61,688 bases of DNA from a virus (Duplodnaviria > Caudoviricetes): the IMG/VR virus record IMGVR_UViG_3300042520_002382, positions 1 to 61,688 of that record, one strand, 5' to 3'. Each line of letters begins with the position of its first letter. Positions within the stretch are counted from its first letter, which is position 1. The notes beneath the pieces were generated by a model. It saw only the letters and a list, made by a program, of their open reading frames with translations, did no database searches and was not told where the DNA came from. The translations under genes were made by a program, and so were the position numbers. Shown here piece after piece: positions 1 to 61,688 of the stretch.

Positions 1-249
1 AGACGGGCCAACCTCAGCGGGGCCGACCTCAGACGGGCCAACCTCAGCGGGGCCAACCTCAGCGAAGCCAACCTCAGCTGGGCCGACCTCAGCGGGGCCA
101 ACCTCAGCGGGGCCGACCTCAGCGGGGCCAACCTCAGCGGGGCCAACCTCAGCGGGGCCGACCTCAGACGGGCCAACCTCAGCGGGGCCGACCTCAGACG
201 GGCCAACCTCAGCTGGGCCGACCTCAGCGGGGCCAACCTCAGCGGGGCC
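1..249 (+). repeat. 15-bp tandem repeat encoding pentapeptides
   Basis: Units GCC(A/G)ACCTC plus AGCGGG, AGACGG, AGCTGG or AGCGAA. Confidence 0.95.
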
Positions 250-549
250 GTTGGCATCCCCATCGCAGCCGACGCGCCCCAACGACTCAGGGCTGCCGCC
301 GCCGCGGCGCTTGCTGATGGCGCGCTAGAGATGCGCAACTGGCATACCTGTGACACCACTCATTGCCTTGGTGGCTGGTTGATTCATCAGGCCGGAGAGG
401 TAGGCCGCCTGCTGGAGGCTACGGCTGGCCCAGAGGTCGCCGGGCTGATGCTGGGGGGCACCGAGGCGCACGCCCATTTGTACGACACAAATGAAGCCGC
501 TACCGAGTGGCTGCAGTCGGTTCTGGCGCGACCTGAGGTGCAGGCATGA
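1..549 (+). CDS. Pentapeptide-repeat protein, C-terminal part (continues from 61377..61688)
   Basis: Frame 1 is open from base 1: repeated A(N/D)L(S/R)x units, then a [13 protein letters not shown] domain ending at 549. Confidence 0.85.
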
Positions 550-905
550 TTAAGCCATTGCCCCCCAAAACCCTGGCCTGGATGCGCCAGGCCGCCGCCC
601 TTGATGGCGACGCCTACTCCCAGTTGATTTTGCACATTCTGGAGCGCCTGGAGGCGCTGGAAAAGCACCCGATCCCCACCCCCGAGGCCGCCCCGACGGC
701 CGCGACTGACGGAGGGTTGGTGGAGCGGGTGACGAACGTGCTTGGGCATTACGGGGATGGGGCTGCCCGCGCCGTGATCCGCGAGGTGGCGGCGTGGTTG
801 AACGAGCGCGATACCAGTATCCAAAACGACCCGGGCTCCGCCGGCATGGAAGCGCCGTCTACTGACGACGCCATCCGGTGGCTGCGTGAGGAGGCCGACC
901 GATGA
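546..905 (+). CDS. Hypothetical protein; N-terminus paralogous to 60662..61024
   Basis: ATGA overlap; shared [20 protein letters not shown]. Confidence 0.7.
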
Positions 906-1207
906 AAACCCACACCCTCTACACCGGCACCGCCGGCACCGGCCGCCTGGTGATCACCGCAAGACCCACCGCTGCGGGCACGCCCCAGGCGCAGTGGCTG
1001 GTGCAGTTCATTCGCTGGGGCAAGAACGGAAAGATGTTGGACCAGTGCGCGGCCTGGATGCCCACGCTGGAGGCCTGGGAGCGAACCCGCTGGCACCCGA
1101 TCGGCAGCCGCCTAGTCCCGCCGGCCGTGCTGGCCGATGTTGTGGCCTGGCTGCGGGGCAGGCCAGTTGGCGAAGCTGAAGCAACCACTACCACGGAGGC
1201 ACCATGA
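902..1207 (+). CDS. Hypothetical protein
   Basis: ATGA overlaps at both ends. Confidence 0.65.
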   Translation: MKTHTLYTGTAGTGRLVITARPTAAGTPQAQWLVQFIRWGKNGKMLDQCAAWMPTLEAWERTRWHPIGSRLVPPAVLADVVAWLRGRPVGEAEATTTTEAP

Positions 1208-1668
1208 TCGTTCCAACTGCCAACTACCCAACCTCACGCGATTATCGCCAGCTTTGGGAACTGGCCCATACTGCAGCAGTCGTCTGCATTGTTGACATGG
1301 ACCATGGCAAGCCCGACACTTGCCGAGACATAGCCAGGACGGTTCATTCCCCCGAATGGTCTCCCGAGCTTGTGCAGGTTGGATCACGCGGGATCGGTCA
1401 CGTCTGGGCTGAATCGCTGGAAGCATTTATCGCCGGATGCGAGCAGTGCAACCTGGAGTGGCTGGTGCCGCCCGCTGTTTTGGCCCAGCCGGAGGCGGTG
1501 GGGGAGGGGCCAACACCAGCCGAGATTGACGAGCTGACGCAGCAACACACCAGCGATCTAGGCGACCTTCGGATAGGAGTTGCGCCCGAGGATGTGCCCG
1601 CCCTGGTTTACGCCGCCCTCGCCCGCTGGAACCGACGCGCCGCCCCGCCAGCGCCGGAGGGGCCATGA
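1204..1668 (+). CDS. Hypothetical protein
   Basis: Coupled ORF ending in a PPAPE module. Confidence 0.65.
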   Translation: MIVPTANYPTSRDYRQLWELAHTAAVVCIVDMDHGKPDTCRDIARTVHSPEWSPELVQVGSRGIGHVWAESLEAFIAGCEQCNLEWLVPPAVLAQPEAVGEGPTPAEIDELTQQHTSDLGDLRIGVAPEDVPALVYAALARWNRRAAPPAPEGP

Positions 1669-2075
1669 GCTGCGATTGTGACTGCGAGCAGCCTGCTGTT
1701 TACCGATCGAAGATCCAGCGTGCCAGAAAGAGCCACGCCTGCTGCGAGTGCGGCGGCCCCATCGCTCCCGGCGACTCTCACGAGTACGTCTTCGCCATCT
1801 GGGACGGCGATCCCAGCGGGGTCAGGACCTGCAGCCCTTGCCTGCAGCTGCGTGCCTGGGTCGCTGAGGTGGCCGACTGCCAGCCCTGCCACGGCGAGCT
1901 GGTTGACAGCGCCGCCGAAGAGTTGCGCAACATGACCGGCCCCCGGACCCCCGAGGTGCGCCAGCTGTGGTGGCGAGGCGCACGGTTCTATGCCCTGGCA
2001 TCCCGCCGCGTGCTGGCCGCTAAAGAGGCTAGGCGACTGCGGAAGGCCGCAACATCCCCCATACCCCAACCATGA
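1665..2075 (+). CDS. Cys-rich putative zinc-binding phage protein
   Basis: ARKSHACCECGGPI...RTCSPC motif; ATGA overlap. Confidence 0.7.
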   Translation: MSCDCDCEQPAVYRSKIQRARKSHACCECGGPIAPGDSHEYVFAIWDGDPSGVRTCSPCLQLRAWVAEVADCQPCHGELVDSAAEELRNMTGPRTPEVRQLWWRGARFYALASRRVLAAKEARRLRKAATSPIPQP

Positions 2076-2812
2076 CATCCCCCTCAGTGCGCCCCGCCGC
2101 CCCACCGACCCTGCCCGCCAACTACATCGACCCTGAACACCAAGGGGAGACTCTGGAGCTGCTGCAGACTTTCTACCAGGCCTGCAACGCTGAGGGCGGG
2201 ACAGCTGATGAGATTTATCTTCGGGGCATTCGAGCGGTGCTGGCTGCTCGCCCCGCCACCCCGCCAGCGCCGGAGGTGGGGGAGCAGCAGCGCAACGCGG
2301 TGATTGAAGCCGTTACCGAGGCACTGGGTAATGCGTACGACTGCTTGCGCGTATGGGAGGCCTGGGGCGTCGGGACAATGGGCGAGGATGATTTTGAGCT
2401 GGTAGCAGAAAACGGCGAGCGCGTGGTAGAGATTGCCGATGCGGCCATTGAGGCGATGCGCCCCACCACCCCACCAGCGCCGGAGGTGGGGGAGGTTGGG
2501 GAGGTGGGGGAGGTGGGGAAGGTGGGGGAGTTGGTGGCGTGGCTGCGCAGCATTAAGAGCCTGCAGGCTCAAAGAGCCGCCACCCGGCTCTCGCAGTTCT
2601 CCGCGCCCGCCCCGGCGGTGGTGGCGGTGAGTGAGCGGCTGCCGGGGGGAGGGGATTGCGATGCGGAGGGGAGGTGTTGGGCCTTCATGCCACTGTCGGC
2701 CACGCCATTCCCGAATTGGACTCTGATCTGGAGGGGCCACATAAAGCCTTACCACAGCCACTGGCTCCCCGCCCACGCCATCCCGATGCCCCAGGCCGGG
2801 GAGGTGGAGTAA
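2072..2812 (+). CDS. Mosaic hypothetical protein with PPAPEVGE repeats
   Basis: Coupled ORF; C-terminal VSERLP..DCDAEGRCW..HWLP module of phage accessory type. Confidence 0.7.
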   Translation: MTSPSVRPAAPPTLPANYIDPEHQGETLELLQTFYQACNAEGGTADEIYLRGIRAVLAARPATPPAPEVGEQQRNAVIEAVTEALGNAYDCLRVWEAWGVGTMGEDDFELVAENGERVVEIADAAIEAMRPTTPPAPEVGEVGEVGEVGKVGELVAWLRSIKSLQAQRAATRLSQFSAPAPAVVAVSERLPGGGDCDAEGRCWAFMPLSATPFPNWTLIWRGHIKPYHSHWLPAHAIPMPQAGEVE

Positions 2813-3060
2813 TGTTTAGCGTTCAACAAAAGCGACAGATTGCGGATGCCGTTCAGCGCATTTTGCGTGAAACCTGCCATCCTGAACTGCCGACTGGAGA
2901 GATTAGTTTCCATTTGCATGTTGACGGCGCCGCAAACTGGTCATGGGCTGACATTCGCAACAACGGGGCGATCAGTGTTCCCACTGTCAACCCATGGAAT
3001 GAGGAGCAGGCACAGCGCTGCCCACTTTTGCCCCAGGCCGCGGAGGTGCCCCATGCCTGA
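2812..3060 (+). CDS. Hypothetical protein (start MFSVQQK)
   Basis: TAATG overlap; in frame with track ORF 2656..3060. Confidence 0.65.
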   Translation: MFSVQQKRQIADAVQRILRETCHPELPTGEISFHLHVDGAANWSWADIRNNGAISVPTVNPWNEEQAQRCPLLPQAAEVPHA

Positions 3061-3253
3061 ATGCCTCCCCTTGAGCCCCGCTGCGCAGAAGGTGCTGACC
3101 GCCGCATTCATCTACCAACCTACCCCGGCGTCAACCCCGATCCAGTTGCCGCGCTGGATATGGATTCCAGCTCGATCTGGATCTCTCCCCGGCTACTGGG
3201 CACCCTGCGCTTACACCCGATGAGCACCCTCACCCCACCCCTTGAGAAATCCC

Positions 3254-3664
3254 ATGCCTGAATGCCTCCCCGACCGCCCCCTCTACATCCGCCAGCAAGG
3301 CTATCAATGGCTCGGCGCCGACCACCAGAACGGCCCCTGGCGACCGATCCCGGCGCCGCAGGCTGGGTTGCCATGGGCGACAGATGAATCGGCTGTGCAG
3401 AGCAGGGAACCGGCCTCCGTCGCTACTGAGGCTAGGCCCCTGAGCCCAGCCGCGCAGGCGGTGCTGGATGCGTTCCGCCCCACCAGTCACCACCGAAGGG
3501 CCATTGCCGCCGCCTTACGCGCTGCTGCGGATCAGGTGGTGCCGACAGAAATGGATCTGACTCCCAATTGGCCTGACCCTGGGCACTATCGACAACAGGA
3601 GCGACGGCTAACCCGCCAGCGCTTCCTCGCCCTCGCCGCCGAGCTGGAGGGATCCAATGGCTGA
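3254..3664 (+). CDS. Hypothetical protein
   Basis: ATG at 3254 in track ORF 3242..3664; PLSPAAQAVLDA...AIAAALRAAADQVVP module. Confidence 0.6.
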   Translation: MPECLPDRPLYIRQQGYQWLGADHQNGPWRPIPAPQAGLPWATDESAVQSREPASVATEARPLSPAAQAVLDAFRPTSHHRRAIAAALRAAADQVVPTEMDLTPNWPDPGHYRQQERRLTRQRFLALAAELEGSNG

Positions 3665-3774
3665 ACGCCTCCCCGACCCCCCCCTACATCCGCCAGCGCG
3701 GCGATCAATGGCAGGGTGCCGGCCACTTCTGCGCTGGCACCACCCCGGCGGCGGTCACCCATCCCCGGCTTCCG

Positions 3775-4149
3775 ATGAACACTCACCAACCCACCGAACC
3801 CATGAACACCACCCCACCACGCGACCCGCGCCCAGCTGAATGTGCGCCGGACATAAAGGATCTGGCCTTGCGACTCGAAAGCCCATCCAACCATCAAAGG
3901 CTGTGCGCTGATGCGCGGCTGGCCGCCACTTTTCTTAGGCAGCAGCAGCACCTAATGGGGCTATGCGCTAAGGAACTGGAATTACTGGAGCAGCCCACCG
4001 AACCCATGGACAAGCCTCCAGTCACCCTTGAAAGTCTCGCCAAAGAGGTGGAAGCGCTCAAGGCGCGATATCGCAAGAATATCAATATCGCAGCAGTTGA
4101 ATCACTTGTGATTTGGCTGATAATTCTGTATCTCTTTTTGCTGCCATGA
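3775..4149 (+). CDS. Hypothetical protein with C-terminal hydrophobic helix
   Basis: Track ORF; ends LVIWLIILYLFLLP. Confidence 0.5.
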   Translation: MNTHQPTEPMNTTPPRDPRPAECAPDIKDLALRLESPSNHQRLCADARLAATFLRQQQHLMGLCAKELELLEQPTEPMDKPPVTLESLAKEVEALKARYRKNINIAAVESLVIWLIILYLFLLP

Positions 4150-4331
4150 CTTCCGCTCCCGCATCACACCACACTGAACCCATGGACACCACCCCCCGCG
4201 ACCCGCACCTTCCGCCGCCTGAGGTTGTCGATTGGCTGCTGGAGCAGGACTGGAGCGAACGGATTTCGTCTAGGGGGCGAAACCCATAATCCCTGTCACG
4301 ATTGCCACAGCCCCCACGACCCCGAAGCTCT

Positions 4332-4694
4332 ATGACCGCCACCATCGCCCGCAACGGCCCTGATCTGATCATCACTGACCCGCCCCTGCGCCAGCCCTCC
4401 AGCAGCCGATGGGGAGTGTTCCTGTGGGTCGATCCTCTGCGCGCTCGATTTCGGTTGCTGCAGGCCGAGCCCGACGGCACGCCCGTGGTGGCCGTGGAAG
4501 CTGACGCCTCCTTGGTGGGCGGTGAATGGAGCCCCCGGCTTCCGCTCACGATCCCCACAGCCCTGGCCGCCAAGGCGTTCCAGCAGCTCCTGCAGCTCCA
4601 AGGCAGCGCCGAGGCCACCCCGCGCCAGCGCCTGGCTGCTGCCCGTGGCCGCATCAACCGCAACCGCAAGCCCCTCTACCTTCGCCGGCCATGA
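4332..4694 (+). CDS. Hypothetical protein
   Basis: ATG at 4332; ATGA overlap with dcd. Confidence 0.6.
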   Translation: MTATIARNGPDLIITDPPLRQPSSSRWGVFLWVDPLRARFRLLQAEPDGTPVVAVEADASLVGGEWSPRLPLTIPTALAAKAFQQLLQLQGSAEATPRQRLAAARGRINRNRKPLYLRRP

Positions 4695-5341
4695 CCACGC
4701 ACAGCCTTGCCCCCGCCGGCCCCATCCCTGACTGGCGGATCAGGGCCCTTGCCATGAGGGCGGGCATGATCAGCCCATTTAAGCCGGGGAAGGTGCGCTC
4801 AGTTGCGGAGCAAGAACTGGATGTGCCCGAAACCAATCGCTACAGCACCTTCCAGCGCCCAGCAATCAGCTACGGCACCAGCTCCTACGGGTATGACCTC
4901 ACCCTTTCGCCTAATGAATTTAGGATCTTTTGCCACGTCCCTGGCCTGATTGTCAACCCCAAACGGTTCGATGATCGCTGCCTGGTTCCGGCAGAGCTGC
5001 ACCACGATCGAGACGGATCCTATTTCATCCTCCCCGCTCACACTTATGCTCTAGGGGTAGTGATCGAGCGCCTCAAACTTCCGCCCAACGTCACCGCGCA
5101 ATTCATCGGCAAAAGCACCTACGCCCGCTGTGGCGTCATCGTCAACCTCACCCCCGGTGAAGCTGGCTGGGAGGGATACCTGACCTTAGAGATGAGCAAC
5201 AGCAGCGGCGCCGACTGCCGCATCTACGCCAATGAGGGCATCTGTCAGGCCCTGTTTTACGAAGGGGTGCCCTGTGATCGGCCCTATGGGGATGGGAAAT
5301 ATCAGGGGCAGGCGGCAGGGATGGCATTGGCGAGAGTTTGA
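4691..5341 (+). CDS. dcd: dCTP deaminase
   Basis: ISYGTSSYGYDL, GKSTYARCG, EAGWEGYLTLE, IYANEGICQ and GKYQGQ motifs. Confidence 0.93.
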   Translation: MTTHSLAPAGPIPDWRIRALAMRAGMISPFKPGKVRSVAEQELDVPETNRYSTFQRPAISYGTSSYGYDLTLSPNEFRIFCHVPGLIVNPKRFDDRCLVPAELHHDRDGSYFILPAHTYALGVVIERLKLPPNVTAQFIGKSTYARCGVIVNLTPGEAGWEGYLTLEMSNSSGADCRIYANEGICQALFYEGVPCDRPYGDGKYQGQAAGMALARV

Positions 5342-5397
5342 TCATACTGATACTTAATGCTCTGCCCCTTTATCACCACCACCACCGATGACCGACC

Positions 5398-5802
5398 ATG
5401 CTTGACGCCAACACCCCCGCCTTCCGCCAGCAGTACCCCAACGGCGCCACTGTCTACGACCGCACGGGCCGCAGGATCAGCGGCGTGGTGGCCTGCAACC
5501 CAGAGACGGGGGAGGTGATCCGCCACGGCAAGAGCCGCATCGTGGGCGCAATCTTGCGAATGGCCAGGGGCCGCCAGCAGCGCTGGGACCTTCCGGCTGA
5601 GTTCTGGCGCCACGGCTTCTGGCCCGCGCCGCTGACGATCAGGGCGAACACGCCACCTCCACCTAAGCACCCGATGTGCCGGTGCGTCCTGGAAGTGCTA
5701 CCAGATGATACCATCACAGTGATAGGAATTAACGGCCCCAATGAACACCTCAACGGCTCCTATACGGTGACTTCAGTGAGCCACAACACTATCACCCCCT
5801 AG
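5398..5802 (+). CDS. Hypothetical, possibly chimeric protein
   Basis: Track ORF; contains HPMCRC and LNGSYTVTSV segments. Confidence 0.5.
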   Translation: MLDANTPAFRQQYPNGATVYDRTGRRISGVVACNPETGEVIRHGKSRIVGAILRMARGRQQRWDLPAEFWRHGFWPAPLTIRANTPPPPKHPMCRCVLEVLPDDTITVIGINGPNEHLNGSYTVTSVSHNTITP

Positions 5803-5812
5803 CTGCTGAACC

Positions 5813-5977
5813 ATGACCGAAACAATGACAACAGCACTCCTCTGGGCGATGGCTGTTTTAGGGGCCTGGAATGGGATTAACATGATCGGGCGCATCTATT
5901 ACAGAGCCCCGTGGTGGCCGTATTCGTGGCATGTTTTCAGCGGGGCATGGGCCGCGTTGATTCTGTTAACACGCTGA
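5813..5977 (+). CDS. Small membrane protein (54 aa, not in ORF track)
   Basis: Manual translation MTETMTTALLWAMAVLGAW...WAALILLTR. Confidence 0.4.
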   Translation: MTETMTTALLWAMAVLGAWNGINMIGRIYYRAPWWPYSWHVFSGAWAALILLTR

Positions 5978-6004
5978 AGCTAACCCTCCGCCCATCACCC
6001 CCTG

Positions 6005-7552
6005 ATGCCCCTGAACCTCCTCCACCACGGCGCCGCGCACGCCTACCGGGGCTTCCCCGCCTGGCAGGAGGTGCAGTCGGCACGGGCGGCAGAGGGGGCC
6101 ATCCCGGCGGCAGTGGAGCCCTACACCAAGAGCTTTCGCGAGTACATCGCCGACGCCTACCCGCGGTTTCCCTTCACGCGCCACACCCTGCGGCTGATTG
6201 ATCTGGCGCAGCGGGTGGCCGATGGCGACCTGAGGCGCCTGATGGTAGAGCTGCCCCCCAGGCACTGGAAATCCACGATCTTCAGCCGATTCCTGCCGGG
6301 CTACTGCCTGCGGCGGTTCCCCGATCGCTCCGGCGGTATCTGCTGCCAGTCTCAAGACCTGGCGGTGGGCTTCAGCGAGGCCGCCCGCGATTACTTCGCC
6401 ACCAGCGGTGGCGTACTGAGCGCCAGCAAGGCCGGCAAGGAGGAGTGGGCCACGGCCGATGGGATCGGCTCGATCTGGACCGCAGGCATCGGCAAGGGCA
6501 CCGGCAAGCCCGGCCACTGGTTGTTCATTGATGACCCGATCAAGGGCCGCGAAGAGGCCGAGAGCGCCGCGTTCCGCCGGCAGGTTCACAACTGGTGGGA
6601 TTCGGTGCTCTCCACCCGTGAGGAGCCCAACAACAGCGTGGTGGTGGTTCACACGCGCTGGCACGAGGCCGACCTGATCGGCTACCTGCTCAGCAAGAAC
6701 CTGGAGCTGGAGAAGGAGGGCCTGGAGGACGACTGCGAGCGCTGGCACGTGGTCAGCCTCCCGATCGAGGCGGTGCCGGCCAACGACATCAAGCCTTTGC
6801 CGGCCACAGTCACCCGCGAGGCCGATAACCGGCAGCCGGGGGAGGCGCTGGATCCTGAGCGCTTCAACGAGCGGTGGATCAAGCGCAAGCGGGCCAACAT
6901 CCCCGACCGGGACTGGGAATCGATCTACCAGCAGCGCCCGAGCGCTGGCAAGGGCACGGTGTTTTTCTTGGATCGGATGCGGTTCTACGGCTGCCCGGCT
7001 TGGCCAGGCCAGGCAGGCGATCCCGATCTGCCTGCAGGCTTCATCCGCAAGATCCTGTCAGTAGATGCCACTTTTGACGACACCGCCGGCAGTGACATGG
7101 TGGCGATGACGCTATGGGGCCAAAGCCCGCAAGGTGCCTGGCTCTTGGACTTGGTGGATGAACGCCTCGACTTCCCGGCCACCGTGAGCATGATCCGCTC
7201 CATGCACCTACGGCACAGGTTTGGGCAGTTGGTGATCGAGAAAAAGGCCAACGGCGCTGCGGTGATCAAGACCCTCACGCAGGCCGCCCACGGCTATGAG
7301 GTGGTGGCCGCCGGAGTGGGTGACATGGGCGGCAAGGAATCCCGCGCCAATGCCGCCAGCGTGGAGTTCAACAACGGGAGAGTCTTCCTGCCTCGCTCTG
7401 CCCCCTGGAGCAACAAGGTCCGGGATCAGCTTGTGCAGTTCCCCGCGGCACCCTTCGATGACATCGTGGACAGCACGAGTCAGCTCCTGATCTTCCTCTC
7501 CGGCTCCGGCCCCATCAGCTTTGGCACCGTCAGCTATGGCCATGGCGCCTGA
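6005..7552 (+). CDS. terL: Terminase large subunit
   Basis: Walker A-like PPRHWKS, Walker B LFIDDP, TRWHEADL, YQQRP, nuclease acidic motifs SVD and DDIVD. Confidence 0.95.
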   Translation: MPLNLLHHGAAHAYRGFPAWQEVQSARAAEGAIPAAVEPYTKSFREYIADAYPRFPFTRHTLRLIDLAQRVADGDLRRLMVELPPRHWKSTIFSRFLPGYCLRRFPDRSGGICCQSQDLAVGFSEAARDYFATSGGVLSASKAGKEEWATADGIGSIWTAGIGKGTGKPGHWLFIDDPIKGREEAESAAFRRQVHNWWDSVLSTREEPNNSVVVVHTRWHEADLIGYLLSKNLELEKEGLEDDCERWHVVSLPIEAVPANDIKPLPATVTREADNRQPGEALDPERFNERWIKRKRANIPDRDWESIYQQRPSAGKGTVFFLDRMRFYGCPAWPGQAGDPDLPAGFIRKILSVDATFDDTAGSDMVAMTLWGQSPQGAWLLDLVDERLDFPATVSMIRSMHLRHRFGQLVIEKKANGAAVIKTLTQAAHGYEVVAAGVGDMGGKESRANAASVEFNNGRVFLPRSAPWSNKVRDQLVQFPAAPFDDIVDSTSQLLIFLSGSGPISFGTVSYGHGA

Positions 7553-7640
7553 CCACCCGGCCAAGGCCCCAGGCGGCGCCAAGAACGGGGGTGGCGGATG
7601 GGGCGATAATGGCAGCGAAAGCGGGCCTATCTTGCCGGTG

Positions 7641-8555
7641 ATGGCTACCACACCTCGGGCCCGCCAAAAGGTCGGCCGCCTGAGCAACAGCGAATATCGC
7701 GCCGAGGCCGGCCCGTGTCCTGATCTGGATCGGCTGGGGAGCTTTCCGCCGCCTACGGCAACGTCCGAGCAGTTGGCCATTGACAACCTGAAGCTCGCCA
7801 CGGCCATGGCCAACCGGCTGGCGCGGCGAACGCAGATGCCGTTTGACGACCTGCACATGGTCGCGGTCCGGGGGCTGCTAAACGGCTGCCGCCGGTACGA
7901 CCCCTCCACGGGCAACAAGCTCTCAACCTGCGTGGTGCCCTTCATCCGCGGCGCCATGGCCCAGTGGCTGCGGGACAAGGGCCACAGCAGCGGCGTGAAG
8001 TTCCCCGATCGCTGGCGCGACAAGGCCCCGGTGGTGCGGCGCATGGTGGCCGATGGCGCCACCCTCTCGGCCGTGGTGGAGGCCACCGGGCTGGAGGCGG
8101 CAGAGGTTGGGGAGATCCTGGAGGCCCAAGGCGCCACCCGCAGCCTGGATCACGAGAGCTATCAGGCTGAGCGCGAGGGCCGCCACGACTACGAACCCGA
8201 CCCATGGGATGAAATCGAGGCCTGCGACGAGTTGAATGACGCCCTGCGGGTCGCCGACGAGGCCCATGCCGCCCTGCGGTGGGCGGATCGGCTGATGCTG
8301 GAGCGGGCCTGGGAGATAATGCCCCGGCGGCAGTTGGCCCGGATGCCCCATGGGCAGTTCCTGCGGCATGCCGAGGGCATCCTCCGCGGGGAACGCCTGA
8401 GGCCTCACGAGGAGCGGGAGCCGCCGTCCCTGATGGTGCCCGTGGCCGGCGCCACGGACGGGGCCCGCAGGCGCGTCACGGAGCCTCGGGAGATCCTGCA
8501 GGCGGCGGAGCAGTTGGGGTTGTTCGATGCCTGTCGTGATGGGGGCCAGCCGTGA
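7641..8555 (+). CDS. Phage RNA polymerase sigma factor, group 3 SigF/SigB-like
   Basis: Region 2 NLKLA...DDLHMVAVRGLLNGCRRYDPSTGNKLSTCVVPFIRGAMAQWLRD and region 3 ..SLD; start 7641 chosen within track ORF 7521..8555. Confidence 0.85.
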   Translation: MATTPRARQKVGRLSNSEYRAEAGPCPDLDRLGSFPPPTATSEQLAIDNLKLATAMANRLARRTQMPFDDLHMVAVRGLLNGCRRYDPSTGNKLSTCVVPFIRGAMAQWLRDKGHSSGVKFPDRWRDKAPVVRRMVADGATLSAVVEATGLEAAEVGEILEAQGATRSLDHESYQAEREGRHDYEPDPWDEIEACDELNDALRVADEAHAALRWADRLMLERAWEIMPRRQLARMPHGQFLRHAEGILRGERLRPHEEREPPSLMVPVAGATDGARRRVTEPREILQAAEQLGLFDACRDGGQP

Positions 8556-8767
8556 CCACCCTCCCGGCACACATTCGCCGCTGCCCTGGAGACGGCAGCC
8601 TTGAGGATGGCGAATGGCACTGGCGCGATGGGTGCGACGACTGCCTGCGACGAACCGCTCCAGGTGGCCGGCGAGGGATGGAGCCGCCGCCGATCATCGC
8701 TTTCGAGTGTGAGTACCGCATTGGGCCGGGTGACGAGCGCTTGCCCCTGCACCCGCCCCAACCCTGA
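8552..8767 (+). CDS. Small Cys-rich protein; paralog of 24831..25040
   Basis: RCPG..EDGEWxWRxGCDDCxRRT..PPPIxxFECE shared. Confidence 0.65.
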   Translation: MTTLPAHIRRCPGDGSLEDGEWHWRDGCDDCLRRTAPGGRRGMEPPPIIAFECEYRIGPGDERLPLHPPQP

Positions 8768-8779
8768 CCCCAGCCAGAG

Positions 8780-8789
8780 CGGGAAAACT
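8780..8789 (+). promoter_or_regulatory. Putative late promoter motif CGGGAAAACT (portal)
   Basis: One of 16 identical 10-mers; 23 nt before start. Confidence 0.75.
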
Positions 8790-8812
8790 GCTCCCAGAAG
8801 GCATAGGCAGCG

Positions 8813-10351
8813 GTGCAGCAGCAGCAGATCAGCCATCCGACGACCAAGGGCGATCTGCCTTCGTTCCATCACCCCAGCCTGCGCGAGGTGCTGGGCGACC
8901 TTGATCTGGTTGCTGACTGCTGGGATTTGCTGCGGGGTGAGGCGAAAAAGCGGCACCTCCTGAAGGAGGCCGGCGAGCCCATGGCGGCCTACAAGGCCCG
9001 CGTGCAGCGCAGCTCCTACCCATCCTTCTTCCGTGATGGTGTCTCCGCCTTCGCTGGGGTGCTCAGCCGCTACGAGCTTCGCGGCGTGCAGCGGGGTCTC
9101 CTGGACGCTCGGGGGGACGTGGACGGCGAAGGCAACAGCCTCAAGGCATGGGGTTTATCAACCGATGCCATTGCGCTCCGTGATGGCGGCTGCCTACTGA
9201 TGGCCGACATGCCGCCGGACGCCGCCGATAGCCGCGCCGCCGAGCGAGCCCAGGGCCGCCGGCCCACGTTCTCCATGGCCGAGCGCCGCAACGTCCTCAA
9301 CTGGAGGCTCGCCAAGATTGGGGGCCGCCGCGTGCCGATTGCGGTCACGGTTTTGGAGTGGCACGAGGTTGAAGACGGGGACTACGGCCTCAAGATGGAG
9401 CCCCGTTACCGGGTGATGCAGGGCGGCCAGTGGCGGCTGCTAAAGATCACGGGTGACAGCGGCAAGGGCGCCACAGCCCGATTCAACCTGGAGGTGGCCA
9501 CCGATGAAGACGGGCGCCCGCAGAAGGGCACATTCCGGGGCCCCCGCGGCGAGCCGCTGGAGCGCCCCCCGGTGGTCTGGTACGGCCCCACCGCTCGCAG
9601 CGGCTTTGGGCAGGGCGGGCTGCCGCTGCTGAGCCTGGCGAACCTCACCCTCGATTGGTTCCGCGAATACTCCGACCTGAAGGAGCTGCTCCATCGCTGC
9701 GCCCTGCCGGTGGCCGTGGTGAAGGGCCGCCGGATGACCGGGCCCAACGGTGAGGTGCTGCCGCTGATGCTGGGGCCCAACTCCGTGGTGGAGTTCCCGG
9801 ATGGCACGGGCGATCTGGGCTTCGCCGAGCCAACCGGCAGCAGCCTGGACAAGCATTTGCAGCACCTGGAGGGGATCGAGAAGCTGATCGATCGCAGCAC
9901 CCTGTCGTTCCTGTTCTCCGGTGGTGGTGAGCGCACCGCCACGCAAGCCGAGCTGGAGAGCGCCCAACTGCAGGCCAGCATCACGGCCATGGCCGAGGCC
10001 AAAAGCTCCGCATGGGAGAGCCTGTTCCAAATCTGGGGCGCGTTCACCGGGGAGTTCCCCGAGCGTGACGCCGGTATCGATCTACTGCCAGGGGTCACCG
10101 ACAAGCCCGTGGACGATGCCCTGATCACCCTCGCCGGCAACCTTTACGACAAGGGCCTCCTCCTGCGCGAGACCGTCACGCACCTGGCCCAGAAGCGGGG
10201 CATGCTCCGGCCTGGCGCCGATGCCGACAAAGAGGCCGAGCTGCTGGCCGCCGAGGATGCCCGGCAGCAGGAGCTGATGAACCCGCCGGCGCCGGGGGTG
10301 AACGACCTGGCTGGAGGCGGCGTGGATGCGCAGGGGCTGCCCCTGATCTGA
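8813..10351 (+). CDS. Portal protein (DUF4055-like)
   Basis: 512 aa downstream of TerL; E..AAYKARVQRS, PLLSLANL, ERTATQAELE. Confidence 0.85.
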   Translation: MQQQQISHPTTKGDLPSFHHPSLREVLGDLDLVADCWDLLRGEAKKRHLLKEAGEPMAAYKARVQRSSYPSFFRDGVSAFAGVLSRYELRGVQRGLLDARGDVDGEGNSLKAWGLSTDAIALRDGGCLLMADMPPDAADSRAAERAQGRRPTFSMAERRNVLNWRLAKIGGRRVPIAVTVLEWHEVEDGDYGLKMEPRYRVMQGGQWRLLKITGDSGKGATARFNLEVATDEDGRPQKGTFRGPRGEPLERPPVVWYGPTARSGFGQGGLPLLSLANLTLDWFREYSDLKELLHRCALPVAVVKGRRMTGPNGEVLPLMLGPNSVVEFPDGTGDLGFAEPTGSSLDKHLQHLEGIEKLIDRSTLSFLFSGGGERTATQAELESAQLQASITAMAEAKSSAWESLFQIWGAFTGEFPERDAGIDLLPGVTDKPVDDALITLAGNLYDKGLLLRETVTHLAQKRGMLRPGADADKEAELLAAEDARQQELMNPPAPGVNDLAGGGVDAQGLPLI

Positions 10352-10361
10352 CGGGAAAACT
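10352..10361 (+). promoter_or_regulatory. Putative late promoter motif CGGGAAAACT
   Basis: 21 nt before ATG 10383. Confidence 0.75.
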
Positions 10362-10382
10362 GCTGCAGAGACTGCCGTAGCC

Positions 10383-12008
10383 ATGCCCCGAGGAACCCGC
10401 CGAACGTCCTACGTGCGGGACAACCGCGGACGTTTCGCGAGCACCCCAGGCGGCGGTGCCCCGAAGCGGCCACCAGCCAAGCGGGTCAGCCGCGGCACCA
10501 ATCGCCTGACGCGGGACAACTCGGGCCGCATCACCAGTGTGGGCGGCAATGGCGCCACAGCCCGCGGGGGACGGCTGCGCACCGGGGCGGGGAACCTCAG
10601 GGCCAGGCAGACCATGGCGGTTCTATCCAATGGCCGCATGGCCAGTGTGCCCAAAGGCACCATCGGCCGCACCAGGAAGCAGCGGGAGATCACCATGATC
10701 GATCGCCCTACGAGCCAGCGGCAGGCCTACAACGAGGGCCGGGCCAAGCAGATGGCCGCGATAGCAGCACGCAAGGCGCCCAAGGCTTCGGCGCCGGGCC
10801 GGATTAAGGCAGGCAGGCAGGAAAGTGCCATCCGCAATACGACTGGCCAGAGCAAGACGCTCAACAAGTTCAATAGCAGGCCGGTTGGGACAAAGGTTAT
10901 AGGGCGCGGCGGTAAGTTAGTGCCAAGCCCTACCCGTGTTCCCCTTAGGGTTGCCGGCCCTGGCTCCAAAGGTAGCGACCGGGCTTTTGGGCGAACGGTC
11001 ACCAAGGCGGCGCGGGTTCGGGCCGCTTCGGCGGGGCGGAAGGCGGGGGCGACCGCGGCTAAGAAGCCTGTCGGGTGGATGCAATCACCAGAGGCACGGA
11101 AGGATCGGGTGCAGCAGGCGGCAGATCGAAAGGGCTACGCCAAAAAGTTACGCACACTACCTAAAGATGCCAGGCGAGCCATGCAAGTTGAGCGACTGGC
11201 GCGTAGGCAAAAAGGTATTGTCGTTGCGGGAAGCACGGCAAGTCAACTAACCAATATCGCAGAAGCCAGGGTGCGGCTTATTGGCAATGTAGGCAAGCGC
11301 AAGGACAAATTAACGCCCGGTCAAATTGGCGCGATGGCTCGCACGATGAGCGAATCGGCAAGGCGCTTGAAGGTCGGCATGGCCACGGGCCGCAGGGGGC
11401 GGATGAGGTACAACCCCAACGCCTTGCAGATCGCAACTGGCACCGCCGCCAGAAAGATCCGCGGGGCTCGCATTGGAGGGGTGGCGCGGAAGGGCAAGGC
11501 CACGCCGTCCAAGCCCGCCGCGCCAAAGCGCGTCACGGCGGCTCGCCCTGCCGGCGCCATCGCAAAAACAACTCGTGCAGGGCTGAAACTTGGCAAAAAT
11601 GCTGATGGCAAGTTTGCATGGTTCTCTCGTGATGGCAAGCAGCGAACCGGCGCATATAAGACAAAAAGGGAAGCGCAAAAAAGTCCAGAGATTGAAGGAA
11701 AAGAGCAGGCTGCAAGGTTCAAGGTACGAGCCAAAAGCAGCACAAAAGCTAAAATGGACCAGAAAGACTATCAAAATGCGGACAGCAAATGGGGGAAGCT
11801 TAGCGTTAGCCAGATAGAAAAAATGATTCAACGCGACACGGCGGCGGCAAGGTCGTTACAGAATAATCGCGAGTTTACGGGTAACAACACAAGAAGGTAT
11901 GGGCCCGCAATGGCCAATCAAGGCGCCAGGGAGGCGCTTGAGTCCGCAAGGCAGGCTGGCCGATACCTCTCAGAGCGCAGGGTGCGCAAACCCCGCCGCA
12001 AGCCCTGA
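10383..12008 (+). CDS. Arg/Lys-rich tagged protein 1 (putative internal virion protein)
   Basis: N-terminal RRTSYVRDNRGRFAST; ends RKPRRKP. Confidence 0.8.
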   Translation: MPRGTRRTSYVRDNRGRFASTPGGGAPKRPPAKRVSRGTNRLTRDNSGRITSVGGNGATARGGRLRTGAGNLRARQTMAVLSNGRMASVPKGTIGRTRKQREITMIDRPTSQRQAYNEGRAKQMAAIAARKAPKASAPGRIKAGRQESAIRNTTGQSKTLNKFNSRPVGTKVIGRGGKLVPSPTRVPLRVAGPGSKGSDRAFGRTVTKAARVRAASAGRKAGATAAKKPVGWMQSPEARKDRVQQAADRKGYAKKLRTLPKDARRAMQVERLARRQKGIVVAGSTASQLTNIAEARVRLIGNVGKRKDKLTPGQIGAMARTMSESARRLKVGMATGRRGRMRYNPNALQIATGTAARKIRGARIGGVARKGKATPSKPAAPKRVTAARPAGAIAKTTRAGLKLGKNADGKFAWFSRDGKQRTGAYKTKREAQKSPEIEGKEQAARFKVRAKSSTKAKMDQKDYQNADSKWGKLSVSQIEKMIQRDTAAARSLQNNREFTGNNTRRYGPAMANQGAREALESARQAGRYLSERRVRKPRRKP

Positions 12009-12010
12009 CC

Positions 12011-13102
12011 ATGCCCCCCCCCGTCACCATCGGCGACCAACAGCTCCAGCTCGCAGACGACTACGCCGCCGCCCTGGACACCCTGGCCGATCGCTCGGTC
12101 AGCAACACGCAGGCGGCCCTGCGCCGGTCTCTGGCCCGCACCCTGCGGGATCTGCGCCGGTACTACGGGCAGTTCGTGGACCCCAGCCTTCCTGACCAGC
12201 AGAGCGCCGATGGCGTGACGCGCCGGCCGGGGTCGTACTCGATCGCCGATGGCTCCGCCAAATTCCGCAAGCTCCTGGAGCTCGCCCAAGCCTTCGCGTC
12301 GGATCGGGAGCTCCAGTGGCTGCAGAACCGCTACCGCGAGGACTTCGCCGAAGCGGTGGCCCTCGGCGGCGACCTGGGGCAGCAGCTCGCGCAGACCGCC
12401 AACCCTGACGCCACGGCGCAGAGCACGTTCGTGGGCGCCAGCAGGGCCGCAGTGGAGGCCGCCGCCAACACCGCCAGCGCCTACATCCGAGGCGAGGTGG
12501 AGAGCTTCCGCGACAACATCGCCCGGATCGTCACCGATGGCATCGGCCGCGGGAAGGGGCCCCGCGTGCTGGAGCGGGAGATCAGGACGGCGCTGCAGGG
12601 GGCCCGCGATCCGCAGGGGCTGAACAATCGGCTGGGCCTGGAGCAGCGGGCTGAGCTGATCGCCCGCAGTGAGCTGGCCAACGCCTATGTGGGGGCCCAG
12701 AAGGCAGCAGCCGCCCGCAACGGGTTCGGCTATGCCCGGTGGATCGCCACCAAGGACGAGCGGACGTGCGCCGTTTGCGCCTCGCGCCATGGCCGGATCT
12801 ACCGGCTTGATGAGATCGTGGCGCCGGGGCATCCTCGCTGCCGATGCAGCCTTTCCCCCGTGGCCACCGAAGCCGTGGAAGAGGCCGATCCCGCCCTCAG
12901 GGCCACCCTGTTGCGGGAAGATTACTGGGAGCGCTCGCGCAAGGCCGTGGCCGAGGAGTTTGCCGCCGCCAAGGGTGGAGCCGATAAGGGCTGGCCCTTC
13001 GCCCGTGCCTCCCAGGTGCTGGAGGAGGCCGTGCGCAAGCCCTCCCCCAGCGAGCGGCGGCAGTATCCCGACATTGAACGGGCGCCGGTGCCGGTGGCCT
13101 AA
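12011..13102 (+). CDS. MuF/SPP1 gp7-like minor head protein
   Basis: RAELIARSE, W.ATKDERTCAVC..RHGRIY, HPRCRC. Confidence 0.9.
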   Translation: MPPPVTIGDQQLQLADDYAAALDTLADRSVSNTQAALRRSLARTLRDLRRYYGQFVDPSLPDQQSADGVTRRPGSYSIADGSAKFRKLLELAQAFASDRELQWLQNRYREDFAEAVALGGDLGQQLAQTANPDATAQSTFVGASRAAVEAAANTASAYIRGEVESFRDNIARIVTDGIGRGKGPRVLEREIRTALQGARDPQGLNNRLGLEQRAELIARSELANAYVGAQKAAAARNGFGYARWIATKDERTCAVCASRHGRIYRLDEIVAPGHPRCRCSLSPVATEAVEEADPALRATLLREDYWERSRKAVAEEFAAAKGGADKGWPFARASQVLEEAVRKPSPSERRQYPDIERAPVPVA

Positions 13103-13138
13103 GGCGTCTCGCCCGTCCCGTTACTGGGATCCCGGCTA

Positions 13139-13148
13139 CGGGAAAACT
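13139..13148 (+). promoter_or_regulatory. Putative late promoter motif CGGGAAAACT
   Basis: 21 nt before GTG 13170. Confidence 0.75.
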
Positions 13149-13169
13149 GCAGCAGTAGCAGCGGTTCCA

Positions 13170-14210
13170 GTGGCGGGCGGTAGCAGGGGCAGGCGGACCT
13201 ACGCCAGGGACGACCGGGGGCGCTTCGCGAGCACCGGCACCGCTCGATCCCGTCCCGCCCCCAAGAAGGCGGCCACCAGTGGCCCGAACCGCCTCACCCG
13301 CGGCAACTCCGGCCGGATCGTTGGCGTCGGCAAGAACGGGGCGACCGCACGAGGGGGGAGGCTCCGCACTGCAGCGGGGAATCAGCGGGCAACGCAGACC
13401 GCCCGGCTTGCCCGTATGGGCGGCACCATCGCCAAGCCGAAGGGCCTCAAGCCCGGCACCCTCACGGCCAAGGCCAAGGCCAAGCCCACCAAGCCCGCCA
13501 CCCCTCGGGGCCCCGCCAGCAGCCGCCTCATGCCTGGGGAGTTGATGAACGCGGTGGCGCGGCCGGTGAACACGATGGCGAAGCCGAGGAAAGGGCGGAA
13601 TCCGTATCAGGCTGGCATTGCAAACATGGAGTACCAAGTATCAGCCACGAATGACGACAAAAAGGCTCGACTCGCCAACGCGCAAGCGACTAAGGCAATG
13701 TTTGAAGGTCAAGGGCTATCCGTGAAATACAACAGCGGTCGCGGCAGTAGTACGGTTGCGAGTTACAACCCTGCCACAAAGCAAATGACCATCAATAGGT
13801 CGCATACCAGTTGGGTAAATCCTGCTGCGGCTGCAATTAAAGAGCGCAGGAGAGGGGCGAAATCAAGCTCTGCGCCTATGCACACCTTTTTCCATGAAAT
13901 GGGCCACGCAAGGGACAAGAATCTTTTGTCTCGATCTACGCCGTTTGGTCAGTTCTGGGTGCTGGCCACGCAGAAAGGGCCAAGCCAAGAAGCCAGGGCG
14001 GCAAGGGGCAATCAGATGGAACGGCTTGCCCGTCGCGTCAGCCGCTACGCCACTACCAACCCCTCCGAGTTCATCGCCGAAACCTACGCCGGCCTCAAAA
14101 CCGGCCGCCGCTACGACTTCCAGGTGATGCGTGCCTACCGCGAGGCCATGGGCCTCTCGCCGACCCCTGCCGCCCGCCGCCGCAGCCGCCTCAGAAGATC
14201 CAAGCCCTGA
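13170..14210 (+). CDS. Tagged protein 2 with C-terminal zincin (HExxH) metallopeptidase domain
   Basis: GTG start gives RRTYARDDRGRFAST; HTFFHEMGH and SRYATTNPSEFIAE. Confidence 0.8.
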   Translation: MAGGSRGRRTYARDDRGRFASTGTARSRPAPKKAATSGPNRLTRGNSGRIVGVGKNGATARGGRLRTAAGNQRATQTARLARMGGTIAKPKGLKPGTLTAKAKAKPTKPATPRGPASSRLMPGELMNAVARPVNTMAKPRKGRNPYQAGIANMEYQVSATNDDKKARLANAQATKAMFEGQGLSVKYNSGRGSSTVASYNPATKQMTINRSHTSWVNPAAAAIKERRRGAKSSSAPMHTFFHEMGHARDKNLLSRSTPFGQFWVLATQKGPSQEARAARGNQMERLARRVSRYATTNPSEFIAETYAGLKTGRRYDFQVMRAYREAMGLSPTPAARRRSRLRRSKP

Positions 14211-14220
14211 CGGGAAAACT
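14211..14220 (+). promoter_or_regulatory. Putative late promoter motif CGGGAAAACT
   Basis: 20 nt before ATG 14241. Confidence 0.75.
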
Positions 14221-14240
14221 GGGATAGCACCGTCAGCGCC

Positions 14241-15542
14241 ATGGCCCGAAGATCCGCCCGCCGCACCTATGTCCGTGATGGCCGGGGCCGCTTTGCCTCA
14301 ACTGGCACCACCACCGCCAAGGCCAAGCCCGCCGCCAGGCGAGCGCAGCGGGGCACGAACCGGATCACCAGGGACAACAGCGGCAAGATCACCGGCGTGG
14401 GCAAGAGCGGCGCCACAGCGAGGGGCGGTCGCATCAGGACCGCCGCCGGGAATCAGCGGGGGGCGGTGCTGGAGCGAGTGAAGAAGCGGCAGTCTCCTTC
14501 CGGGGCGATTAGGCGAACCGACATAAACAAGGCAAGGATTCACAACACGGTCAGCAAAATGGCTGAAAAGCGCAATAAGTCAGGCCTAAATAATCCTGTT
14601 CGCAAGATTGAAGATAATGCGGCGCGATTGAAGGCAGCGAGCAAGCGGATTGCAGGGCAGAATCGGGCCAAGCCAGCCGCTCCGGTCAAGCCAGCCAAGG
14701 CGCCACGGGCAGGCAAGGTGAAGGGCCCAAGCAAGGGCGAGCGAGTGTTGGCGCGGATTGCTCAAAACTTTGCCAGAGCATCCGCTGAGAGCCGCAGCAA
14801 GAAAGAGGAGCGCAAATTGGCGAGAACTGCCGCAGTCGCTGAGATGGCGCAAGGACGTGTTTCGCGACTGGCAGTAGGGAAGCGAGATCCAGCGCAGCAA
14901 TACACAAGGGCGGAGCTTTTGCCACAACTCAACAAGTCTCTCAAGCGGCCAATACCTAAGCGAGAAAGGAAGTCAACCCTTAATCCGGACTTCACGCGTG
15001 GACTCAGAGGTATTGCGCAAGGTGGAATGACGAAACTCAGGGCCGCTGCCAGAAAGCAGGGCAAGCTCACGGGTTCGCGGGCGCCCAAGCAACTTCGATC
15101 AGCCCGCACTGCCGGAACCGTCCGCAAACCCAAGGGCTACGCCCCTCCGAAGGCGGCACAGGCGAAAGTGCAGCCCCCAAAGCCCACGAGCAGGCGCATG
15201 CTCCGCATCAAAGCCTCTGGGCCGGCTGGCAAGTACAAGGGCGCATGGAACATGCCCGATTTCGCCAAGGGGCCCCGCTCCGCTGGCACCGTGCGGAGAC
15301 CCAAGGGCTACAGCCCTCCAAAACCTCAGGCGACAAGCATCAGCAGTTCGGTTCGCAATCGAGCAGCCTCAGCGCAGCGCCGCCGCCGCAACTCCATCCT
15401 TGACAGGACCAGGGGCACGATCGGCCGCAGGGGCCGCAACAGCAAGGAGAACCCCCGCATCCGAGCCGTAGACACCGGCATGCGGCAACTTGCCTTGGTC
15501 GGCAAGCCCAAGAAGCTCAAGCGCTACAAGCCCGTCAAGTAG
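14241..15542 (+). CDS. Arg/Lys-rich tagged protein 3
   Basis: RRTYVRDGRGRFAST; internal duplicated AGTVRxPKGYxPPK. Confidence 0.8.
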   Translation: MARRSARRTYVRDGRGRFASTGTTTAKAKPAARRAQRGTNRITRDNSGKITGVGKSGATARGGRIRTAAGNQRGAVLERVKKRQSPSGAIRRTDINKARIHNTVSKMAEKRNKSGLNNPVRKIEDNAARLKAASKRIAGQNRAKPAAPVKPAKAPRAGKVKGPSKGERVLARIAQNFARASAESRSKKEERKLARTAAVAEMAQGRVSRLAVGKRDPAQQYTRAELLPQLNKSLKRPIPKRERKSTLNPDFTRGLRGIAQGGMTKLRAAARKQGKLTGSRAPKQLRSARTAGTVRKPKGYAPPKAAQAKVQPPKPTSRRMLRIKASGPAGKYKGAWNMPDFAKGPRSAGTVRRPKGYSPPKPQATSISSSVRNRAASAQRRRRNSILDRTRGTIGRRGRNSKENPRIRAVDTGMRQLALVGKPKKLKRYKPVK

Positions 15543-15582
15543 GCGCCAGGCACTGCCCCCCCCGCCCTGACGCCTTCCCGAG

Positions 15583-15650
15583 GTAACGCCTGCGTTACAG
15601 CTTGTGAAGTGGCCTGTCCAGACACGGGCGAGGAGTAACGGTTGCGTTAC
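15583..15650. promoter_or_regulatory. Two palindromic operator-like sites GTAACG-N4-CGTTAC
   Basis: 15583-15598 and 15635-15650, intergenic. Confidence 0.65.
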
Positions 15651-15708
15651 TGTGAGGTTTCAGGGGAGGGATCAGCTTCCCCGCCTCTCAACCAGCGAAC
15701 CCCCTTCC

Positions 15709-16038
15709 ATGTCCAAGATCCAATACGCCAAGACCCCAGCGACCGCCGCCGACTTCCACCAAGGCCCGCGGCCCGAATGGATGACCGCTCCATGGGCCGG
15801 GCGCCCACCGATCGAGCTTCACATCTGGCGCCCTGTGCCCCCGAGCCCCGCAACCCTCTACGAAACCCGCGCCTTCGCCCGCGACACGATCAAGGCCGCC
15901 CATGACGCGGGCTGGCACCGTGAGGCGTTTGCCTTGGGTGACCGCCTCTATGAGATCGGCTACCAGCCCACCCCCGAGGCCGCTGCCGCTGTTCAGAGCG
16001 CCGCCGAGTTCCTGGCGGATCGCTTGGCTAGAGCCTGA
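15709..16038 (+). CDS. Cassette gene A, hypothetical
   Basis: ATG 15709; stop codon lies in repeat 1. Confidence 0.65.
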   Translation: MSKIQYAKTPATAADFHQGPRPEWMTAPWAGRPPIELHIWRPVPPSPATLYETRAFARDTIKAAHDAGWHREAFALGDRLYEIGYQPTPEAAAAVQSAAEFLADRLARA

Positions 16039-16069
16039 TCCCCACGGCCCGCCGGGAGCCCATCCCGGC
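16033..16069 (+). repeat. 37-bp intergenic hairpin repeat, copy 1
   Basis: GCCTGATCCCCACGGCCCGCCGGGAGCCCATCCCGGC; stem GCCGGGA/TCCCGGC. Confidence 0.9.
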
Positions 16070-16092
16070 CCCTCCCCTTCGCACCTCCTCCC

Positions 16093-16284
16093 ATGAAAGC
16101 CCGCGCCTACATCACAAAATCGAAGGCCGGCCACTACACCCTCACGGTCCGCGCCGCCTGCTACCGGGGCCTGTCCGTCCGGCGTGGCCTGATCGAATCC
16201 CTGGAGCAGGCCCGCGCCGCCTTACCTGCCCTGCTGCAAGAACTGGAGGCCGAGGCCACCCGCCTGGGCCTGACCCATGCCTGA
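16093..16284 (+). CDS. Cassette gene B, hypothetical
   Basis: Lies between repeats 1 and 2. Confidence 0.65.
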   Translation: MKARAYITKSKAGHYTLTVRAACYRGLSVRRGLIESLEQARAALPALLQELEAEATRLGLTHA

Positions 16285-16316
16285 TCCCCCACGGCCCGCC
16301 GGGAGCCCATCCCGGC
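16279..16316 (+). repeat. Intergenic hairpin repeat, copy 2
   Basis: Near-identical to copy 1 (one extra C). Confidence 0.9.
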
Positions 16317-16341
16317 AACCCATCCCACCGCATCGCCTCCA

Positions 16342-16497
16342 ATGACCGCCCCCACCCCCGCACATTTGCTCCAAATCGAAGCTCAGATCAAAGCCATGGT
16401 TCGGCGCAAGTCCCGCGAAATGGACGAGCGCCTCGCACGCTGCGCCGCTGAGCTGGGTTACACGGCAACCGGCAATCCTGATTGCCCTTACGCCTGA
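16342..16497 (+). CDS. Cassette gene C, 51 aa (not in ORF track)
   Basis: MTAPTPAHLLQIEAQIKAMVRRKSREMDERLARCAAELGYTATGNPDCPYA; stop lies in repeat 3. Confidence 0.6.
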   Translation: MTAPTPAHLLQIEAQIKAMVRRKSREMDERLARCAAELGYTATGNPDCPYA

Positions 16498-16528
16498 CCC
16501 CCACGGCCCGCCGGGAGCCTATCCCGGC
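16492..16528 (+). repeat. Intergenic hairpin repeat, copy 3
   Basis: GCCTGACCCCCACGGCCCGCCGGGAGCCTATCCCGGC. Confidence 0.9.
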
Positions 16529-16553
16529 AAACCATTCCATCGCATCAACAGCC

Positions 16554-16913
16554 ATGCCTGCCACTGCCGTCTACCCCTGCCTTCGCTGCTGCGGAAACGG
16601 CCGAATCTCCGTCTACAGCAATGTCCTGGGGGGCGTTTGCTTCAAGTGTGGCGGCAGCGGCCTTCAGGCTCGCAAGCCATCCCCTCCCACAATTCAATGG
16701 GCCGTGTTCTTTCTGGACATCAGCACCGGCAAGCCGGCCCATGCCTACAACCAGACCGGCAAGACCGAGAAGTCTGCAATCGAAAAGGCCAGGGCCACCT
16801 ACGCCAAGGCCTCCGAGGCCTTCCGCCAGCGGTTCGACCCTGAGCAAGCCACCGCTTGCCACGTCTCCGAGATCAGCATCTGCCCCGAGACCGGGAAGAT
16901 CGTCCGCGCATGA
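16554..16913 (+). CDS. Cassette gene D, zinc-finger protein
   Basis: CLRCCGNG...GVCFKCGGSG (two CxxCxGxG). Confidence 0.7.
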   Translation: MPATAVYPCLRCCGNGRISVYSNVLGGVCFKCGGSGLQARKPSPPTIQWAVFFLDISTGKPAHAYNQTGKTEKSAIEKARATYAKASEAFRQRFDPEQATACHVSEISICPETGKIVRA

Positions 16914-17101
16914 TCGGCATTGCCCGCCACATGCAGATCGATGACCTGCGCGTCCTCTGCGGCCTGGCCGGAGTTCAGCTCAAGACAACCGACCCCAAGC
17001 TGGTCGACTGCCTCAACTGCCGAAGGTGCATCCGCGCCGATCGCAACCGACAACGGGCAGCAGCAGATATAACTCCGTCGCTCCCCCCTGCAGATGCCTG
17101 A
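16910..17101 (+). CDS. Small Cys-containing protein
   Basis: ATGA overlap; H..LCG..VDCLNC. Confidence 0.55.
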   Translation: MIGIARHMQIDDLRVLCGLAGVQLKTTDPKLVDCLNCRRCIRADRNRQRAAADITPSLPPADA

Positions 17102-17324
17102 CCCCACCGCCGCCGCCCGGCAGCGCCGCTTCAAGCTCCGCCAAGCCGGCCTCCTGCCCCCCGCAGAGAAGATCGCCTGCATCGGCCCCGACTGCACCAC
17201 CACGCACGACGGCCGCCACGGCCTCCACTGCTCCCGCTGCTGGGAGCGCTTCACGCCAAAAGGGCGAGCCGATCGAGCGGCGCGGGTCGCCCGGTTTAGA
17301 GCCAAGCAAGCGCCCCCTCAGTAG
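17094..17324 (+). CDS. Small basic Cys-containing protein, possible DNA-binding regulator
   Basis: AAARQRRFK, CxxxxC..HCSRCW, RAARVARFR. Confidence 0.6.
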   Translation: MPDPTAAARQRRFKLRQAGLLPPAEKIACIGPDCTTTHDGRHGLHCSRCWERFTPKGRADRAARVARFRAKQAPPQ

Positions 17325-17334
17325 CGGGAAAACT
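17325..17334 (+). promoter_or_regulatory. Putative late promoter motif CGGGAAAACT
   Basis: 22 nt before ATG 17357. Confidence 0.7.
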
Positions 17335-17356
17335 CAGGTACGGCTTGAATGCCCCC

Positions 17357-17620
17357 ATGCCCGACCGCTCCCCCACGCTTCGCCTGTTCCAGGGCCTCAG
17401 TGTCGCTGTTCTCGGCCGCAATGCCCCGGCGGCACGGCAGGGCCTGCGGATGCTCACCACTCTCACCGACGACCCCGAGGGAGAGCAGATCCTGCGGCTG
17501 CTGAGCAACAACCTCGATCCCGCCGGCCGGTTCTGGCTGGGCACCCTGCATGGGGCCCGCGTGGGCCTGGAGGATCCGGCCCTGGAGGGCCCGGCTGCGG
17601 GAAAACTGCTGGCAGCCTGA
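17357..17620 (+). CDS. Hypothetical late protein
   Basis: ATG at motif-typical spacing within track ORF 17345..17620. Confidence 0.65.
   Translation: MPDRSPTLRLFQGLSVAVLGRNAPAARQGLRMLTTLTDDPEGEQILRLLSNNLDPAGRFWLGTLHGARVGLEDPALEGPAAGKLLAA
17598..17607 (+). promoter_or_regulatory. Putative late promoter motif CGGGAAAACT
   Basis: Inside the end of the upstream gene; 16-22 nt before the next start. Confidence 0.7.
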
Positions 17621-17623
17621 TCT

Positions 17624-18133
17624 GTGCCGATGCTTGCCCCTGATCCCCTGTGGCGCCCCACGGCCACCAGCGCCCGCAACGATCGCGACCTGATCCGCAC
17701 CTACATCGGCTGGCCCGCCACTGAGGGCAGCCTGGTGGAGCTCACACAGCAGATGAACGCGGTCGCCACGCACAGCCCCAGCACCGTGACCCAGATCCAA
17801 GGGTGGCTGGACGAGATCGTGACCCTGGAAGAGACCCAGGCCGATGAGGTTGACGCGGGCACCGCGCACCTTGGGAACGCCGAGGAGTACGAGGGGCCGA
17901 TCCCAGGCACCACGCCCACGCGGGAGCAGCAGCAGAGCCAGGTGGGCAAGCTGAGCTGGGACACCTCCCTCCTGAAGGCCCGCTACAAGTTCGGCAGTGG
18001 CGCCAGGGCCTCGGCGCAGGGGCAGCGGGATGAGCGGATCCAGCTCCTGATCGGCCGGATTGCCAGCGCCCTGAATGTGCCCCGGATCGCACCGCAGGCG
18101 GCGATGGGCGCCGGGATGCTGCTGCGGAGCTGA
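17624..18133 (+). CDS. Putative head-tail adaptor
   Basis: Size and context; IRTYIGWP..., QVGKLSWD. Confidence 0.5.
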   Translation: MPMLAPDPLWRPTATSARNDRDLIRTYIGWPATEGSLVELTQQMNAVATHSPSTVTQIQGWLDEIVTLEETQADEVDAGTAHLGNAEEYEGPIPGTTPTREQQQSQVGKLSWDTSLLKARYKFGSGARASAQGQRDERIQLLIGRIASALNVPRIAPQAAMGAGMLLRS

Positions 18134-18161
18134 GGCCATGCACTGCGGCAAAAAGGGCGAG

Positions 18162-18171
18162 CGGGAAAACT
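18162..18171 (+). promoter_or_regulatory. Putative late promoter motif CGGGAAAACT
   Basis: 25 nt before ATG 18197. Confidence 0.7.
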
Positions 18172-18196
18172 GCGGGCAGTCACCCCAGAGAAGCCA

Positions 18197-18322
18197 ATGC
18201 CAGCAGGCGGGAAGCCCTACAGCGGCAGCATGTTCGGCGGAATGCCCGCCAAGCCCGCCAAGAAGGCGGCCAAACCCAAGCCCAAGGGCAAGGCCAAAGG
18301 GAAGGCCAAGCCGATGAAGTGA
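18197..18322 (+). CDS. 41-aa Lys-rich peptide (not in ORF track)
   Basis: MPAGGKPYSGSMFGGMPAKPAKKAAKPKPKGKAKGKAKPMK; has its own promoter motif. Confidence 0.7.
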   Translation: MPAGGKPYSGSMFGGMPAKPAKKAAKPKPKGKAKGKAKPMK

Positions 18323-18334
18323 GCCCCAGGGCCA

Positions 18335-18344
18335 CGGGAAAACT
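18335..18344 (+). promoter_or_regulatory. Putative late promoter motif CGGGAAAACT
   Basis: 21 nt before ATG 18366. Confidence 0.75.
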
Positions 18345-18365
18345 GAGGCAGTAGACCCCGATCCC

Positions 18366-19943
18366 ATGGCCCGCGGCGGCGGCAGAGGCAGACGCACCAG
18401 CTACGTGCGCGACAACAGCGGGCGCTTTGCCTCGACTCCCGGCGGCGGACCGCCCAAGCGCAGCACGCCGGCCACCAGGCGGGCGGCGATGCGCAAGGCC
18501 CTGCCCAAGGTCACCGGCGGCACCCTCGGGGCCCGCGGGAGCCTTCGCCGCAGCCGCGCCAAGCTCGCTGGCAAGAACCCGGCTGATCGCAGCCTGCGGG
18601 GGTCGCTCAGCCTGCGGGCGCAGAAGGGGGCCGTAACCAGGGGCGCCAACCGCCTTGGGAAGGTGCGAGCGGCCTCCACGGTGCGGATGGCTGGCAAGGG
18701 GCCGGCAGGGGTGATCCGGGGAGGGCGGAAGGTTGCGGCCAAGCCGGTGGTGGCGCCCAGGTCATCAGTGCGGGTGATCCGCCCCAACCGCCCGGCAATG
18801 CGGCCAGGGCCGGCGCCTGACCGCGGCAAGATCAGCGAGTACGTGGGCGCGGTGAGAGGGGCCCGGCGACGGCTCAGCAGCGCCAAGCCAGGAAGCGCCA
18901 ACGCAGCCGAGGCAAAGCAAGGCCTCAAGGACAGCCGGCGGGCCCTCAGTCGCCGCATCCAACGGGAGCGGGGTGCTCGCCGTGGCCTGAAGCCAGCCAC
19001 CTCCCAGCAGGTTCTCACCGGCACGGTCCCGGCGCCTCCTGCCAGGCGTGCGAAGGCAGCCCGCCCCTCCGGCACCCTCGCCAAGCCCCGCAATCTCAAG
19101 CCCGGCGCCATCGCCGCACGGAAGGCCAAGGCAGCCGCCTCAGGCGCACGGGCCGCCAGGGCAACCACCAACTACAACCGGGCCCAGAAGGCGGCCCTAG
19201 AGGCGCAGCAGCGCCTCAACCGGCGGCGCTCGCCTAAGAATCAAGCCGCCGCCGACAAGGCGCAGAAGACCCTTCAGACCGCCGCCCGCGCCTACCGGAT
19301 CCTCGTGGGCCTTGGGGGCGAGAAAATGGCCGTCGCTCGCAAGCCAAGCCCCAAGGGCGCCGGGTCCCGGATGAAGGCCGCACGGCCGGCGGGGACGGTG
19401 GCGAAGCCAAAGGGGTTGAAGCCAGATCGCTGGATCAAAAAAGAGCGCGTGATCGGCAAGGGGGAGGTATGGATGGGCAAGTGGACACCCCCTAGCGGCG
19501 GCAAGGTGAAGGCAGGTAATCCGCCCAAACAAAAGCGCTCCGCACCGCGTCTATCGTTCTCCGATGCCGCAACAAAGCGTAGGTTTAACAGGTCTGGAGA
19601 CTTTGCGCTTTATCGCTATCGAGAGAACCAAGCTGCCGTTATGTCTGGCGACAAAACAGCTCAACTCAAGGCAGGTCGAAATCAATTTATAAGATTTTTG
19701 GCATCAAACCTCAACAGACAGGCACTAAAGGCTACTGCCACACAAAGGAAGAAAGCGTATCAGTCAATTAAAAGGTTTTCAACAATCAGCAATCCGCAGC
19801 CAGGCGGCGATTGGAAGCGCAATCGGGATCGGGCAGCAATGGATGAGATCAAGCGGCTAAAGGAAACCGCACGGCAAGACGGAATTGGCGGCAAATGGGA
19901 TCCGCGAAACCGCACGAAACGCAAGCCCCGCCGCAAGCCCTAA
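18366..19943 (+). CDS. Arg/Lys-rich tagged protein 4
   Basis: RRTSYVRDNSGRFAST; ARPxGTxAKP twice; ends RKPRRKP. Confidence 0.8.
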   Translation: MARGGGRGRRTSYVRDNSGRFASTPGGGPPKRSTPATRRAAMRKALPKVTGGTLGARGSLRRSRAKLAGKNPADRSLRGSLSLRAQKGAVTRGANRLGKVRAASTVRMAGKGPAGVIRGGRKVAAKPVVAPRSSVRVIRPNRPAMRPGPAPDRGKISEYVGAVRGARRRLSSAKPGSANAAEAKQGLKDSRRALSRRIQRERGARRGLKPATSQQVLTGTVPAPPARRAKAARPSGTLAKPRNLKPGAIAARKAKAAASGARAARATTNYNRAQKAALEAQQRLNRRRSPKNQAAADKAQKTLQTAARAYRILVGLGGEKMAVARKPSPKGAGSRMKAARPAGTVAKPKGLKPDRWIKKERVIGKGEVWMGKWTPPSGGKVKAGNPPKQKRSAPRLSFSDAATKRRFNRSGDFALYRYRENQAAVMSGDKTAQLKAGRNQFIRFLASNLNRQALKATATQRKKAYQSIKRFSTISNPQPGGDWKRNRDRAAMDEIKRLKETARQDGIGGKWDPRNRTKRKPRRKP

Positions 19944-19946
19944 CCC

Positions 19947-20417
19947 ATGCCCACCCCCTACGCCCCCTATGCCAGCCTCCGCCTCCTCTGGCGGCGCCCC
20001 ACCGCAGCGGCCACCAGTCTGCGGGAGGGGCTGCAGCGGGCCACTGATCTGGTGGTGATCGAGGCCTTCGCGGAGGTGTCGGGCCCTGGAGGGGAGCAGG
20101 AAAGCGGCGGGCGCTCCATCGGCTCGGGCAGCATTGAGGGCAACCTGACCCGCTGGGCCGTGGTGCCGTCCGGCGCCAACTGGCTGGACGCGGGGGCTGC
20201 CTGGAGCTGGACTGATACCGGCCTGCGGCCCACGGGCCTACCCCGCGGCGAGAAGCTGGAGGCCTTCATGGGCAACCTTGGCAGCCTGCCGACCACGGCC
20301 GAGGGAGAGCGCGGCTGGGTCACGATCGCCACCCTCTCGGGCACCGGCGGGATTGATGCGATCGTGCGGGCCGCCGCTGGCGATGAGTTCACCGGCACCT
20401 TTGCGGCAGGGCGATGA
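19947..20417 (+). CDS. Putative head-closure/neck protein
   Basis: Context and size only. Confidence 0.45.
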   Translation: MPTPYAPYASLRLLWRRPTAAATSLREGLQRATDLVVIEAFAEVSGPGGEQESGGRSIGSGSIEGNLTRWAVVPSGANWLDAGAAWSWTDTGLRPTGLPRGEKLEAFMGNLGSLPTTAEGERGWVTIATLSGTGGIDAIVRAAAGDEFTGTFAAGR

Positions 20418-20914
20418 GGCTGGCCACCAGGGCAACGGTGCGCGTCAACCCGGCCACCCTGACCCGTGCGCAGCGAGCCTCTGAAGCAGCGGCGCGAATC
20501 GTGTTCCCAGAGCTGAACAGCGCCTTTCAGGATGCCCTGGGCACCAAGGTGTGGGAGTGGCCTCGGGTGACGATGCGCGGCGGCACCTACCGGCGCGACG
20601 GCAGCCGCACCAAGGGGATCGCAGTCACCAGCCCCCGCAACATCGTGGACCTAGGCACCCTGCGGGCTTCCAACAGCTTTGAGGTCTCGGGCAACCTCTG
20701 CACCTTCCGGTGGGCCGTGGGCTATGCCACAGCGGTGCACTACGGCGCCAACATCCACCCATGGGGCGACAAGACCCGGCCCCTCGTCAACCTGCCCGCC
20801 AGGCCCTGGACTTCGGCGGTGCTGGGGACGGTTCTGATCCCCGGCATTGAGCCCTATGACTATCGCGAGCAATATCGGGCATCATTCATCCAAGCCTGGC
20901 GCAACCTCAAATGA
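20414..20914 (+). CDS. HK97 gp10-like tail completion protein
   Basis: RNIVDLGTLRAS...YATAVHYG...PARPW. Confidence 0.7.
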   Translation: MRLATRATVRVNPATLTRAQRASEAAARIVFPELNSAFQDALGTKVWEWPRVTMRGGTYRRDGSRTKGIAVTSPRNIVDLGTLRASNSFEVSGNLCTFRWAVGYATAVHYGANIHPWGDKTRPLVNLPARPWTSAVLGTVLIPGIEPYDYREQYRASFIQAWRNLK

Positions 20915-21693
20915 GCTTTGACCTTCTGCCGTGGGAGACCACTCCCGAGGCCCCGGAGCACGCCACCGAAACGATCGCCTGGAACGGCGGCGAGCTGGTG
21001 CTCCCCCGGCTGGGCTACCTCACCGTGACCGAGCTGCAGGGGATCCGGGCGGTCGATCCGCAGAACGCCCTCTACCGCCTGATCACCGCTGCTGCTGTGG
21101 AGCTTTGCCAGGCGGTGCAGTCCAAGGAGTTCACCGCTCACCGCTGCTACGGCCTGCTCACCCGCCTGCTGGCCCAAGAGCAGGGCGCCAGCATCGGCCG
21201 CCTGAGCCCCGAGGACCAGGCTGTGCAAGTGCTCCACGCCAGGATCATCGGCCCCTTCTTGGAGCAAGCCAGGGCCATCACCAACCGTGTCGTGATTCGG
21301 TCCGTGTCCATGATCCTGAACCGGATCAAGCCGGCCTGGACCGATGAGCAGACCCTTCGCCTCCCGGCCCCCCTGCTGAGCACCCTCTACGCCTTTGAGC
21401 AGGAAGAGGAGCTGGCCGGCGCCGGGCAGCAACAGGATCCCGCGGCGCTGATGCGAGCGCTGGAGGAAGCATTGGGAAAGTTGCAGGAGGTCAGCAACTC
21501 GACTGCGACCGACCCGACTGGGCCCGAGCCTTCTGGGATTGCCGCAGGCTCTGGCCCGGAGCCCCCGAGTTCACCCGTGAGCGCTTCGGGGAGCTCCCCG
21601 GCGGCTACGTCCTCCAGGCGCTCCAGGAAGGGCACCGCGCCGAACGGGACCGCCTCCACAGGGAAGAGAAGGGCATCGCCCAAGTTGCCCTGA
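20911..21693 (+). CDS. Tail assembly chaperone (gpG-like)
   Basis: Contains an in-frame G GGA AAG slippery site; low-complexity tail after it. Confidence 0.7.
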   Translation: MSFDLLPWETTPEAPEHATETIAWNGGELVLPRLGYLTVTELQGIRAVDPQNALYRLITAAAVELCQAVQSKEFTAHRCYGLLTRLLAQEQGASIGRLSPEDQAVQVLHARIIGPFLEQARAITNRVVIRSVSMILNRIKPAWTDEQTLRLPAPLLSTLYAFEQEEELAGAGQQQDPAALMRALEEALGKLQEVSNSTATDPTGPEPSGIAAGSGPEPPSSPVSASGSSPAATSSRRSRKGTAPNGTASTGKRRASPKLP

Positions 21694-22148
21694 TCCTCGC
21701 CGAGGCCAACCGCAACCGCGAGGCCCGGCCCGAGCCCTACAGCCTGCGGGAGTTCTGCTTCTGGGCAGACGTGGCCGAGAAGCCGCGCCCCCCCAGCGAG
21801 GCCGGTGCCGCCCTGCTGGAGCTGCTGGAGCGCAACCTGCTGCCGGGGTTCGTGCTTGACGGCCCATGGCTGGCCGATCTGGAGGCCCAGGGCCGTGGTG
21901 TCACCCCACCGCCGCGGCTGTGCTGGGCGGCTGAAGATGCGATCCTGCTGGCCCCCTACCGGGTGGATGCAGGCCACTGGGGCGGGTTCCTCGTGGCGCA
22001 GGTCAGCGCCGCGGGGCAAGCGCGGGAGTTCGCATCAGAGGCCGGCGAGGTGGTGGCCCTGCGGGTGCCGGCCGATGCGGTGCAGGGGCGAGCGTTCGCC
22101 GCGGCGCAGGCCGGCGCAGTGCTGGCCATGAGCAGCCGGGAAAACTGA
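21474..22148 (+). CDS. -1 frameshift extension of the tail chaperone (gpGT-like)
   Basis: The -1 frame is open from 21474 (KVAGGQQLDCDRPDWARAFW...) into track ORF 21771..22148. Confidence 0.75.
   Translation, partial: GKVAGGQQLDCDRPDWARAFWDCRRLWPGAPEFTRERFGELPGGYVLQALQEGHRAERDRLHREEKGIAQVALILAEANRNREARPEPYSLREFCFWADVAEKPRPPSEAGAALLELLERNLLPGFVLDGPWLADLEAQGRGVTPPPRLCWAAEDAILLAPYRVDAGHWGGFLVAQVSAAGQAREFASEAGEVVALRVPADAVQGRAFAAAQAGAVLAMSSREN
22137..22146 (+). promoter_or_regulatory. Putative late promoter motif CGGGAAAACT
   Basis: 21 nt before ATG 22168. Confidence 0.75.
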
Positions 22149-22167
22149 CGGCAGAAACCCCCCTGCC

Positions 22168-23022
22168 ATGACCACCACAAACATCAGCTACGCCGCCGCG
22201 CTCGACATTGCGCACTACATCGTGCCGATGCGAATGGACTCCATCACCCTGGAGGATGCCGCCGCGGCAGCGGCGAACAATGGGGCGCAGCTCAGCGCCT
22301 GGCTGAATGCCGCCAACGCGATCTCCGGCCCCGCCACCGTGACCGCCAGCGGCACAGGGTCCACCTTTGAAATCCTGATCAACTCCGCCACCCGGACCAT
22401 CACCAACGTGGCGCTCGCCAGCAACGTGGTGACGATCACCACCAGCGCCGCCCATGGACTAGCCACTGGCGATCAGGCAAAGGTGGCCGCCACCACTGCC
22501 ACCGCCGTGAATGGCACCTTCACCGTGGCAACGGCGCCCAGCACAACCACCTTCACCTACGCCTTGACCGCCAGCAACATCACCAGCGCGGTTGATACCG
22601 GCACCGTCACCACTGGTGTTTACAATCTGAACGGCACCGGCAAGCCGATCCAGCTCCTCAACGTCACCGGCGCTCCCCTCTCGACGCAGACTGCTGATGA
22701 GAGCGTGATCACACACGATCAGGTTACCCGTGGATCCTCAATTTCGATCGGGATCACTGATACCCACAGCATCGCCTTTAAGGGTATGACGGTGCATCGT
22801 GCGGTAGATCACAAAATCATGGAACTGCTGCGGGCCCATAGCGTGGCTGAGAAGCTGGCGGTGAAGTACCTGCGTGTCGGCCCCGGCGGCACTGTTGAGA
22901 AGAAGCTCTGCTATGGCCGGATCTCCTCCAAGCAGGAAGAGGGCGACGCAGGGGCCCTGGTGAAGTACGGCGCCAGCCTCAACGTGCTGGGCAGCGTCTA
23001 CACCATCTTCGACAACACCTGA
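22168..23022 (+). CDS. Putative major tail (tube) protein with inserted Thr-rich beta domain
   Basis: Tube-like C-terminal half (YLRVGP..KLCYGRISS..EEGDAG.LVKY); own promoter motif. Confidence 0.65.
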   Translation: MTTTNISYAAALDIAHYIVPMRMDSITLEDAAAAAANNGAQLSAWLNAANAISGPATVTASGTGSTFEILINSATRTITNVALASNVVTITTSAAHGLATGDQAKVAATTATAVNGTFTVATAPSTTTFTYALTASNITSAVDTGTVTTGVYNLNGTGKPIQLLNVTGAPLSTQTADESVITHDQVTRGSSISIGITDTHSIAFKGMTVHRAVDHKIMELLRAHSVAEKLAVKYLRVGPGGTVEKKLCYGRISSKQEEGDAGALVKYGASLNVLGSVYTIFDNT

Positions 23023-23205
23023 TCTGGTGGTGGATGTTGACGGCCTGCTTCATGTCGTGACCGCAGACAGCCGACCGGGCCAGCGCCTATGGCGCATCTG
23101 CTCCGGCGGCTCCTGCCTGGTGCATCGCAACCTGCAGCGGTTGATGGAGTCCTACCGGGCGCTGCTGATCAGCCAGGGCCAGCCGGTGGGGGATGAGTGA
23201 GCACG

Positions 23206-23234
23206 AAAAAGCCCAGGGAGTCCAACCCCTGGGC
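23206..23234 (-). terminator. Intrinsic terminator
   Basis: Stem GCCCAGGG/CCCTGGGC with AAAAA on its + strand 5' side (U-tract on minus). Confidence 0.6.
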
Positions 23235-23306
23235 ATCGCTTTGAAGTTCTCCCGGCAGCAGTGTAGATCAGGATAGGGACGCTGCCCAGGGCTTCGACTG
23301 TGATGA

Positions 23307-23768
23307 TCAGAGTTCGGCGAACTCGGCATCGGGCGCTGCCGCCTCAGGCTCGGGCTCAGAGGCAGGCGCCTCGGGCTCGGCTGGTGCTTCGGGCGCAGGC
23401 TCGATCACCTCGGGCTCGGGGATTGCCACGGAATCCAGGATCGCCGTGATGGCGGCGTCCTCGGCGGCATCCTCGGCGGCCAGGCCTTGCAGCTCGACCA
23501 CCTGGGCGGCGGCAGCGTCGGCGGCTTCGCGGGCAGCGGTGGCGTCGGCCTGGGCTGCGGCGATGGCTTCATCATCGGCAGAGTCGTCAGCGAGGGCAGC
23601 GGCCAGAGCCTCCTTGGTGGCGGCCAGCTCGGCCTTCAGCCTGGCCTGCTCGGACTGCAGGAACTGGACAACTGCAGCTACGCGATTGGCAAGAGTTGAC
23701 ATTTTTCTGAGAAGAAGGTGGATTTTGCGGTCCATACGAGTGATGAACCGGAAAAAGGCAAAGTCCAT
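23307..23768 (-). CDS. Ala-rich acidic coiled-coil protein (alternative start 23702)
   Basis: Track ORF followed by a terminator. Confidence 0.65.
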   Translation of the reverse strand: MDFAFFRFITRMDRKIHLLLRKMSTLANRVAAVVQFLQSEQARLKAELAATKEALAAALADDSADDEAIAAAQADATAAREAADAAAAQVVELQGLAAEDAAEDAAITAILDSVAIPEPEVIEPAPEAPAEPEAPASEPEPEAAAPDAEFAEL

Positions 23769-23854
23769 GTTGGGACCGAAGGCAGCGCGGATTGCAATGC
23801 CACACCTACCCTAGCCACCGTGTCTGGATACGGACAAGGGCTAGGGTTAAGAAT

Positions 23855-24048
23855 GGTTTTCAGGGGGCATGCGTTTTGGTCAAGACAAGCACGCTGCGCC
23901 ATCACAGCATCAGGCTTCGCACCGGCCCGGCTGGGGTAACCTCCAAGGGTCCGGGTCGGCCTGAATACAACACCAGTCCCTGACTGGGAATTAGGGCAGG
24001 GGTGGGGGGTTCGCTAGGGCCCTCCTGAAACCCCATGCAACGGCCCGG
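23855..24048 (+). ncRNA. Candidate structured RNA, C4/CI-antisense-like
   Basis: Several stems visible by eye; loops complementary to a target at 24112-24126. Confidence 0.5.
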
Positions 24049-24150
24049 CGTAAACATTGCTTGACAAAACGCAGGCAGATAGTCCTACGCTTTGTGCACC
24101 TTGGCAGGCATGTCAGGGCCCCTAGCTGCCCGCCCCGAGCGGGACAACCC

Positions 24151-24786
24151 ATGAAGAACGCGAACTGCGGCCCAGCTCTGCTGTCGGTCGGCATCGAGGC
24201 CCGCGAGTGGAACGGCTGCGCAATTCAACGCCGCCAGGCGGATGGCTTTGTGAACGCCACGGCCATGTGCCGGGCGGGCGGGAAGCGGTGGAACCACTAC
24301 GCCAGCAACGAGCGCACCTTTGAGTATCTGCAAGCCCTTTCGGGGTCTGCCGGGATTCCGGCCGACCTGTTGGTGACCTCCATCGCCACCGGCCCGAACC
24401 ACCTCCGGGGCACCTGGATCCATCACCGCCTGGCGGTGGACCTGGCCCGTTGGATCTCCCCCGCCTTTGCGGTATGGATGGATGGCTGGTTTCTGGAGGC
24501 CATGGGCGTGGCGATCCCTGCTCCTGCTCCCCAGCCGCCCGCGCCGCGACGGGCCCCAGCGCCTCGCGGTCCCAACCAGGATCCGCTCCAGCTCGCGGCC
24601 AGCATGCTCCCGGCCCTGATCGCTCAGCGGTGGATCGGCGACCCCGAGGCCAACGATCTGATTCGGGGCATCGCTCAGCACCTCCTCCTGTCCTGCGACC
24701 CCCTGCCGGCCGTGGCCAAAGTGGAAGGGGAGGCGCTGGCCTGGCGTCGGGCCCTGATGGCACGGACGGGGCAGCCAACCTGGTGA
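24151..24786 (+). CDS. KilA-N domain protein (antirepressor-like)
   Basis: IQRRQADGFVNATAMC..GKRWNHY..GTWIH..LAVDLARWISPAFAVWM. Confidence 0.88.
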   Translation: MKNANCGPALLSVGIEAREWNGCAIQRRQADGFVNATAMCRAGGKRWNHYASNERTFEYLQALSGSAGIPADLLVTSIATGPNHLRGTWIHHRLAVDLARWISPAFAVWMDGWFLEAMGVAIPAPAPQPPAPRRAPAPRGPNQDPLQLAASMLPALIAQRWIGDPEANDLIRGIAQHLLLSCDPLPAVAKVEGEALAWRRALMARTGQPTW

Positions 24787-24830
24787 CCGCGGGGGAGGGC
24801 TGGGGTGTGCCGATGGGCGCCCCAGTCCGC

Positions 24831-25040
24831 CTATCCCTTGCGGCCCTGCCAGATCAGCCGGGCATCGGCCGCCGTCAGCCGCGCCTCGCACTCAAAGACC
24901 ACGATCGGCGGCGGGGTGAGCGTACGCGGGCCTGGCGAGGTGCGCCGGGCGCAGTCGTCGCAGCCCTCGCGCCAGTACCACTCGCCGTCTTCCTGCTCAC
25001 CCACGCCGGGGCAGCGGGGAATGTCGGGCGGAAGGCTCAC
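24831..25040 (-). CDS. Small Cys-rich protein; paralog of 8552..8767
   Basis: GTG start; shared motif. Confidence 0.6.
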   Translation of the reverse strand: MSLPPDIPRCPGVGEQEDGEWYWREGCDDCARRTSPGPRTLTPPPIVVFECEARLTAADARLIWQGRKG

Positions 25041-25205
25041 GAACCGCCCTCCCCCGTGGCCCGGCAGCCCCGGTGCTGGTCGCCGAACCGCCGCCCGCGA
25101 GCATCCAGGCCCCGCAGCGGCACCGGCATGGGGAGGATCTCCGTGGCTCCGCAGTGCTCGCACCGGAACACCGGCGGCTGGGCGATCAGATCCACAACGA
25201 CGTGA

Positions 25206-25523
25206 TCAAGCGGCATCGGGATCCCCCACGATCATCCGGCGGAGCGTGGCCAAGGCGATGGCGTTGCTGCCGCCTTCCTTGACGCCTTCGCTCACCAGCG
25301 AAATCAGCAGCAGGGTTCGCTGTCGCTCCAGCTCCCTGCCCTGCCTGATCGCCTCCTCTCGATCGGCCTCGCTGCGCCGTGCTGCATCGCCGTAGGCCGT
25401 TTCCATGGCCTCAGCGCAGCTCTGCCTGATCGCTGCCACTTCGGCCGCCTCGGCAGTCATGGCCTCCATCTCCTGCTGCAGGGCGTCAAGCTGCTGACGC
25501 ACGAGATCCAGGACCGCGCTCAT
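25206..25523 (-). CDS. Hypothetical coiled-coil protein
   Basis: Coupled to the endolysin stop. Confidence 0.6.
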   Translation of the reverse strand: MSAVLDLVRQQLDALQQEMEAMTAEAAEVAAIRQSCAEAMETAYGDAARRSEADREEAIRQGRELERQRTLLLISLVSEGVKEGGSNAIALATLRRMIVGDPDAA

Positions 25524-26587
25524 GCGGCCTCCTGCAGCACGCTGATCCAGACCGTTCCCAGACCCAGCAGGGGCAGGATCCGATCGCGCAGATCCTGGTT
25601 GTGGAGGCGGATGCAGCCCCGTGTCGGGTGGAGCGCCTGCCGTGGACTCCAGGCCCCCGGCCAGCCGCAGGCCGATCCGCCGCCATGAACCATGATCCCG
25701 TCCCGGTACGGCTTGCTGGTGGGCCCCTCCTGCCCCTCCAGCCCCTCCAGGTCAAACGAATACCAGCCGTAGGCCCGGCGGTCGGGGGTGAAGTTCGCGG
25801 CCCGATCCTGCTCATAGTCCCGGTGGACCTTGCCGATCCGGTAGAGCCCCGGTGGGGTGTCGGTGCCGGTGCGGTTCCACTCGGCCTCCCTGCCCTGCCC
25901 CCGGCAGAGGCAGGGGATCCGCCACACCCGGCGCCCATCGTGAGTCCAGGCCGTGAGGGTCTCGTTCACGTCGTTGGCGATCAGGTGGTGATCACCGGGC
26001 TTGAGGGTGGGGCGGAGCTTGGGGCCCACCATCCCCGGCGGCCAGGTCGGCGGGCCCTCGGGGGCAGGGCCGCCAGGCGGGCGTGGTGGCGTGGCTGTCG
26101 TGACAGGGGCGGGAGCACCCGCACCGAACAGGGCCACCTCTGCGGCACGACGCCGGGACAGGCCTTCCATCACCTCGTCGCCGGCCTTGTTCCAGCGGGG
26201 CAGCTCCGCTTTCACCACTACCGCCGGATCCTCGCCGGCCAGCAACCGCCGCCGCAGGGTGGAGCGCTCCAAGGCGCCGGCCCCCACGTTGAACACAAAC
26301 GAGATCAGGGCCGCCTGCCGCTTCGGGGTCCAACCTGCGGCCATCGGCAACAGCCGGAACACATCCGACGCAGCGCGGTTCAAGTCGGTCCGCAGGAGGT
26401 GGTCGGCGTGAGCCTGGCCGATCGTGCAGCCGGGGGTCACATCGGGCCCGGTGTGGCCGTAGCCAACCGTCCAGGGATCGCCGCCGCTGCCGGGGTCGGG
26501 GTAGGCGGTGAGCCGGCAGCCTTCAAATTCGGCAACGATCCGCCGGGCCGGGGCCAGCCACTGGGGATCGGATGGGTTGGTGCTCAT
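25520..26587 (-). CDS. Endolysin: GH24 lysozyme fused to a YkuD/L,D-transpeptidase-like domain
   Basis: FEGCRLTAYPD..WTVGYGHTG and GLSRRRAAE; C-terminal DTPPGLY, GIMVHGG, TRGCIRL; start 26587 or 26599. Confidence 0.85.
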   Translation of the reverse strand: MSTNPSDPQWLAPARRIVAEFEGCRLTAYPDPGSGGDPWTVGYGHTGPDVTPGCTIGQAHADHLLRTDLNRAASDVFRLLPMAAGWTPKRQAALISFVFNVGAGALERSTLRRRLLAGEDPAVVVKAELPRWNKAGDEVMEGLSRRRAAEVALFGAGAPAPVTTATPPRPPGGPAPEGPPTWPPGMVGPKLRPTLKPGDHHLIANDVNETLTAWTHDGRRVWRIPCLCRGQGREAEWNRTGTDTPPGLYRIGKVHRDYEQDRAANFTPDRRAYGWYSFDLEGLEGQEGPTSKPYRDGIMVHGGGSACGWPGAWSPRQALHPTRGCIRLHNQDLRDRILPLLGLGTVWISVLQEAA

Positions 26588-26741
26588 CAGAGGGGCCATC
26601 GGGAAACAACACGCCAGCCCCTGATCCACAGCAGCGCCACCGTGATGGCCACGCGCCATGGAGGCACGTCAACGACCAGCGGGCGCCCGTCTTGACCCTG
26701 CGGGGTGGGCCCCTCACAGATCAGGCGCACGAGCCCGCAGG

Positions 26742-26960
26742 TCATTGCCGCAGCCCTTGGCGCATCGCCCAGGCCGTGGCCGCCTTCTGGGCGTACCAGG
26801 ACTGCAGCAGGAGCTTCGCGAAGTTGCGGAGGGTCTGCACGTCGCTGATCTCGTCCAGCAGGCGGCTATGGCGCTCCACCTCGAAGGCCTGCGCGGCGCT
26901 GAGCTCCATCCCTGCGGGGTCCGCAGGGAGGAAGCCGGCAGCAGGGTCAGGGGCTGGCAT
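26742..26960 (-). CDS. NblA-like small protein
   Basis: ELSAAQAFEVERHSRLLD..TLRNFAKLLLQSW resembles the NblA LSxEQxF two-helix pattern. Confidence 0.5.
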   Translation of the reverse strand: MPAPDPAAGFLPADPAGMELSAAQAFEVERHSRLLDEISDVQTLRNFAKLLLQSWYAQKAATAWAMRQGLRQ

Positions 26961-27030
26961 GGCCTGAGGATAGCCATCCCAATCCAGACGGGCACCAAGG
27001 CGGTGGTGCTGATCTGACCGTGGGCCGTGA

Positions 27031-27040
27031 CGGGAAAACT
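27031..27040 (+). promoter_or_regulatory. Putative late promoter motif CGGGAAAACT
   Basis: 28 nt before ATG 27069. Confidence 0.75.
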
Positions 27041-27068
27041 GCCGTAGAGGATCCACCGCCGTTCTGCC

Positions 27069-28571
27069 ATGCCCCGAGGTCGCCGCACCAGCTACGTCCG
27101 CGACAACCGCGGCCGGTTCGCCAGTTCGCCCGGTGGTGGGGGTCCCAAGCGGAGCACCCCAGCAACCCGGCGGGCGGCCACCAGGGCGGGGAACCGGTTG
27201 AACCGGGACAACAGCGGGCGGATCAGCGGGATCGGCCGGAACGGGGCCATGGTGCGCGGTGGGCGGCTGAAGACGGCCAAGGGGAACAAGCGTGCAACGC
27301 AGATCGCTTCCATGCGGCCGGCTGGGTTCAGGGCCAGCACGATCGCCAAGGGTGGCCGGGGCGTGCGCGGCAGCGTGGCGCGGAGTCTGGCGGCGGTGAG
27401 GAAGGAGCGGATGGCGGCGGCTAAGCCGGTGGCGGCCAAGCAGCAACCGCAGAAGCCATCCAAGAAGCCCGCAAACAAGGCGCAGCGGGCCTACCTCGCA
27501 GCCAGAAGCAACGCCCGCGCCCGCGGCGGTGATCTCCGGGGGACTGACGCAGGCTCAAGGCGCATGGCCAACTCGGCGGCAGCCGTGCTGAGGAACATGG
27601 AGCGCAGGCGCTCCGCCGCAGTGCCCAAGGCCCCTGCCGATTCGCCTCGCGCCAGGCAGCAGCAGATGCAGGTCGCCAGGGCGCAACGGGCAATCCGCAA
27701 TCAACGGGCCGCGATGGCTCGGGAGGCGGATGGCCCCGGCAGCAAGGCCAGCCGCAGCGCTTCCGTTGCCAGGCGTGCCCAGCAAATCTATGCCGGCAAG
27801 GTTGACCCCAAGGTCAAGACGAAATCGAGGCTGACCAAAACCCGCGACCCCGAGGTGCTTCGCAAGCGGATCGCCAAGATCAAGGACAACACGGCGAGGG
27901 CTGCGGCGAAGGCAGCGGCCAAGGAGGCCAAGGCTTCCGCCAAGCCCGCCAAGACCGCAACTCGCGCAAGGCCAGCGACAGGCAACAGACCCAAAAGATC
28001 ATTAGCCGTAAGAGCCGCAAAAGCTGATAAAGCAGACAGAAAGCTCAAGGCTCAACTTAAGCAAGCAATCGCAAGTGGGAACGAGAAAAAGATAATAGAG
28101 CTAAACTTTAGAAGGCGGCGGATTGATCGGTTCAATGAGACATACAACTTCGCAGACATAAAAGCATCTAGGAAGGCGCTGACACCCGCCAAACCCACCG
28201 CCCCCAAGCGCACCCGCTCCGCCCGCCCCGCCGGGACCGTGGCCAAGCCGCGGGGGATGAAGTCGGGGGTGTTGGCGGCGCGGAGGAACAGGAAAGCGGC
28301 GCCTACCGCAGCGCAATTCTCTCTACTTTCCGCCCGTGCAAAAGAAAAAGCCGCAAGAATAAGGCGTAGAGCCGGATCACGGTTTGCGCAAGCAAATGAG
28401 CAAGACCGGGCAGCAATCAAGAAAGCAACAAGCACAAAAACGGCCGGCAGCAGAAACAAAGCGAACAAGGCGCTTAGGTCGGCAATGGTTATGCAAAACG
28501 CCGTCCGCATGCTCACGGGGCAGATCACGCCAAGCGCCACGCGGCGCCCTCTCGCCACGCGCCTTTACTGA
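27069..28571 (+). CDS. Arg/Lys-rich tagged protein 5
   Basis: RRTSYVRDNRGRFASS; ARPAGTVAKP. Confidence 0.8.
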   Translation: MPRGRRTSYVRDNRGRFASSPGGGGPKRSTPATRRAATRAGNRLNRDNSGRISGIGRNGAMVRGGRLKTAKGNKRATQIASMRPAGFRASTIAKGGRGVRGSVARSLAAVRKERMAAAKPVAAKQQPQKPSKKPANKAQRAYLAARSNARARGGDLRGTDAGSRRMANSAAAVLRNMERRRSAAVPKAPADSPRARQQQMQVARAQRAIRNQRAAMAREADGPGSKASRSASVARRAQQIYAGKVDPKVKTKSRLTKTRDPEVLRKRIAKIKDNTARAAAKAAAKEAKASAKPAKTATRARPATGNRPKRSLAVRAAKADKADRKLKAQLKQAIASGNEKKIIELNFRRRRIDRFNETYNFADIKASRKALTPAKPTAPKRTRSARPAGTVAKPRGMKSGVLAARRNRKAAPTAAQFSLLSARAKEKAARIRRRAGSRFAQANEQDRAAIKKATSTKTAGSRNKANKALRSAMVMQNAVRMLTGQITPSATRRPLATRLY

Positions 28572-28586
28572 CGCAAGCCCTAACCC

Positions 28587-29027
28587 ATGCCCCTCCCCAC
28601 CACCACCCTGGCCCTGTTCGACCTGCTGGCGGCCGATGCGGTGCTCACCCCCCTCCTAGGGGTCCACGTGCTGGCCGGTGGCACCACCCGCCGCGCACTG
28701 GCCCACTTCTGGCCGAAGGAGGCCGTGGAGCCCACCACGCAGCCTGCAGGGGTGGAGATCGTGGTCTGGCGCTCGCCCATGGGCACCGCAGCCACGCCAA
28801 CCCAGACCGGGGAGGTGGACGTGCGGCCGACCTTCCGCCTATCCGTGACCCAGTGGGAGCCTCCCACCGCCGGGGGCGCCTGCAATCAGCTCGCGGTGAT
28901 CAACCGCCTCCTGCAGCTCCTGCCGGGGGCCAATGCCTCGGATGTGACCATCGATGGCCTGACCTCGGGCCTGCAGCAGCATTCGGTTACGTGGGCGTGT
29001 CCGGTGGCGGTGCTGCAGCGCCCCTGA
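28587..29027 (+). CDS. Putative tail terminator
   Basis: ALFDLLAADAVLTPLLG N-terminus; size; context. Confidence 0.55.
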   Translation: MPLPTTTLALFDLLAADAVLTPLLGVHVLAGGTTRRALAHFWPKEAVEPTTQPAGVEIVVWRSPMGTAATPTQTGEVDVRPTFRLSVTQWEPPTAGGACNQLAVINRLLQLLPGANASDVTIDGLTSGLQQHSVTWACPVAVLQRP

Positions 29028-29030
29028 TGG

Positions 29031-29040
29031 CGGGAAAACT
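29031..29040 (+). promoter_or_regulatory. Putative late promoter motif CGGGAAAACT
   Basis: 25 nt before GTG 29066. Confidence 0.75.
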
Positions 29041-29065
29041 GCATCAGTAGCGCGGTGCGGCTCGG

Positions 29066-32000
29066 GTGGCTGATCTCCAGGTATCGCTGGCCCTCTTGCT
29101 GGAGAACCAGGCGGAGATCGCCCGCGAGCTGGAGCGGGCCGGTGGGCAGGCGGGGGCAGGCTTCGGCCGGGGGCTGAGCGCAGAGGCGCAGAAAGCGTTC
29201 AACGACCTTGTGAGCCAGGCGGAGCGGGCCGCCAAGGAGGCCGGGCTTCGCTTCAACAAGGTCAAGCTCCAGTTTGAGACGGTCAGCGGGGATGTGATCC
29301 CTCAGAAGACCCTTGACCAGATCGGCCGGGTCAACAAGGGCTTTGCTGAGGCGACGCAGGCCGTCAATGCCTTCAAGTCCGCGACCACCGCCGCAACGCG
29401 GGAATCGGCTGCGGGGATGAACCTGCTGGAGGCCGCCATTACCGGTGTGGCCGTCAGCCTCACAAGCAAGCTCACCGACGCCGCCGGCAGTGCCTTGGGC
29501 AGCGTGCGGGGACTGGTTCAGGGGTTCCTGGAGCTTGATGGGGAGCTGCGCCTCGCCTCCGCCGCAGCAGGGGAGACGGGCGGCTACCAGCGTCTCAGCC
29601 AGATCGTGGATCAGGTGGGCATCGATGCGGCCGGCACCACGAAACAGGTGGCGGAGCTCGCCACGTCCCTCGTGCGGGCCGGTTTCAGCATCTCCGAGGT
29701 GGAGGGGGCCCTCGCGGGCGTGGTCCGCGGCGCCGAGGCCACCGGGACCGGCTTTCAGGCGTTTGGGGACATCGTGGGCAACACCCTGCGGGGGTTTGGG
29801 CTGGAGGTTGACCAGACCGCCCGCGTGGTGGACGTGCTCACCAACACGGCCAACAGCAGCAACGCCAGCATCGAGGGCCTGGGTTACACCTTCGAGTACA
29901 CCGCGCCGATCGCCAAAGCCCTCGGGGTGAGCCTGGAGGATGTGGCCGCTGCTGCGGGCCTGATGGCCAATGCAGGCATTCAAGGCAGCGTGGCGGGCAC
30001 CGGCCTGCGGACGGGCCTGCAGAAGCTGCAGGAGGCGGCCGGCGGCGCATCGCCCGAGGTGCTGGGCCTCGTGCGCGGCCAAGAGCGGCTGCAGCTCGTA
30101 ATGAGCAAGCTCGGGGCCACCGTGACCGATGCCAGCGGGAAGCTCCTGCCCCTGGAACAGGTGTTCCTGCGCCTGAAGGGCGGCCTAGAGAAGCTGAACC
30201 AGGCCGATCAGGTGCAACTGGCGAACATCCTCTTCGGAGATGACGCCGGATCCAAGTTCCTGTCCATCACGAACCAGAGCAACTCGGCCATCGTCAAGAT
30301 GTTCAGCGACCTCCGCAACAGCAAGGGGGCCACCGACGCCGCCCGCAATGCGATGGTCGGCATGGGCCTGGAGCTGCAGCAGCTCACCGGCACCATGGAC
30401 AGCCTCCGCAACAACATCGGCGGAGTGATGGCGGCAGGTCTTCGGCCACTGGTGCAGGCGGCCAACCTTGCCGTGGGGGCGATCTCAGGCCTGCCCAAGC
30501 CGGTGAAGGACACCGGGGCGGCATTGGTGGCCCTCGGGATCGCCTCCACCGGGGCGGCGATCAGCATCGCAGCGCTCAATCTCGTGCTGGCCCAAACGGG
30601 CGGCCTCGCCGGGCTGGCCATTGCGGCAAGGGCCGCCGGTGTGGCCGTCGCCGGGATCGGGGGCAGTCTGGCGATCGTCTTGGCCGCTGCCGCTGGCATC
30701 GCCCTACTGACCGGCCGCTTTGCCGAGATGGATGCCACCACCAAGACGCTGGTGCAAACCACCATCGCCCTCGGCACTGGTGTTCTGGTGTTCCGGGGCA
30801 TCGCCGCCGCTGCTGGAATCGCTGCGACCGGCTTGGGCATCTTGAACATTCAGCTCGGCAGGACGGCTGTGCTCACCGCTCTGGCGTCTGGGGCCGCCAA
30901 AGGTGGCTGGCTCGTGGGGCTGGTTGGCGCCGCCGCCGCCGCCGCAACGGTCTACGGGGTGCTGAACAACAACATCAAAACCACCGGCGAGGAAACCGAA
31001 GCCCTGTCCAGCAAAGCCCGCGAGCTGAAAGATCAGATCGCCCAGCTACAAAAGGAGATCGCAGACGGAAAGAAGCTGGGAATTGATACCACGGACGCCC
31101 AGCAGCGGGTGAATGAGCTTTACATGAAGCTCAGAGAGATCGAAAGGCCGCTTGAATTGAAGCTGAGCATTGAGAAGGCCAAGAGCGAAGCCAAAACCCT
31201 CAAGGATGAACTGAGCAAGCTCAGTGAAGGCGACAGCGGCAGGCCCGGCCTACAGGCCAAGGTGGACGGAGCTGAGCGCTACCTGAAGCTCCTGCAGCAG
31301 ATCGATCGCGCCCAGGCCGTCACCGACGCCTCACCTGTTGCTCAGCAGGGCGCCAAGGATCTGGCTGAGCTTGAGAAGCGGGTGAATCGGCTCCTGGCAA
31401 GGAAGCTTACGCTGCCGGTCAAGGCGCCAGAGCAAAAGGATATTGATAAAGAGCTAGACGTTTATCAGCGGCAGATTGATCTACGGAAGGTTGGGATTCG
31501 CGTAGCGATCGACCGTGAGGAGGCCGTGCAGCAGCTTGGCGAGCTGCAGGGCGATATTGCTGTAGCGCTGTCCAAGGGCGTTGACCCCACAAAACTGCGC
31601 AGCCAACTTCTACCGCTTCAGATTCAAGTCAGAAACCTTGATCTTGAGCGGGATAAGATCAACAAAGACCTAACGGCAACGCTGAATCAACAGGTTGCGG
31701 CAGACGGCAAGCGGGTGCTCACGGCAAAGGAGCAACTGGAGGCGGCAAGGGGTCAGCTCACTGTTGAGCAGGCCCGCGCCAGCCTGGCCGACAAGATCGC
31801 GGGGCAGGACACCGCTCGACTGCGGGCAGTCCAACAGGTGGCCGATGCCTACGTGAACCTGGCCAACGCCCAGGCGGCCCTCGCGCAATCAGGCTTTGAC
31901 GTGGAGCGAAGCCGCAACAGCAGCCGCCTGAACCTGGCCGAGAGGGAGCTGCAGTTCCTGCGCGAGCGCGGGGCCAGTGCCGGGGCGATCCAGGCGGCAG

Positions 32001-33091
32001 AGCAGCGGATCGCGGCAATCAAGCGCGATGGGGAAGGGATTGAGTACCGCAGTATGCAGGCCAGCATCGAGGCCACGGCGCAGCGCTTTGAGATGGAGCG
32101 CAAGGTGCTTGCGTTGAAGCAAGCCATGCAGGTACTGGAGCAGCAAGGCGCCATCCGCGCCGCCGAGCGGGCGGTGCTGCAAGAGCGTTCTCAGTTGCAG
32201 GAGCTGAAGGGCAAGCTGCTTGATCCAAGCACTACCCCCTTGCAAAGAGGGTCAATCAATGAGCAGATCAAGATCCAAAACGAATCCATCAAAATCACAC
32301 AGCAGCAGCTTGAGTTTGAGCGTCAACGGATGGCCGGGCTAGGAATGATTCTCGGGCTGGAGCGCCAGACGCAGGAGGCGCAGCAGGGGACCGTCGCCAA
32401 CCAGCAGCGTGCCGCCGCCGCGGGCAAGGGCTGGGAGGAAAGCCTGGAGGGAGCGCTGGCCAAGGTGGACATGGCCGCCGCTGGGGTTGACCGACTGCAG
32501 AAGGTGCTTGTCGGCACGATCCAGGGCGGCAACGGCCCGGTGGAGCAGATTTACGCCACTGCAGCAGGCCTACCCGAGCCCCTGCGGAACGCGACCGACG
32601 CAGCCGGAAACCTGGCCAGAGGGTTTGCGGCGGCCAATGAGCAAGCCGCTGTCCTGCTCCAAACCGTCTCCAAACTGGCCAGCGCCCCCTCCGCCCGCTG
32701 GGCCGGCGGCGGGGTGGATCCCGGCGGCCGGTATCAGGTCAACGAGTTGGGCACCGAGAGCTTCCTCAGCCGATCGGGCGCCCTGTCACTGATCCATGCC
32801 CCGGCCTACGGCTCCTGGAGCCCCCCATCGCCCGGCATGGTGCTGCCGGCGGGCCTCACCGCTCGCCTGGACGCCATGGGCGCCTTCTCTGGCGGGGCCC
32901 CTGCTCCCGTGCTCGCGGGCATCGCCCCGGCCATGGGCAGCGGCGGCAGCAGCCAGCAGGTTGCGGCCCTGGGCCGCTTGCAGCGCTCCATCGATGCCCT
33001 GGAGAACACGATGCGCAGCTACGACCCCGCGCTCACCATCAACCTGCCGGGCAACGCCGGGCTCCTCCACACCCTGCAGGGCTTCCGATGA
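29066..33091 (+). CDS. Tape measure protein (TP901-like)
   Basis: 1341 aa helical; ANAGIQGSVAGTGLR; hydrophobic middle; RWAGG..YQVNELGTE C-terminus. Confidence 0.93.
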   Translation: MADLQVSLALLLENQAEIARELERAGGQAGAGFGRGLSAEAQKAFNDLVSQAERAAKEAGLRFNKVKLQFETVSGDVIPQKTLDQIGRVNKGFAEATQAVNAFKSATTAATRESAAGMNLLEAAITGVAVSLTSKLTDAAGSALGSVRGLVQGFLELDGELRLASAAAGETGGYQRLSQIVDQVGIDAAGTTKQVAELATSLVRAGFSISEVEGALAGVVRGAEATGTGFQAFGDIVGNTLRGFGLEVDQTARVVDVLTNTANSSNASIEGLGYTFEYTAPIAKALGVSLEDVAAAAGLMANAGIQGSVAGTGLRTGLQKLQEAAGGASPEVLGLVRGQERLQLVMSKLGATVTDASGKLLPLEQVFLRLKGGLEKLNQADQVQLANILFGDDAGSKFLSITNQSNSAIVKMFSDLRNSKGATDAARNAMVGMGLELQQLTGTMDSLRNNIGGVMAAGLRPLVQAANLAVGAISGLPKPVKDTGAALVALGIASTGAAISIAALNLVLAQTGGLAGLAIAARAAGVAVAGIGGSLAIVLAAAAGIALLTGRFAEMDATTKTLVQTTIALGTGVLVFRGIAAAAGIAATGLGILNIQLGRTAVLTALASGAAKGGWLVGLVGAAAAAATVYGVLNNNIKTTGEETEALSSKARELKDQIAQLQKEIADGKKLGIDTTDAQQRVNELYMKLREIERPLELKLSIEKAKSEAKTLKDELSKLSEGDSGRPGLQAKVDGAERYLKLLQQIDRAQAVTDASPVAQQGAKDLAELEKRVNRLLARKLTLPVKAPEQKDIDKELDVYQRQIDLRKVGIRVAIDREEAVQQLGELQGDIAVALSKGVDPTKLRSQLLPLQIQVRNLDLERDKINKDLTATLNQQVAADGKRVLTAKEQLEAARGQLTVEQARASLADKIAGQDTARLRAVQQVADAYVNLANAQAALAQSGFDVERSRNSSRLNLAERELQFLRERGASAGAIQAAEQRIAAIKRDGEGIEYRSMQASIEATAQRFEMERKVLALKQAMQVLEQQGAIRAAERAVLQERSQLQELKGKLLDPSTTPLQRGSINEQIKIQNESIKITQQQLEFERQRMAGLGMILGLERQTQEAQQGTVANQQRAAAAGKGWEESLEGALAKVDMAAAGVDRLQKVLVGTIQGGNGPVEQIYATAAGLPEPLRNATDAAGNLARGFAAANEQAAVLLQTVSKLASAPSARWAGGGVDPGGRYQVNELGTESFLSRSGALSLIHAPAYGSWSPPSPGMVLPAGLTARLDAMGAFSGGAPAPVLAGIAPAMGSGGSSQQVAALGRLQRSIDALENTMRSYDPALTINLPGNAGLLHTLQGFR

Positions 33092-33843
33092 TCACGATCT
33101 CCTACAGCGGCACCACCTACACCTTCCCGAACCTCACCAAGCATCCGTTCGGCTACGACGAGGTGGACGTGCGCCGGGGGCAGGCCGCCAGGCGGTGGGC
33201 CCTCTCGGGCATCGTGAGCCGCCAGGACGGGGCCACGATCGCGGGGCTCTATGCCGCCTGGAATGCGGTCAAGTTCCTGGAGGACGACCCGGTGCGCACC
33301 GGCGTGGTGGGCGCCACCGTGGGCCTCACCGGCGCGGCGCCGGGCTTCGCCTGGAACACCGCAGTGCCCTGCTGGTTCGCTTCGGCCCCCTCGATCGCCA
33401 TGGCCGGCATGTTCTGCCGGGTGAGCACCACCCTCGTGGACGCCGCCCAGTCGCTGGCGATCCTGCTGCGGCAGGGCGAGGAAGAAGCGGAGCAGGAGGC
33501 GCAGCTCAATCTGGGCACGATCACCTTTGGCTCGGCCGTGGTGAACCTCACCGCCCGCGCCGAAGGCTTCACCGATCTGCCGGCCTTGGCGCTGACGCCC
33601 GGCGGAAAGCACGTGATCACCGGCCCCATCTCCATCACCGAAACGCGCCGGGTGCAGGGCTGGGTCACGGCTGCGAACCTCGCCCTGCTCGAAACCTGGC
33701 TCACCACCACCACGGCGGCCAGCCCCTCCACCGGGGCATGGTTCCCCACTGAATGGAGCGAGCCCGTTGCCCGGCGCCGCGCTGACGGCGGCACGATCAG
33801 CGTTGATTACAAAGTGGCCTTCACGGTGGCGAAGATCAAATGA
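33088..33843 (+). CDS. Putative distal tail protein
   Basis: Immediately after tape measure; coupled. Confidence 0.55.
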   Translation: MITISYSGTTYTFPNLTKHPFGYDEVDVRRGQAARRWALSGIVSRQDGATIAGLYAAWNAVKFLEDDPVRTGVVGATVGLTGAAPGFAWNTAVPCWFASAPSIAMAGMFCRVSTTLVDAAQSLAILLRQGEEEAEQEAQLNLGTITFGSAVVNLTARAEGFTDLPALALTPGGKHVITGPISITETRRVQGWVTAANLALLETWLTTTTAASPSTGAWFPTEWSEPVARRRADGGTISVDYKVAFTVAKIK

Positions 33844-36671
33844 GCATCGACGGACGCGCCTACGCCTGGTGCAACCTGGGACCGCTGGCCGAGGGGACTA
33901 GCTCGATTGCTGACAGCCACGTGCAGGGCAGCGGTGTGATCACCGTGAAAGGCACGATCAACCTGGCCGGCGTCTACCGGCCAGCGCCGGGCACGGTGGT
34001 GGAGCTGGCCTACAGCGATGGCCAGAATTGGATTGCCCGCATCCCCCGGCGGCTGCGGGTGCTCTCCAGTTTCGCCAATCCGCTCGGCGGGAAGCTCACG
34101 AGCGTAAGCGTTGGCTGCGATCTGGCGTACTACGACAACCGCAAGCAGCCGCCGAGCAGCCTCACCACCCGCCAGGCAAACCCCGACACCCCCGAGGCGG
34201 TCTGGCGGGCTGCGGCGCCATCGATCCCTGCGAGCTGGCTGGTGGGTCAGATCCTGAGTGCCCTAGGGCTTTCGGTCAGTGGATCTATCCCCCTGACCAA
34301 CCAGTACACGCGGCAGGAGTTCGACATGACCGCCGGGTACGTGGAGGAACTGGGCAAGTTGGCCGCCTCCGAGGGTTACGCGGTGCGGATGACCACGGCG
34401 GGACTGGTGGAGTTCATCGGCAAGGATCCGGGCCTTGGGACCAGTGTGCTGCTGAGCGAAGAAGACCTGATTGATCTTAACCCGATCAACACGGGTGATC
34501 TACCAGGTGATTCGGTATATGCAAAATATACCAGCCTGAAGTTAGTGGCTCCGAGCAACTTAAGCGAGGATGAATTGCAGAGGCGTAACTGGGAACTGGA
34601 AAAATCTGTCAGCGCTGCACAGCGGTACACGCATCAATGGACCGAATACCAAAAAACACCCGTCCTCAATGGAAGCGGCAGCCCAACTTATAAGCAGCGC
34701 AAGGACGCAAACGGCCGGCCGGTTTTTTACATTCAAAGTCAATCTATCGAAAATGGAACCGAAACGACAATTTTAGGCGACGCCGTGTTGGATCAGGTGT
34801 TTGAAGTTAAAGCCTATCAACTTAAAGAGGAAATAACTTACATCACGGTGGCAACCACCAGGACAAGATACGACAACAAGGACCGAGTGGTAAGCCGCAT
34901 AACAGAGTCGCAAGGTCAATGGTCCCTTGACTATACCGAAACATCTTACAGGTATAACAGTGATGGGGACGTGATTGAGGAAACAACCGTAGAGTTTAGC
35001 TCGCTGGGGCCAGTGAAAATGAGCATTGGCTTCCAAGCTAATTACGCAACCATTCGCGGTGGTGGCTTTGGGGCTCAGTATCAATCTGGCTATCGAGAAA
35101 TCAGGTACGACAAAGACAAAAACTCTGGGATAACCAAGACCTCTACAACGTCTTTGATGCCGTTTATTAACACGCCTGATGGATCAGAAGCAATTTCACG
35201 ATTGCGGGATGCTGGCAATCAACTGGACGCCAGCCGTTTGAACCAGATTCTTGGCATTGCTACGGGGCTTGTCAACGCCGGCACCGAAGTTCGCATCCGC
35301 ACCGAGCGTGAGTTTGGCGTGCAAAAGCGCCCCTCACAGGCCGAACTAAGCGCTGCCGCCAACCAGAAGGCCCCAACGGTTGAGACCACAACGCAAGCCA
35401 CATGGGCAGTTGGATCGGCCGCCAGCCAAACCCAGATTGAACTGAGCCCGCCCTATGTGCCAGATGATCGGATCGTGGCGTCTGGCAGCGTCTACGGCGT
35501 GATCAAGAGCGACGCGGATCAGAAGGCACTGAACTATGCCCGCATCGAAAACCGCCTCCTGCTGGGCCATCGCAACGGCGTGGGGATCCAAGTGTTGCCC
35601 GAGGTGCTACCCGCCGAACCCATGGGGCTGGTGTTCATCCGCCTCAATGGCTGCACCGCAGCCTTCAGGATCAACGGCACCACCTACAACATCGACCCCC
35701 AGGGGGTGGCGGCCACCACGGACTGCCTGTTCTGGGGTGCGATTGATGGCGCGGTGGCCGATGCGTGGTTCCCGCTGCCGCCTGGGGCCACGTCGCTGCC
35801 GTCCCCTGTCGCGGTCGCCACCAACGCCTCCCCGAGGCCCGCCAACGCGATCAGCATCCCCGGCGGATTCAGCTTCACCGCTCCGAACCTGTCGAGCTTG
35901 TTCGCATCTTTGCCCGCTGCGCAGGCCCCGGTGTTTGGCAAGACCGCAACCCCTGGGGTGCTGGTCAAGCCCTACCACGAAACGATCGAGCTTTGGGCCG
36001 GCGGCGGAGCGGGAGCGTTTGCGAACCCGTTGCCGTGGGCGCCGCAGACCGTTCCGTTGTTCGCTGGCGGTGGTGGCGGAGCGTTTGCCAGCATCTCACG
36101 GTTGCTGGTCGCTGGCGGTGGCGCTGGGGCGTTCACAGCCGCCCCGTCAAGCGCCCCCATGCTGGCGTTTACCGGTGGAACGTCGCTGGCGTGGAGCGAA
36201 AATCGAATATATGGATACAGCTTTACACTGTCGTCCGCTAAGCAAATCAAAGGTGTTGGTGTTTACGATGCTGGCGGAGATGGCCTGCAAGATGCAATTA
36301 GCGTATATGTAGGTATCAATTTTGGCGAGTATTTGCCATATGGAAATGATGTATTAGAAATAAACCCTGGCCAGTCTGGCTTTACTGGAAGATACATTGC
36401 AGTTGCGGCTGGTACCGCAGCGCCCCTGGATGGCACATGGCGGAGGGTTAGCTTTGAAGGCGTAACCTTGCAGCCTGGGACTTATGGGGTGTTTGCTTAC
36501 CTGACATCTGCAGCTACAAGCAGTTGTACCATGATCAAAAACGCTACCGGGCTGACAACACAAAGCGGCGTTACGATCAATGGCCCACTCGCATATGACA
36601 TATCATCGGAAGAAGCAGTCAGCACAACCGGCGACAACCCTGCCTACTTCGGTCCTGTTCTGTTCTTCTGA
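33840..36671 (+). CDS. Tail tip/hub protein with a variable C-terminal domain
   Basis: 943 aa; three AGGG(A/G)GAF linkers, then a beta-rich domain (YGYSF..GVGVYDAGGDGL). Confidence 0.65.
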   Translation: MSIDGRAYAWCNLGPLAEGTSSIADSHVQGSGVITVKGTINLAGVYRPAPGTVVELAYSDGQNWIARIPRRLRVLSSFANPLGGKLTSVSVGCDLAYYDNRKQPPSSLTTRQANPDTPEAVWRAAAPSIPASWLVGQILSALGLSVSGSIPLTNQYTRQEFDMTAGYVEELGKLAASEGYAVRMTTAGLVEFIGKDPGLGTSVLLSEEDLIDLNPINTGDLPGDSVYAKYTSLKLVAPSNLSEDELQRRNWELEKSVSAAQRYTHQWTEYQKTPVLNGSGSPTYKQRKDANGRPVFYIQSQSIENGTETTILGDAVLDQVFEVKAYQLKEEITYITVATTRTRYDNKDRVVSRITESQGQWSLDYTETSYRYNSDGDVIEETTVEFSSLGPVKMSIGFQANYATIRGGGFGAQYQSGYREIRYDKDKNSGITKTSTTSLMPFINTPDGSEAISRLRDAGNQLDASRLNQILGIATGLVNAGTEVRIRTEREFGVQKRPSQAELSAAANQKAPTVETTTQATWAVGSAASQTQIELSPPYVPDDRIVASGSVYGVIKSDADQKALNYARIENRLLLGHRNGVGIQVLPEVLPAEPMGLVFIRLNGCTAAFRINGTTYNIDPQGVAATTDCLFWGAIDGAVADAWFPLPPGATSLPSPVAVATNASPRPANAISIPGGFSFTAPNLSSLFASLPAAQAPVFGKTATPGVLVKPYHETIELWAGGGAGAFANPLPWAPQTVPLFAGGGGGAFASISRLLVAGGGAGAFTAAPSSAPMLAFTGGTSLAWSENRIYGYSFTLSSAKQIKGVGVYDAGGDGLQDAISVYVGINFGEYLPYGNDVLEINPGQSGFTGRYIAVAAGTAAPLDGTWRRVSFEGVTLQPGTYGVFAYLTSAATSSCTMIKNATGLTTQSGVTINGPLAYDISSEEAVSTTGDNPAYFGPVLFF

Positions 36672-36678
36672 GTCTGAC

Positions 36679-36688
36679 CGGGAAAACT
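36679..36688 (+). promoter_or_regulatory. Putative late promoter motif CGGGAAAACT
   Basis: 21 nt before GTG 36710. Confidence 0.7.
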
Positions 36689-36709
36689 AAGGCAGATTGA
36701 ACTTCTCCC

Positions 36710-37153
36710 GTGCCAGCACTGACGCAGACCCCCTTTGAAGCGGGGCGGATGTTCGCAAACGACTACGCCGGCAAGCGTGCCCGCCTGTGCCTGGCCAACA
36801 ACACCACGTCGCTAGGCCTGGCCAGCACCACGGCGCAGTGGGATGCGGCTGAGATCAGCGGCAACGGCTATGCACGGGTGGAATGGACGATCCCCTCGGG
36901 CAGCTACAACAGCACCACCGAGCGGTTTGAGGTGGCGGCACAGGCCGCTGCCTTCACCGCATCCTCCGGCGGTAGCGGGCTGAGCTGGAACACGGTCTAC
37001 CTGGTCCTCGGCACCATCTCCGGCGGCGTGACGACGTGGTTCACGGGCGTGAGCTACCTGCTCGTGGAATCGCCCACCGTTGCGCTGAGCCCTGGCGAAC
37101 CACGCACCTACAACGTGGTGCTGTTCACTGATGGGTTCGTGGTGACGAGCTGA
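36710..37153 (+). CDS. Tail-associated structural protein
   Basis: EISGNGYAR motif of minor tail proteins. Confidence 0.6.
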   Translation: MPALTQTPFEAGRMFANDYAGKRARLCLANNTTSLGLASTTAQWDAAEISGNGYARVEWTIPSGSYNSTTERFEVAAQAAAFTASSGGSGLSWNTVYLVLGTISGGVTTWFTGVSYLLVESPTVALSPGEPRTYNVVLFTDGFVVTS

Positions 37154-38670
37154 TGGCCGGCAGGGTCAATCTGAATGTGCCGCCGCGGCTAATTGAATCG
37201 GCCCGAGCGGCGCAGTACGCCAACCGCGAAGCGCAGGGGGCGCGGGAGCTGGCCCGCAGGATTGAGGGCAAGGTGCGGCAGCAACGCCAGGCAGCAAAGC
37301 GAGCGCAGCCCCAGGCGCAGACAATCGACGGGCAAGGCGCGGTTTTTGATGCGCCAGCATTGAAGCGCGTCCCGAGGATCTGGAGGAAGCGGAGGCCGTT
37401 GGGTGGTAATGGGTACGGAATAGGCTACATAGTTAACTACGATACCCCCTATGGAAACAACAAATTTCGCATCTATGCTCCAAATGGGACTGCATACGCA
37501 GAGATTGACGAGACCGCCGCAGGATTCATCCCAAACGCAAATCCCTTGGGTAGCTACGTCGGCGTAGTGTTTGAACAGGGTGCACTAGGACCCGGTGAGA
37601 ATGTCGTAGAGGTGGGAGGTGTGTTTTATTATCCCGCCTCCAACAGTGTTTATTCGATACATTCAACAAACTGGACGTTTCTTCCCGCAGGAAATGGCAG
37701 CGCTGTTTTTATTTTTTCTACTTATTACGCTTATGTAGATTTTTACTTAGCCAATATACTGGTCAACCCCGACGAACCTGACGGAGCATATACAGGTATA
37801 GCGCTAGGCAGTTATGTTGATGGCTTAAAACTGGTGCAAAAAGCATTTTTTGTATCCAATAATGCCGTTCAAGAAATAACCGTTGGAAGCGGTTTTAAGT
37901 CTTTTACGGAAGACTCTTTGCTGCCAATGGTGTGGACTAATGTAAGACTTGAGGAAGAGTTCACAAAACAGTTTATCGGCATGGTACGAATACCCAATAT
38001 GTTCGCATCTGCCCCAAGCCCAGGCTTCAAACCCTTTAGCACAGGCTCTAGAGGTTTTTCGCTAGACCCCTATGACCGATCGCTTGACTATTACAGCACT
38101 GTTAGGTTTGGCGATTTAGACTCGGGCGGAATTGCACCGTTACTAGGGTTCGGCCCTGGCATCTACAGCTACCTTGCAAACCCCGCTGCAGCCAATGCAG
38201 CCGTCAATGCGGCAGGCGATGGGCCATGGGCAAAGCAAACCGCAGCGGAGCAGTTTATTGGCGCCGACTTGCTACCCAGCGGCAGCCTTGCCGATTCGTC
38301 AATCAATCCTAAAAAATCCCTGCTTTACACTGGCACTTATCCACCAGCGAATCGGCCCTTTGGCACGATGTCTCAATTTAACGATCCCACCGGAGCTGGT
38401 ACCCTTAATAGAGCGCCTACCCTGCTTAGGTACAATTTAACCCCTACCGATGGGGTGGAAGACCCCCTGTGGGATACTCAGCCCGAAGAACTGGAAGATA
38501 GTGTTTTGTACCGCGAGCCTTTTGGTAGATTTGTGCAGCCAGGCCCTGAATCGCCCTTTGTCCCTAACACGTACACCACCCCCATTCTGTTCTGGGACTG
38601 GGACAACCCCGACTACTGCGAGCGCCAGCTCCTGAGGCTGGGCTTCAGTGAAGCCGATCTGACGCCATGA
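37153..38670 (+). CDS. Putative tail/receptor-binding protein
   Basis: GC-rich ends around an AT-richer core. Confidence 0.55.
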   Translation: MAGRVNLNVPPRLIESARAAQYANREAQGARELARRIEGKVRQQRQAAKRAQPQAQTIDGQGAVFDAPALKRVPRIWRKRRPLGGNGYGIGYIVNYDTPYGNNKFRIYAPNGTAYAEIDETAAGFIPNANPLGSYVGVVFEQGALGPGENVVEVGGVFYYPASNSVYSIHSTNWTFLPAGNGSAVFIFSTYYAYVDFYLANILVNPDEPDGAYTGIALGSYVDGLKLVQKAFFVSNNAVQEITVGSGFKSFTEDSLLPMVWTNVRLEEEFTKQFIGMVRIPNMFASAPSPGFKPFSTGSRGFSLDPYDRSLDYYSTVRFGDLDSGGIAPLLGFGPGIYSYLANPAAANAAVNAAGDGPWAKQTAAEQFIGADLLPSGSLADSSINPKKSLLYTGTYPPANRPFGTMSQFNDPTGAGTLNRAPTLLRYNLTPTDGVEDPLWDTQPEELEDSVLYREPFGRFVQPGPESPFVPNTYTTPILFWDWDNPDYCERQLLRLGFSEADLTP

Positions 38671-38807
38671 CCCCCACCCACGCCCCCGCCTCACCCCTGA
38701 CCCAGACCGCTCAGCTTGTGGCCCTGGCAAACCGGCAACGGCTGCTGCAGCGCCAAGCGGAGGAACGGCTCATCGCCAAGGCTGTGGCGCAGGCTCTCAA
38801 GGGCTGA
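38667..38807 (+). CDS. 46-aa protein (not in ORF track)
   Basis: ATGA overlap; AQLVALANRQRLLQRQAEER. Confidence 0.55.
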   Translation: MTPTHAPASPLTQTAQLVALANRQRLLQRQAEERLIAKAVAQALKG

Positions 38808-38817
38808 TCGATCGAAC

Positions 38818-38827
38818 CGGGAAAACT
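38818..38827 (+). promoter_or_regulatory. Putative late promoter motif CGGGAAAACT
   Basis: 41 nt before the scaffold ATG. Confidence 0.7.
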
Positions 38828-38868
38828 GAGCCGTACCCTGCCCCGGCGGAGCGATTCCCCGGCAACGC

Positions 38869-39687
38869 ATGAAACGGACCCAGATTGATCAGCTCCTCGG
38901 AACTGCCGGCGGACGGCTGCGGCCATGGGCCACCGTGGACCCTGAACCCGTGGACTCGGGGGATGGCGGTGGAGGCGGAAGCGATGAAGGGGGCGACGGC
39001 GCCCCTCTAGGCCCCAACGGGGAGAAAGCCCTTCAAGATGAGCGAGTGCTACGGAAGACGCTGGCCAAGGAGCTTGAGGATCTGCGGGCGCAGATGGAGC
39101 AGATGAAGGGGCTCGTGGACCCCAAGGTTTACGCCCAGGCCCAGGCCCAAGCGGCGGCGCTCAGGCAGCAGCTTGACGACAAGGAGCGGCTGTCGGCCGA
39201 AGAGCGGCAGCGCCTGGAGGCCAAGGCCAACGATCGGGTCAGCAAGGCGGAAGCCCGCGCCACCAAGGCCGAGGCCGATCGCATCCAACTGCAGGTCAAG
39301 ACCTTTGCGCAGGGGCTGTTCCTGGCGACCGATGGCCGCGATGGTGGCGACGGAAGCGGAAAAACCTACTTTGACGCCTGGTTCGCCTTCCACGGCAGCC
39401 AGCACATCCGGGTGGACCCTGCCACAGGCAAAGAGTTCATCGTTGATGCCGATGGCGATCCTGTGAAGGAGGGTGACCAGAACGTTGATCCGGTGAAGTG
39501 GCTGAACGAGCAGGCGGACGGCTCGGCCGTGGTCGGGAGCTTCTTCAAACCCAAGGGCGGCAGCGGCGGCGGCGGCCTGGTCGGCGCTCGCGGGTTCCGC
39601 ACCACGCAGGGGCTCACCCCGGAACAGGTCAGGAGCCTTACCGCCAGCCAGAAAATGGCCATGCACCGGGAGGCAGCCGGCCGTTGA
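38869..39687 (+). CDS. Capsid scaffolding protein
   Basis: Coiled coil; LGPNGEKALQDER; FFKPKGGSGGG; directly upstream of the capsid gene. Confidence 0.8.
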   Translation: MKRTQIDQLLGTAGGRLRPWATVDPEPVDSGDGGGGGSDEGGDGAPLGPNGEKALQDERVLRKTLAKELEDLRAQMEQMKGLVDPKVYAQAQAQAAALRQQLDDKERLSAEERQRLEAKANDRVSKAEARATKAEADRIQLQVKTFAQGLFLATDGRDGGDGSGKTYFDAWFAFHGSQHIRVDPATGKEFIVDADGDPVKEGDQNVDPVKWLNEQADGSAVVGSFFKPKGGSGGGGLVGARGFRTTQGLTPEQVRSLTASQKMAMHREAAGR

Positions 39688-39704
39688 GGGCATGCCCGGC
39701 GAAC

Positions 39705-39714
39705 CGGGAAAACT
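39705..39714 (+). promoter_or_regulatory. Putative late promoter motif CGGGAAAACT (capsid)
   Basis: Followed by a ~160-nt structured leader. Confidence 0.7.
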
Positions 39715-39721
39715 GAGGCGA

Positions 39722-39771
39722 CCCTCAAGCGCGATGCGGCGGGGTCACCCCTCAAGCGCGATGCGGCGGGG
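39722..39771 (+). repeat. 23-bp direct repeat in the capsid leader
   Basis: CCCTCAAGCGCGATGCGGCGGGG at 39722 and 39749. Confidence 0.85.
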
Positions 39772-39872
39772 GCAACTGAACCTCTGAGCCCGTGGCTTGT
39801 GCGGTGTGGCGCGATGCCTGTCCAGACAACCACTGAGCAAAGAACCCCGCCCACCTTCACACCTTCCTAATC

Positions 39873-40850
39873 GTGGCCGTCACCACCTACCACCAAGTTT
39901 TCGAGCAGAAGTCTTTCGAGGCCGATGCAAACATGCAGGAGCTTGCTGTTCTCCAGACCATGCTGGACAACGGCCCCCTGTTCGCCATGCTGCCCTTCAA
40001 GGACATCGTGGGCGCGTCTGAGGTGTTTTCCTTGGAAGATGAGCTGCCGTTCGTGGCTGCTCGCCTCCTTGACGAAAAGCCCCAGAACGGACGTGGGAGC
40101 TCAATCCCGCAGTCGGTTATCACTGCGATCTACACGGCCGACATCGAAACCGATGTTCAGCGGCTGGCTCGCGAAGGTCGCGGATCTCACGACACTGAGG
40201 TTCTGCGCAATGCACGCGCCATCCGCATGCAGTTGGAGACCGATTTCGTGCGCGGCAGCCTCAATGCCACCGGCGGCCGGTCGTTCAACGGCCTTGCCAA
40301 CCTGATCAAGGCTGAAACCACCAACAGCCAGTCTATCCGCAACGATGCAACCGGAGCTGCCCCCAAACTTGCGGCCCTGGACGACATGATGAACCAGGTG
40401 GACGCGGCCCCAAGCGAGAAGAAGCTGCTGATCCCCAAGGCCCTGCGGCCCGCTCTGCAGGCGCTGAAGCGTGATCAGGCCTTGACCGGGAACTTGGAGC
40501 TTGCCGAGAACTCTCTCGGGCAGCCAGCAATGTTCTACGACGAGGCCGAAATCATCCTCACGGATGTTGATCCCGCCAACGTCGCAATTCAGGGTTTCAC
40601 CGAAGGGAGCGGTAGCAATACCTGCTCCATCTATTGCGTTGCCCTTGGCGAGGATTCGGTCTACATGGCCCAAGGCCTAAGTATGGCCAACGGCGAGCTG
40701 CGGCCCGGCCTGGTGGTTTACGACGTGGGCGAGGCATACGCCACAACCCACTTCAAGACCCGGATCAATATCGACTGCGCAGCGGTGATCAAAAACCCCC
40801 GCAAGGCCGCCCGCCTTTACAACGTGACCAAGGCCAACTTTACGGCCTGA
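39873..40850 (+). CDS. Major capsid protein (HK97 fold)
   Basis: 325 aa; LFAMLPF, SFNGLANL, LAALDDM, NPRKAARLYNV. Confidence 0.85.
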   Translation: MAVTTYHQVFEQKSFEADANMQELAVLQTMLDNGPLFAMLPFKDIVGASEVFSLEDELPFVAARLLDEKPQNGRGSSIPQSVITAIYTADIETDVQRLAREGRGSHDTEVLRNARAIRMQLETDFVRGSLNATGGRSFNGLANLIKAETTNSQSIRNDATGAAPKLAALDDMMNQVDAAPSEKKLLIPKALRPALQALKRDQALTGNLELAENSLGQPAMFYDEAEIILTDVDPANVAIQGFTEGSGSNTCSIYCVALGEDSVYMAQGLSMANGELRPGLVVYDVGEAYATTHFKTRINIDCAAVIKNPRKAARLYNVTKANFTA

Positions 40851-40887
40851 TTTAATCCTCTCCGCTCCTTTTACCCCCTGATTCATC

Positions 40888-41598
40888 ATGCCTGCTGCAG
40901 TTGGTTACACGTCTCAACGAGCCGCCCGGATCGACCGGGACAGCATCCTGCTGGGCTCTGTCAGAGCCGGCGTCCTTGGCAATGGCGACCTTGAGGTCGC
41001 CAGCACCCGCGACGGCTCCGCCCGCCTCCTGGAGGGCCGCATCAACCCCTACGACAACTGGAAGGTTGTCGCCGTTGGGGGCCAGTCCTCCTCGGCTGGC
41101 GGCTATCTGGTGCAGATGGCTCACGTTGCCCAGAACGGCCTCCTGGCCGATGCTTCAGCATGGGCCACCATCGGCGCCATCGCGTTCTCTGGGACCGCTG
41201 AGATCCCCCTGGGGTTCACCGGTGATCAGGTGGAAGCGTTGGTGGAAGCCGCTGCCGTTGCGGCCGGCGCTGCGATCACCGGCAAAACCCGAGTGACCGC
41301 GCTCCGGCTTCGCCCTGGCACCGGCAGCCTTTCCATCAGCAACATTGCGTTGACCACCAACGTGGCAACCATCACCCTGTCAGCGGCTCACACCATGCTG
41401 CCGGGTGAAGTTGTGACGGTGGTTTGCTCCAATACCGCGCTGAATGGCAGTTTTGTCATCAAAACGGTTGGCTCCACCACGTTCACTTTCGACTCAACCC
41501 AGAGCAACATCACCAGCGCTGCGGCGACTGGCACCGTGACGAACGGTGTTGCCGTTCCCGCCGGCACCGGAAACCGCATCCACCTCCAGCGGACCTGA
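40888..41598 (+). CDS. Putative head decoration protein
   Basis: Follows the capsid gene; shares a Thr-rich beta domain with 22168..23022. Confidence 0.6.
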   Translation: MPAAVGYTSQRAARIDRDSILLGSVRAGVLGNGDLEVASTRDGSARLLEGRINPYDNWKVVAVGGQSSSAGGYLVQMAHVAQNGLLADASAWATIGAIAFSGTAEIPLGFTGDQVEALVEAAAVAAGAAITGKTRVTALRLRPGTGSLSISNIALTTNVATITLSAAHTMLPGEVVTVVCSNTALNGSFVIKTVGSTTFTFDSTQSNITSAAATGTVTNGVAVPAGTGNRIHLQRT

Positions 41599-41619
41599 TC
41601 GCCAGGTCCATCCATCCAT

Positions 41620-41642
41620 GGGGAGGCTTCGGCCTCCCCTTT
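41620..41642 (+). terminator. Terminator hairpin
   Basis: GGGGAGGC-TTCG-GCCTCCCC-TTT. Confidence 0.7.
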
Positions 41643-41660
41643 CCTGCAGGAGCAACCCTC

Positions 41661-41960
41661 GTGAGCATTCAATCAATCAGTGCCTGCCCTGGGATGGCCT
41701 GGAACCCAGGGTCTGGCTGGGCTGGACCGGCTGCTGCCTCAGGCGTGGCCGCTGAGCCTGCAGCGCCTGATCCCGAGCCCCGGCGCCCGGCGGGCAGGGC
41801 CCGCCTGCGGCGCCGCGCCCGCACCGAGCAAGGCACCTTCCAGCCCGACGACCCGGCAACACCTGACGTGGATGAGGCATTCGAGGAAGCGCCCGAAGCC
41901 GAGGCCGAAGCGCAACCCGATGCCGAGGCCCAGCCGGGAAAACTGGTGCAGAGGGACTGA
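41661..41960 (+). CDS. Small disordered protein with RARxxxGTFxxDDPATPDVDEA motif
   Basis: GTG start in track ORF 41424..41960. Confidence 0.55.
   Translation: MSIQSISACPGMAWNPGSGWAGPAAASGVAAEPAAPDPEPRRPAGRARLRRRARTEQGTFQPDDPATPDVDEAFEEAPEAEAEAQPDAEAQPGKLVQRD
41935..41944 (+). promoter_or_regulatory. Putative late promoter motif CGGGAAAACT
   Basis: 20 nt before ATG 41965. Confidence 0.75.
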
Positions 41961-41964
41961 TCGG

Positions 41965-42318
41965 ATGGCCTGGGACGAGGGCGAAGCGATCACATGGGAG
42001 CAGGGCCTTGATGGCGCCGTTCTGATTGAGTTGTTCAACGGCCAGCAGGCGTGGCCATTCCCTGGTTGGGATATAAATGCAGTCTTGTCTGACGAAAAAG
42101 GACGCGCCGTTTACAGTCTCACCACTATTGTAGATACTATTGCTGGAACAATCCGAGTCATTGCCCCTGAAGCCATAATCAATAGCCTCAAGGTTTCTAA
42201 GGCGTGGTTCCTTAATGTTTTGATGATTGCCCCCGGCAATATCCAGGCCGATGATCATCACCTGATATACCGGCCGGTAACGATTGCAGTTCGCCCCGCC
42301 AGGAGGGATCCAGCATGA
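41965..42318 (+). CDS. Putative fibre adaptor protein
   Basis: ATG at motif spacing; beta-rich, 117 aa. Confidence 0.55.
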   Translation: MAWDEGEAITWEQGLDGAVLIELFNGQQAWPFPGWDINAVLSDEKGRAVYSLTTIVDTIAGTIRVIAPEAIINSLKVSKAWFLNVLMIAPGNIQADDHHLIYRPVTIAVRPARRDPA

Positions 42319-42941
42319 GCTGCCCAACCGTTATCCGGGTCACAACCGGCACCGGGCCGCCTGGGATCGGCTTACCTGCGGGCACTGCCGATGCCGGGAA
42401 GTACGTGCGGAAGGCGGGCAGCACGGCCTACGCCTACGAACTGGTCACGCCTGATCAGGTGGGGCTGCCGCAGGGGCTGAGCAGCACCAGTTCGCCCACG
42501 TTTGCTGGGCTGACGCTTGGAGGCATGTCATCGGCTGTTGGCAGCCTGGTGCTGGTAGGGGCCAATGGACAGCTCACCACGGTGCTGCTGGGCACCAATC
42601 TGTCGCTAGTTGACGGGGCCCTGGTTGTAGCAGGCGGCAGCAGCGGCGGCGGTGGGTATCCGTTATACGCAATCACCAACACATATACCGCCAGCGGCGC
42701 AATATCCCCCACTGACCGCGTGGCGGTCATCAACTCCGCCAGCGCGGTCACAATGACCCTGGCGGCTGGGCCCAGCGATGGCCACTCCATGGTTATTAAG
42801 CGCTTCGGGGCTGGGGCCGTAACAGTTACTGCGGTCTTTGACGGCGCCAACTTCAGCATCGTGGCCGATTCAGCAACCATAAGAGAATCAGTGCAACTGA
42901 CCTGGGCACCCAGCCTCGCCACTTGGCTAATCCTTGGCTAA
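42315..42941 (+). CDS. Tail-fibre-like protein
   Basis: GPPGIGLPAG, LSSTSSPTFAGLTL. Confidence 0.65.
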   Translation: MSCPTVIRVTTGTGPPGIGLPAGTADAGKYVRKAGSTAYAYELVTPDQVGLPQGLSSTSSPTFAGLTLGGMSSAVGSLVLVGANGQLTTVLLGTNLSLVDGALVVAGGSSGGGGYPLYAITNTYTASGAISPTDRVAVINSASAVTMTLAAGPSDGHSMVIKRFGAGAVTVTAVFDGANFSIVADSATIRESVQLTWAPSLATWLILG

Positions 42942-42956
42942 TCCTGTGAGGTAACC

Positions 42957-45260
42957 ATGCCAACTCTTGACTATTTTGTTCGTGGTGCAGGCGAAACCAG
43001 TCCATTTAATCTGGTAAACCATACGCCTGATGCTGGCGGTTCGTGGTCCATTCACACCGGCGGAAACTTTATTGTTTCCCCTAATAACTACGCTAGACTT
43101 TCCAATAGCTCGACGTTATCCATAGCGCAATGGACCGGCGATACCGGAATCGATAATTACGAAGCCGCTGTCGAAGGATTTTGGAGAAGTGCCCCAGAAA
43201 GCTCTGTCATTGCCGTATGCACGCGACTTGAATCCGGCGCTGGCGTAATGCACCGGATGTATGTATCCGGTGCTAATTTTGCTTTGGATATTCTTGATGC
43301 GTTTGGCGGCTATACGGGCCGTGCTGCATTGCCAAACGCAGGCGCGGTTAAGACCGATAACCCCTATTTAGTAGTCGGAACCTGCAACGGCACTACTTTT
43401 ACAACATCAGTAAAGGATTTGGTTTCAAGTCTGTGGCTAACATCGGCTGGAACTTTTACGAGTAGCGCTCGCGTTGCCGCGCTAACCGCAACTATTACGC
43501 ATTCTTCTGCCCGGGGTAGAATTGGAATACACGATTATGCTGGCGCAACTGACACAACCGGCTCCAGCTTCGACGCAGTTTCCTACGGCGAAGTTGGCAC
43601 CCTCGGAGCCACCCTTCCGCCGACTGCCATCACACTCACCGGCCCAACATCGGGAACCGTTGGCCAGGCGTCAACCAACTTTACGATTGGGACTGACAAC
43701 CCTGTGCAATCGGGATCTGTTGTTGTAACCCCGTCTGATGGGGGCGACGGGGGTACTTTTACGCCAACGACTGTCACCCTGACATCTTCGACCGCCACAG
43801 CAACCTTCACTTATACGGCTGCCACATCTGGCACGAAAACCATTTCGGTCACAAACAATGCCAGTCTGACCAACCCATCCAGCATTTCGTACACGGCATC
43901 AGCGCCTGCGCCGGTAACGACCTACACGCTGACCGGACCATCTACCTGCACCGTCGGCCAAGCCTCTTCCAACTTCACCGCCACCCTTGGAACCGGCGTT
44001 CTCACTGGCACCGTTGTCATCACGCCTTCTGCTGGAGCTGGAGGCGGAACGTTCAGCCCTTCTTCCGTCTCACTGACAAATACCACCAGAAGCGCGACGT
44101 TCACTTACACCGCTGCAAGCGCTGGCAGCAAGACAATCGCCACGACCAACGACGGTGGCCTGACGAACCCAGCGTCTCTAAGCGTCACGGCATCAACCAA
44201 TCAGACGATCTATTGCGATAATGCTGCAATCGTTAAGTCACCTACCAACTGGGTGCTGAGCGGCAGCACAGGAGCACAAGCGGCCGAAACTGTTTGGCCC
44301 GGTAGCTACATGAGGCTGAGATTCGATGGAACCGCCATCAATATCAACGTCTCAACAGCAGGACTAAGCGCCTATCCGTGGGTGCTGTATCAAGTGGACA
44401 GCCTCAACCCTGTTATTGCAAAGTTGACCGCAGGGCAGACGGCAATCAGTATTACCGGCCTTTCCGCAGGGGCGCATGAGCTGAATGTGATCTATCAGGC
44501 CAGGGACGACTATAACCAGGCCGGCACATGGGGCGATGCCCAGAAGCTGCAAATCGTATCTTTCGTGCCAAGTGGCGGGACGGGACTGTTGGCGGCGCCT
44601 GCAGCACGACCAAAACGAGCGATCATCTATGGCGATTCAATCACAGCGGGCCTGGCCGTCACTGCGCCCCCCGGAGTCACGACGGCGGTTGGCGTCAACG
44701 CCGCAACGGCCTCCTACGCCAACCACATCGGCGTCGGATTGAATGCAGAGTTTGATCAAGCCGGATGTGGGGCAGACGGCTGGACGGTCGGCGGCGTTGG
44801 CGGGTTCCCCGCTCTCCCCAGCGGCTGGAACCTGAAGAAGCCCGGAGTCCCCAGAAGCCTTGCCGCCCATGATTACGTTGTCGTGATCCATGGCTACAAC
44901 GACGGGGCTACCGATATAGCGTCGTCGGTCGTCACCAACTGGATCACTGCGGTTCGAGCAACGACAGCAGCCTGGATTTTTATCTGCGTTCCATTTTCTG
45001 GACGGCAGCGCGGAGCAATCACAGCGGGAGTTGCGAGCTATATCGCCGCCAACCCAAGCGAGGCGAAAGTGAAGGTGATTGATCTGGGCTCGTTCTATCA
45101 ATCCGCCCAGTCTGGCTACTACACGACCGATGGCATTCATCCAAATAGCTGGCAAGGTGGTCGGCTGGCTGCCGCATACGTGGGAGGGATGGTGCAACAT
45201 ATCGGTACTGGTGCTGCGGTGGCAGCGCCGACCTATCGAGGGGGGTTCAGGAGGGTGTGA
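42957..45260 (+). CDS. Tail spike/fibre with tandem Ig-like repeats and an SGNH/GDSL esterase domain
   Basis: IYGDSIT, HGYND and DGIHP blocks; duplicated ~100-aa LTGPxxxTVGQAS repeat. Confidence 0.8.
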   Translation: MPTLDYFVRGAGETSPFNLVNHTPDAGGSWSIHTGGNFIVSPNNYARLSNSSTLSIAQWTGDTGIDNYEAAVEGFWRSAPESSVIAVCTRLESGAGVMHRMYVSGANFALDILDAFGGYTGRAALPNAGAVKTDNPYLVVGTCNGTTFTTSVKDLVSSLWLTSAGTFTSSARVAALTATITHSSARGRIGIHDYAGATDTTGSSFDAVSYGEVGTLGATLPPTAITLTGPTSGTVGQASTNFTIGTDNPVQSGSVVVTPSDGGDGGTFTPTTVTLTSSTATATFTYTAATSGTKTISVTNNASLTNPSSISYTASAPAPVTTYTLTGPSTCTVGQASSNFTATLGTGVLTGTVVITPSAGAGGGTFSPSSVSLTNTTRSATFTYTAASAGSKTIATTNDGGLTNPASLSVTASTNQTIYCDNAAIVKSPTNWVLSGSTGAQAAETVWPGSYMRLRFDGTAININVSTAGLSAYPWVLYQVDSLNPVIAKLTAGQTAISITGLSAGAHELNVIYQARDDYNQAGTWGDAQKLQIVSFVPSGGTGLLAAPAARPKRAIIYGDSITAGLAVTAPPGVTTAVGVNAATASYANHIGVGLNAEFDQAGCGADGWTVGGVGGFPALPSGWNLKKPGVPRSLAAHDYVVVIHGYNDGATDIASSVVTNWITAVRATTAAWIFICVPFSGRQRGAITAGVASYIAANPSEAKVKVIDLGSFYQSAQSGYYTTDGIHPNSWQGGRLAAAYVGGMVQHIGTGAAVAAPTYRGGFRRV

Positions 45261-45448
45261 CTCAACGGTAGCCAGCCTGCTCAACTAAAGCCAGTTTTCG
45301 TAAACCTTGTGAACATGCCACCAACAACGCAATCGTCCCAGCCAATTCACCCGACCTTTGCGCCATGACCGCCTGGCACCTGGCACTGTTCCCAGTCGCC
45401 TGGTACCTGGTGACAGCGGTGCCTGCCATGCCGCCTGAAGTGCTGCAT

Positions 45449-45458
45449 CGGGAAAACT
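45449..45458 (+). promoter_or_regulatory. Putative late promoter motif CGGGAAAACT
   Basis: 20 nt before ATG 45479. Confidence 0.75.
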
Positions 45459-45478
45459 GAGGCAGAGCACAGCACCCC

Positions 45479-45736
45479 ATGACCAGCGGCAACCAACCCC
45501 CCGGCAAACCGCCGTTCTGGCTTGAGGTTGAGCAACAAGTGGCGGCGGGGTTGATTTTGCTTGCCGTGGCTGGCATTGGTTACATCGGCATAACCGTACC
45601 CAGGCAACTGGATTTAGTCCTTGAGAATCAGAAGGCCATCCTCGGTCGCCAGGTCGCCGCAGAGCAGCGGCTTGAGAAAGTGGAGGCTGCGCTTAACGGT
45701 ATTGATCGGCGTGTGACGCGATTGGAGGCCCAGTGA
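45479..45736 (+). CDS. Membrane protein with coiled coil, holin-like
   Basis: One hydrophobic helix, then IDRRVTRLE. Confidence 0.55.
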   Translation: MTSGNQPPGKPPFWLEVEQQVAAGLILLAVAGIGYIGITVPRQLDLVLENQKAILGRQVAAEQRLEKVEAALNGIDRRVTRLEAQ

Positions 45737-45981
45737 ACTGCCGGGAGCTGATCAGCGGCACGGTGGCCCTGTGCCTGGGGCTGGCGGCTGCTGGCGGCTT
45801 CGGCGGAGCGATCTACTGCCAGAGCAAGGGGGGCGACTGCGAGGAGGCCTGGAAAGCGGCCATCGCCGGGGCCTTGGCGGCGGCCACCACCGGCGGAACC
45901 CTGCTGGCCCAACTGGATGGCCGGAGGCGCGACCCTGAGGGGCTGGAGGGGCCACCGCGGGGCGACGGGGGGAGAGGCTGA
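45733..45981 (+). CDS. Small two-helix membrane protein, holin-like
   Basis: Two hydrophobic segments; charged C-terminus. Confidence 0.5.
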   Translation: MNCRELISGTVALCLGLAAAGGFGGAIYCQSKGGDCEEAWKAAIAGALAAATTGGTLLAQLDGRRRDPEGLEGPPRGDGGRG

Positions 45982-46264
45982 GGCTTGCCGCAAGGGCAAG
46001 TGATGCGCGGCCGATGCACCACCGCCAAGAAGTCAAGTGGTGACAGGCTTTGTACTACGACATCCGCGAGATTGACGAGGATTTGTATCTTGCCGTCCTG
46101 GCCTGCCGTTTGGCCCAAAATGCAAGCCCTGACAGCGGTTTGAGCGGTGCTGCGCCCTTGCCGACAGTGACAGGAAGGGACTGAAAGGGACTGGAAAGAC
46201 GTACCTTATGCACGGCCCGTGCATCGGCTGCAGGCCCGCTCCCCGTCCGCGTCGTATTCCGTCC

Positions 46265-47275
46265 ATGGCCTCGATCAACGTCCAGCGCGGGCGGCTCTAC
46301 CTGCTGGCCAAGCTGCCGCGGCGTGATGGGGCCCCAGGGCTGCAGCAGGCCCGCATCGCTCTGCGGATGGACGACACCCCGATCAACCGCCGAGCAGCCG
46401 CGAAGCAGCTCCAGACTCTGGAGCGGCAGTTGGATGGCGGCACCTTTGAATGGGCCTACTGGCTTGATCAGGCAGCAGGGGCGATCACATGGCGCGAGGC
46501 CATCGCCAGGCTCTACCGGGCGCGGGTGGTGCTCGGGCGAACGGGGGAATCAACCTGGCAGGTGAACTACCTCGGGCGCCTGCGGCAGGTTCCACAGGGG
46601 AGCGCCTGCACGACCGCCAGCATGGCCAAGGCACTGGAGCGCTACGACCGGGCCACCTGCTCATACAAGGAGCTTTACTACCTGCTGCGGCATCTGGCCA
46701 AGTTGGTGGCGGTGCCGTTCCCGGAGGTGCCATTGCCCACCTACAGCCAAGCGGAGTTGGTGGCGGTGCCCACTGACGAGCAGATCATCGCGTGGGTCGG
46801 TGGGGCGCCGGATCCGGTGCGGTGGTACTGGGGAATGATGGCCACCTACGGCCTGCGGCCCCACGAGATCGAGGGGGCGGTGCTGATCGAGCGCGATCTG
46901 TGCCAGGTGGCAGACGCGACAAAAACGGGATTCAGGACTGTGGTGCCGTTACCCCGCGAGTGGGTCGAGCGGTTCGGGTTGCGTGATCGGCGCTTGCGGC
47001 CACGGCTGGGGGGCAGCGTTGATCGGCCGGATGCGGTGAGCAAGTGGCTCAGCAAAGAACTGCGGCGGCAGGGGCTGCCTTGGCGTCCCTACTCCCTGCG
47101 CCATGCTTTTGGCGGCAGGCTATGGCGGGAAGGTGGTAGTCGGCTGGATGTTTACACTGCGGCGAGATTGATGGGTCACACTCCGGCAGTTCACGCTCGC
47201 ACGTACCGCGCTCACATCCAGCCGCACCAGGTAGCGGAGGCGGCAGAGCGGGCGCTAGGGGGTGGGTTTTCGTGA
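46265..47275 (+). CDS. int: Tyrosine integrase
   Basis: YGLRPHE, TKTG, YSLRH, LMGHT..H..TY catalytic set. Confidence 0.92.
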   Translation: MASINVQRGRLYLLAKLPRRDGAPGLQQARIALRMDDTPINRRAAAKQLQTLERQLDGGTFEWAYWLDQAAGAITWREAIARLYRARVVLGRTGESTWQVNYLGRLRQVPQGSACTTASMAKALERYDRATCSYKELYYLLRHLAKLVAVPFPEVPLPTYSQAELVAVPTDEQIIAWVGGAPDPVRWYWGMMATYGLRPHEIEGAVLIERDLCQVADATKTGFRTVVPLPREWVERFGLRDRRLRPRLGGSVDRPDAVSKWLSKELRRQGLPWRPYSLRHAFGGRLWREGGSRLDVYTAARLMGHTPAVHARTYRAHIQPHQVAEAAERALGGGFS

Positions 47276-47569
47276 AAGCAATTTCCAACTCTTAAGACTG
47301 GGACTGTCCCACTTCATGGCAAACGTCATATCCTTTTTGATATGAACAAATGTAGCTATTCCATCAACAGTAACCTCTGTCACTTTCCACTTTGAAAAAC
47401 GTGGAGCCTGCCAAATATCGCCAACTCTAAACATTGATCTTTGGCAATCGCTTTTGTGATCTTCAAGGTCTTTAAGCGTTGCCTCGCTCTGACACTGTTT
47501 GTGTCTGTCAACAAGATAATTGTAATAGTCGACACACGGCAGCCCTAGTAGATTTTTATCCATTGCCAA
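47255..47569 (-). CDS. Hypothetical protein, AT-rich
   Basis: Track ORF convergent with int. Confidence 0.5.
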   Translation of the reverse strand: MAMDKNLLGLPCVDYYNYLVDRHKQCQSEATLKDLEDHKSDCQRSMFRVGDIWQAPRFSKWKVTEVTVDGIATFVHIKKDMTFAMKWDSPSLKSWKLLSRKPTP

Positions 47570-47575
47570 TAATGA

Positions 47576-47794
47576 TTAAGTAACAGAAAGAGTCGGCGCC
47601 ACCGCCGCAACATTCACCCGCACGCAGCGCCTGGTGCTGCCCACGGGCGCCAAGTCGATCAGCTCCCTGCCCCAGCGCCAGCGGGATTTGCGGTTGGCGT
47701 CGGCTTCGTGGATGAGGCGTTTGATATGGCGATCGGAAACTGCCAGGGCCTCGGCAGCTTCGGCGATGGTCAGCAGCACGCGAGCGGCGGCCAT
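47576..47794 (-). CDS. Excisionase-like HTH protein
   Basis: LLTIAEAAEALAVSDRHIKRLI; near int. Confidence 0.7.
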   Translation of the reverse strand: MAAARVLLTIAEAAEALAVSDRHIKRLIHEADANRKSRWRWGRELIDLAPVGSTRRCVRVNVAAVAPTLSVT

Positions 47795-48204
47795 CAGCAA
47801 CGAGCCTCCTGGTCACCCTGCTGCTGCTCCCGCTTGGCCAGCCACTCCGGCAGCGGCAGCAACGGGCCTGCCATGCCGTCGCGGGTGGCCCAGAGGCAGT
47901 CCGTATGCCCAAAGCAGCGGTTCATCACCAGCAGCCGCACCCGAGCCGCGTCCCGCTCCACCCGCAGCTGCTCGGCCTCCTGCCGCAGCTCGCGCACGCA
48001 CTCGGGGCACCCCCAGGCGTTGGTTGGTTGCTGGCCGTGGGTTGGGCAGTTCTGAAGACGGAGGCGGGCAGCTTCGGCGCGCCCTGCATTTCTCCAATAA
48101 GCGGCCAAAAGCCTATTCGCTGCGTTCAATTCGTCTTCCAACCGCCGGATGGTGCGCCACGGGGCCAGCAGGCGGGCCAGGGTGCGGAGGGTGGGGTGGT
48201 TCAT
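47794..48204 (-). CDS. Hypothetical protein with Cys motif
   Basis: ATG 48204; CPTHG..WGCPECV. Confidence 0.6.
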   Translation of the reverse strand: MNHPTLRTLARLLAPWRTIRRLEDELNAANRLLAAYWRNAGRAEAARLRLQNCPTHGQQPTNAWGCPECVRELRQEAEQLRVERDAARVRLLVMNRCFGHTDCLWATRDGMAGPLLPLPEWLAKREQQQGDQEARC

Positions 48205-48800
48205 GGCTGCACCCTCCGAAACTCCACAACCCAAACCCACGGGTTGGCGTCCCATGATCCGTGGCCGTTGATTGATTGCCAGAGCGTCCCAAAACTTTCT
48301 CGCGCCCACGGGCAACTGGGCTCTGATCTTAAATAGTCCCACCAAAAGCTTTGAGCCTTGGATGGCGACACGGCCCGCCAGGAGAGCCTGACCCCTTCGG
48401 CCCTTGCATCCGCTTCGCTGATGCTTTGCAGCAGCTCCACGCGAACGGCAGTGATCTCCAGGGTGATGCGGCTGGCCCAGCGGGGCATGAAAATTGAAGT
48501 GCGCCAGGGGGCGCCGTCCATATCGGGCTCTGTGGCTTGGTAGCAGATTCCAGTCTCGGCGCTGCCGTTCCATCTTTCCCAAACCCAAAGCCGGTCGCCA
48601 GGCTCGCCGTAGAAACATTTCCATGTGCGAGCATTGGTGTCATGCCATTCGCCCGTTGAGATGAGCTTGGCTAAGCCATCTTCATCCGGCTGTGGCTCCA
48701 CCACCCGCCGAGTCTGCGTTTTGCTGCCATTTAAGATGGCGCGGACCATCTCAGCTTTGAACAAGATTGGCTGCTCCTTTGTTGCTGTGGTGGTGCTCAT
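48201..48800 (-). CDS. ASCH/PUA-like phage protein
   Basis: PILF..MVRAILNGSKTQTRR, GDRLWV, SIFMPRWASRI, WDANPWVWVVEF. Confidence 0.8.
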   Translation of the reverse strand: MSTTTATKEQPILFKAEMVRAILNGSKTQTRRVVEPQPDEDGLAKLISTGEWHDTNARTWKCFYGEPGDRLWVWERWNGSAETGICYQATEPDMDGAPWRTSIFMPRWASRITLEITAVRVELLQSISEADARAEGVRLSWRAVSPSKAQSFWWDYLRSEPSCPWARESFGTLWQSINGHGSWDANPWVWVVEFRRVQP

Positions 48801-49132
48801 GCCTGCACCCCCTCCCCCAGCGTCGCCAGGAAGTCGCGAACCACGTCCCTGCCCGCTGGCGTGTCTAGATCAGCCTCCCGAGCTTGAGCCAGGGTTGGCG
48901 GGAGCGGCGGGGGGCTGTGGAGGTTGTCGGCGATGGCAAGCAGGTTGTTCACGCAAAGAATGCACCCATGTTCCGTTGCCTGCACTATCGCTTCCCGCAG
49001 GAATGCGGCGAGATACCGGCGATCAGTGTTTGTTGGTAGGGTTGGAGAGAATGGACCCGCTTGGCAGCCAGCTCGATACGAGGCTTGGGTCTGTTGTGTC
49101 AGTTCTGGGAACTCTTCGTGATGGGTGCTCAT
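48797..49132 (-). CDS. Hypothetical protein
   Basis: Coupled ORF. Confidence 0.6.
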   Translation of the reverse strand: MSTHHEEFPELTQQTQASYRAGCQAGPFSPTLPTNTDRRYLAAFLREAIVQATEHGCILCVNNLLAIADNLHSPPPLPPTLAQAREADLDTPAGRDVVRDFLATLGEGVQA

Positions 49133-49425
49133 AGTTGATTCTCCGCTGCAGGCTCCGTCATCGCTTCAACCAAAGCCAAATCGTTTTCTCTGTTCTCTAA
49201 TGTTATCTTTGCGCCTTGGAGTGCCGTATTTGCCTGAATTAAAAGGAAGTTATGCGCTTCCTTCCATGTATCAAAGATAGTGTTTTCTTTGGATCTCCGT
49301 GAAACATCCTTGCGGCCCTTGTAGTCAGTGCGCTCGATCCACACCTGCTTTGGTGTTTCCTTAATGCACACTACTGCAGTGATCCTTGCCTTTCCCCATT
49401 TGTTAACTTCATATTTAGTACTCAC
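49129..49425 (-). CDS. Hypothetical protein, AT-rich
   Basis: GTG start overlapping the upstream stop. Confidence 0.6.
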   Translation of the reverse strand: MSTKYEVNKWGKARITAVVCIKETPKQVWIERTDYKGRKDVSRRSKENTIFDTWKEAHNFLLIQANTALQGAKITLENRENDLALVEAMTEPAAENQL

Positions 49426-50561
49426 GCCTCCACCCCCGCCAGTCGCTCCATCCGTTGGTAGGCGTAGCCGGGAAGCTCCAGCACCGTGGCGGCACTGTCG
49501 TAGCCGGGCCACCAACCCGAGGCCTCGGCCTGCACCGCTGTCTCCAGCGCCCGGCGGGCCATGCGCCGGCCCAGCTCGGCCTGCTCGTCGCTGAGGATGT
49601 AACGGCCGATGAACTCGGGCCGCGGGTGGGCTTTCTCCACCGCGACGAACTCGAACTCGTAGCCGTTGGGGGCCAGGATCAGAGCCCCCTCGGGGAGCCC
49701 CAGCAGCTCCTCAATCCCTGCCCGGCAAACCTGAGCCGCATCGCGATACCAGGCAGCCGACAGGCAGTAGTCGAAGTTCGCAGCAGCGCGGCCGAAGTGA
49801 TCGGGGCCAGGGCCTGCGTCCATGGCGGATTTCAGGTCACCGATCCAGAGGCGATCCCCGAGGAAGCGCACCGCATCAAGGCGGGCCTTGCAGCGGGCAC
49901 CGGTGAGCGGATCAACCCATGTGAGGGTGAGCTCATTGCCGGCGCGGTTCTGGGGGGTGTCGTCAAAGCGGGGCCCCAGGACCGGGTGAGCAAGCACGGC
50001 GCCCGCGAGGGCATCGCCGAGGCCTAGATCCTTGTCGCTGACGTCCTGGGCGGTGCCGGCGCCGGGGTGCTCCGCCTCAAAGGCTCTCCACCAGGCCGCC
50101 CGCACCATGGCGTCCTGCCAGTTGGCGTAGGCGGTCGTCTCGGTGTTGTAGGTGCCGTCCTTCTTTGGCTTGGGCCCCTCCAGTTGCTTCACCGTGGGCC
50201 GCTTCGGGGCATCCGCGGGGAGCACCAGATAGCGCTGATCAAAGAGCTCGGGCTCCAACAGGCGGCAGTGGAACAGGTTGCCGATCAGGAATTGGCCGGC
50301 ATCCTCGGTGATTTCCCGATCGGGGTTGATGAACTCGCTCCAGGCGTGGGCCGGGCTCTTGGACAGGACGACTTTCAGCAGGCTGGCGTTCCAGCCGGGC
50401 AGGGCGTCGTAGGCCTCGCGGGGAAGCCCGCTGAACACCTGGGGCGCACCAGTGAGCTTGTGGCCCCAGGCCTCCTCCCAGGCAGTTTGAGGGCTCAGCA
50501 GAGCCTCGCCGATCGGGACGGGGCTGGGGGTCTGGACAGGGGCGGTGATGGTCGCAGTCAT
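49422..50561 (-). CDS. RecE/exonuclease VIII-like PD-(D/E)XK nuclease
   Basis: GNLFHCRLLEP, CKARLD, IGDLKS, FVAVEK. Confidence 0.85.
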   Translation of the reverse strand: MTATITAPVQTPSPVPIGEALLSPQTAWEEAWGHKLTGAPQVFSGLPREAYDALPGWNASLLKVVLSKSPAHAWSEFINPDREITEDAGQFLIGNLFHCRLLEPELFDQRYLVLPADAPKRPTVKQLEGPKPKKDGTYNTETTAYANWQDAMVRAAWWRAFEAEHPGAGTAQDVSDKDLGLGDALAGAVLAHPVLGPRFDDTPQNRAGNELTLTWVDPLTGARCKARLDAVRFLGDRLWIGDLKSAMDAGPGPDHFGRAAANFDYCLSAAWYRDAAQVCRAGIEELLGLPEGALILAPNGYEFEFVAVEKAHPRPEFIGRYILSDEQAELGRRMARRALETAVQAEASGWWPGYDSAATVLELPGYAYQRMERLAGVEA

Positions 50562-50688
50562 GGCAGCATCGATGGATTGCGTTCGGCAGCGGTAAGGCTG
50601 GGGTGGTCGTTGTCGTCGTCGGGTTCGCTTTCGGGGTCGTCGTGATCAGTGATGAACCAATCGTCCTCGTCGCGAATCAGCAGGTCGC

Positions 50689-50967
50689 TCATCCGAGCCC
50701 CCGAGCGGCTTCGGCTGCCGTCTCTAGGCGGCAGGTGATGCGCTGCGCCGTGGCCCCGGCGCCCGGCTGCAGCTCCTCCAGTACGGAGGGGCTCAGGGCA
50801 AGGCCACGCAGGGCGGTGGCCACCTCTTCGGCCTGGCTGCTGATCAGATCCAGCTCATCGAGGAGATCAAGCGCCATGGGGCGCGGTTGCGGCTGCGCCG
50901 CAGGGATGGTGAACGTCATGGGAAGTTTCGCTGGTTGTTTGTCCCGGTCAGGACATGGGTTGATCAT
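50689..50967 (-). CDS. Hypothetical protein
   Basis: Track ORF in operon. Confidence 0.5.
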   Translation of the reverse strand: MINPCPDRDKQPAKLPMTFTIPAAQPQPRPMALDLLDELDLISSQAEEVATALRGLALSPSVLEELQPGAGATAQRITCRLETAAEAARGLG

Positions 50968-51356
50968 AACGAAAGGCGCCGCTCCAAGCGCTTGATTGTG
51001 TCAATCGCCGCAACAGCTCTAGCCGCCAATTCGTTTGCCCTATAAGGGTCGTAAAGGTGCAGGGGCGTGGTGAGCTGATAGGACAGCGCTGCCATGGCCA
51101 GATCCAAGGCGTCGGCGTTGACTGCAGCAGAGCCAGTGGGCACCAGCACTGCCTCGGGAAAGAGCACCAGATGCTGATGCCCCCCGTCGTCCAGCTCGAT
51201 CGCCCCGGCCGACACCGCAGGCAGCGGGCCGAGGGCTGCATCAGGGAATCGATCCCCCAGCAGCACGGTCGTCGGCGCTCCGGTGGCGCCATGGTGAGGC
51301 CACTGGCTGAGCAGCTCCGCCAGCGAGGCCACGGTGATCGGGGTGGGGGCTGTCAT
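50964..51356 (-). CDS. Hypothetical protein
   Basis: ATG 51356 in track ORF. Confidence 0.5.
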   Translation of the reverse strand: MTAPTPITVASLAELLSQWPHHGATGAPTTVLLGDRFPDAALGPLPAVSAGAIELDDGGHQHLVLFPEAVLVPTGSAAVNADALDLAMAALSYQLTTPLHLYDPYRANELAARAVAAIDTIKRLERRLSL

Positions 51357-51489
51357 TGGCGCAGGGACTGCAAAGCAGCCTCGGGAACCAGCAGCAGCCG
51401 AGCAGCAGGGTTGACCGTCAGTTGGCCGTGCCAGATGCACGGCAAGGCAATCACAGGAGTCAGGAGCAGGCCCAGAAGGTGGAAGCGGG

Positions 51490-51717
51490 TCATTGTCCCC
51501 ACACCCCGCCGCGGGCAACGGGCAAGCGCCGGGCGTGAGCCTCCAGGTGGATCACCCGATGCTGCAGCGCCTTGATCTTCCGGGCCTGCTCATCCCGGCC
51601 CTTGTAGAGGCCTGCTTGGTGGGCATTGAGCAGGGCCCGCTGACTGGCCTTCAGGGCCCGTAGGCGGCCCACTACGGCGCCAGAGATGAAGGCCGTGATG
51701 GCGATCAGGGTGATCAT
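51490..51717 (-). CDS. Hypothetical protein with N-terminal hydrophobic helix
   Basis: Coupled ORF. Confidence 0.55.
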   Translation of the reverse strand: MITLIAITAFISGAVVGRLRALKASQRALLNAHQAGLYKGRDEQARKIKALQHRVIHLEAHARRLPVARGGVWGQ

Positions 51718-51896
51718 GGCGCGACCTCAGCGGGAGCGGCCGGAGCGTCAAGCGTGACGTGTTCCAGATCGCGGCAGGCCAGGAAGTAGCCGTAGGAAGC
51801 GGCTACCCGCAGCGCGTCGGGCACGGAACCGTTGGCCTGTTTGAGGATTTCGGCTTCGGGTAGGGCCAGTTCGATGGTGAGGATTGGGTTGGTCAC
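51714..51896 (-). CDS. Hypothetical protein
   Basis: Coupled ORF. Confidence 0.55.
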   Translation of the reverse strand: MTNPILTIELALPEAEILKQANGSVPDALRVAASYGYFLACRDLEHVTLDAPAAPAEVAP

Positions 51897-53164
51897 ATCA
51901 GCTCCTTTTGCAGGGCCTTGTCGTCGCTTTGGTCGTCGCCCTCTTCGGGCTCGGGTTGTGCCGGTGCTTCGGGGGCCGGTGCTGCGGCGCTTGCGACTGG
52001 CTTGGCGCGTGGCGTGGGTGCGGCTGGCTGGGCTGGCGCGGGCTCTGCTGCGTCCGGGGTGAGCTCCGCGATCTGCTCGGCGGTCAGCAGGGGCTCGCCG
52101 TCCACGTGCCCACAGCCGCGGTTCCAGCGTTCGCGGCTGCCTGCGTTGGCGAGCGACTGCATCAGTGCGCTGTGATGCTCCGCAGGGATCGCCGCCAGGG
52201 CCTCGGCACCGAAGGCGCGACAGGCATCGGCCAGATAGGCGGCGCGGCCGATCGGGGTCAACTGCCGCTCCAGGGCGGTCAGGATCTGCTGCTGCTGCTG
52301 TTCGGTCAGTGTCGCGACAGGGGCCGTTGCAGCCGCAATCGCCGGGGGCGCTTCGGGCGCTTCGGGCGCTTCGGCCGGGAGCAGGAGGTGATCAATGTCG
52401 GTTTCTTGCCGCTGGCCCCGATCGGCCCGTTCATCAAGGCTGGCCGCCTTGACCAGTTCGATCGAGACGGGCAGATACTTAAACATCCGGCGGATCACCG
52501 TTTTGCGGCACATTTCATCAAACGATGAAATCCAAGGGGTGTCCTTCTTGTTGTACTTGATTGCGGTTTGATACCCTTGGCTGCCGTCGCGGATCTCCTC
52601 CAGTTCGTAGCGGTCCATCACCTCGAATTGCTCGCCGCCATCAGCAAACCTTGCAACGGCGTAGACGTGGGTTAGCTCGCCGCGCTCACCTCTAGCTGGT
52701 TTATGCACAATGTCTTCGTGCAGACCATAGGTGTATTCAAAATGATCGTTTTCGTAAACACGGCGAGCCGACAAGGCTCGAATCTGACCCGAGCGCCGGG
52801 CCAATTCGATCATGCCTTTGTAGCCGATTTGGAATTGGCACTCATCTCGGTAGGGGATCAAAAAGCAGTGGCCGAGGGCGCCGCCGGGCTCCAGGCCAAG
52901 CTGGGCACACGTGAAGATGGCGCCAAGCAAGCTGGCCGCATTACATTGCGCCAGGCGTGGATTGCGGCGCACCTCGGAGAGGGCGATGCGAAGCAGTCTT
53001 TCAGGGGTGACGTGCTGCGGCAGGGCAAGGGCAATTTCAGGCCCGTGCTTTTTCAGCAGATCATCAATCGTGGTAATCTGATCGCTTGCAGGAGCTGGCC
53101 TGCCTGCGGATTGCTGGCGCTGCATCGGGCCGGTGCCATTGCGGCGCACCATGGAACTGGTCAT
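51893..53164 (-). CDS. recT: RecT-family single-strand annealing protein
   Basis: AQLGLEPG..LGHCFLIPY, FQIGYKGMIELARRSG, PWISSFDEMCRKTVIRR..KYLP. Confidence 0.93.
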   Translation of the reverse strand: MTSSMVRRNGTGPMQRQQSAGRPAPASDQITTIDDLLKKHGPEIALALPQHVTPERLLRIALSEVRRNPRLAQCNAASLLGAIFTCAQLGLEPGGALGHCFLIPYRDECQFQIGYKGMIELARRSGQIRALSARRVYENDHFEYTYGLHEDIVHKPARGERGELTHVYAVARFADGGEQFEVMDRYELEEIRDGSQGYQTAIKYNKKDTPWISSFDEMCRKTVIRRMFKYLPVSIELVKAASLDERADRGQRQETDIDHLLLPAEAPEAPEAPPAIAAATAPVATLTEQQQQQILTALERQLTPIGRAAYLADACRAFGAEALAAIPAEHHSALMQSLANAGSRERWNRGCGHVDGEPLLTAEQIAELTPDAAEPAPAQPAAPTPRAKPVASAAAPAPEAPAQPEPEEGDDQSDDKALQKELM

Positions 53165-53323
53165 AAGAACTCGCTGGTTGTGGGCCCTTTCGGGCTCGCC
53201 CAGCCTATCTGGATTTGGGCCGCAATGGGGTACCTATTGCAACATTGCGACATATTGGTCTGCACTACCCTGATCTGGACAGGCTGCGGCCTGCTTTGAC
53301 CCACGGGCTTCAGGCATCTCCCC

Positions 53324-53548
53324 ATGCACATCCAGATCAGCAGCGAGTCTGAAGGCCGAATTGTGGAGGCCCGCCTTCGGGCGCTGGCTCATTGCCTTGG
53401 CCCCATGGTGGAGCTGGACGTGGCCCTGCCCGATGGCCGCGTGATCCATGCCCCCCGCGGGGGGCAGTCGGCGGCGGCACGGTGCGCCAGCCTCAACGAA
53501 CGGATGGAGGACTGGCTGGCCCGCTATCAGTCACGCGGGAGCCGATAA
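53324..53548 (+). CDS. Hypothetical protein
   Basis: Track ORF divergent from recT. Confidence 0.4.
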   Translation: MHIQISSESEGRIVEARLRALAHCLGPMVELDVALPDGRVIHAPRGGQSAAARCASLNERMEDWLARYQSRGSR

Positions 53549-54288
53549 AGGCGCTCACGCACGTCACCGACGCCGATGGGGTCGCTCTCATCCAAGGCGC
53601 CGAGCATCGCCCCCAGCGCCGGGAGCTCATCGCTCAGCTCTGCACCGGCGAACACCTCAAAGCCAACCACCACCGATCGCAGCCGCTGTCGCCTGGACTC
53701 GTCAACCACTCCGTAGGCAGTGAGGGCCTGCTCCAGCGCCTGGGCGATCGTCAACCGCCGATCCCTGGCCCATGCCTGAACGATGCGGCTGAGGTTTGCT
53801 GAAAGGCGCCTGGCCTCCATGTCGCTGATGTGGCCATCCCCCTCCAGCGACTCAGGCACGAGCCGACCGATCCACACCATGTAAAGGCCGCCTGCGTCAA
53901 GGGGATCGTGGCTGATCGGATGGCGCAGGTAGAAGGGTTCTTCGGGCAGTCCGAGATTTTGGGCGGGCATCGGACCAAAATCAGGCAGCTCATCGATCGC
54001 CGCGCTGCTGGCACCAGCGGCCTGGGCCACCCTCAGATTGACCTGCCCGAGGGCGTCCAAGGTTGCGGGGCCAGCTTTTTTCAGTGTGCCGGTGCGGAGG
54101 TACGAAATCTGGGACGTGCTTAGCCATGTCGTCCCCCACGGGTTGCACCACTGGCTCAATTTGACGAGTTGCTCATGGGTGAGGTTGTTCCGGGCAAGCA
54201 GCATCCGCATGGCCTTGGAGAAAACCTGCGTGCCACCCGCCAGCCTGTCAAGACCGTGTTCAGAACCAGCGTAATCAGAGCGAGCCAT
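53527..54288 (-). CDS. Putative XRE-type HTH regulator (repressor candidate)
   Basis: LLARNNLTHEQLVKL...LSTSQISYLRTG. Confidence 0.55.
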   Translation of the reverse strand: MARSDYAGSEHGLDRLAGGTQVFSKAMRMLLARNNLTHEQLVKLSQWCNPWGTTWLSTSQISYLRTGTLKKAGPATLDALGQVNLRVAQAAGASSAAIDELPDFGPMPAQNLGLPEEPFYLRHPISHDPLDAGGLYMVWIGRLVPESLEGDGHISDMEARRLSANLSRIVQAWARDRRLTIAQALEQALTAYGVVDESRRQRLRSVVVGFEVFAGAELSDELPALGAMLGALDESDPIGVGDVRERLYRLPRD

Positions 54289-54442
54289 GGGCCTTCTTTG
54301 TCCAGGTATGCACTATCAATCCCAGAAGGTTGGGTTGTTTGATTTTGCTGCAATTTGACAGCAGAAAGCCCCACGGACAACCAGCGAGGAAACCGTAGGG
54401 CTTTCTGGGCGGCGAACCGCCAGGCACACCTTACAAGACTGG

Positions 54443-54470
54443 GCAAGAGGGGAGCAAAACCCCCTCTTGC
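54443..54470. terminator. Hairpin downstream of cyAbrB
   Basis: GCAAGAGGGG/CCCCTCTTGC 10-bp stem; no clear U-tract. Confidence 0.45.
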
Positions 54471-54490
54471 AGCCCTTGTCTCAACAGGGC

Positions 54491-54904
54491 TCAGTCGTCG
54501 GCTTCACCTGTGGCCTCAGCGGTTCCGGCCGGCACCAGCCGGATTCCCTTGCGGCTGAGCTTGATCTCAAACTCGTCGCCGGGCTTGAGGTCGAGCAGGG
54601 CGGTGTAGGCGTGGCCCACCATCAGGTTGCCATTGAACTGCACCTTGGTGTTGAAACTCAGCTTGCGGCCAGGCTTGCCCTTGCCGTCACTGCTGCCGCC
54701 GGCGCCGAAGGTGGTGCCCTTAGCCCCCAGCAGGGCCTCGTAGAAGGCGGTGAAGTTCAAGCGCTCCGTGCCGTCCTTCTTGGTGCTGACGTAGCCGCAG
54801 CCACGGACCAGATCGTTCTTGGAGGCATCGCCAAGCTCCTTCACCTTGGCCAGGAGATCGGCGCCGGCGAGAGGGGTGGCGGGCGCTGTTGAGGTTGCTG
54901 TCAT
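54491..54904 (-). CDS. Cyanobacterial AbrB-like regulator (cyAbrB family)
   Basis: LLAKVKEL...LVRGCGY..RLNFTAFYEALL.AKG...GRKLSF.TKVQFNGNLMVG.AY...PGDEFEIKL. Confidence 0.88.
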   Translation of the reverse strand: MTATSTAPATPLAGADLLAKVKELGDASKNDLVRGCGYVSTKKDGTERLNFTAFYEALLGAKGTTFGAGGSSDGKGKPGRKLSFNTKVQFNGNLMVGHAYTALLDLKPGDEFEIKLSRKGIRLVPAGTAEATGEADD

Positions 54905-55168
54905 TGCGGAATCAGATTGCACAAGCAATACCAATCCTAGTCCGCACTGGGGTGATATGCAATCGCAGACGGGTCTTTGGGGTCGTCTTCGCCAGCCGCC
55001 ATGGCCTCAATCCGCTCCAGCTCTTCCAGCAACGGCACCAGGGGCGCCACGAGGGGCCATAGATCCAGTTCGATCTCCACCGGCGCATCCGCAAGCGATC
55101 CCGCAGTGTGCGGCCCCTGCTGGATGCGTGGAAGGGTTGCGGCGGATCAGCGACGGGATGGCGGAGCG

Positions 55169-55354
55169 CTAGGCCAGCAGCAGCCCCACCCGGTAGCGAG
55201 AACATCCCAGCCGCCTGGCGATGGCTCGCCGGGAAACCCCGGCGCGGTGCCACCGGCGAGCGCGATCACGCGGAGTCTCCAGGAGCCATGAGAGCAGGAG
55301 GACAGGGAGCAGCAGCAGGGCCAGGGCCCATGCCGCGAAACAGGCGGTCGTCAT
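55169..55354 (-). CDS. Small membrane-anchored HTH-like protein
   Basis: Hydrophobic helix, then GVSRRAIARRLGCSRYRV. Confidence 0.6.
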   Translation of the reverse strand: MTTACFAAWALALLLLPVLLLSWLLETPRDRARRWHRAGVSRRAIARRLGCSRYRVGLLLA

Positions 55355-55534
55355 GGTGGTTGAGGTGGTTGCGCTCCGGGGCCGTCTCAGGGCCCCGCCG
55401 GGGCGGGTTTGCTGTGCGGCTGACCAATGGGCCATCACCACACAACAACATTAGGGCATGAATGGGCTGATTGGCAATGGCCCATTTGGATCTGGACAGG
55501 CATAATGGAGCTGACCAGCATCCAAACCGTGACC

Positions 55535-55861
55535 ATGTCCTGCGACCTGACCGCAAACCCTGATCAAGACGAGCTGGCCGAAGGCCCGTCTGAAAATATC
55601 GCCGCGATCTTGGCGGACGCCGCTGAGATGGGGTTCAGTTGTGCCGATTTCCTGGAGTTGGCCCTGTGTTGCATTGAGGAAATCGCCGCCGACCTCACCG
55701 ATGGGCTTGACACTGAAGAGATCGGCGGCGAACCGCTCATTGTGGCGGCCCTGGAACGCCTCAACTGCGGGGCTCAGATCATCGGCGCAATCGACCTCGG
55801 CGATGATGACGGCGAAGATGATGAAGAGGCCGGCGAGGGAGACCTCCCCATGGCGGCCTGA
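55535..55861 (+). CDS. Highly acidic small protein
   Basis: About 30 Asp/Glu, one Arg and no Lys in 108 aa; CATAAT upstream, terminator downstream. Confidence 0.7.
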   Translation: MSCDLTANPDQDELAEGPSENIAAILADAAEMGFSCADFLELALCCIEEIAADLTDGLDTEEIGGEPLIVAALERLNCGAQIIGAIDLGDDDGEDDEEAGEGDLPMAA

Positions 55862-55874
55862 TCGGCGCTGCCCT

Positions 55875-56069
55875 TCAGCGGTGCCAACCCTCCTGCCGGC
55901 CTTGCGCCGGCTTTTTTATGGGCTCGACCAGGGCTTGCTCCAAGAGGTACGCGCCCAGATTGCTGGTGCTGCGTCCCTCGTAATCGGCTCGATCGCGCAA
56001 AGCCGCGTAAACGTGAAACGGAACCGTGATGGTTACCCGTGTTGGAACGGGCTGATTGTGAATTGGCAT
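55875..56069 (-). CDS. Ribbon-helix-helix (Arc/CopG-like) regulator
   Basis: RVTITVP..VYAALRDRADYEGRSTSNL.AYLLE. Confidence 0.8.
   Translation of the reverse strand: MPIHNQPVPTRVTITVPFHVYAALRDRADYEGRSTSNLGAYLLEQALVEPIKKPAQGRQEGWHR
55895..55917 (+). terminator. Intrinsic terminator
   Basis: GCCGGC-CTTGC-GCCGGC-TTTTTT. Confidence 0.75.
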
Positions 56070-56137
56070 AGCCTCGCTGGTTGCTACTCCTCAGTTATAG
56101 AGGTAGCCATTCACGGGCAAGGGTGGGGAAACCGTGC

Positions 56138-56737
56138 TCAGGTGGGCGGGTTGTTGTACTTGCTTAACGGAATCACCGTGATCAGCGCCCCTGGTCGTTC
56201 ATCACCAACACACCAGCGCTTTTCGGGGTCGCCTCCAACAACCCTGGCGTCGTCTTCGTAGGCCAGGCGGCTCAGGGCATCCTGGGTTGAACGCAGGATC
56301 TTGTCTCGGTCTGGGGGGACGCAGTGATAGGCCGGGGCTTCGCGGCTGGTTGCGCTGGCCAGCGATGGATTCAGGGGCTTCAGGGTGCCGTCCCGGCGGT
56401 AGTGGTTGGCGGGTCGCTGGAACAGGAACACCACCGCCATGCGCACGGGGCCCTGGAACAAGGGCACCTTGGCGGCGATGGCGGCATGCGCCACGAGCAG
56501 GCGCCAGGGCTTGACGTTGACGCACGATTCCCGCATCCGACCGTTCCCGAAGGAGGTTTTCGACCCCTGCGGAGCCGGCGCCATCCCCTCCACCCGAAAG
56601 GTCACCGCCCCCAGAGCCGCTACAGGGGCCTCCTGCCCCTGTTCCGCGCCATCCACACCGGGGGAGACCTGGAAGCCCGCTGCAGCCGATCCAGCCCGCC
56701 GCAGATGGCGATCCTGATAGGGGCTAGGGGTTGACAT
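56138..56737 (-). CDS. rusA: RusA-like Holliday junction resolvase
   Basis: PAPQGSK, PDRDKILRSTQDAL, EDDARVV..KRW. Confidence 0.85.
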   Translation of the reverse strand: MSTPSPYQDRHLRRAGSAAAGFQVSPGVDGAEQGQEAPVAALGAVTFRVEGMAPAPQGSKTSFGNGRMRESCVNVKPWRLLVAHAAIAAKVPLFQGPVRMAVVFLFQRPANHYRRDGTLKPLNPSLASATSREAPAYHCVPPDRDKILRSTQDALSRLAYEDDARVVGGDPEKRWCVGDERPGALITVIPLSKYNNPPT

Positions 56738-57389
56738 TGGGAACCCCCGCTGAATATCCCCGCATGGCCCGCTCCAGGTCCACCGCGTCAACCCAGGCGC
56801 CCAGCGCGTCATCCGCCGGCTTGGCCTCCACCTTCACGGCGCCATCGCCGCCGACCCACACCACCACCGCCTTGGCCAGCGGAATCCCCGAATCCGCCAG
56901 CGCTGCCACCGCGGCCCCCAGCTCCGCCCATGGCGCCATCGGGTGGATCCGATCGTCCGGGCCGCTCCAGATCGCCAGCACGCCCAGACCGCCATCCTCG
57001 AACCGCACCGCAAGATCCACGGTGGTGGCCGCCTCCCGCCACAGCACCGCCAGGTGCAACAGGGAGCCCACCACCTCGATCCGCTGCCAGAAGGCGTGGC
57101 TCAGTAGGGCCTCCACCGCCGGGCGGGCCTGGTTGAAGCTCGTGGAGGTTGGCGCCCATGCCGTTCCGGTAGCAGCCGGGCCCCACAGGCTCCGGGCGTG
57201 GCTGGCAATCGCGGCCCGGCACAACCGGCACCGCTCCGGCGCCCCAGGCTTGGAGGGAAAGGCCGCCGCCACGATCCCGCGGGCAGGCATCAGCACCTTG
57301 GCGCCGCGGTCGGGGTGCCAATAGAGCCCATCGGCAGGCTCTGGCACCGCATCGCCCACCAGCCAGCCGTCTTGCGTGGTCACCGCCAT
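56724..57389 (-). CDS. Hypothetical protein, possibly a degenerate PD-(D/E)XK fold
   Basis: Track ORF; TTVDLAVRF; no clear ExK. Confidence 0.5.
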   Translation of the reverse strand: MAVTTQDGWLVGDAVPEPADGLYWHPDRGAKVLMPARGIVAAAFPSKPGAPERCRLCRAAIASHARSLWGPAATGTAWAPTSTSFNQARPAVEALLSHAFWQRIEVVGSLLHLAVLWREAATTVDLAVRFEDGGLGVLAIWSGPDDRIHPMAPWAELGAAVAALADSGIPLAKAVVVWVGGDGAVKVEAKPADDALGAWVDAVDLERAMRGYSAGVPNVNP

Positions 57390-58111
57390 GGATTCACCCC
57401 TTGGCCAGCCCGAAGACCCCGGACGACGGCGCCGATGGGCACCACGTCAACCGCCGGCGTGGCTTGCAGTAGACCCGCCCTGGCCTGCCCCAGCATCTCG
57501 GCAGCTTGCTTGGGGTTGCGCAAAATCCAGGCGCTGGCTGGGGTATCGGCTTTCAGCGGCCAGAATCCTTGCAGCGCTTTGCCAAACGAAAAGAAGCCCC
57601 ACGCCATCTCCCGCGGCCCCCAGGTGCGGCCATCCATGCCACCGGCCCAGATGCGCTGCATCTCTTCGGCGACCTGCTCAACGTGGGCCTGGGACTCCTC
57701 GGGGCTCAGCTTACTGGGGTGCCACGGCCGATCGCCACCCGGGAGCCTCAGCCGCCCTGGAGGCGGGACCTGTTCATGCCGCACCGGTGCCGGCTCGTGA
57801 AAGTGATCAGGTGCCGCCATGCGCTCGGCCAGATCAGCCCGCAACCGGCGCTCAGTCGCCGGCCGGTCGTTCTCCAGTGGGTAGGCGTAGCGCAGCAGGG
57901 CCAGGTGGGGCGCCAACTCCTTCGGCGGCGCCGGATCCATCAGCCGCTGACCCACGCAGAACCGCAGCACCTCGCCGGTGAGATCCCGCTTTGCGCTGGC
58001 CGGGAACGTGTCCCAGGCCAACACCAGGGCCGCCGGGGTCAGGGGCCGCTGCATCGGCAGGAGCTGCAGCAGGCTCGTGATGGCGGCTTGAAATTCTTCG
58101 AGAGTGATCAC
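57380..58111 (-). CDS. Replication accessory protein (helicase-loader position)
   Basis: Coupled downstream of the initiator; function from position only. Confidence 0.45.
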   Translation of the reverse strand: MITLEEFQAAITSLLQLLPMQRPLTPAALVLAWDTFPASAKRDLTGEVLRFCVGQRLMDPAPPKELAPHLALLRYAYPLENDRPATERRLRADLAERMAAPDHFHEPAPVRHEQVPPPGRLRLPGGDRPWHPSKLSPEESQAHVEQVAEEMQRIWAGGMDGRTWGPREMAWGFFSFGKALQGFWPLKADTPASAWILRNPKQAAEMLGQARAGLLQATPAVDVVPIGAVVRGLRAGQGVNPWR

Positions 58112-59232
58112 GCGAGCACCTCCACCAGCACGGCCTGTTGCGTGGTGGTCGCTGCCGCGGCGGCGGCTGCCTTGGCATCACGGGCGCGGATGTAGGCAAT
58201 GGCCTCGGCCGCGGACTCCTCAGGCGTCAGGCGGCCTCGGAAGCCGCTGCCCATCACCGGCGTGGTGGCTTTGGTGCCGTACTGCTGCCAGCGGCCAAAG
58301 TCCAAGCCCAACCAGCCAGGGCCCGACACACGCGCCTCGGTTCCCTCCTCCAACTGCTGCCGCAGGATCTCAGTGCCGCCCTGCGGGTGGTCCTGGATCT
58401 TCCGGGCGTTGGCCAGCATCCGATCCCACGCCCCTTGCGTCCGCCTGCCCTTCGGGTTTCGCGCTGGCCAGAACGCCAGCAGTTCGCGAACCACCGGCAG
58501 CAGCGCCGCCGGAACATCCTCCTGGGCCGGCTTGAACCCAGCCTCCCGCTTCCGAGCCTGCGGCTTGACCGGGGGAACCGCCTCAGGATCTGGCGCCGGC
58601 TCGGGCAGTGGTTCGGGCAGCGGCTTGGGCTGTGGCCTCTGCTGCGGCTGCGGCTGCACGGCGACAAGGGGTTGCGGCTCGGGATCCAAAACCAGGAACC
58701 CATCCCGATCGCGACACGGGCGAGCGGCGACGGCCTCGGGCCGGCGCTCCCCCCGCGCAGTGGGGGGTAAGGGGGGTTCATAGGTTTTCTTCTTCTTGTT
58801 CTTCTTCTCTTGATCTTCTTTATGGGCACCTCCTGCCCTATCCCCATGCACCTCCTGCCCTATCCCTAGGGCACCTCCTGCCCTAGCTAGATAGGGCACC
58901 TCCTGCCCTAGGGCACCTCCTGCCCTATCAACAAGGGCCCACGAAACATCCCAGATCGTCAGCCGATACCGGTTTGCGGCCTTCCTTCCACCTTCCGCAA
59001 AGGCGTGCTCACGAACCAGCCAGCCCTTGCGCTCCATGCCCGCCAAGACACCGCTGACCGACCGCTTGGACATGCAAGCCTCTTGGGCCAGCAGGGTCAT
59101 TGATGGGTGGATGTTTGGCCAGTGGCTCTGAAGGCACCAGAGGATCGCCAGCTCCAGCGGCGTCGCCTGGCCCCTCAGCCAGTTGGGTAGCGCCGTAAAT
59201 GTCGGCTTCTGCCCGATGTACTCGGTTGTCAT
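58108..59232 (-). CDS. Replication initiator with N-terminal wHTH
   Basis: PSMTLLAQEACMSKRSV..L..MERKGWL; internal iterons. Confidence 0.82.
   Translation of the reverse strand: MTTEYIGQKPTFTALPNWLRGQATPLELAILWCLQSHWPNIHPSMTLLAQEACMSKRSVSGVLAGMERKGWLVREHAFAEGGRKAANRYRLTIWDVSWALVDRAGGALGQEVPYLARAGGALGIGQEVHGDRAGGAHKEDQEKKNKKKKTYEPPLPPTARGERRPEAVAARPCRDRDGFLVLDPEPQPLVAVQPQPQQRPQPKPLPEPLPEPAPDPEAVPPVKPQARKREAGFKPAQEDVPAALLPVVRELLAFWPARNPKGRRTQGAWDRMLANARKIQDHPQGGTEILRQQLEEGTEARVSGPGWLGLDFGRWQQYGTKATTPVMGSGFRGRLTPEESAAEAIAYIRARDAKAAAAAAATTTQQAVLVEVLA
58826..58927. repeat. Five 15-bp iterons (putative origin)
   Basis: GCACCTCCTGCCCTA at 58826, 58848, 58871, 58896, 58913, next to a T-rich pyrimidine tract at about 58785-58820. 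Confidence 0.85.
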
Positions 59233-59484
59233 GTAGAATCATGGGGTAGAGATGACTGATCACCGTCCCTTCCGCCGGGCAAGCATCGGGGATGGTGGTC
59301 AAGGGAGGCTCGGCCGAAAGGTCGGGCCTTTCTGCTGCAGGGCCTCCGGTACGGAACACCCTACCTGCTCTCGCCTGGGTCTGGACACGGGCGAGAGGCC
59401 GGACTTGTTCTGACCTTGTACCCCACCTTGTACCATCGCCTTGTAGGGGGCGCCTAGAATCAGGATCACGACAGGGGTTGTCCC

Positions 59485-60168
59485 TTGGCAGCAGCTTGGG
59501 ACCAAGGGCAGGGATGCAAGGGCGGAGCCGAAACCGCCGAGGCCTACGACAGGTTTGTGCAATACCTGGAGATGGGGGCCAACAGATCCGTCAAGGCCCT
59601 TGCAAAAATCCTTGGGGTTTCCCAGCAGGCGGTTCAGCAAACCGCCACCCGCTTCAACTGGAAAGCCCGTGCCCTGGCCTACGACCGCGCCAAGGGCAGG
59701 AAAGGCCCGCCAAGGCGGCAGGCACCAGAGACCCCGCCAGCCCCGCGGGCCCCAAAGGCAACACCGGTGGCAAGCACCGCCAGGGCCATCACCCCCGAGG
59801 TTCTGGGCGCTGAGGCCATCGCTGCCGAAGCCGACAGCCACTTGGCGGTGCTCAGCCGTTACCAGAAGGCCTATGACGCGATCGGCAGCGGCATGGCTGA
59901 GGAGGCCCAGGCGCTCCTGCCCCTGGTGCAGGCCTTCCGCACTGATCTGGAGCTGGCGCGGCAGGTCTGGCGCGAGCTGCTGGAGCAGCAGGAGATCGAG
60001 CGGGCCAACGTGATGGCGCGGATGCTGTGGGATCTGATCCCGGCGTACTACCGCATCTGCGAGGCGATGCACGGCCTCGCCAACGGCGGCCGAACCCACT
60101 GGGGTGATGCGATCGGGGTCCATCGAATCCTGGAGGAAGCCTTCGCGGTCAAGAAGGGCCAGCCGTGA
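59485..60168 (+). CDS. Terminase small subunit-like HTH protein
   Basis: ETAEAYDRF..YLEMG.NRSV.ALA...FNWKARALAYD; start uncertain. Confidence 0.6.
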   Translation: MAAAWDQGQGCKGGAETAEAYDRFVQYLEMGANRSVKALAKILGVSQQAVQQTATRFNWKARALAYDRAKGRKGPPRRQAPETPPAPRAPKATPVASTARAITPEVLGAEAIAAEADSHLAVLSRYQKAYDAIGSGMAEEAQALLPLVQAFRTDLELARQVWRELLEQQEIERANVMARMLWDLIPAYYRICEAMHGLANGGRTHWGDAIGVHRILEEAFAVKKGQP

Positions 60169-60338
60169 CCGCCCCCACGGCTGCCGAGATGGTGACCGCC
60201 ATCGCCCGCGAGCTTCCCGGTATGCACCCCTACACGCTCAGCCTGCTGTTGCAGGTCCGGTTTGGCCGGATGGTCTACGCCAGGGAGGTGGCGCGGATAT
60301 TGGCTGAGCGAACCCCTATCCAGACCCCCACCAGATAG
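60165..60338 (+). CDS. 57-aa hypothetical protein (not in ORF track)
   Basis: GTGA overlap; manual translation. Confidence 0.45.
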   Translation: MTAPTAAEMVTAIARELPGMHPYTLSLLLQVRFGRMVYAREVARILAERTPIQTPTR

Positions 60339-60661
60339 GCTATCCTTATCCCATCCCACAACCAGCGACCCGATGGCACCCGTAGCGTCACCACCCCCCA
60401 GACCTGAACCCAGGCCCATCCCTCGCCCCCTAGGTCATGCCGAGCAAGTGGCGGCCGAAGCGGCCGTCATGCTGCAGCGCTCCGGCCTGGCATGGAGCCA
60501 CCCCATCGCCGTGGAGCTGCGGCGCCTTTATCGCGAGGGGATTAAATGACTGTATTTCTGCTGTTATTGGCAGGCTGGTTGGCATTGGCGCTCGTACTTT
60601 TGCGGTTGCTTCCGTGACTACCGAATCACCCCTTCGGCCCGCCGGAGCCTGAGGTGCAGCC

Positions 60662-61024
60662 ATGATCAAGCTATTGCCCCCCGAAACCCTGGCCTGGCTG
60701 CGCCTCGCCGCAAGCTGCGGCCAGCCTGACGCGCAGTTGACGTTGCACATCCTGGAGCGCCTGGAAGCGCTGGAGAAGCGCCCGATCCCCACCCCCGAGG
60801 CTCCCCCGGTGGCCACGGATGAGGTGCAGCCTTTACCCCCGCACATTGCCATCACCTACCAGCCAAAGTCGGTTTACCAACCACTCCGCCCCACCCCACA
60901 AATCCCATGCCTGAATCACCATCAACGTTCCAGGGAGCTAAAGCAAAAATTAAGGCTCTTAAGAAAGAACGTGAAACTCAGCTTTACCTGCAGATTGCCG
61001 GCGCAATTCTCTTCTTTGGTCTAG
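60662..61024 (+). CDS. Hypothetical protein; paralog of 546..905, C-terminus doubtful
   Basis: Shared N-terminal ~50 aa; overlaps the next ORF. Confidence 0.5.
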   Translation: MIKLLPPETLAWLRLAASCGQPDAQLTLHILERLEALEKRPIPTPEAPPVATDEVQPLPPHIAITYQPKSVYQPLRPTPQIPCLNHHQRSRELKQKLRLLRKNVKLSFTCRLPAQFSSLV

Positions 61025-61158
61025 CACTTACTTTCCCCGTCTTCATCGCCCACCAGGAAGCCGCGGCCTACAACCGAATCACCAACGGCCCCCACGTGAC
61101 CACGTGGGAAGCGCTGTTCCTGGAGCTTCGCGTAGAAGCCTGCAGCAGCCAGCCCTAA
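60907..61158 (+). CDS. Small membrane protein
   Basis: One hydrophobic helix; EAAAYNRIT..TTWEALFLELRV. Confidence 0.6.
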   Translation: MPESPSTFQGAKAKIKALKKERETQLYLQIAGAILFFGLALTFPVFIAHQEAAAYNRITNGPHVTTWEALFLELRVEACSSQP

Positions 61159-61376
61159 CAACCACCCCCGGGACATGGCCGGCCCACTCTGGCCGATTAT
61201 CCGCGCTCCTAGGTGATGCCGACCACTGCCTGGCCCAGGCGGTGGGCTCCTACGGCCTCTCCCACGAACATGGACCCATCGAGGTCAGCTGCTGGTGCCA
61301 GGAGTCATCCCGAGGAGCAGCTGTAAGCGCGGCGCCTGCAAGTCCCTGACCTTTTACCCCCACCCCCACAAATCTC

Positions 61377-61688
61377 ATGGCTGAATCCCCAACCCTCAAC
61401 CTGCCGGCCATCTTGGCCGCTCACGCCCAGTCGCTGGCTGATTCCGGCACCGGGCAACGCGCCAACCTCAGCTGGGCCGACCTCAGACGAGCCAACCTCA
61501 GCGAAGCCAACCTCAGCGGGGCCGACCTCAGCGGGGCCAACCTCAGCGAAGCCAACCTCAGCGGGGCCAACCTCAGCGGGGCCGACCTCAGACGGGCCAA
61601 CCTCAGCGGGGCCGACCTCAGACGGGCCAACCTCAGCTGGGCCGACCTCAGCGGGGCCAACCTCAGCGGGGCCGACCTCAGACGGGCC
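61377..61688 (+). CDS. Pentapeptide-repeat protein, N-terminal part (runs off the end)
   Basis: [16 protein letters not shown]...[16 protein letters not shown]; frame joins base 1. Confidence 0.85.

Follow-up and report, generated by a model that had tools for sequence, protein, structure and literature searches.

A predicted C4-like antisense RNA with two covarying contacts in the leader of a kilA-N gene from a cyanophage-like virus

Does the non-coding DNA in front of a viral kilA-N gene encode a small antisense RNA, and with which parts of the gene's leader would such an RNA pair? The question arises from the viral record IMGVR_UViG_3300042520_002382, all 61,688 nucleotides of which were analysed and are referred to below as the window. 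The 61.7-kb record is estimated to be 94% complete, has a G+C content of ~65% and comprises, among its genes, those for terminase, portal, tape measure, an integrase-like protein, RecT and RusA. The terminase is nearest to those of cyanosiphoviruses (34-38% identity); given this affinity and the gene content (integrase-like protein, RecT, RusA and others), the virus looks like a temperate, cyanophage-like siphovirus. The integrase-like gene (46208-47275) matches PHROG 1 (E 1.9e-11), and its Pfam matches, Phage_integrase and Arm-DNA-bind_2, lie below their own cut-offs. A first-pass annotation, made from the letters alone, had named the gene at 24151 as KilA-N, and Pfam bears this out: residues 25-115 of the 211-residue product match the KilA-N domain (PF04383) with 74.3 bits (cut-off 23.8 bits; E 8.5e-21), and the product also matches PHROG 129, 'transcriptional regulator' (E 9.4e-21). 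Little is understood of how cyanophages regulate lysogeny and their switch genes, and a literature search found no paper on an RNA regulator of a cyanophage KilA-N gene.

The same annotation had proposed that a C4-like antisense RNA, encoded just upstream, contacts the kilA-N leader through two hairpin loops. The strings on which it relied are all where it placed them: CCAGT-CCCTG-ACTGG (23973-23987), TCGCTAGG (24011-24018), GTCAGGG (24112-24118), CCTAGC (24121-24126) and the start codon ATG (24151), with GGCAG/CTGCC strings flanking GTCAGGG and CCTAGC. Rfam at gathering scores has no match in the whole window and, in 20 related loci, nothing except an unrelated abiF RNA. By comparison with relatives, the core idea, a C4-like antisense RNA before KilA-N that uses two short contacts in the leader, holds up; one contact had been placed correctly, on loop 2, which covaries with its target, and the other is made by a junction strand and the loop of a leader hairpin rather than by loop 1, which does not covary. 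The reading to which we assign a probability of roughly three in four is that a small RNA from its own promoter pairs with the kilA-N leader at two sites and most likely represses KilA-N.

Relatives were collected by a protein search with KilA-N, which led to 80 viral loci. Over the non-coding stretch 23884-24150, identity is ~80% in loci with KilA-N proteins of just 62-77% identity; blastn matched 22 of the 80 loci, and the core 23951-24049 reaches more distant ones. A covariance model built from 12 sequences (R1) gave, for the window and 66 of the 80 KilA-N loci taken together, 68 matches, all on the same strand as KilA-N and upstream of it. A motif scan of the viral collection that was blind to KilA-N returned 96 stretches, and a search of 79 new loci yielded 74 further R1 matches. 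Overall, 144 matches correspond to 82 distinct sequences; these, like all family counts given here, are counts of related sequences and not of independent events. Motif scans added 30 of the distinct items: 18 have KilA-N within 1.5 kb downstream, 7 lack it although 900 nt or more of the sequence beyond the RNA is available, and for 5 the sequence is too short to judge. In bacterial genomes, the motif scan produced, among the matches listed, mostly chance matches in high-GC genomes, and R1 confirmed two of the 80 loci fetched, L098 and L108 (Synechococcaceae MAG contig). The cultured Synechococcus phage S-SRP02 also carries the predicted RNA, with 87.4 bits under R1, between its annotated integrase and KilA-N genes; blastn against isolate phages matched S-SRP02 in the KilA-N coding part alone, the RNA being detected with R1 only, and small or non-coding RNA is unmentioned in the searched passages of the S-SRP02 paper. 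Judged by these matches, the predicted RNA family is found across many freshwater cyanophage-like viruses.

The consensus fold is a three-way junction: one stem closes the structure, two hairpins follow, the second of which is capped by a 10-nt loop, and the 3' junction is single-stranded (Table 1). According to RNAalifold and pair counts, 97.3% of the cells of the whole structure are paired, a value equalled by none of 500 shuffles; R1 scores the element at 120.7 bits, its sole match in the window. On the + strand the fold energy is -53.4 kcal/mol (z -3.48; matched by 1 of 200 shuffles), compared with -35.7 kcal/mol (z +0.72) on the - strand, and G-U pairs are frequent on the + strand only, where the opposite strand would show A-C. 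Because of these G-U pairs and the strand-asymmetric folding, the small RNA is read from the + strand. Among the structures listed in the first-pass annotation, the stem 23951-59 / 24041-48 is real and forms the closing stem, and TCGCTAGG does lie in a genuine hairpin loop, above a P5 with compensatory pairs; the stem 23855-68 / 24019-32 fares differently, as the sequence involved aligns in the two closest relatives only. The P3 hairpin, which bears loop 1 of the first-pass annotation, is restricted to a long sub-type (25 of the 82 distinct members), and the other 57, the short type, carry a GNRA-capped hairpin instead. A TAnnnT box ending 6-11 nt before the P1 strand is present in 79 of 79 distinct family members, whereas shifted control windows contain it in 0-6 of 79. 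It is the putative -10 element of a promoter that would give rise to the ~100-nt RNA.

Table 1. Predicted features of the small RNA and the kilA-N leader in the window
Feature	Positions	Strand	Basis
-10 box TAACCT of the small RNA's own putative promoter, predicted start ~23949-23950	23937..23942	+	conserved TAnnnT
Structured small RNA, ~100 nt, three-way junction	23949..24050	+	model R1, RNAalifold, pair counts
P1, closing stem	23951-57 / 24042-48	+	consensus fold
P2, part of hairpin 1	23959-62 / 23994-97	+	consensus fold
P3, part of hairpin 1	23973-78 / 23982-87	+	consensus fold
P4, lower tier of two-tiered hairpin 2	23999-24003 / 24030-34	+	consensus fold
P5 (GGGGGG/CCCTCC), hairpin 2, 10-nt loop	24004-09 / 24020-25	+	compensatory pairs
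Antisense segment b', 10-nt loop of hairpin 2, core GCUAGGG at 24013-24019	24010..24019	+	hypervariable, complementary to b2
Antisense segment a', CAUGC, last P4 base and start of the 3' junction strand	24034..24038	+	in-register pairing with the Ha tetraloop
Single-stranded 3' junction strand of the small RNA	24035-24041	+	consensus fold
Promoter-like element for kilA-N: TTGACA (24061-66), TACGCT (24086-91), 19-nt spacer, predicted start ~24098	24061..24091	+	conserved bases
Leader hairpin Ha, CCUUGGCA-GGCA-UGUCAGGG	24099..24118	+	RNAalifold consensus, one compensatory pair; single-sequence fold
Target a2, GCAUG, apical loop region of Ha	24108-24112	+	complementary to a'
Target b2, CCCUAGC, single-stranded linker between Ha and Hb	24120..24126	+	covariation; unpaired in leader fold
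Hairpin Hb, CCCGC-CCCGA-GCGGG, between b2 and the start codon	24129..24143	+	conserved, one G-U variant
kilA-N gene, 211 aa, putative regulated gene	24151..24786	+	Pfam KilA-N, PHROG 129

The first antisense segment, b', is provided by the hairpin-2 loop, which is hypervariable: the 82 distinct members have 62 different cores. The proposed contact of this loop with CCTAGC is recovered in a 14-sequence alignment as a helix of seven pairs (24013-19 with 24120-26), none of them invariant and five changed on both sides, with 91.6% of cells paired; slid controls reach 34-55%. Across the family, a complement of at least 6 nt to the loop is found 46-105 nt past the RNA in 33 of 48 cognate cases, compared with 297 of 2240 non-cognate pairings. 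For these comparisons loops were located by fixed offsets, which replaced single-sequence folding because the latter gave wrong registers.

The second antisense segment, a', opens the 3' junction strand and would pair with a2 in the apical loop of the leader hairpin Ha. Seventy-nine members were eligible for a test of this contact: 6 had no G-tetraloop hairpin with a stem of at least 5 bp, and 66 were kept, in which such a hairpin is followed within 24 nt by a loop complement of at least 5 nt; by these strict criteria the hairpin-plus-b2 pair was missing in 13 of the 79. A looser hairpin rule (all three junction positions paired in 29 of 74, the first two in 42 of 74) picked wrong registers and was abandoned in favour of the strict one. 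Since the hairpin is picked by its neighbour b2 and not by the junction, the test is independent of the latter. In-register pairing with the tetraloop is seen for the first two junction positions in 65 of 66 members (non-cognate, 2196 of 4290) and for all three in 47 of 66 (non-cognate, 760 of 4290), the third being unpaired in 19 of 66. Junction and tetraloop classes correspond one to one: UCG/GCGA (19 members), CUG/GCAG (16), CCG/GAGG (14), UCC/GGGA (10), UCG/GAGA (3) and UGC/GGCA (2), plus two odd cases. An identical loop core is found with different junction classes, and the window and the relative L004 are 89.5% identical over the spacer, yet differ in both addresses. Comparison with relatives establishes both predicted contacts by covariation.

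In the two-loop model as it was originally drawn, a CCCUG loop 1 and loop 2 would kiss GUCAGGG and CCUAGC, respectively, both presented within a GGCAG/CUGCC stem-loop. The window and L002 do contain the 7-nt complement, and CCCUG/CAGGG is kept in 10-11 of 12 close relatives. However, there is no covariation in the CCCTGAC/GTCAGGG contact, the score of which is reached by 418 of 500 shuffles, and 9 of 12 distinct sequences break its sixth pair, A-U; loop 1 reads CCACG in L013 and is a GCAA tetraloop in L016 and L018, and the hairpin that bears it is absent from the 57 short-type members. The GGCAG/CTGCC target stem, too, is broken without compensation in L002, L007, L012, L014 and L016. GTCAGGG itself is the 3' strand of the conserved hairpin Ha rather than a free target, because the conserved fold pairs CCUUGGCA (24099-24106) with UGUCAGGG (24111-24118). 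We regard this exact arrangement as very improbable and retain the pairing of loop b' with b2 and of junction a' with a2.

Complementarity within the window sequence alone is at chance level: of 5000 dinucleotide-preserving shuffles, 2216 produced both a 7-mer and a second, separate 6-mer complement between the regions 23949-24050 and 24095-24150, and 2912 produced one or more 7-mers. Such single-sequence statistics would be expected if the matching words were due to chance, and words that are complementary within one strand also constitute inverted repeats at the DNA level, so that they might be inverted operator half-sites for a variable DNA-binding protein, with no functional RNA in either case; an unrelated inverted repeat upstream (23809-16 / 23839-46) even bears the window's own b2 and b' heptamers. 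The words lie, however, exactly in the loop and the junction of a fold preserved on the + strand only, through compensatory and G-U changes, and two separate contacts covary. The chance of an explanation at the DNA level or by coincidence is next to negligible. The upstream repeat is unchanged in L004 despite the different addresses of that relative and was dismissed as a part of the system.

Between the small RNA and its target lies a second promoter-like element, in which TTGAC and the three defined bases of TAnnnT do not vary among 14 aligned relatives. A TAnnnT ending 2-8 nt before the leader hairpin is present in 60 of 66 members (control, 0 of 66); a generic sigma-70 scan did not flag the element, the spacer of which is unusual at 19 nt. 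A kilA-N mRNA starting from this inner promoter would carry Ha as its 5'-terminal hairpin, followed by b2. No terminator was found after the small RNA in the window, which leaves the 3' end of the RNA undefined and action in cis on read-through transcripts inseparable from action in trans. Therein lies part of the case for a purely cis-acting leader, in which a single long transcript from the -10 box at 23937-42 would use the contacts as intramolecular pseudoknotted pairings that set translation or read-through, with no free RNA being made. The bona fide genes of sRNA-Xcc1, an RNA discussed below, lie 26-49 nt before the next start codon, too near for a separate promoter, P1 c4 is annotated within the c4 icd ant mRNA, and covariation cannot distinguish cis from trans. 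With the conserved promoter-like element between RNA and target, however, many kilA-N transcripts would be without the RNA, and a terminator-like hairpin separates the RNA from the target and the kilA-N promoter in 44 of 66 members (39 of 41 short-type and 5 of 25 long-type). Moreover, the diversity of loop cores fits discrimination between molecules, whereas a fixed internal fold needs none. Taken together, a leader that acts in cis only is unlikely.

A separate small RNA could control the gene in the following manner: transcribed from its own promoter and folded as described, it would pair through loop b' with b2 and through junction a' with a2, which would hinder ribosome loading and lower the amount of KilA-N; possibly, the mRNA would be destabilised, too. 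Transcripts from the inner promoter would be its targets in trans, and read-through transcripts possibly its targets in cis. A possibly toxic or antirepressor-like kilA-N might thereby be kept silent, for example in a lysogen, and given the integrase-like gene, a role in lysogeny or secondary immunity is plausible. Repression is favoured because b2 ends 8-13 nt before the ATG in most other members, where it abuts a GGAG-like or Shine-Dalgarno sequence, because the complements of sRNA-Xcc1 overlap AGGAG, and because P1 C4 is annotated as a repressor of icd ant translation. In the window itself, b2 is located at -31 to -25 relative to the ATG with Hb intervening, beyond the usual ribosome-blocking range, so that a direct block is not obvious there; Hb is specific to the window's sub-family and absent from most other members. 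This geometry, with b2 at a distance of 25 nt from the start codon and the purine-rich GAGCGGGA inside Hb, would also suit an activating RNA, the pairing of which with a2 and b2 remodels the leader, for example by opening Ha or changing Hb, and so frees the ribosome-binding region of kilA-N. The usual position of b2, the overlap with AGGAG and the annotated role of C4 all speak against activation, as does the fact that the predicted pairing leaves Hb untouched; we consider it quite improbable, and repression remains the preferred outcome.

Since the hypervariable addresses and their targets vary in concert, the RNA of a given phage should recognise its own leader alone, in the manner of P1/P7 heteroimmunity, and the diversification of addresses suggests discrimination between related phages. 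With 82 distinct members, the family would offer a readable two-part address code with a predicted adjacent target, and the model is directly testable because one member resides in S-SRP02, which is in culture together with its host, Synechococcus sp. SR-C1. A further use of the naturally orthogonal address pairs could be as a set of RNA regulators that do not cross-react.

The best Rfam match at the element, and the sole family to respond, is sRNA-Xcc1 (RF02221) in all five records searched, with 19.1 bits in the window and 14.2, 35.7, 16.5 and 27.2 bits in relatives; its gathering score of 53 bits is reached in none of the five. Both RNAs have the same topology and a common internal-loop motif, GAAUACAA..ACC / GGGAAU: the hairpin-1 internal loop of sRNA-Xcc1 (AAUACAAuACC ... 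GGGGAAua round a small inner hairpin) has its counterpart in the window in GAAUACAACACC ... GGGAAUUA, and the motif is missing from the 57 short-type relatives. They also differ as follows: (i) the CCaCCC 3' tail that follows the closing stem of sRNA-Xcc1 is not found in the window, which reads CGUAAACAUU there; (ii) hairpin 2 of the window RNA has two tiers, a conserved internal loop, CUGAAAC, and a terminal loop of 10 nt, compared with 6 nt in sRNA-Xcc1; (iii) the target is 60-80 nt away behind its own promoter in the window family and 20-35 nt away in sRNA-Xcc1.

sRNA-Xcc1 has been described, in the passages available of the respective sources, as an 88-nt RNA of Xanthomonas campestris integron cassettes, established by Northern blot and end mapping (PMC2996969), and has been located upstream of symE (bioRxiv 10.1101/2025.06.18.660453) and, in APSE phages, before an ORF6N gene (PMC7313666); passages of this literature treat it as a trans-acting RNA with many predicted targets. 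It was also found in prophages. In a sample of 151 proteobacterial genomes, 13 genomes matched, 9 of them above the cut-off (a tally that includes two genomes left out of the analysis), and 13 bona fide sRNA-Xcc1 genes were analysed. In 10 of 13 cases the 3' half of the RNA is complementary over at least 6 nt to the spacer of 26-49 nt that precedes the next gene, compared with 42 of 156 non-cognate pairings, and a complement of at least 7 nt between the loop and the region of the ribosome-binding site (RBS) is present in 9 of 13, compared with 10 of 156. The best complement ends 3-11 nt before the ATG in 9 of 10, with a second, junction-region complement just upstream; the exception, L311, has the junction complement as its top-scoring match, 19 nt ahead of the ATG. 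Ten of the downstream ORFs were scanned, which revealed two SymE toxins, one P22 antirepressor-N and one KilA-N; the other six have no Pfam family above cut-off, one of them showing a weak sub-cut-off match to HypA. The literature search found no account of pairing between the sRNA-Xcc1 loop and the RBS of the adjacent gene. Such a loop-to-RBS logic would give a concrete candidate function to an sRNA that has, since 2010, been known only as 'trans-acting', and would link it mechanistically to the classic immunity RNA C4 of phage P1.

The layout of P1 C4 (RF01695) is that of the window RNA: a closing stem, a first hairpin, an antisense loop in hairpin 2 (b') and an antisense single-stranded 3' junction (a'). 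In the P1 immI operon, c4-icd-ant, a2 precedes b2 and both lie shortly before the start of the next gene, as they do here; read from the P1 sequence, the C4 junction CUGUCAA pairs with a2 and the hairpin-2 loop UCACUAAC with b2. The P1 record, which annotates c4, a2, b2 and icd, is the source for the placement of c4 in the operon mRNA and for its repressing role. Like C4, the window element is found in a phage with an integrase-like gene and beside a gene of the KilA-N/antirepressor type. The window RNA nevertheless has no detectable homology to C4 in sequence or structure and is not a member of Rfam C4 or c4-a1b1 (RF03163): a search with both models, as suggested in the first-pass annotation, gave no match at E<=10 in 23300-24600 of the window, and C4 likewise matched none of the five records at E<=10, let alone at its gathering score of 45 bits. 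The C4 model itself works on P1 (68.8 bits), where R1 scores 5.3 bits at best and does not find c4. Upstream copies of the targets, a1 and b1 in P1, appear to have no counterpart in the family, as c4-a1b1 is unmatched and cognate target words upstream of the RNA are not enriched (8 of 65, compared with 363 of 4134 non-cognate).

The origin of the two RNAs would differ as well. P1 c4 is cut from the operon transcript by RNase P processing, whereas the window RNA, unlike C4, has its own putative -10 box at the base of the closing stem and a promoter-like element between RNA and target, and most of its relatives have a terminator-like hairpin in the same interval; the conserved box at the stem base argues for a primary 5' end rather than for excision. 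Citron and Schuster reportedly found in 1990 that P1 and P7 differ in their antisense segments and are heteroimmune. The hosts differ, too: cyanophage-like viruses carry the window family, and C4 is listed, in the part of PMC2864571 consulted, for Proteobacteria and their phages. A wider interpretation, which we put forward tentatively as the odds lean somewhat against it, is that the hypervariable segments form a private two-part address, acting as orthogonal lineage keys and locks on a KilA-N switch that have been swapped repeatedly and provide RNA-based heteroimmunity among co-occurring freshwater cyanophages, and that the window family, sRNA-Xcc1 and C4 belong to one ancient, cross-phylum superfamily. 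If true, this superfamily would comprise 'self-addressed' antisense cassettes that mobile elements place before KilA-N, antirepressor and SymE genes, and it would account for the so far unexplained sRNA-Xcc1.

Two further systems invite comparison. The CI RNA of phage P4 is a small immunity RNA that is processed from a leader, pairs with nearby complementary sites and halts downstream gene expression; it acts via transcription termination at sites in the same operon. In the type I toxin-antitoxin pair SymR/SymE, a small RNA blocks the translation of an adjacent, potentially toxic gene, as would be the case here, but SymR is encoded opposite its target and fully complementary to it (PMC1891008), whereas the window RNA is arranged in tandem and would use two short segments. 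By descent, the window RNA is probably a divergent, distant relative of sRNA-Xcc1; by design, it would work like P1 C4.

The family of three-way-junction small RNAs found upstream of kilA-N is clearly represented in the cultured Synechococcus phage S-SRP02 (87.4 bits with covariance model R1), where the RNA is located between an integrase gene on one side and a KilA-N gene on the other; its database record holds no annotation for this RNA. The tetraloop of the leader hairpin Ha in this phage, GCGA, matches the junction UCG of the RNA, and b2, the leader site contacted by the loop of hairpin 2, reads CTTGGA and lies 10 nt upstream of the KilA-N start.

The CUGAAAC internal loop, which lies in the 3' strand of hairpin 2, hardly varies throughout the family; the variants among its members are CUGCAAC, CUGGAAC and CUGUAAC. 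This loop is unpaired in the structure model and could serve for protein binding or for a tertiary contact.

Upstream of the RNA in the window, the heptamers of b2 and of b', the hairpin-2 loop that pairs with it, are also present in an 8-bp inverted repeat (CCCTAGCC ... GGCTAGGG), and across the full window they occur only 5 and 4 times, respectively. In the related viral locus L004, which has different addresses (the b'/b2 and junction/Ha pairings), the repeat is identical, and in L002 it shows a G-U-compatible change; it therefore does not covary with the addresses.

Many relatives (for example L055, L052, L043, L048, L064 and L025) have, as the first gene past the target, a conserved ~62-aa ORF (MKTCLPSPAWDRGPFA..ALWELGYPNDFDT..) without a Pfam match, with KilA-N following 280-450 nt beyond it. 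In several short-type members, in which a GNRA cap replaces the P3 hairpin, a palindrome of the form GTTGCGGnTCCGCAAC, then a second TAnnnT box, lies ~40-60 nt before the RNA -10 box (L050, L048, L036, L060, L211 and L064), an arrangement that may, by analogy, represent an operator with a second promoter. Some viral contigs hold two RNA copies with unlike loops, either as a tandem pair or separated by a few kb.

Other genes and RNAs were noted in the window and its relatives. The AbrB-like protein (Pfam E 1.2e-24) and the protein with a weak MarR match, both encoded in a leftward, early-looking region, are candidate phage regulators. A related viral contig has an abiF RNA (RF03085, 56.4 bits) ~2 kb past its KilA-N match, and in a proteobacterial contig a match to the group II intron domain family RF02001 (138 bits) is ~1.3 kb away from a bona fide sRNA-Xcc1/SymE cassette.

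Table. Positions of features in the window and in related loci
Feature	Locus	Position	Strand
Inverted repeat	window	23809-23816 / 23839-23846	
CUGAAAC internal loop	window	24026-24031	
Endolysin-like protein (phage lysozyme and YkuD L,D-transpeptidase domains)	window	25520-26659	-
AbrB-like regulator	window	54491-54934	-
Weak MarR match	window	58108-59232	-
S-SRP02 RNA	L318	2288-2388	
~62-aa ORF (example)	L055	2198-2389	
Paired RNA copies	L063	2569-2657 + 2692-2780	
Paired RNA copies	L226	100-186 + 3300-3388	
Paired RNA copies	L256	2991-3079 + 3114-3202	
abiF RNA	L043	4974-5010	
Group II intron domain	L299	2210-2374	-

Several of these arrangements resemble known systems. The ~62-aa ORF is similar to icd, the small gene that P1 has between c4 and ant, and the double RNA copies are reminiscent of Xylella, for which five sRNA-Xcc1 homologues in tandem have been reported. 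The possible operator and second promoter formed by the palindrome and its TAnnnT box would be comparable to the C1-controlled and constitutive promoters annotated upstream of P1 c4.
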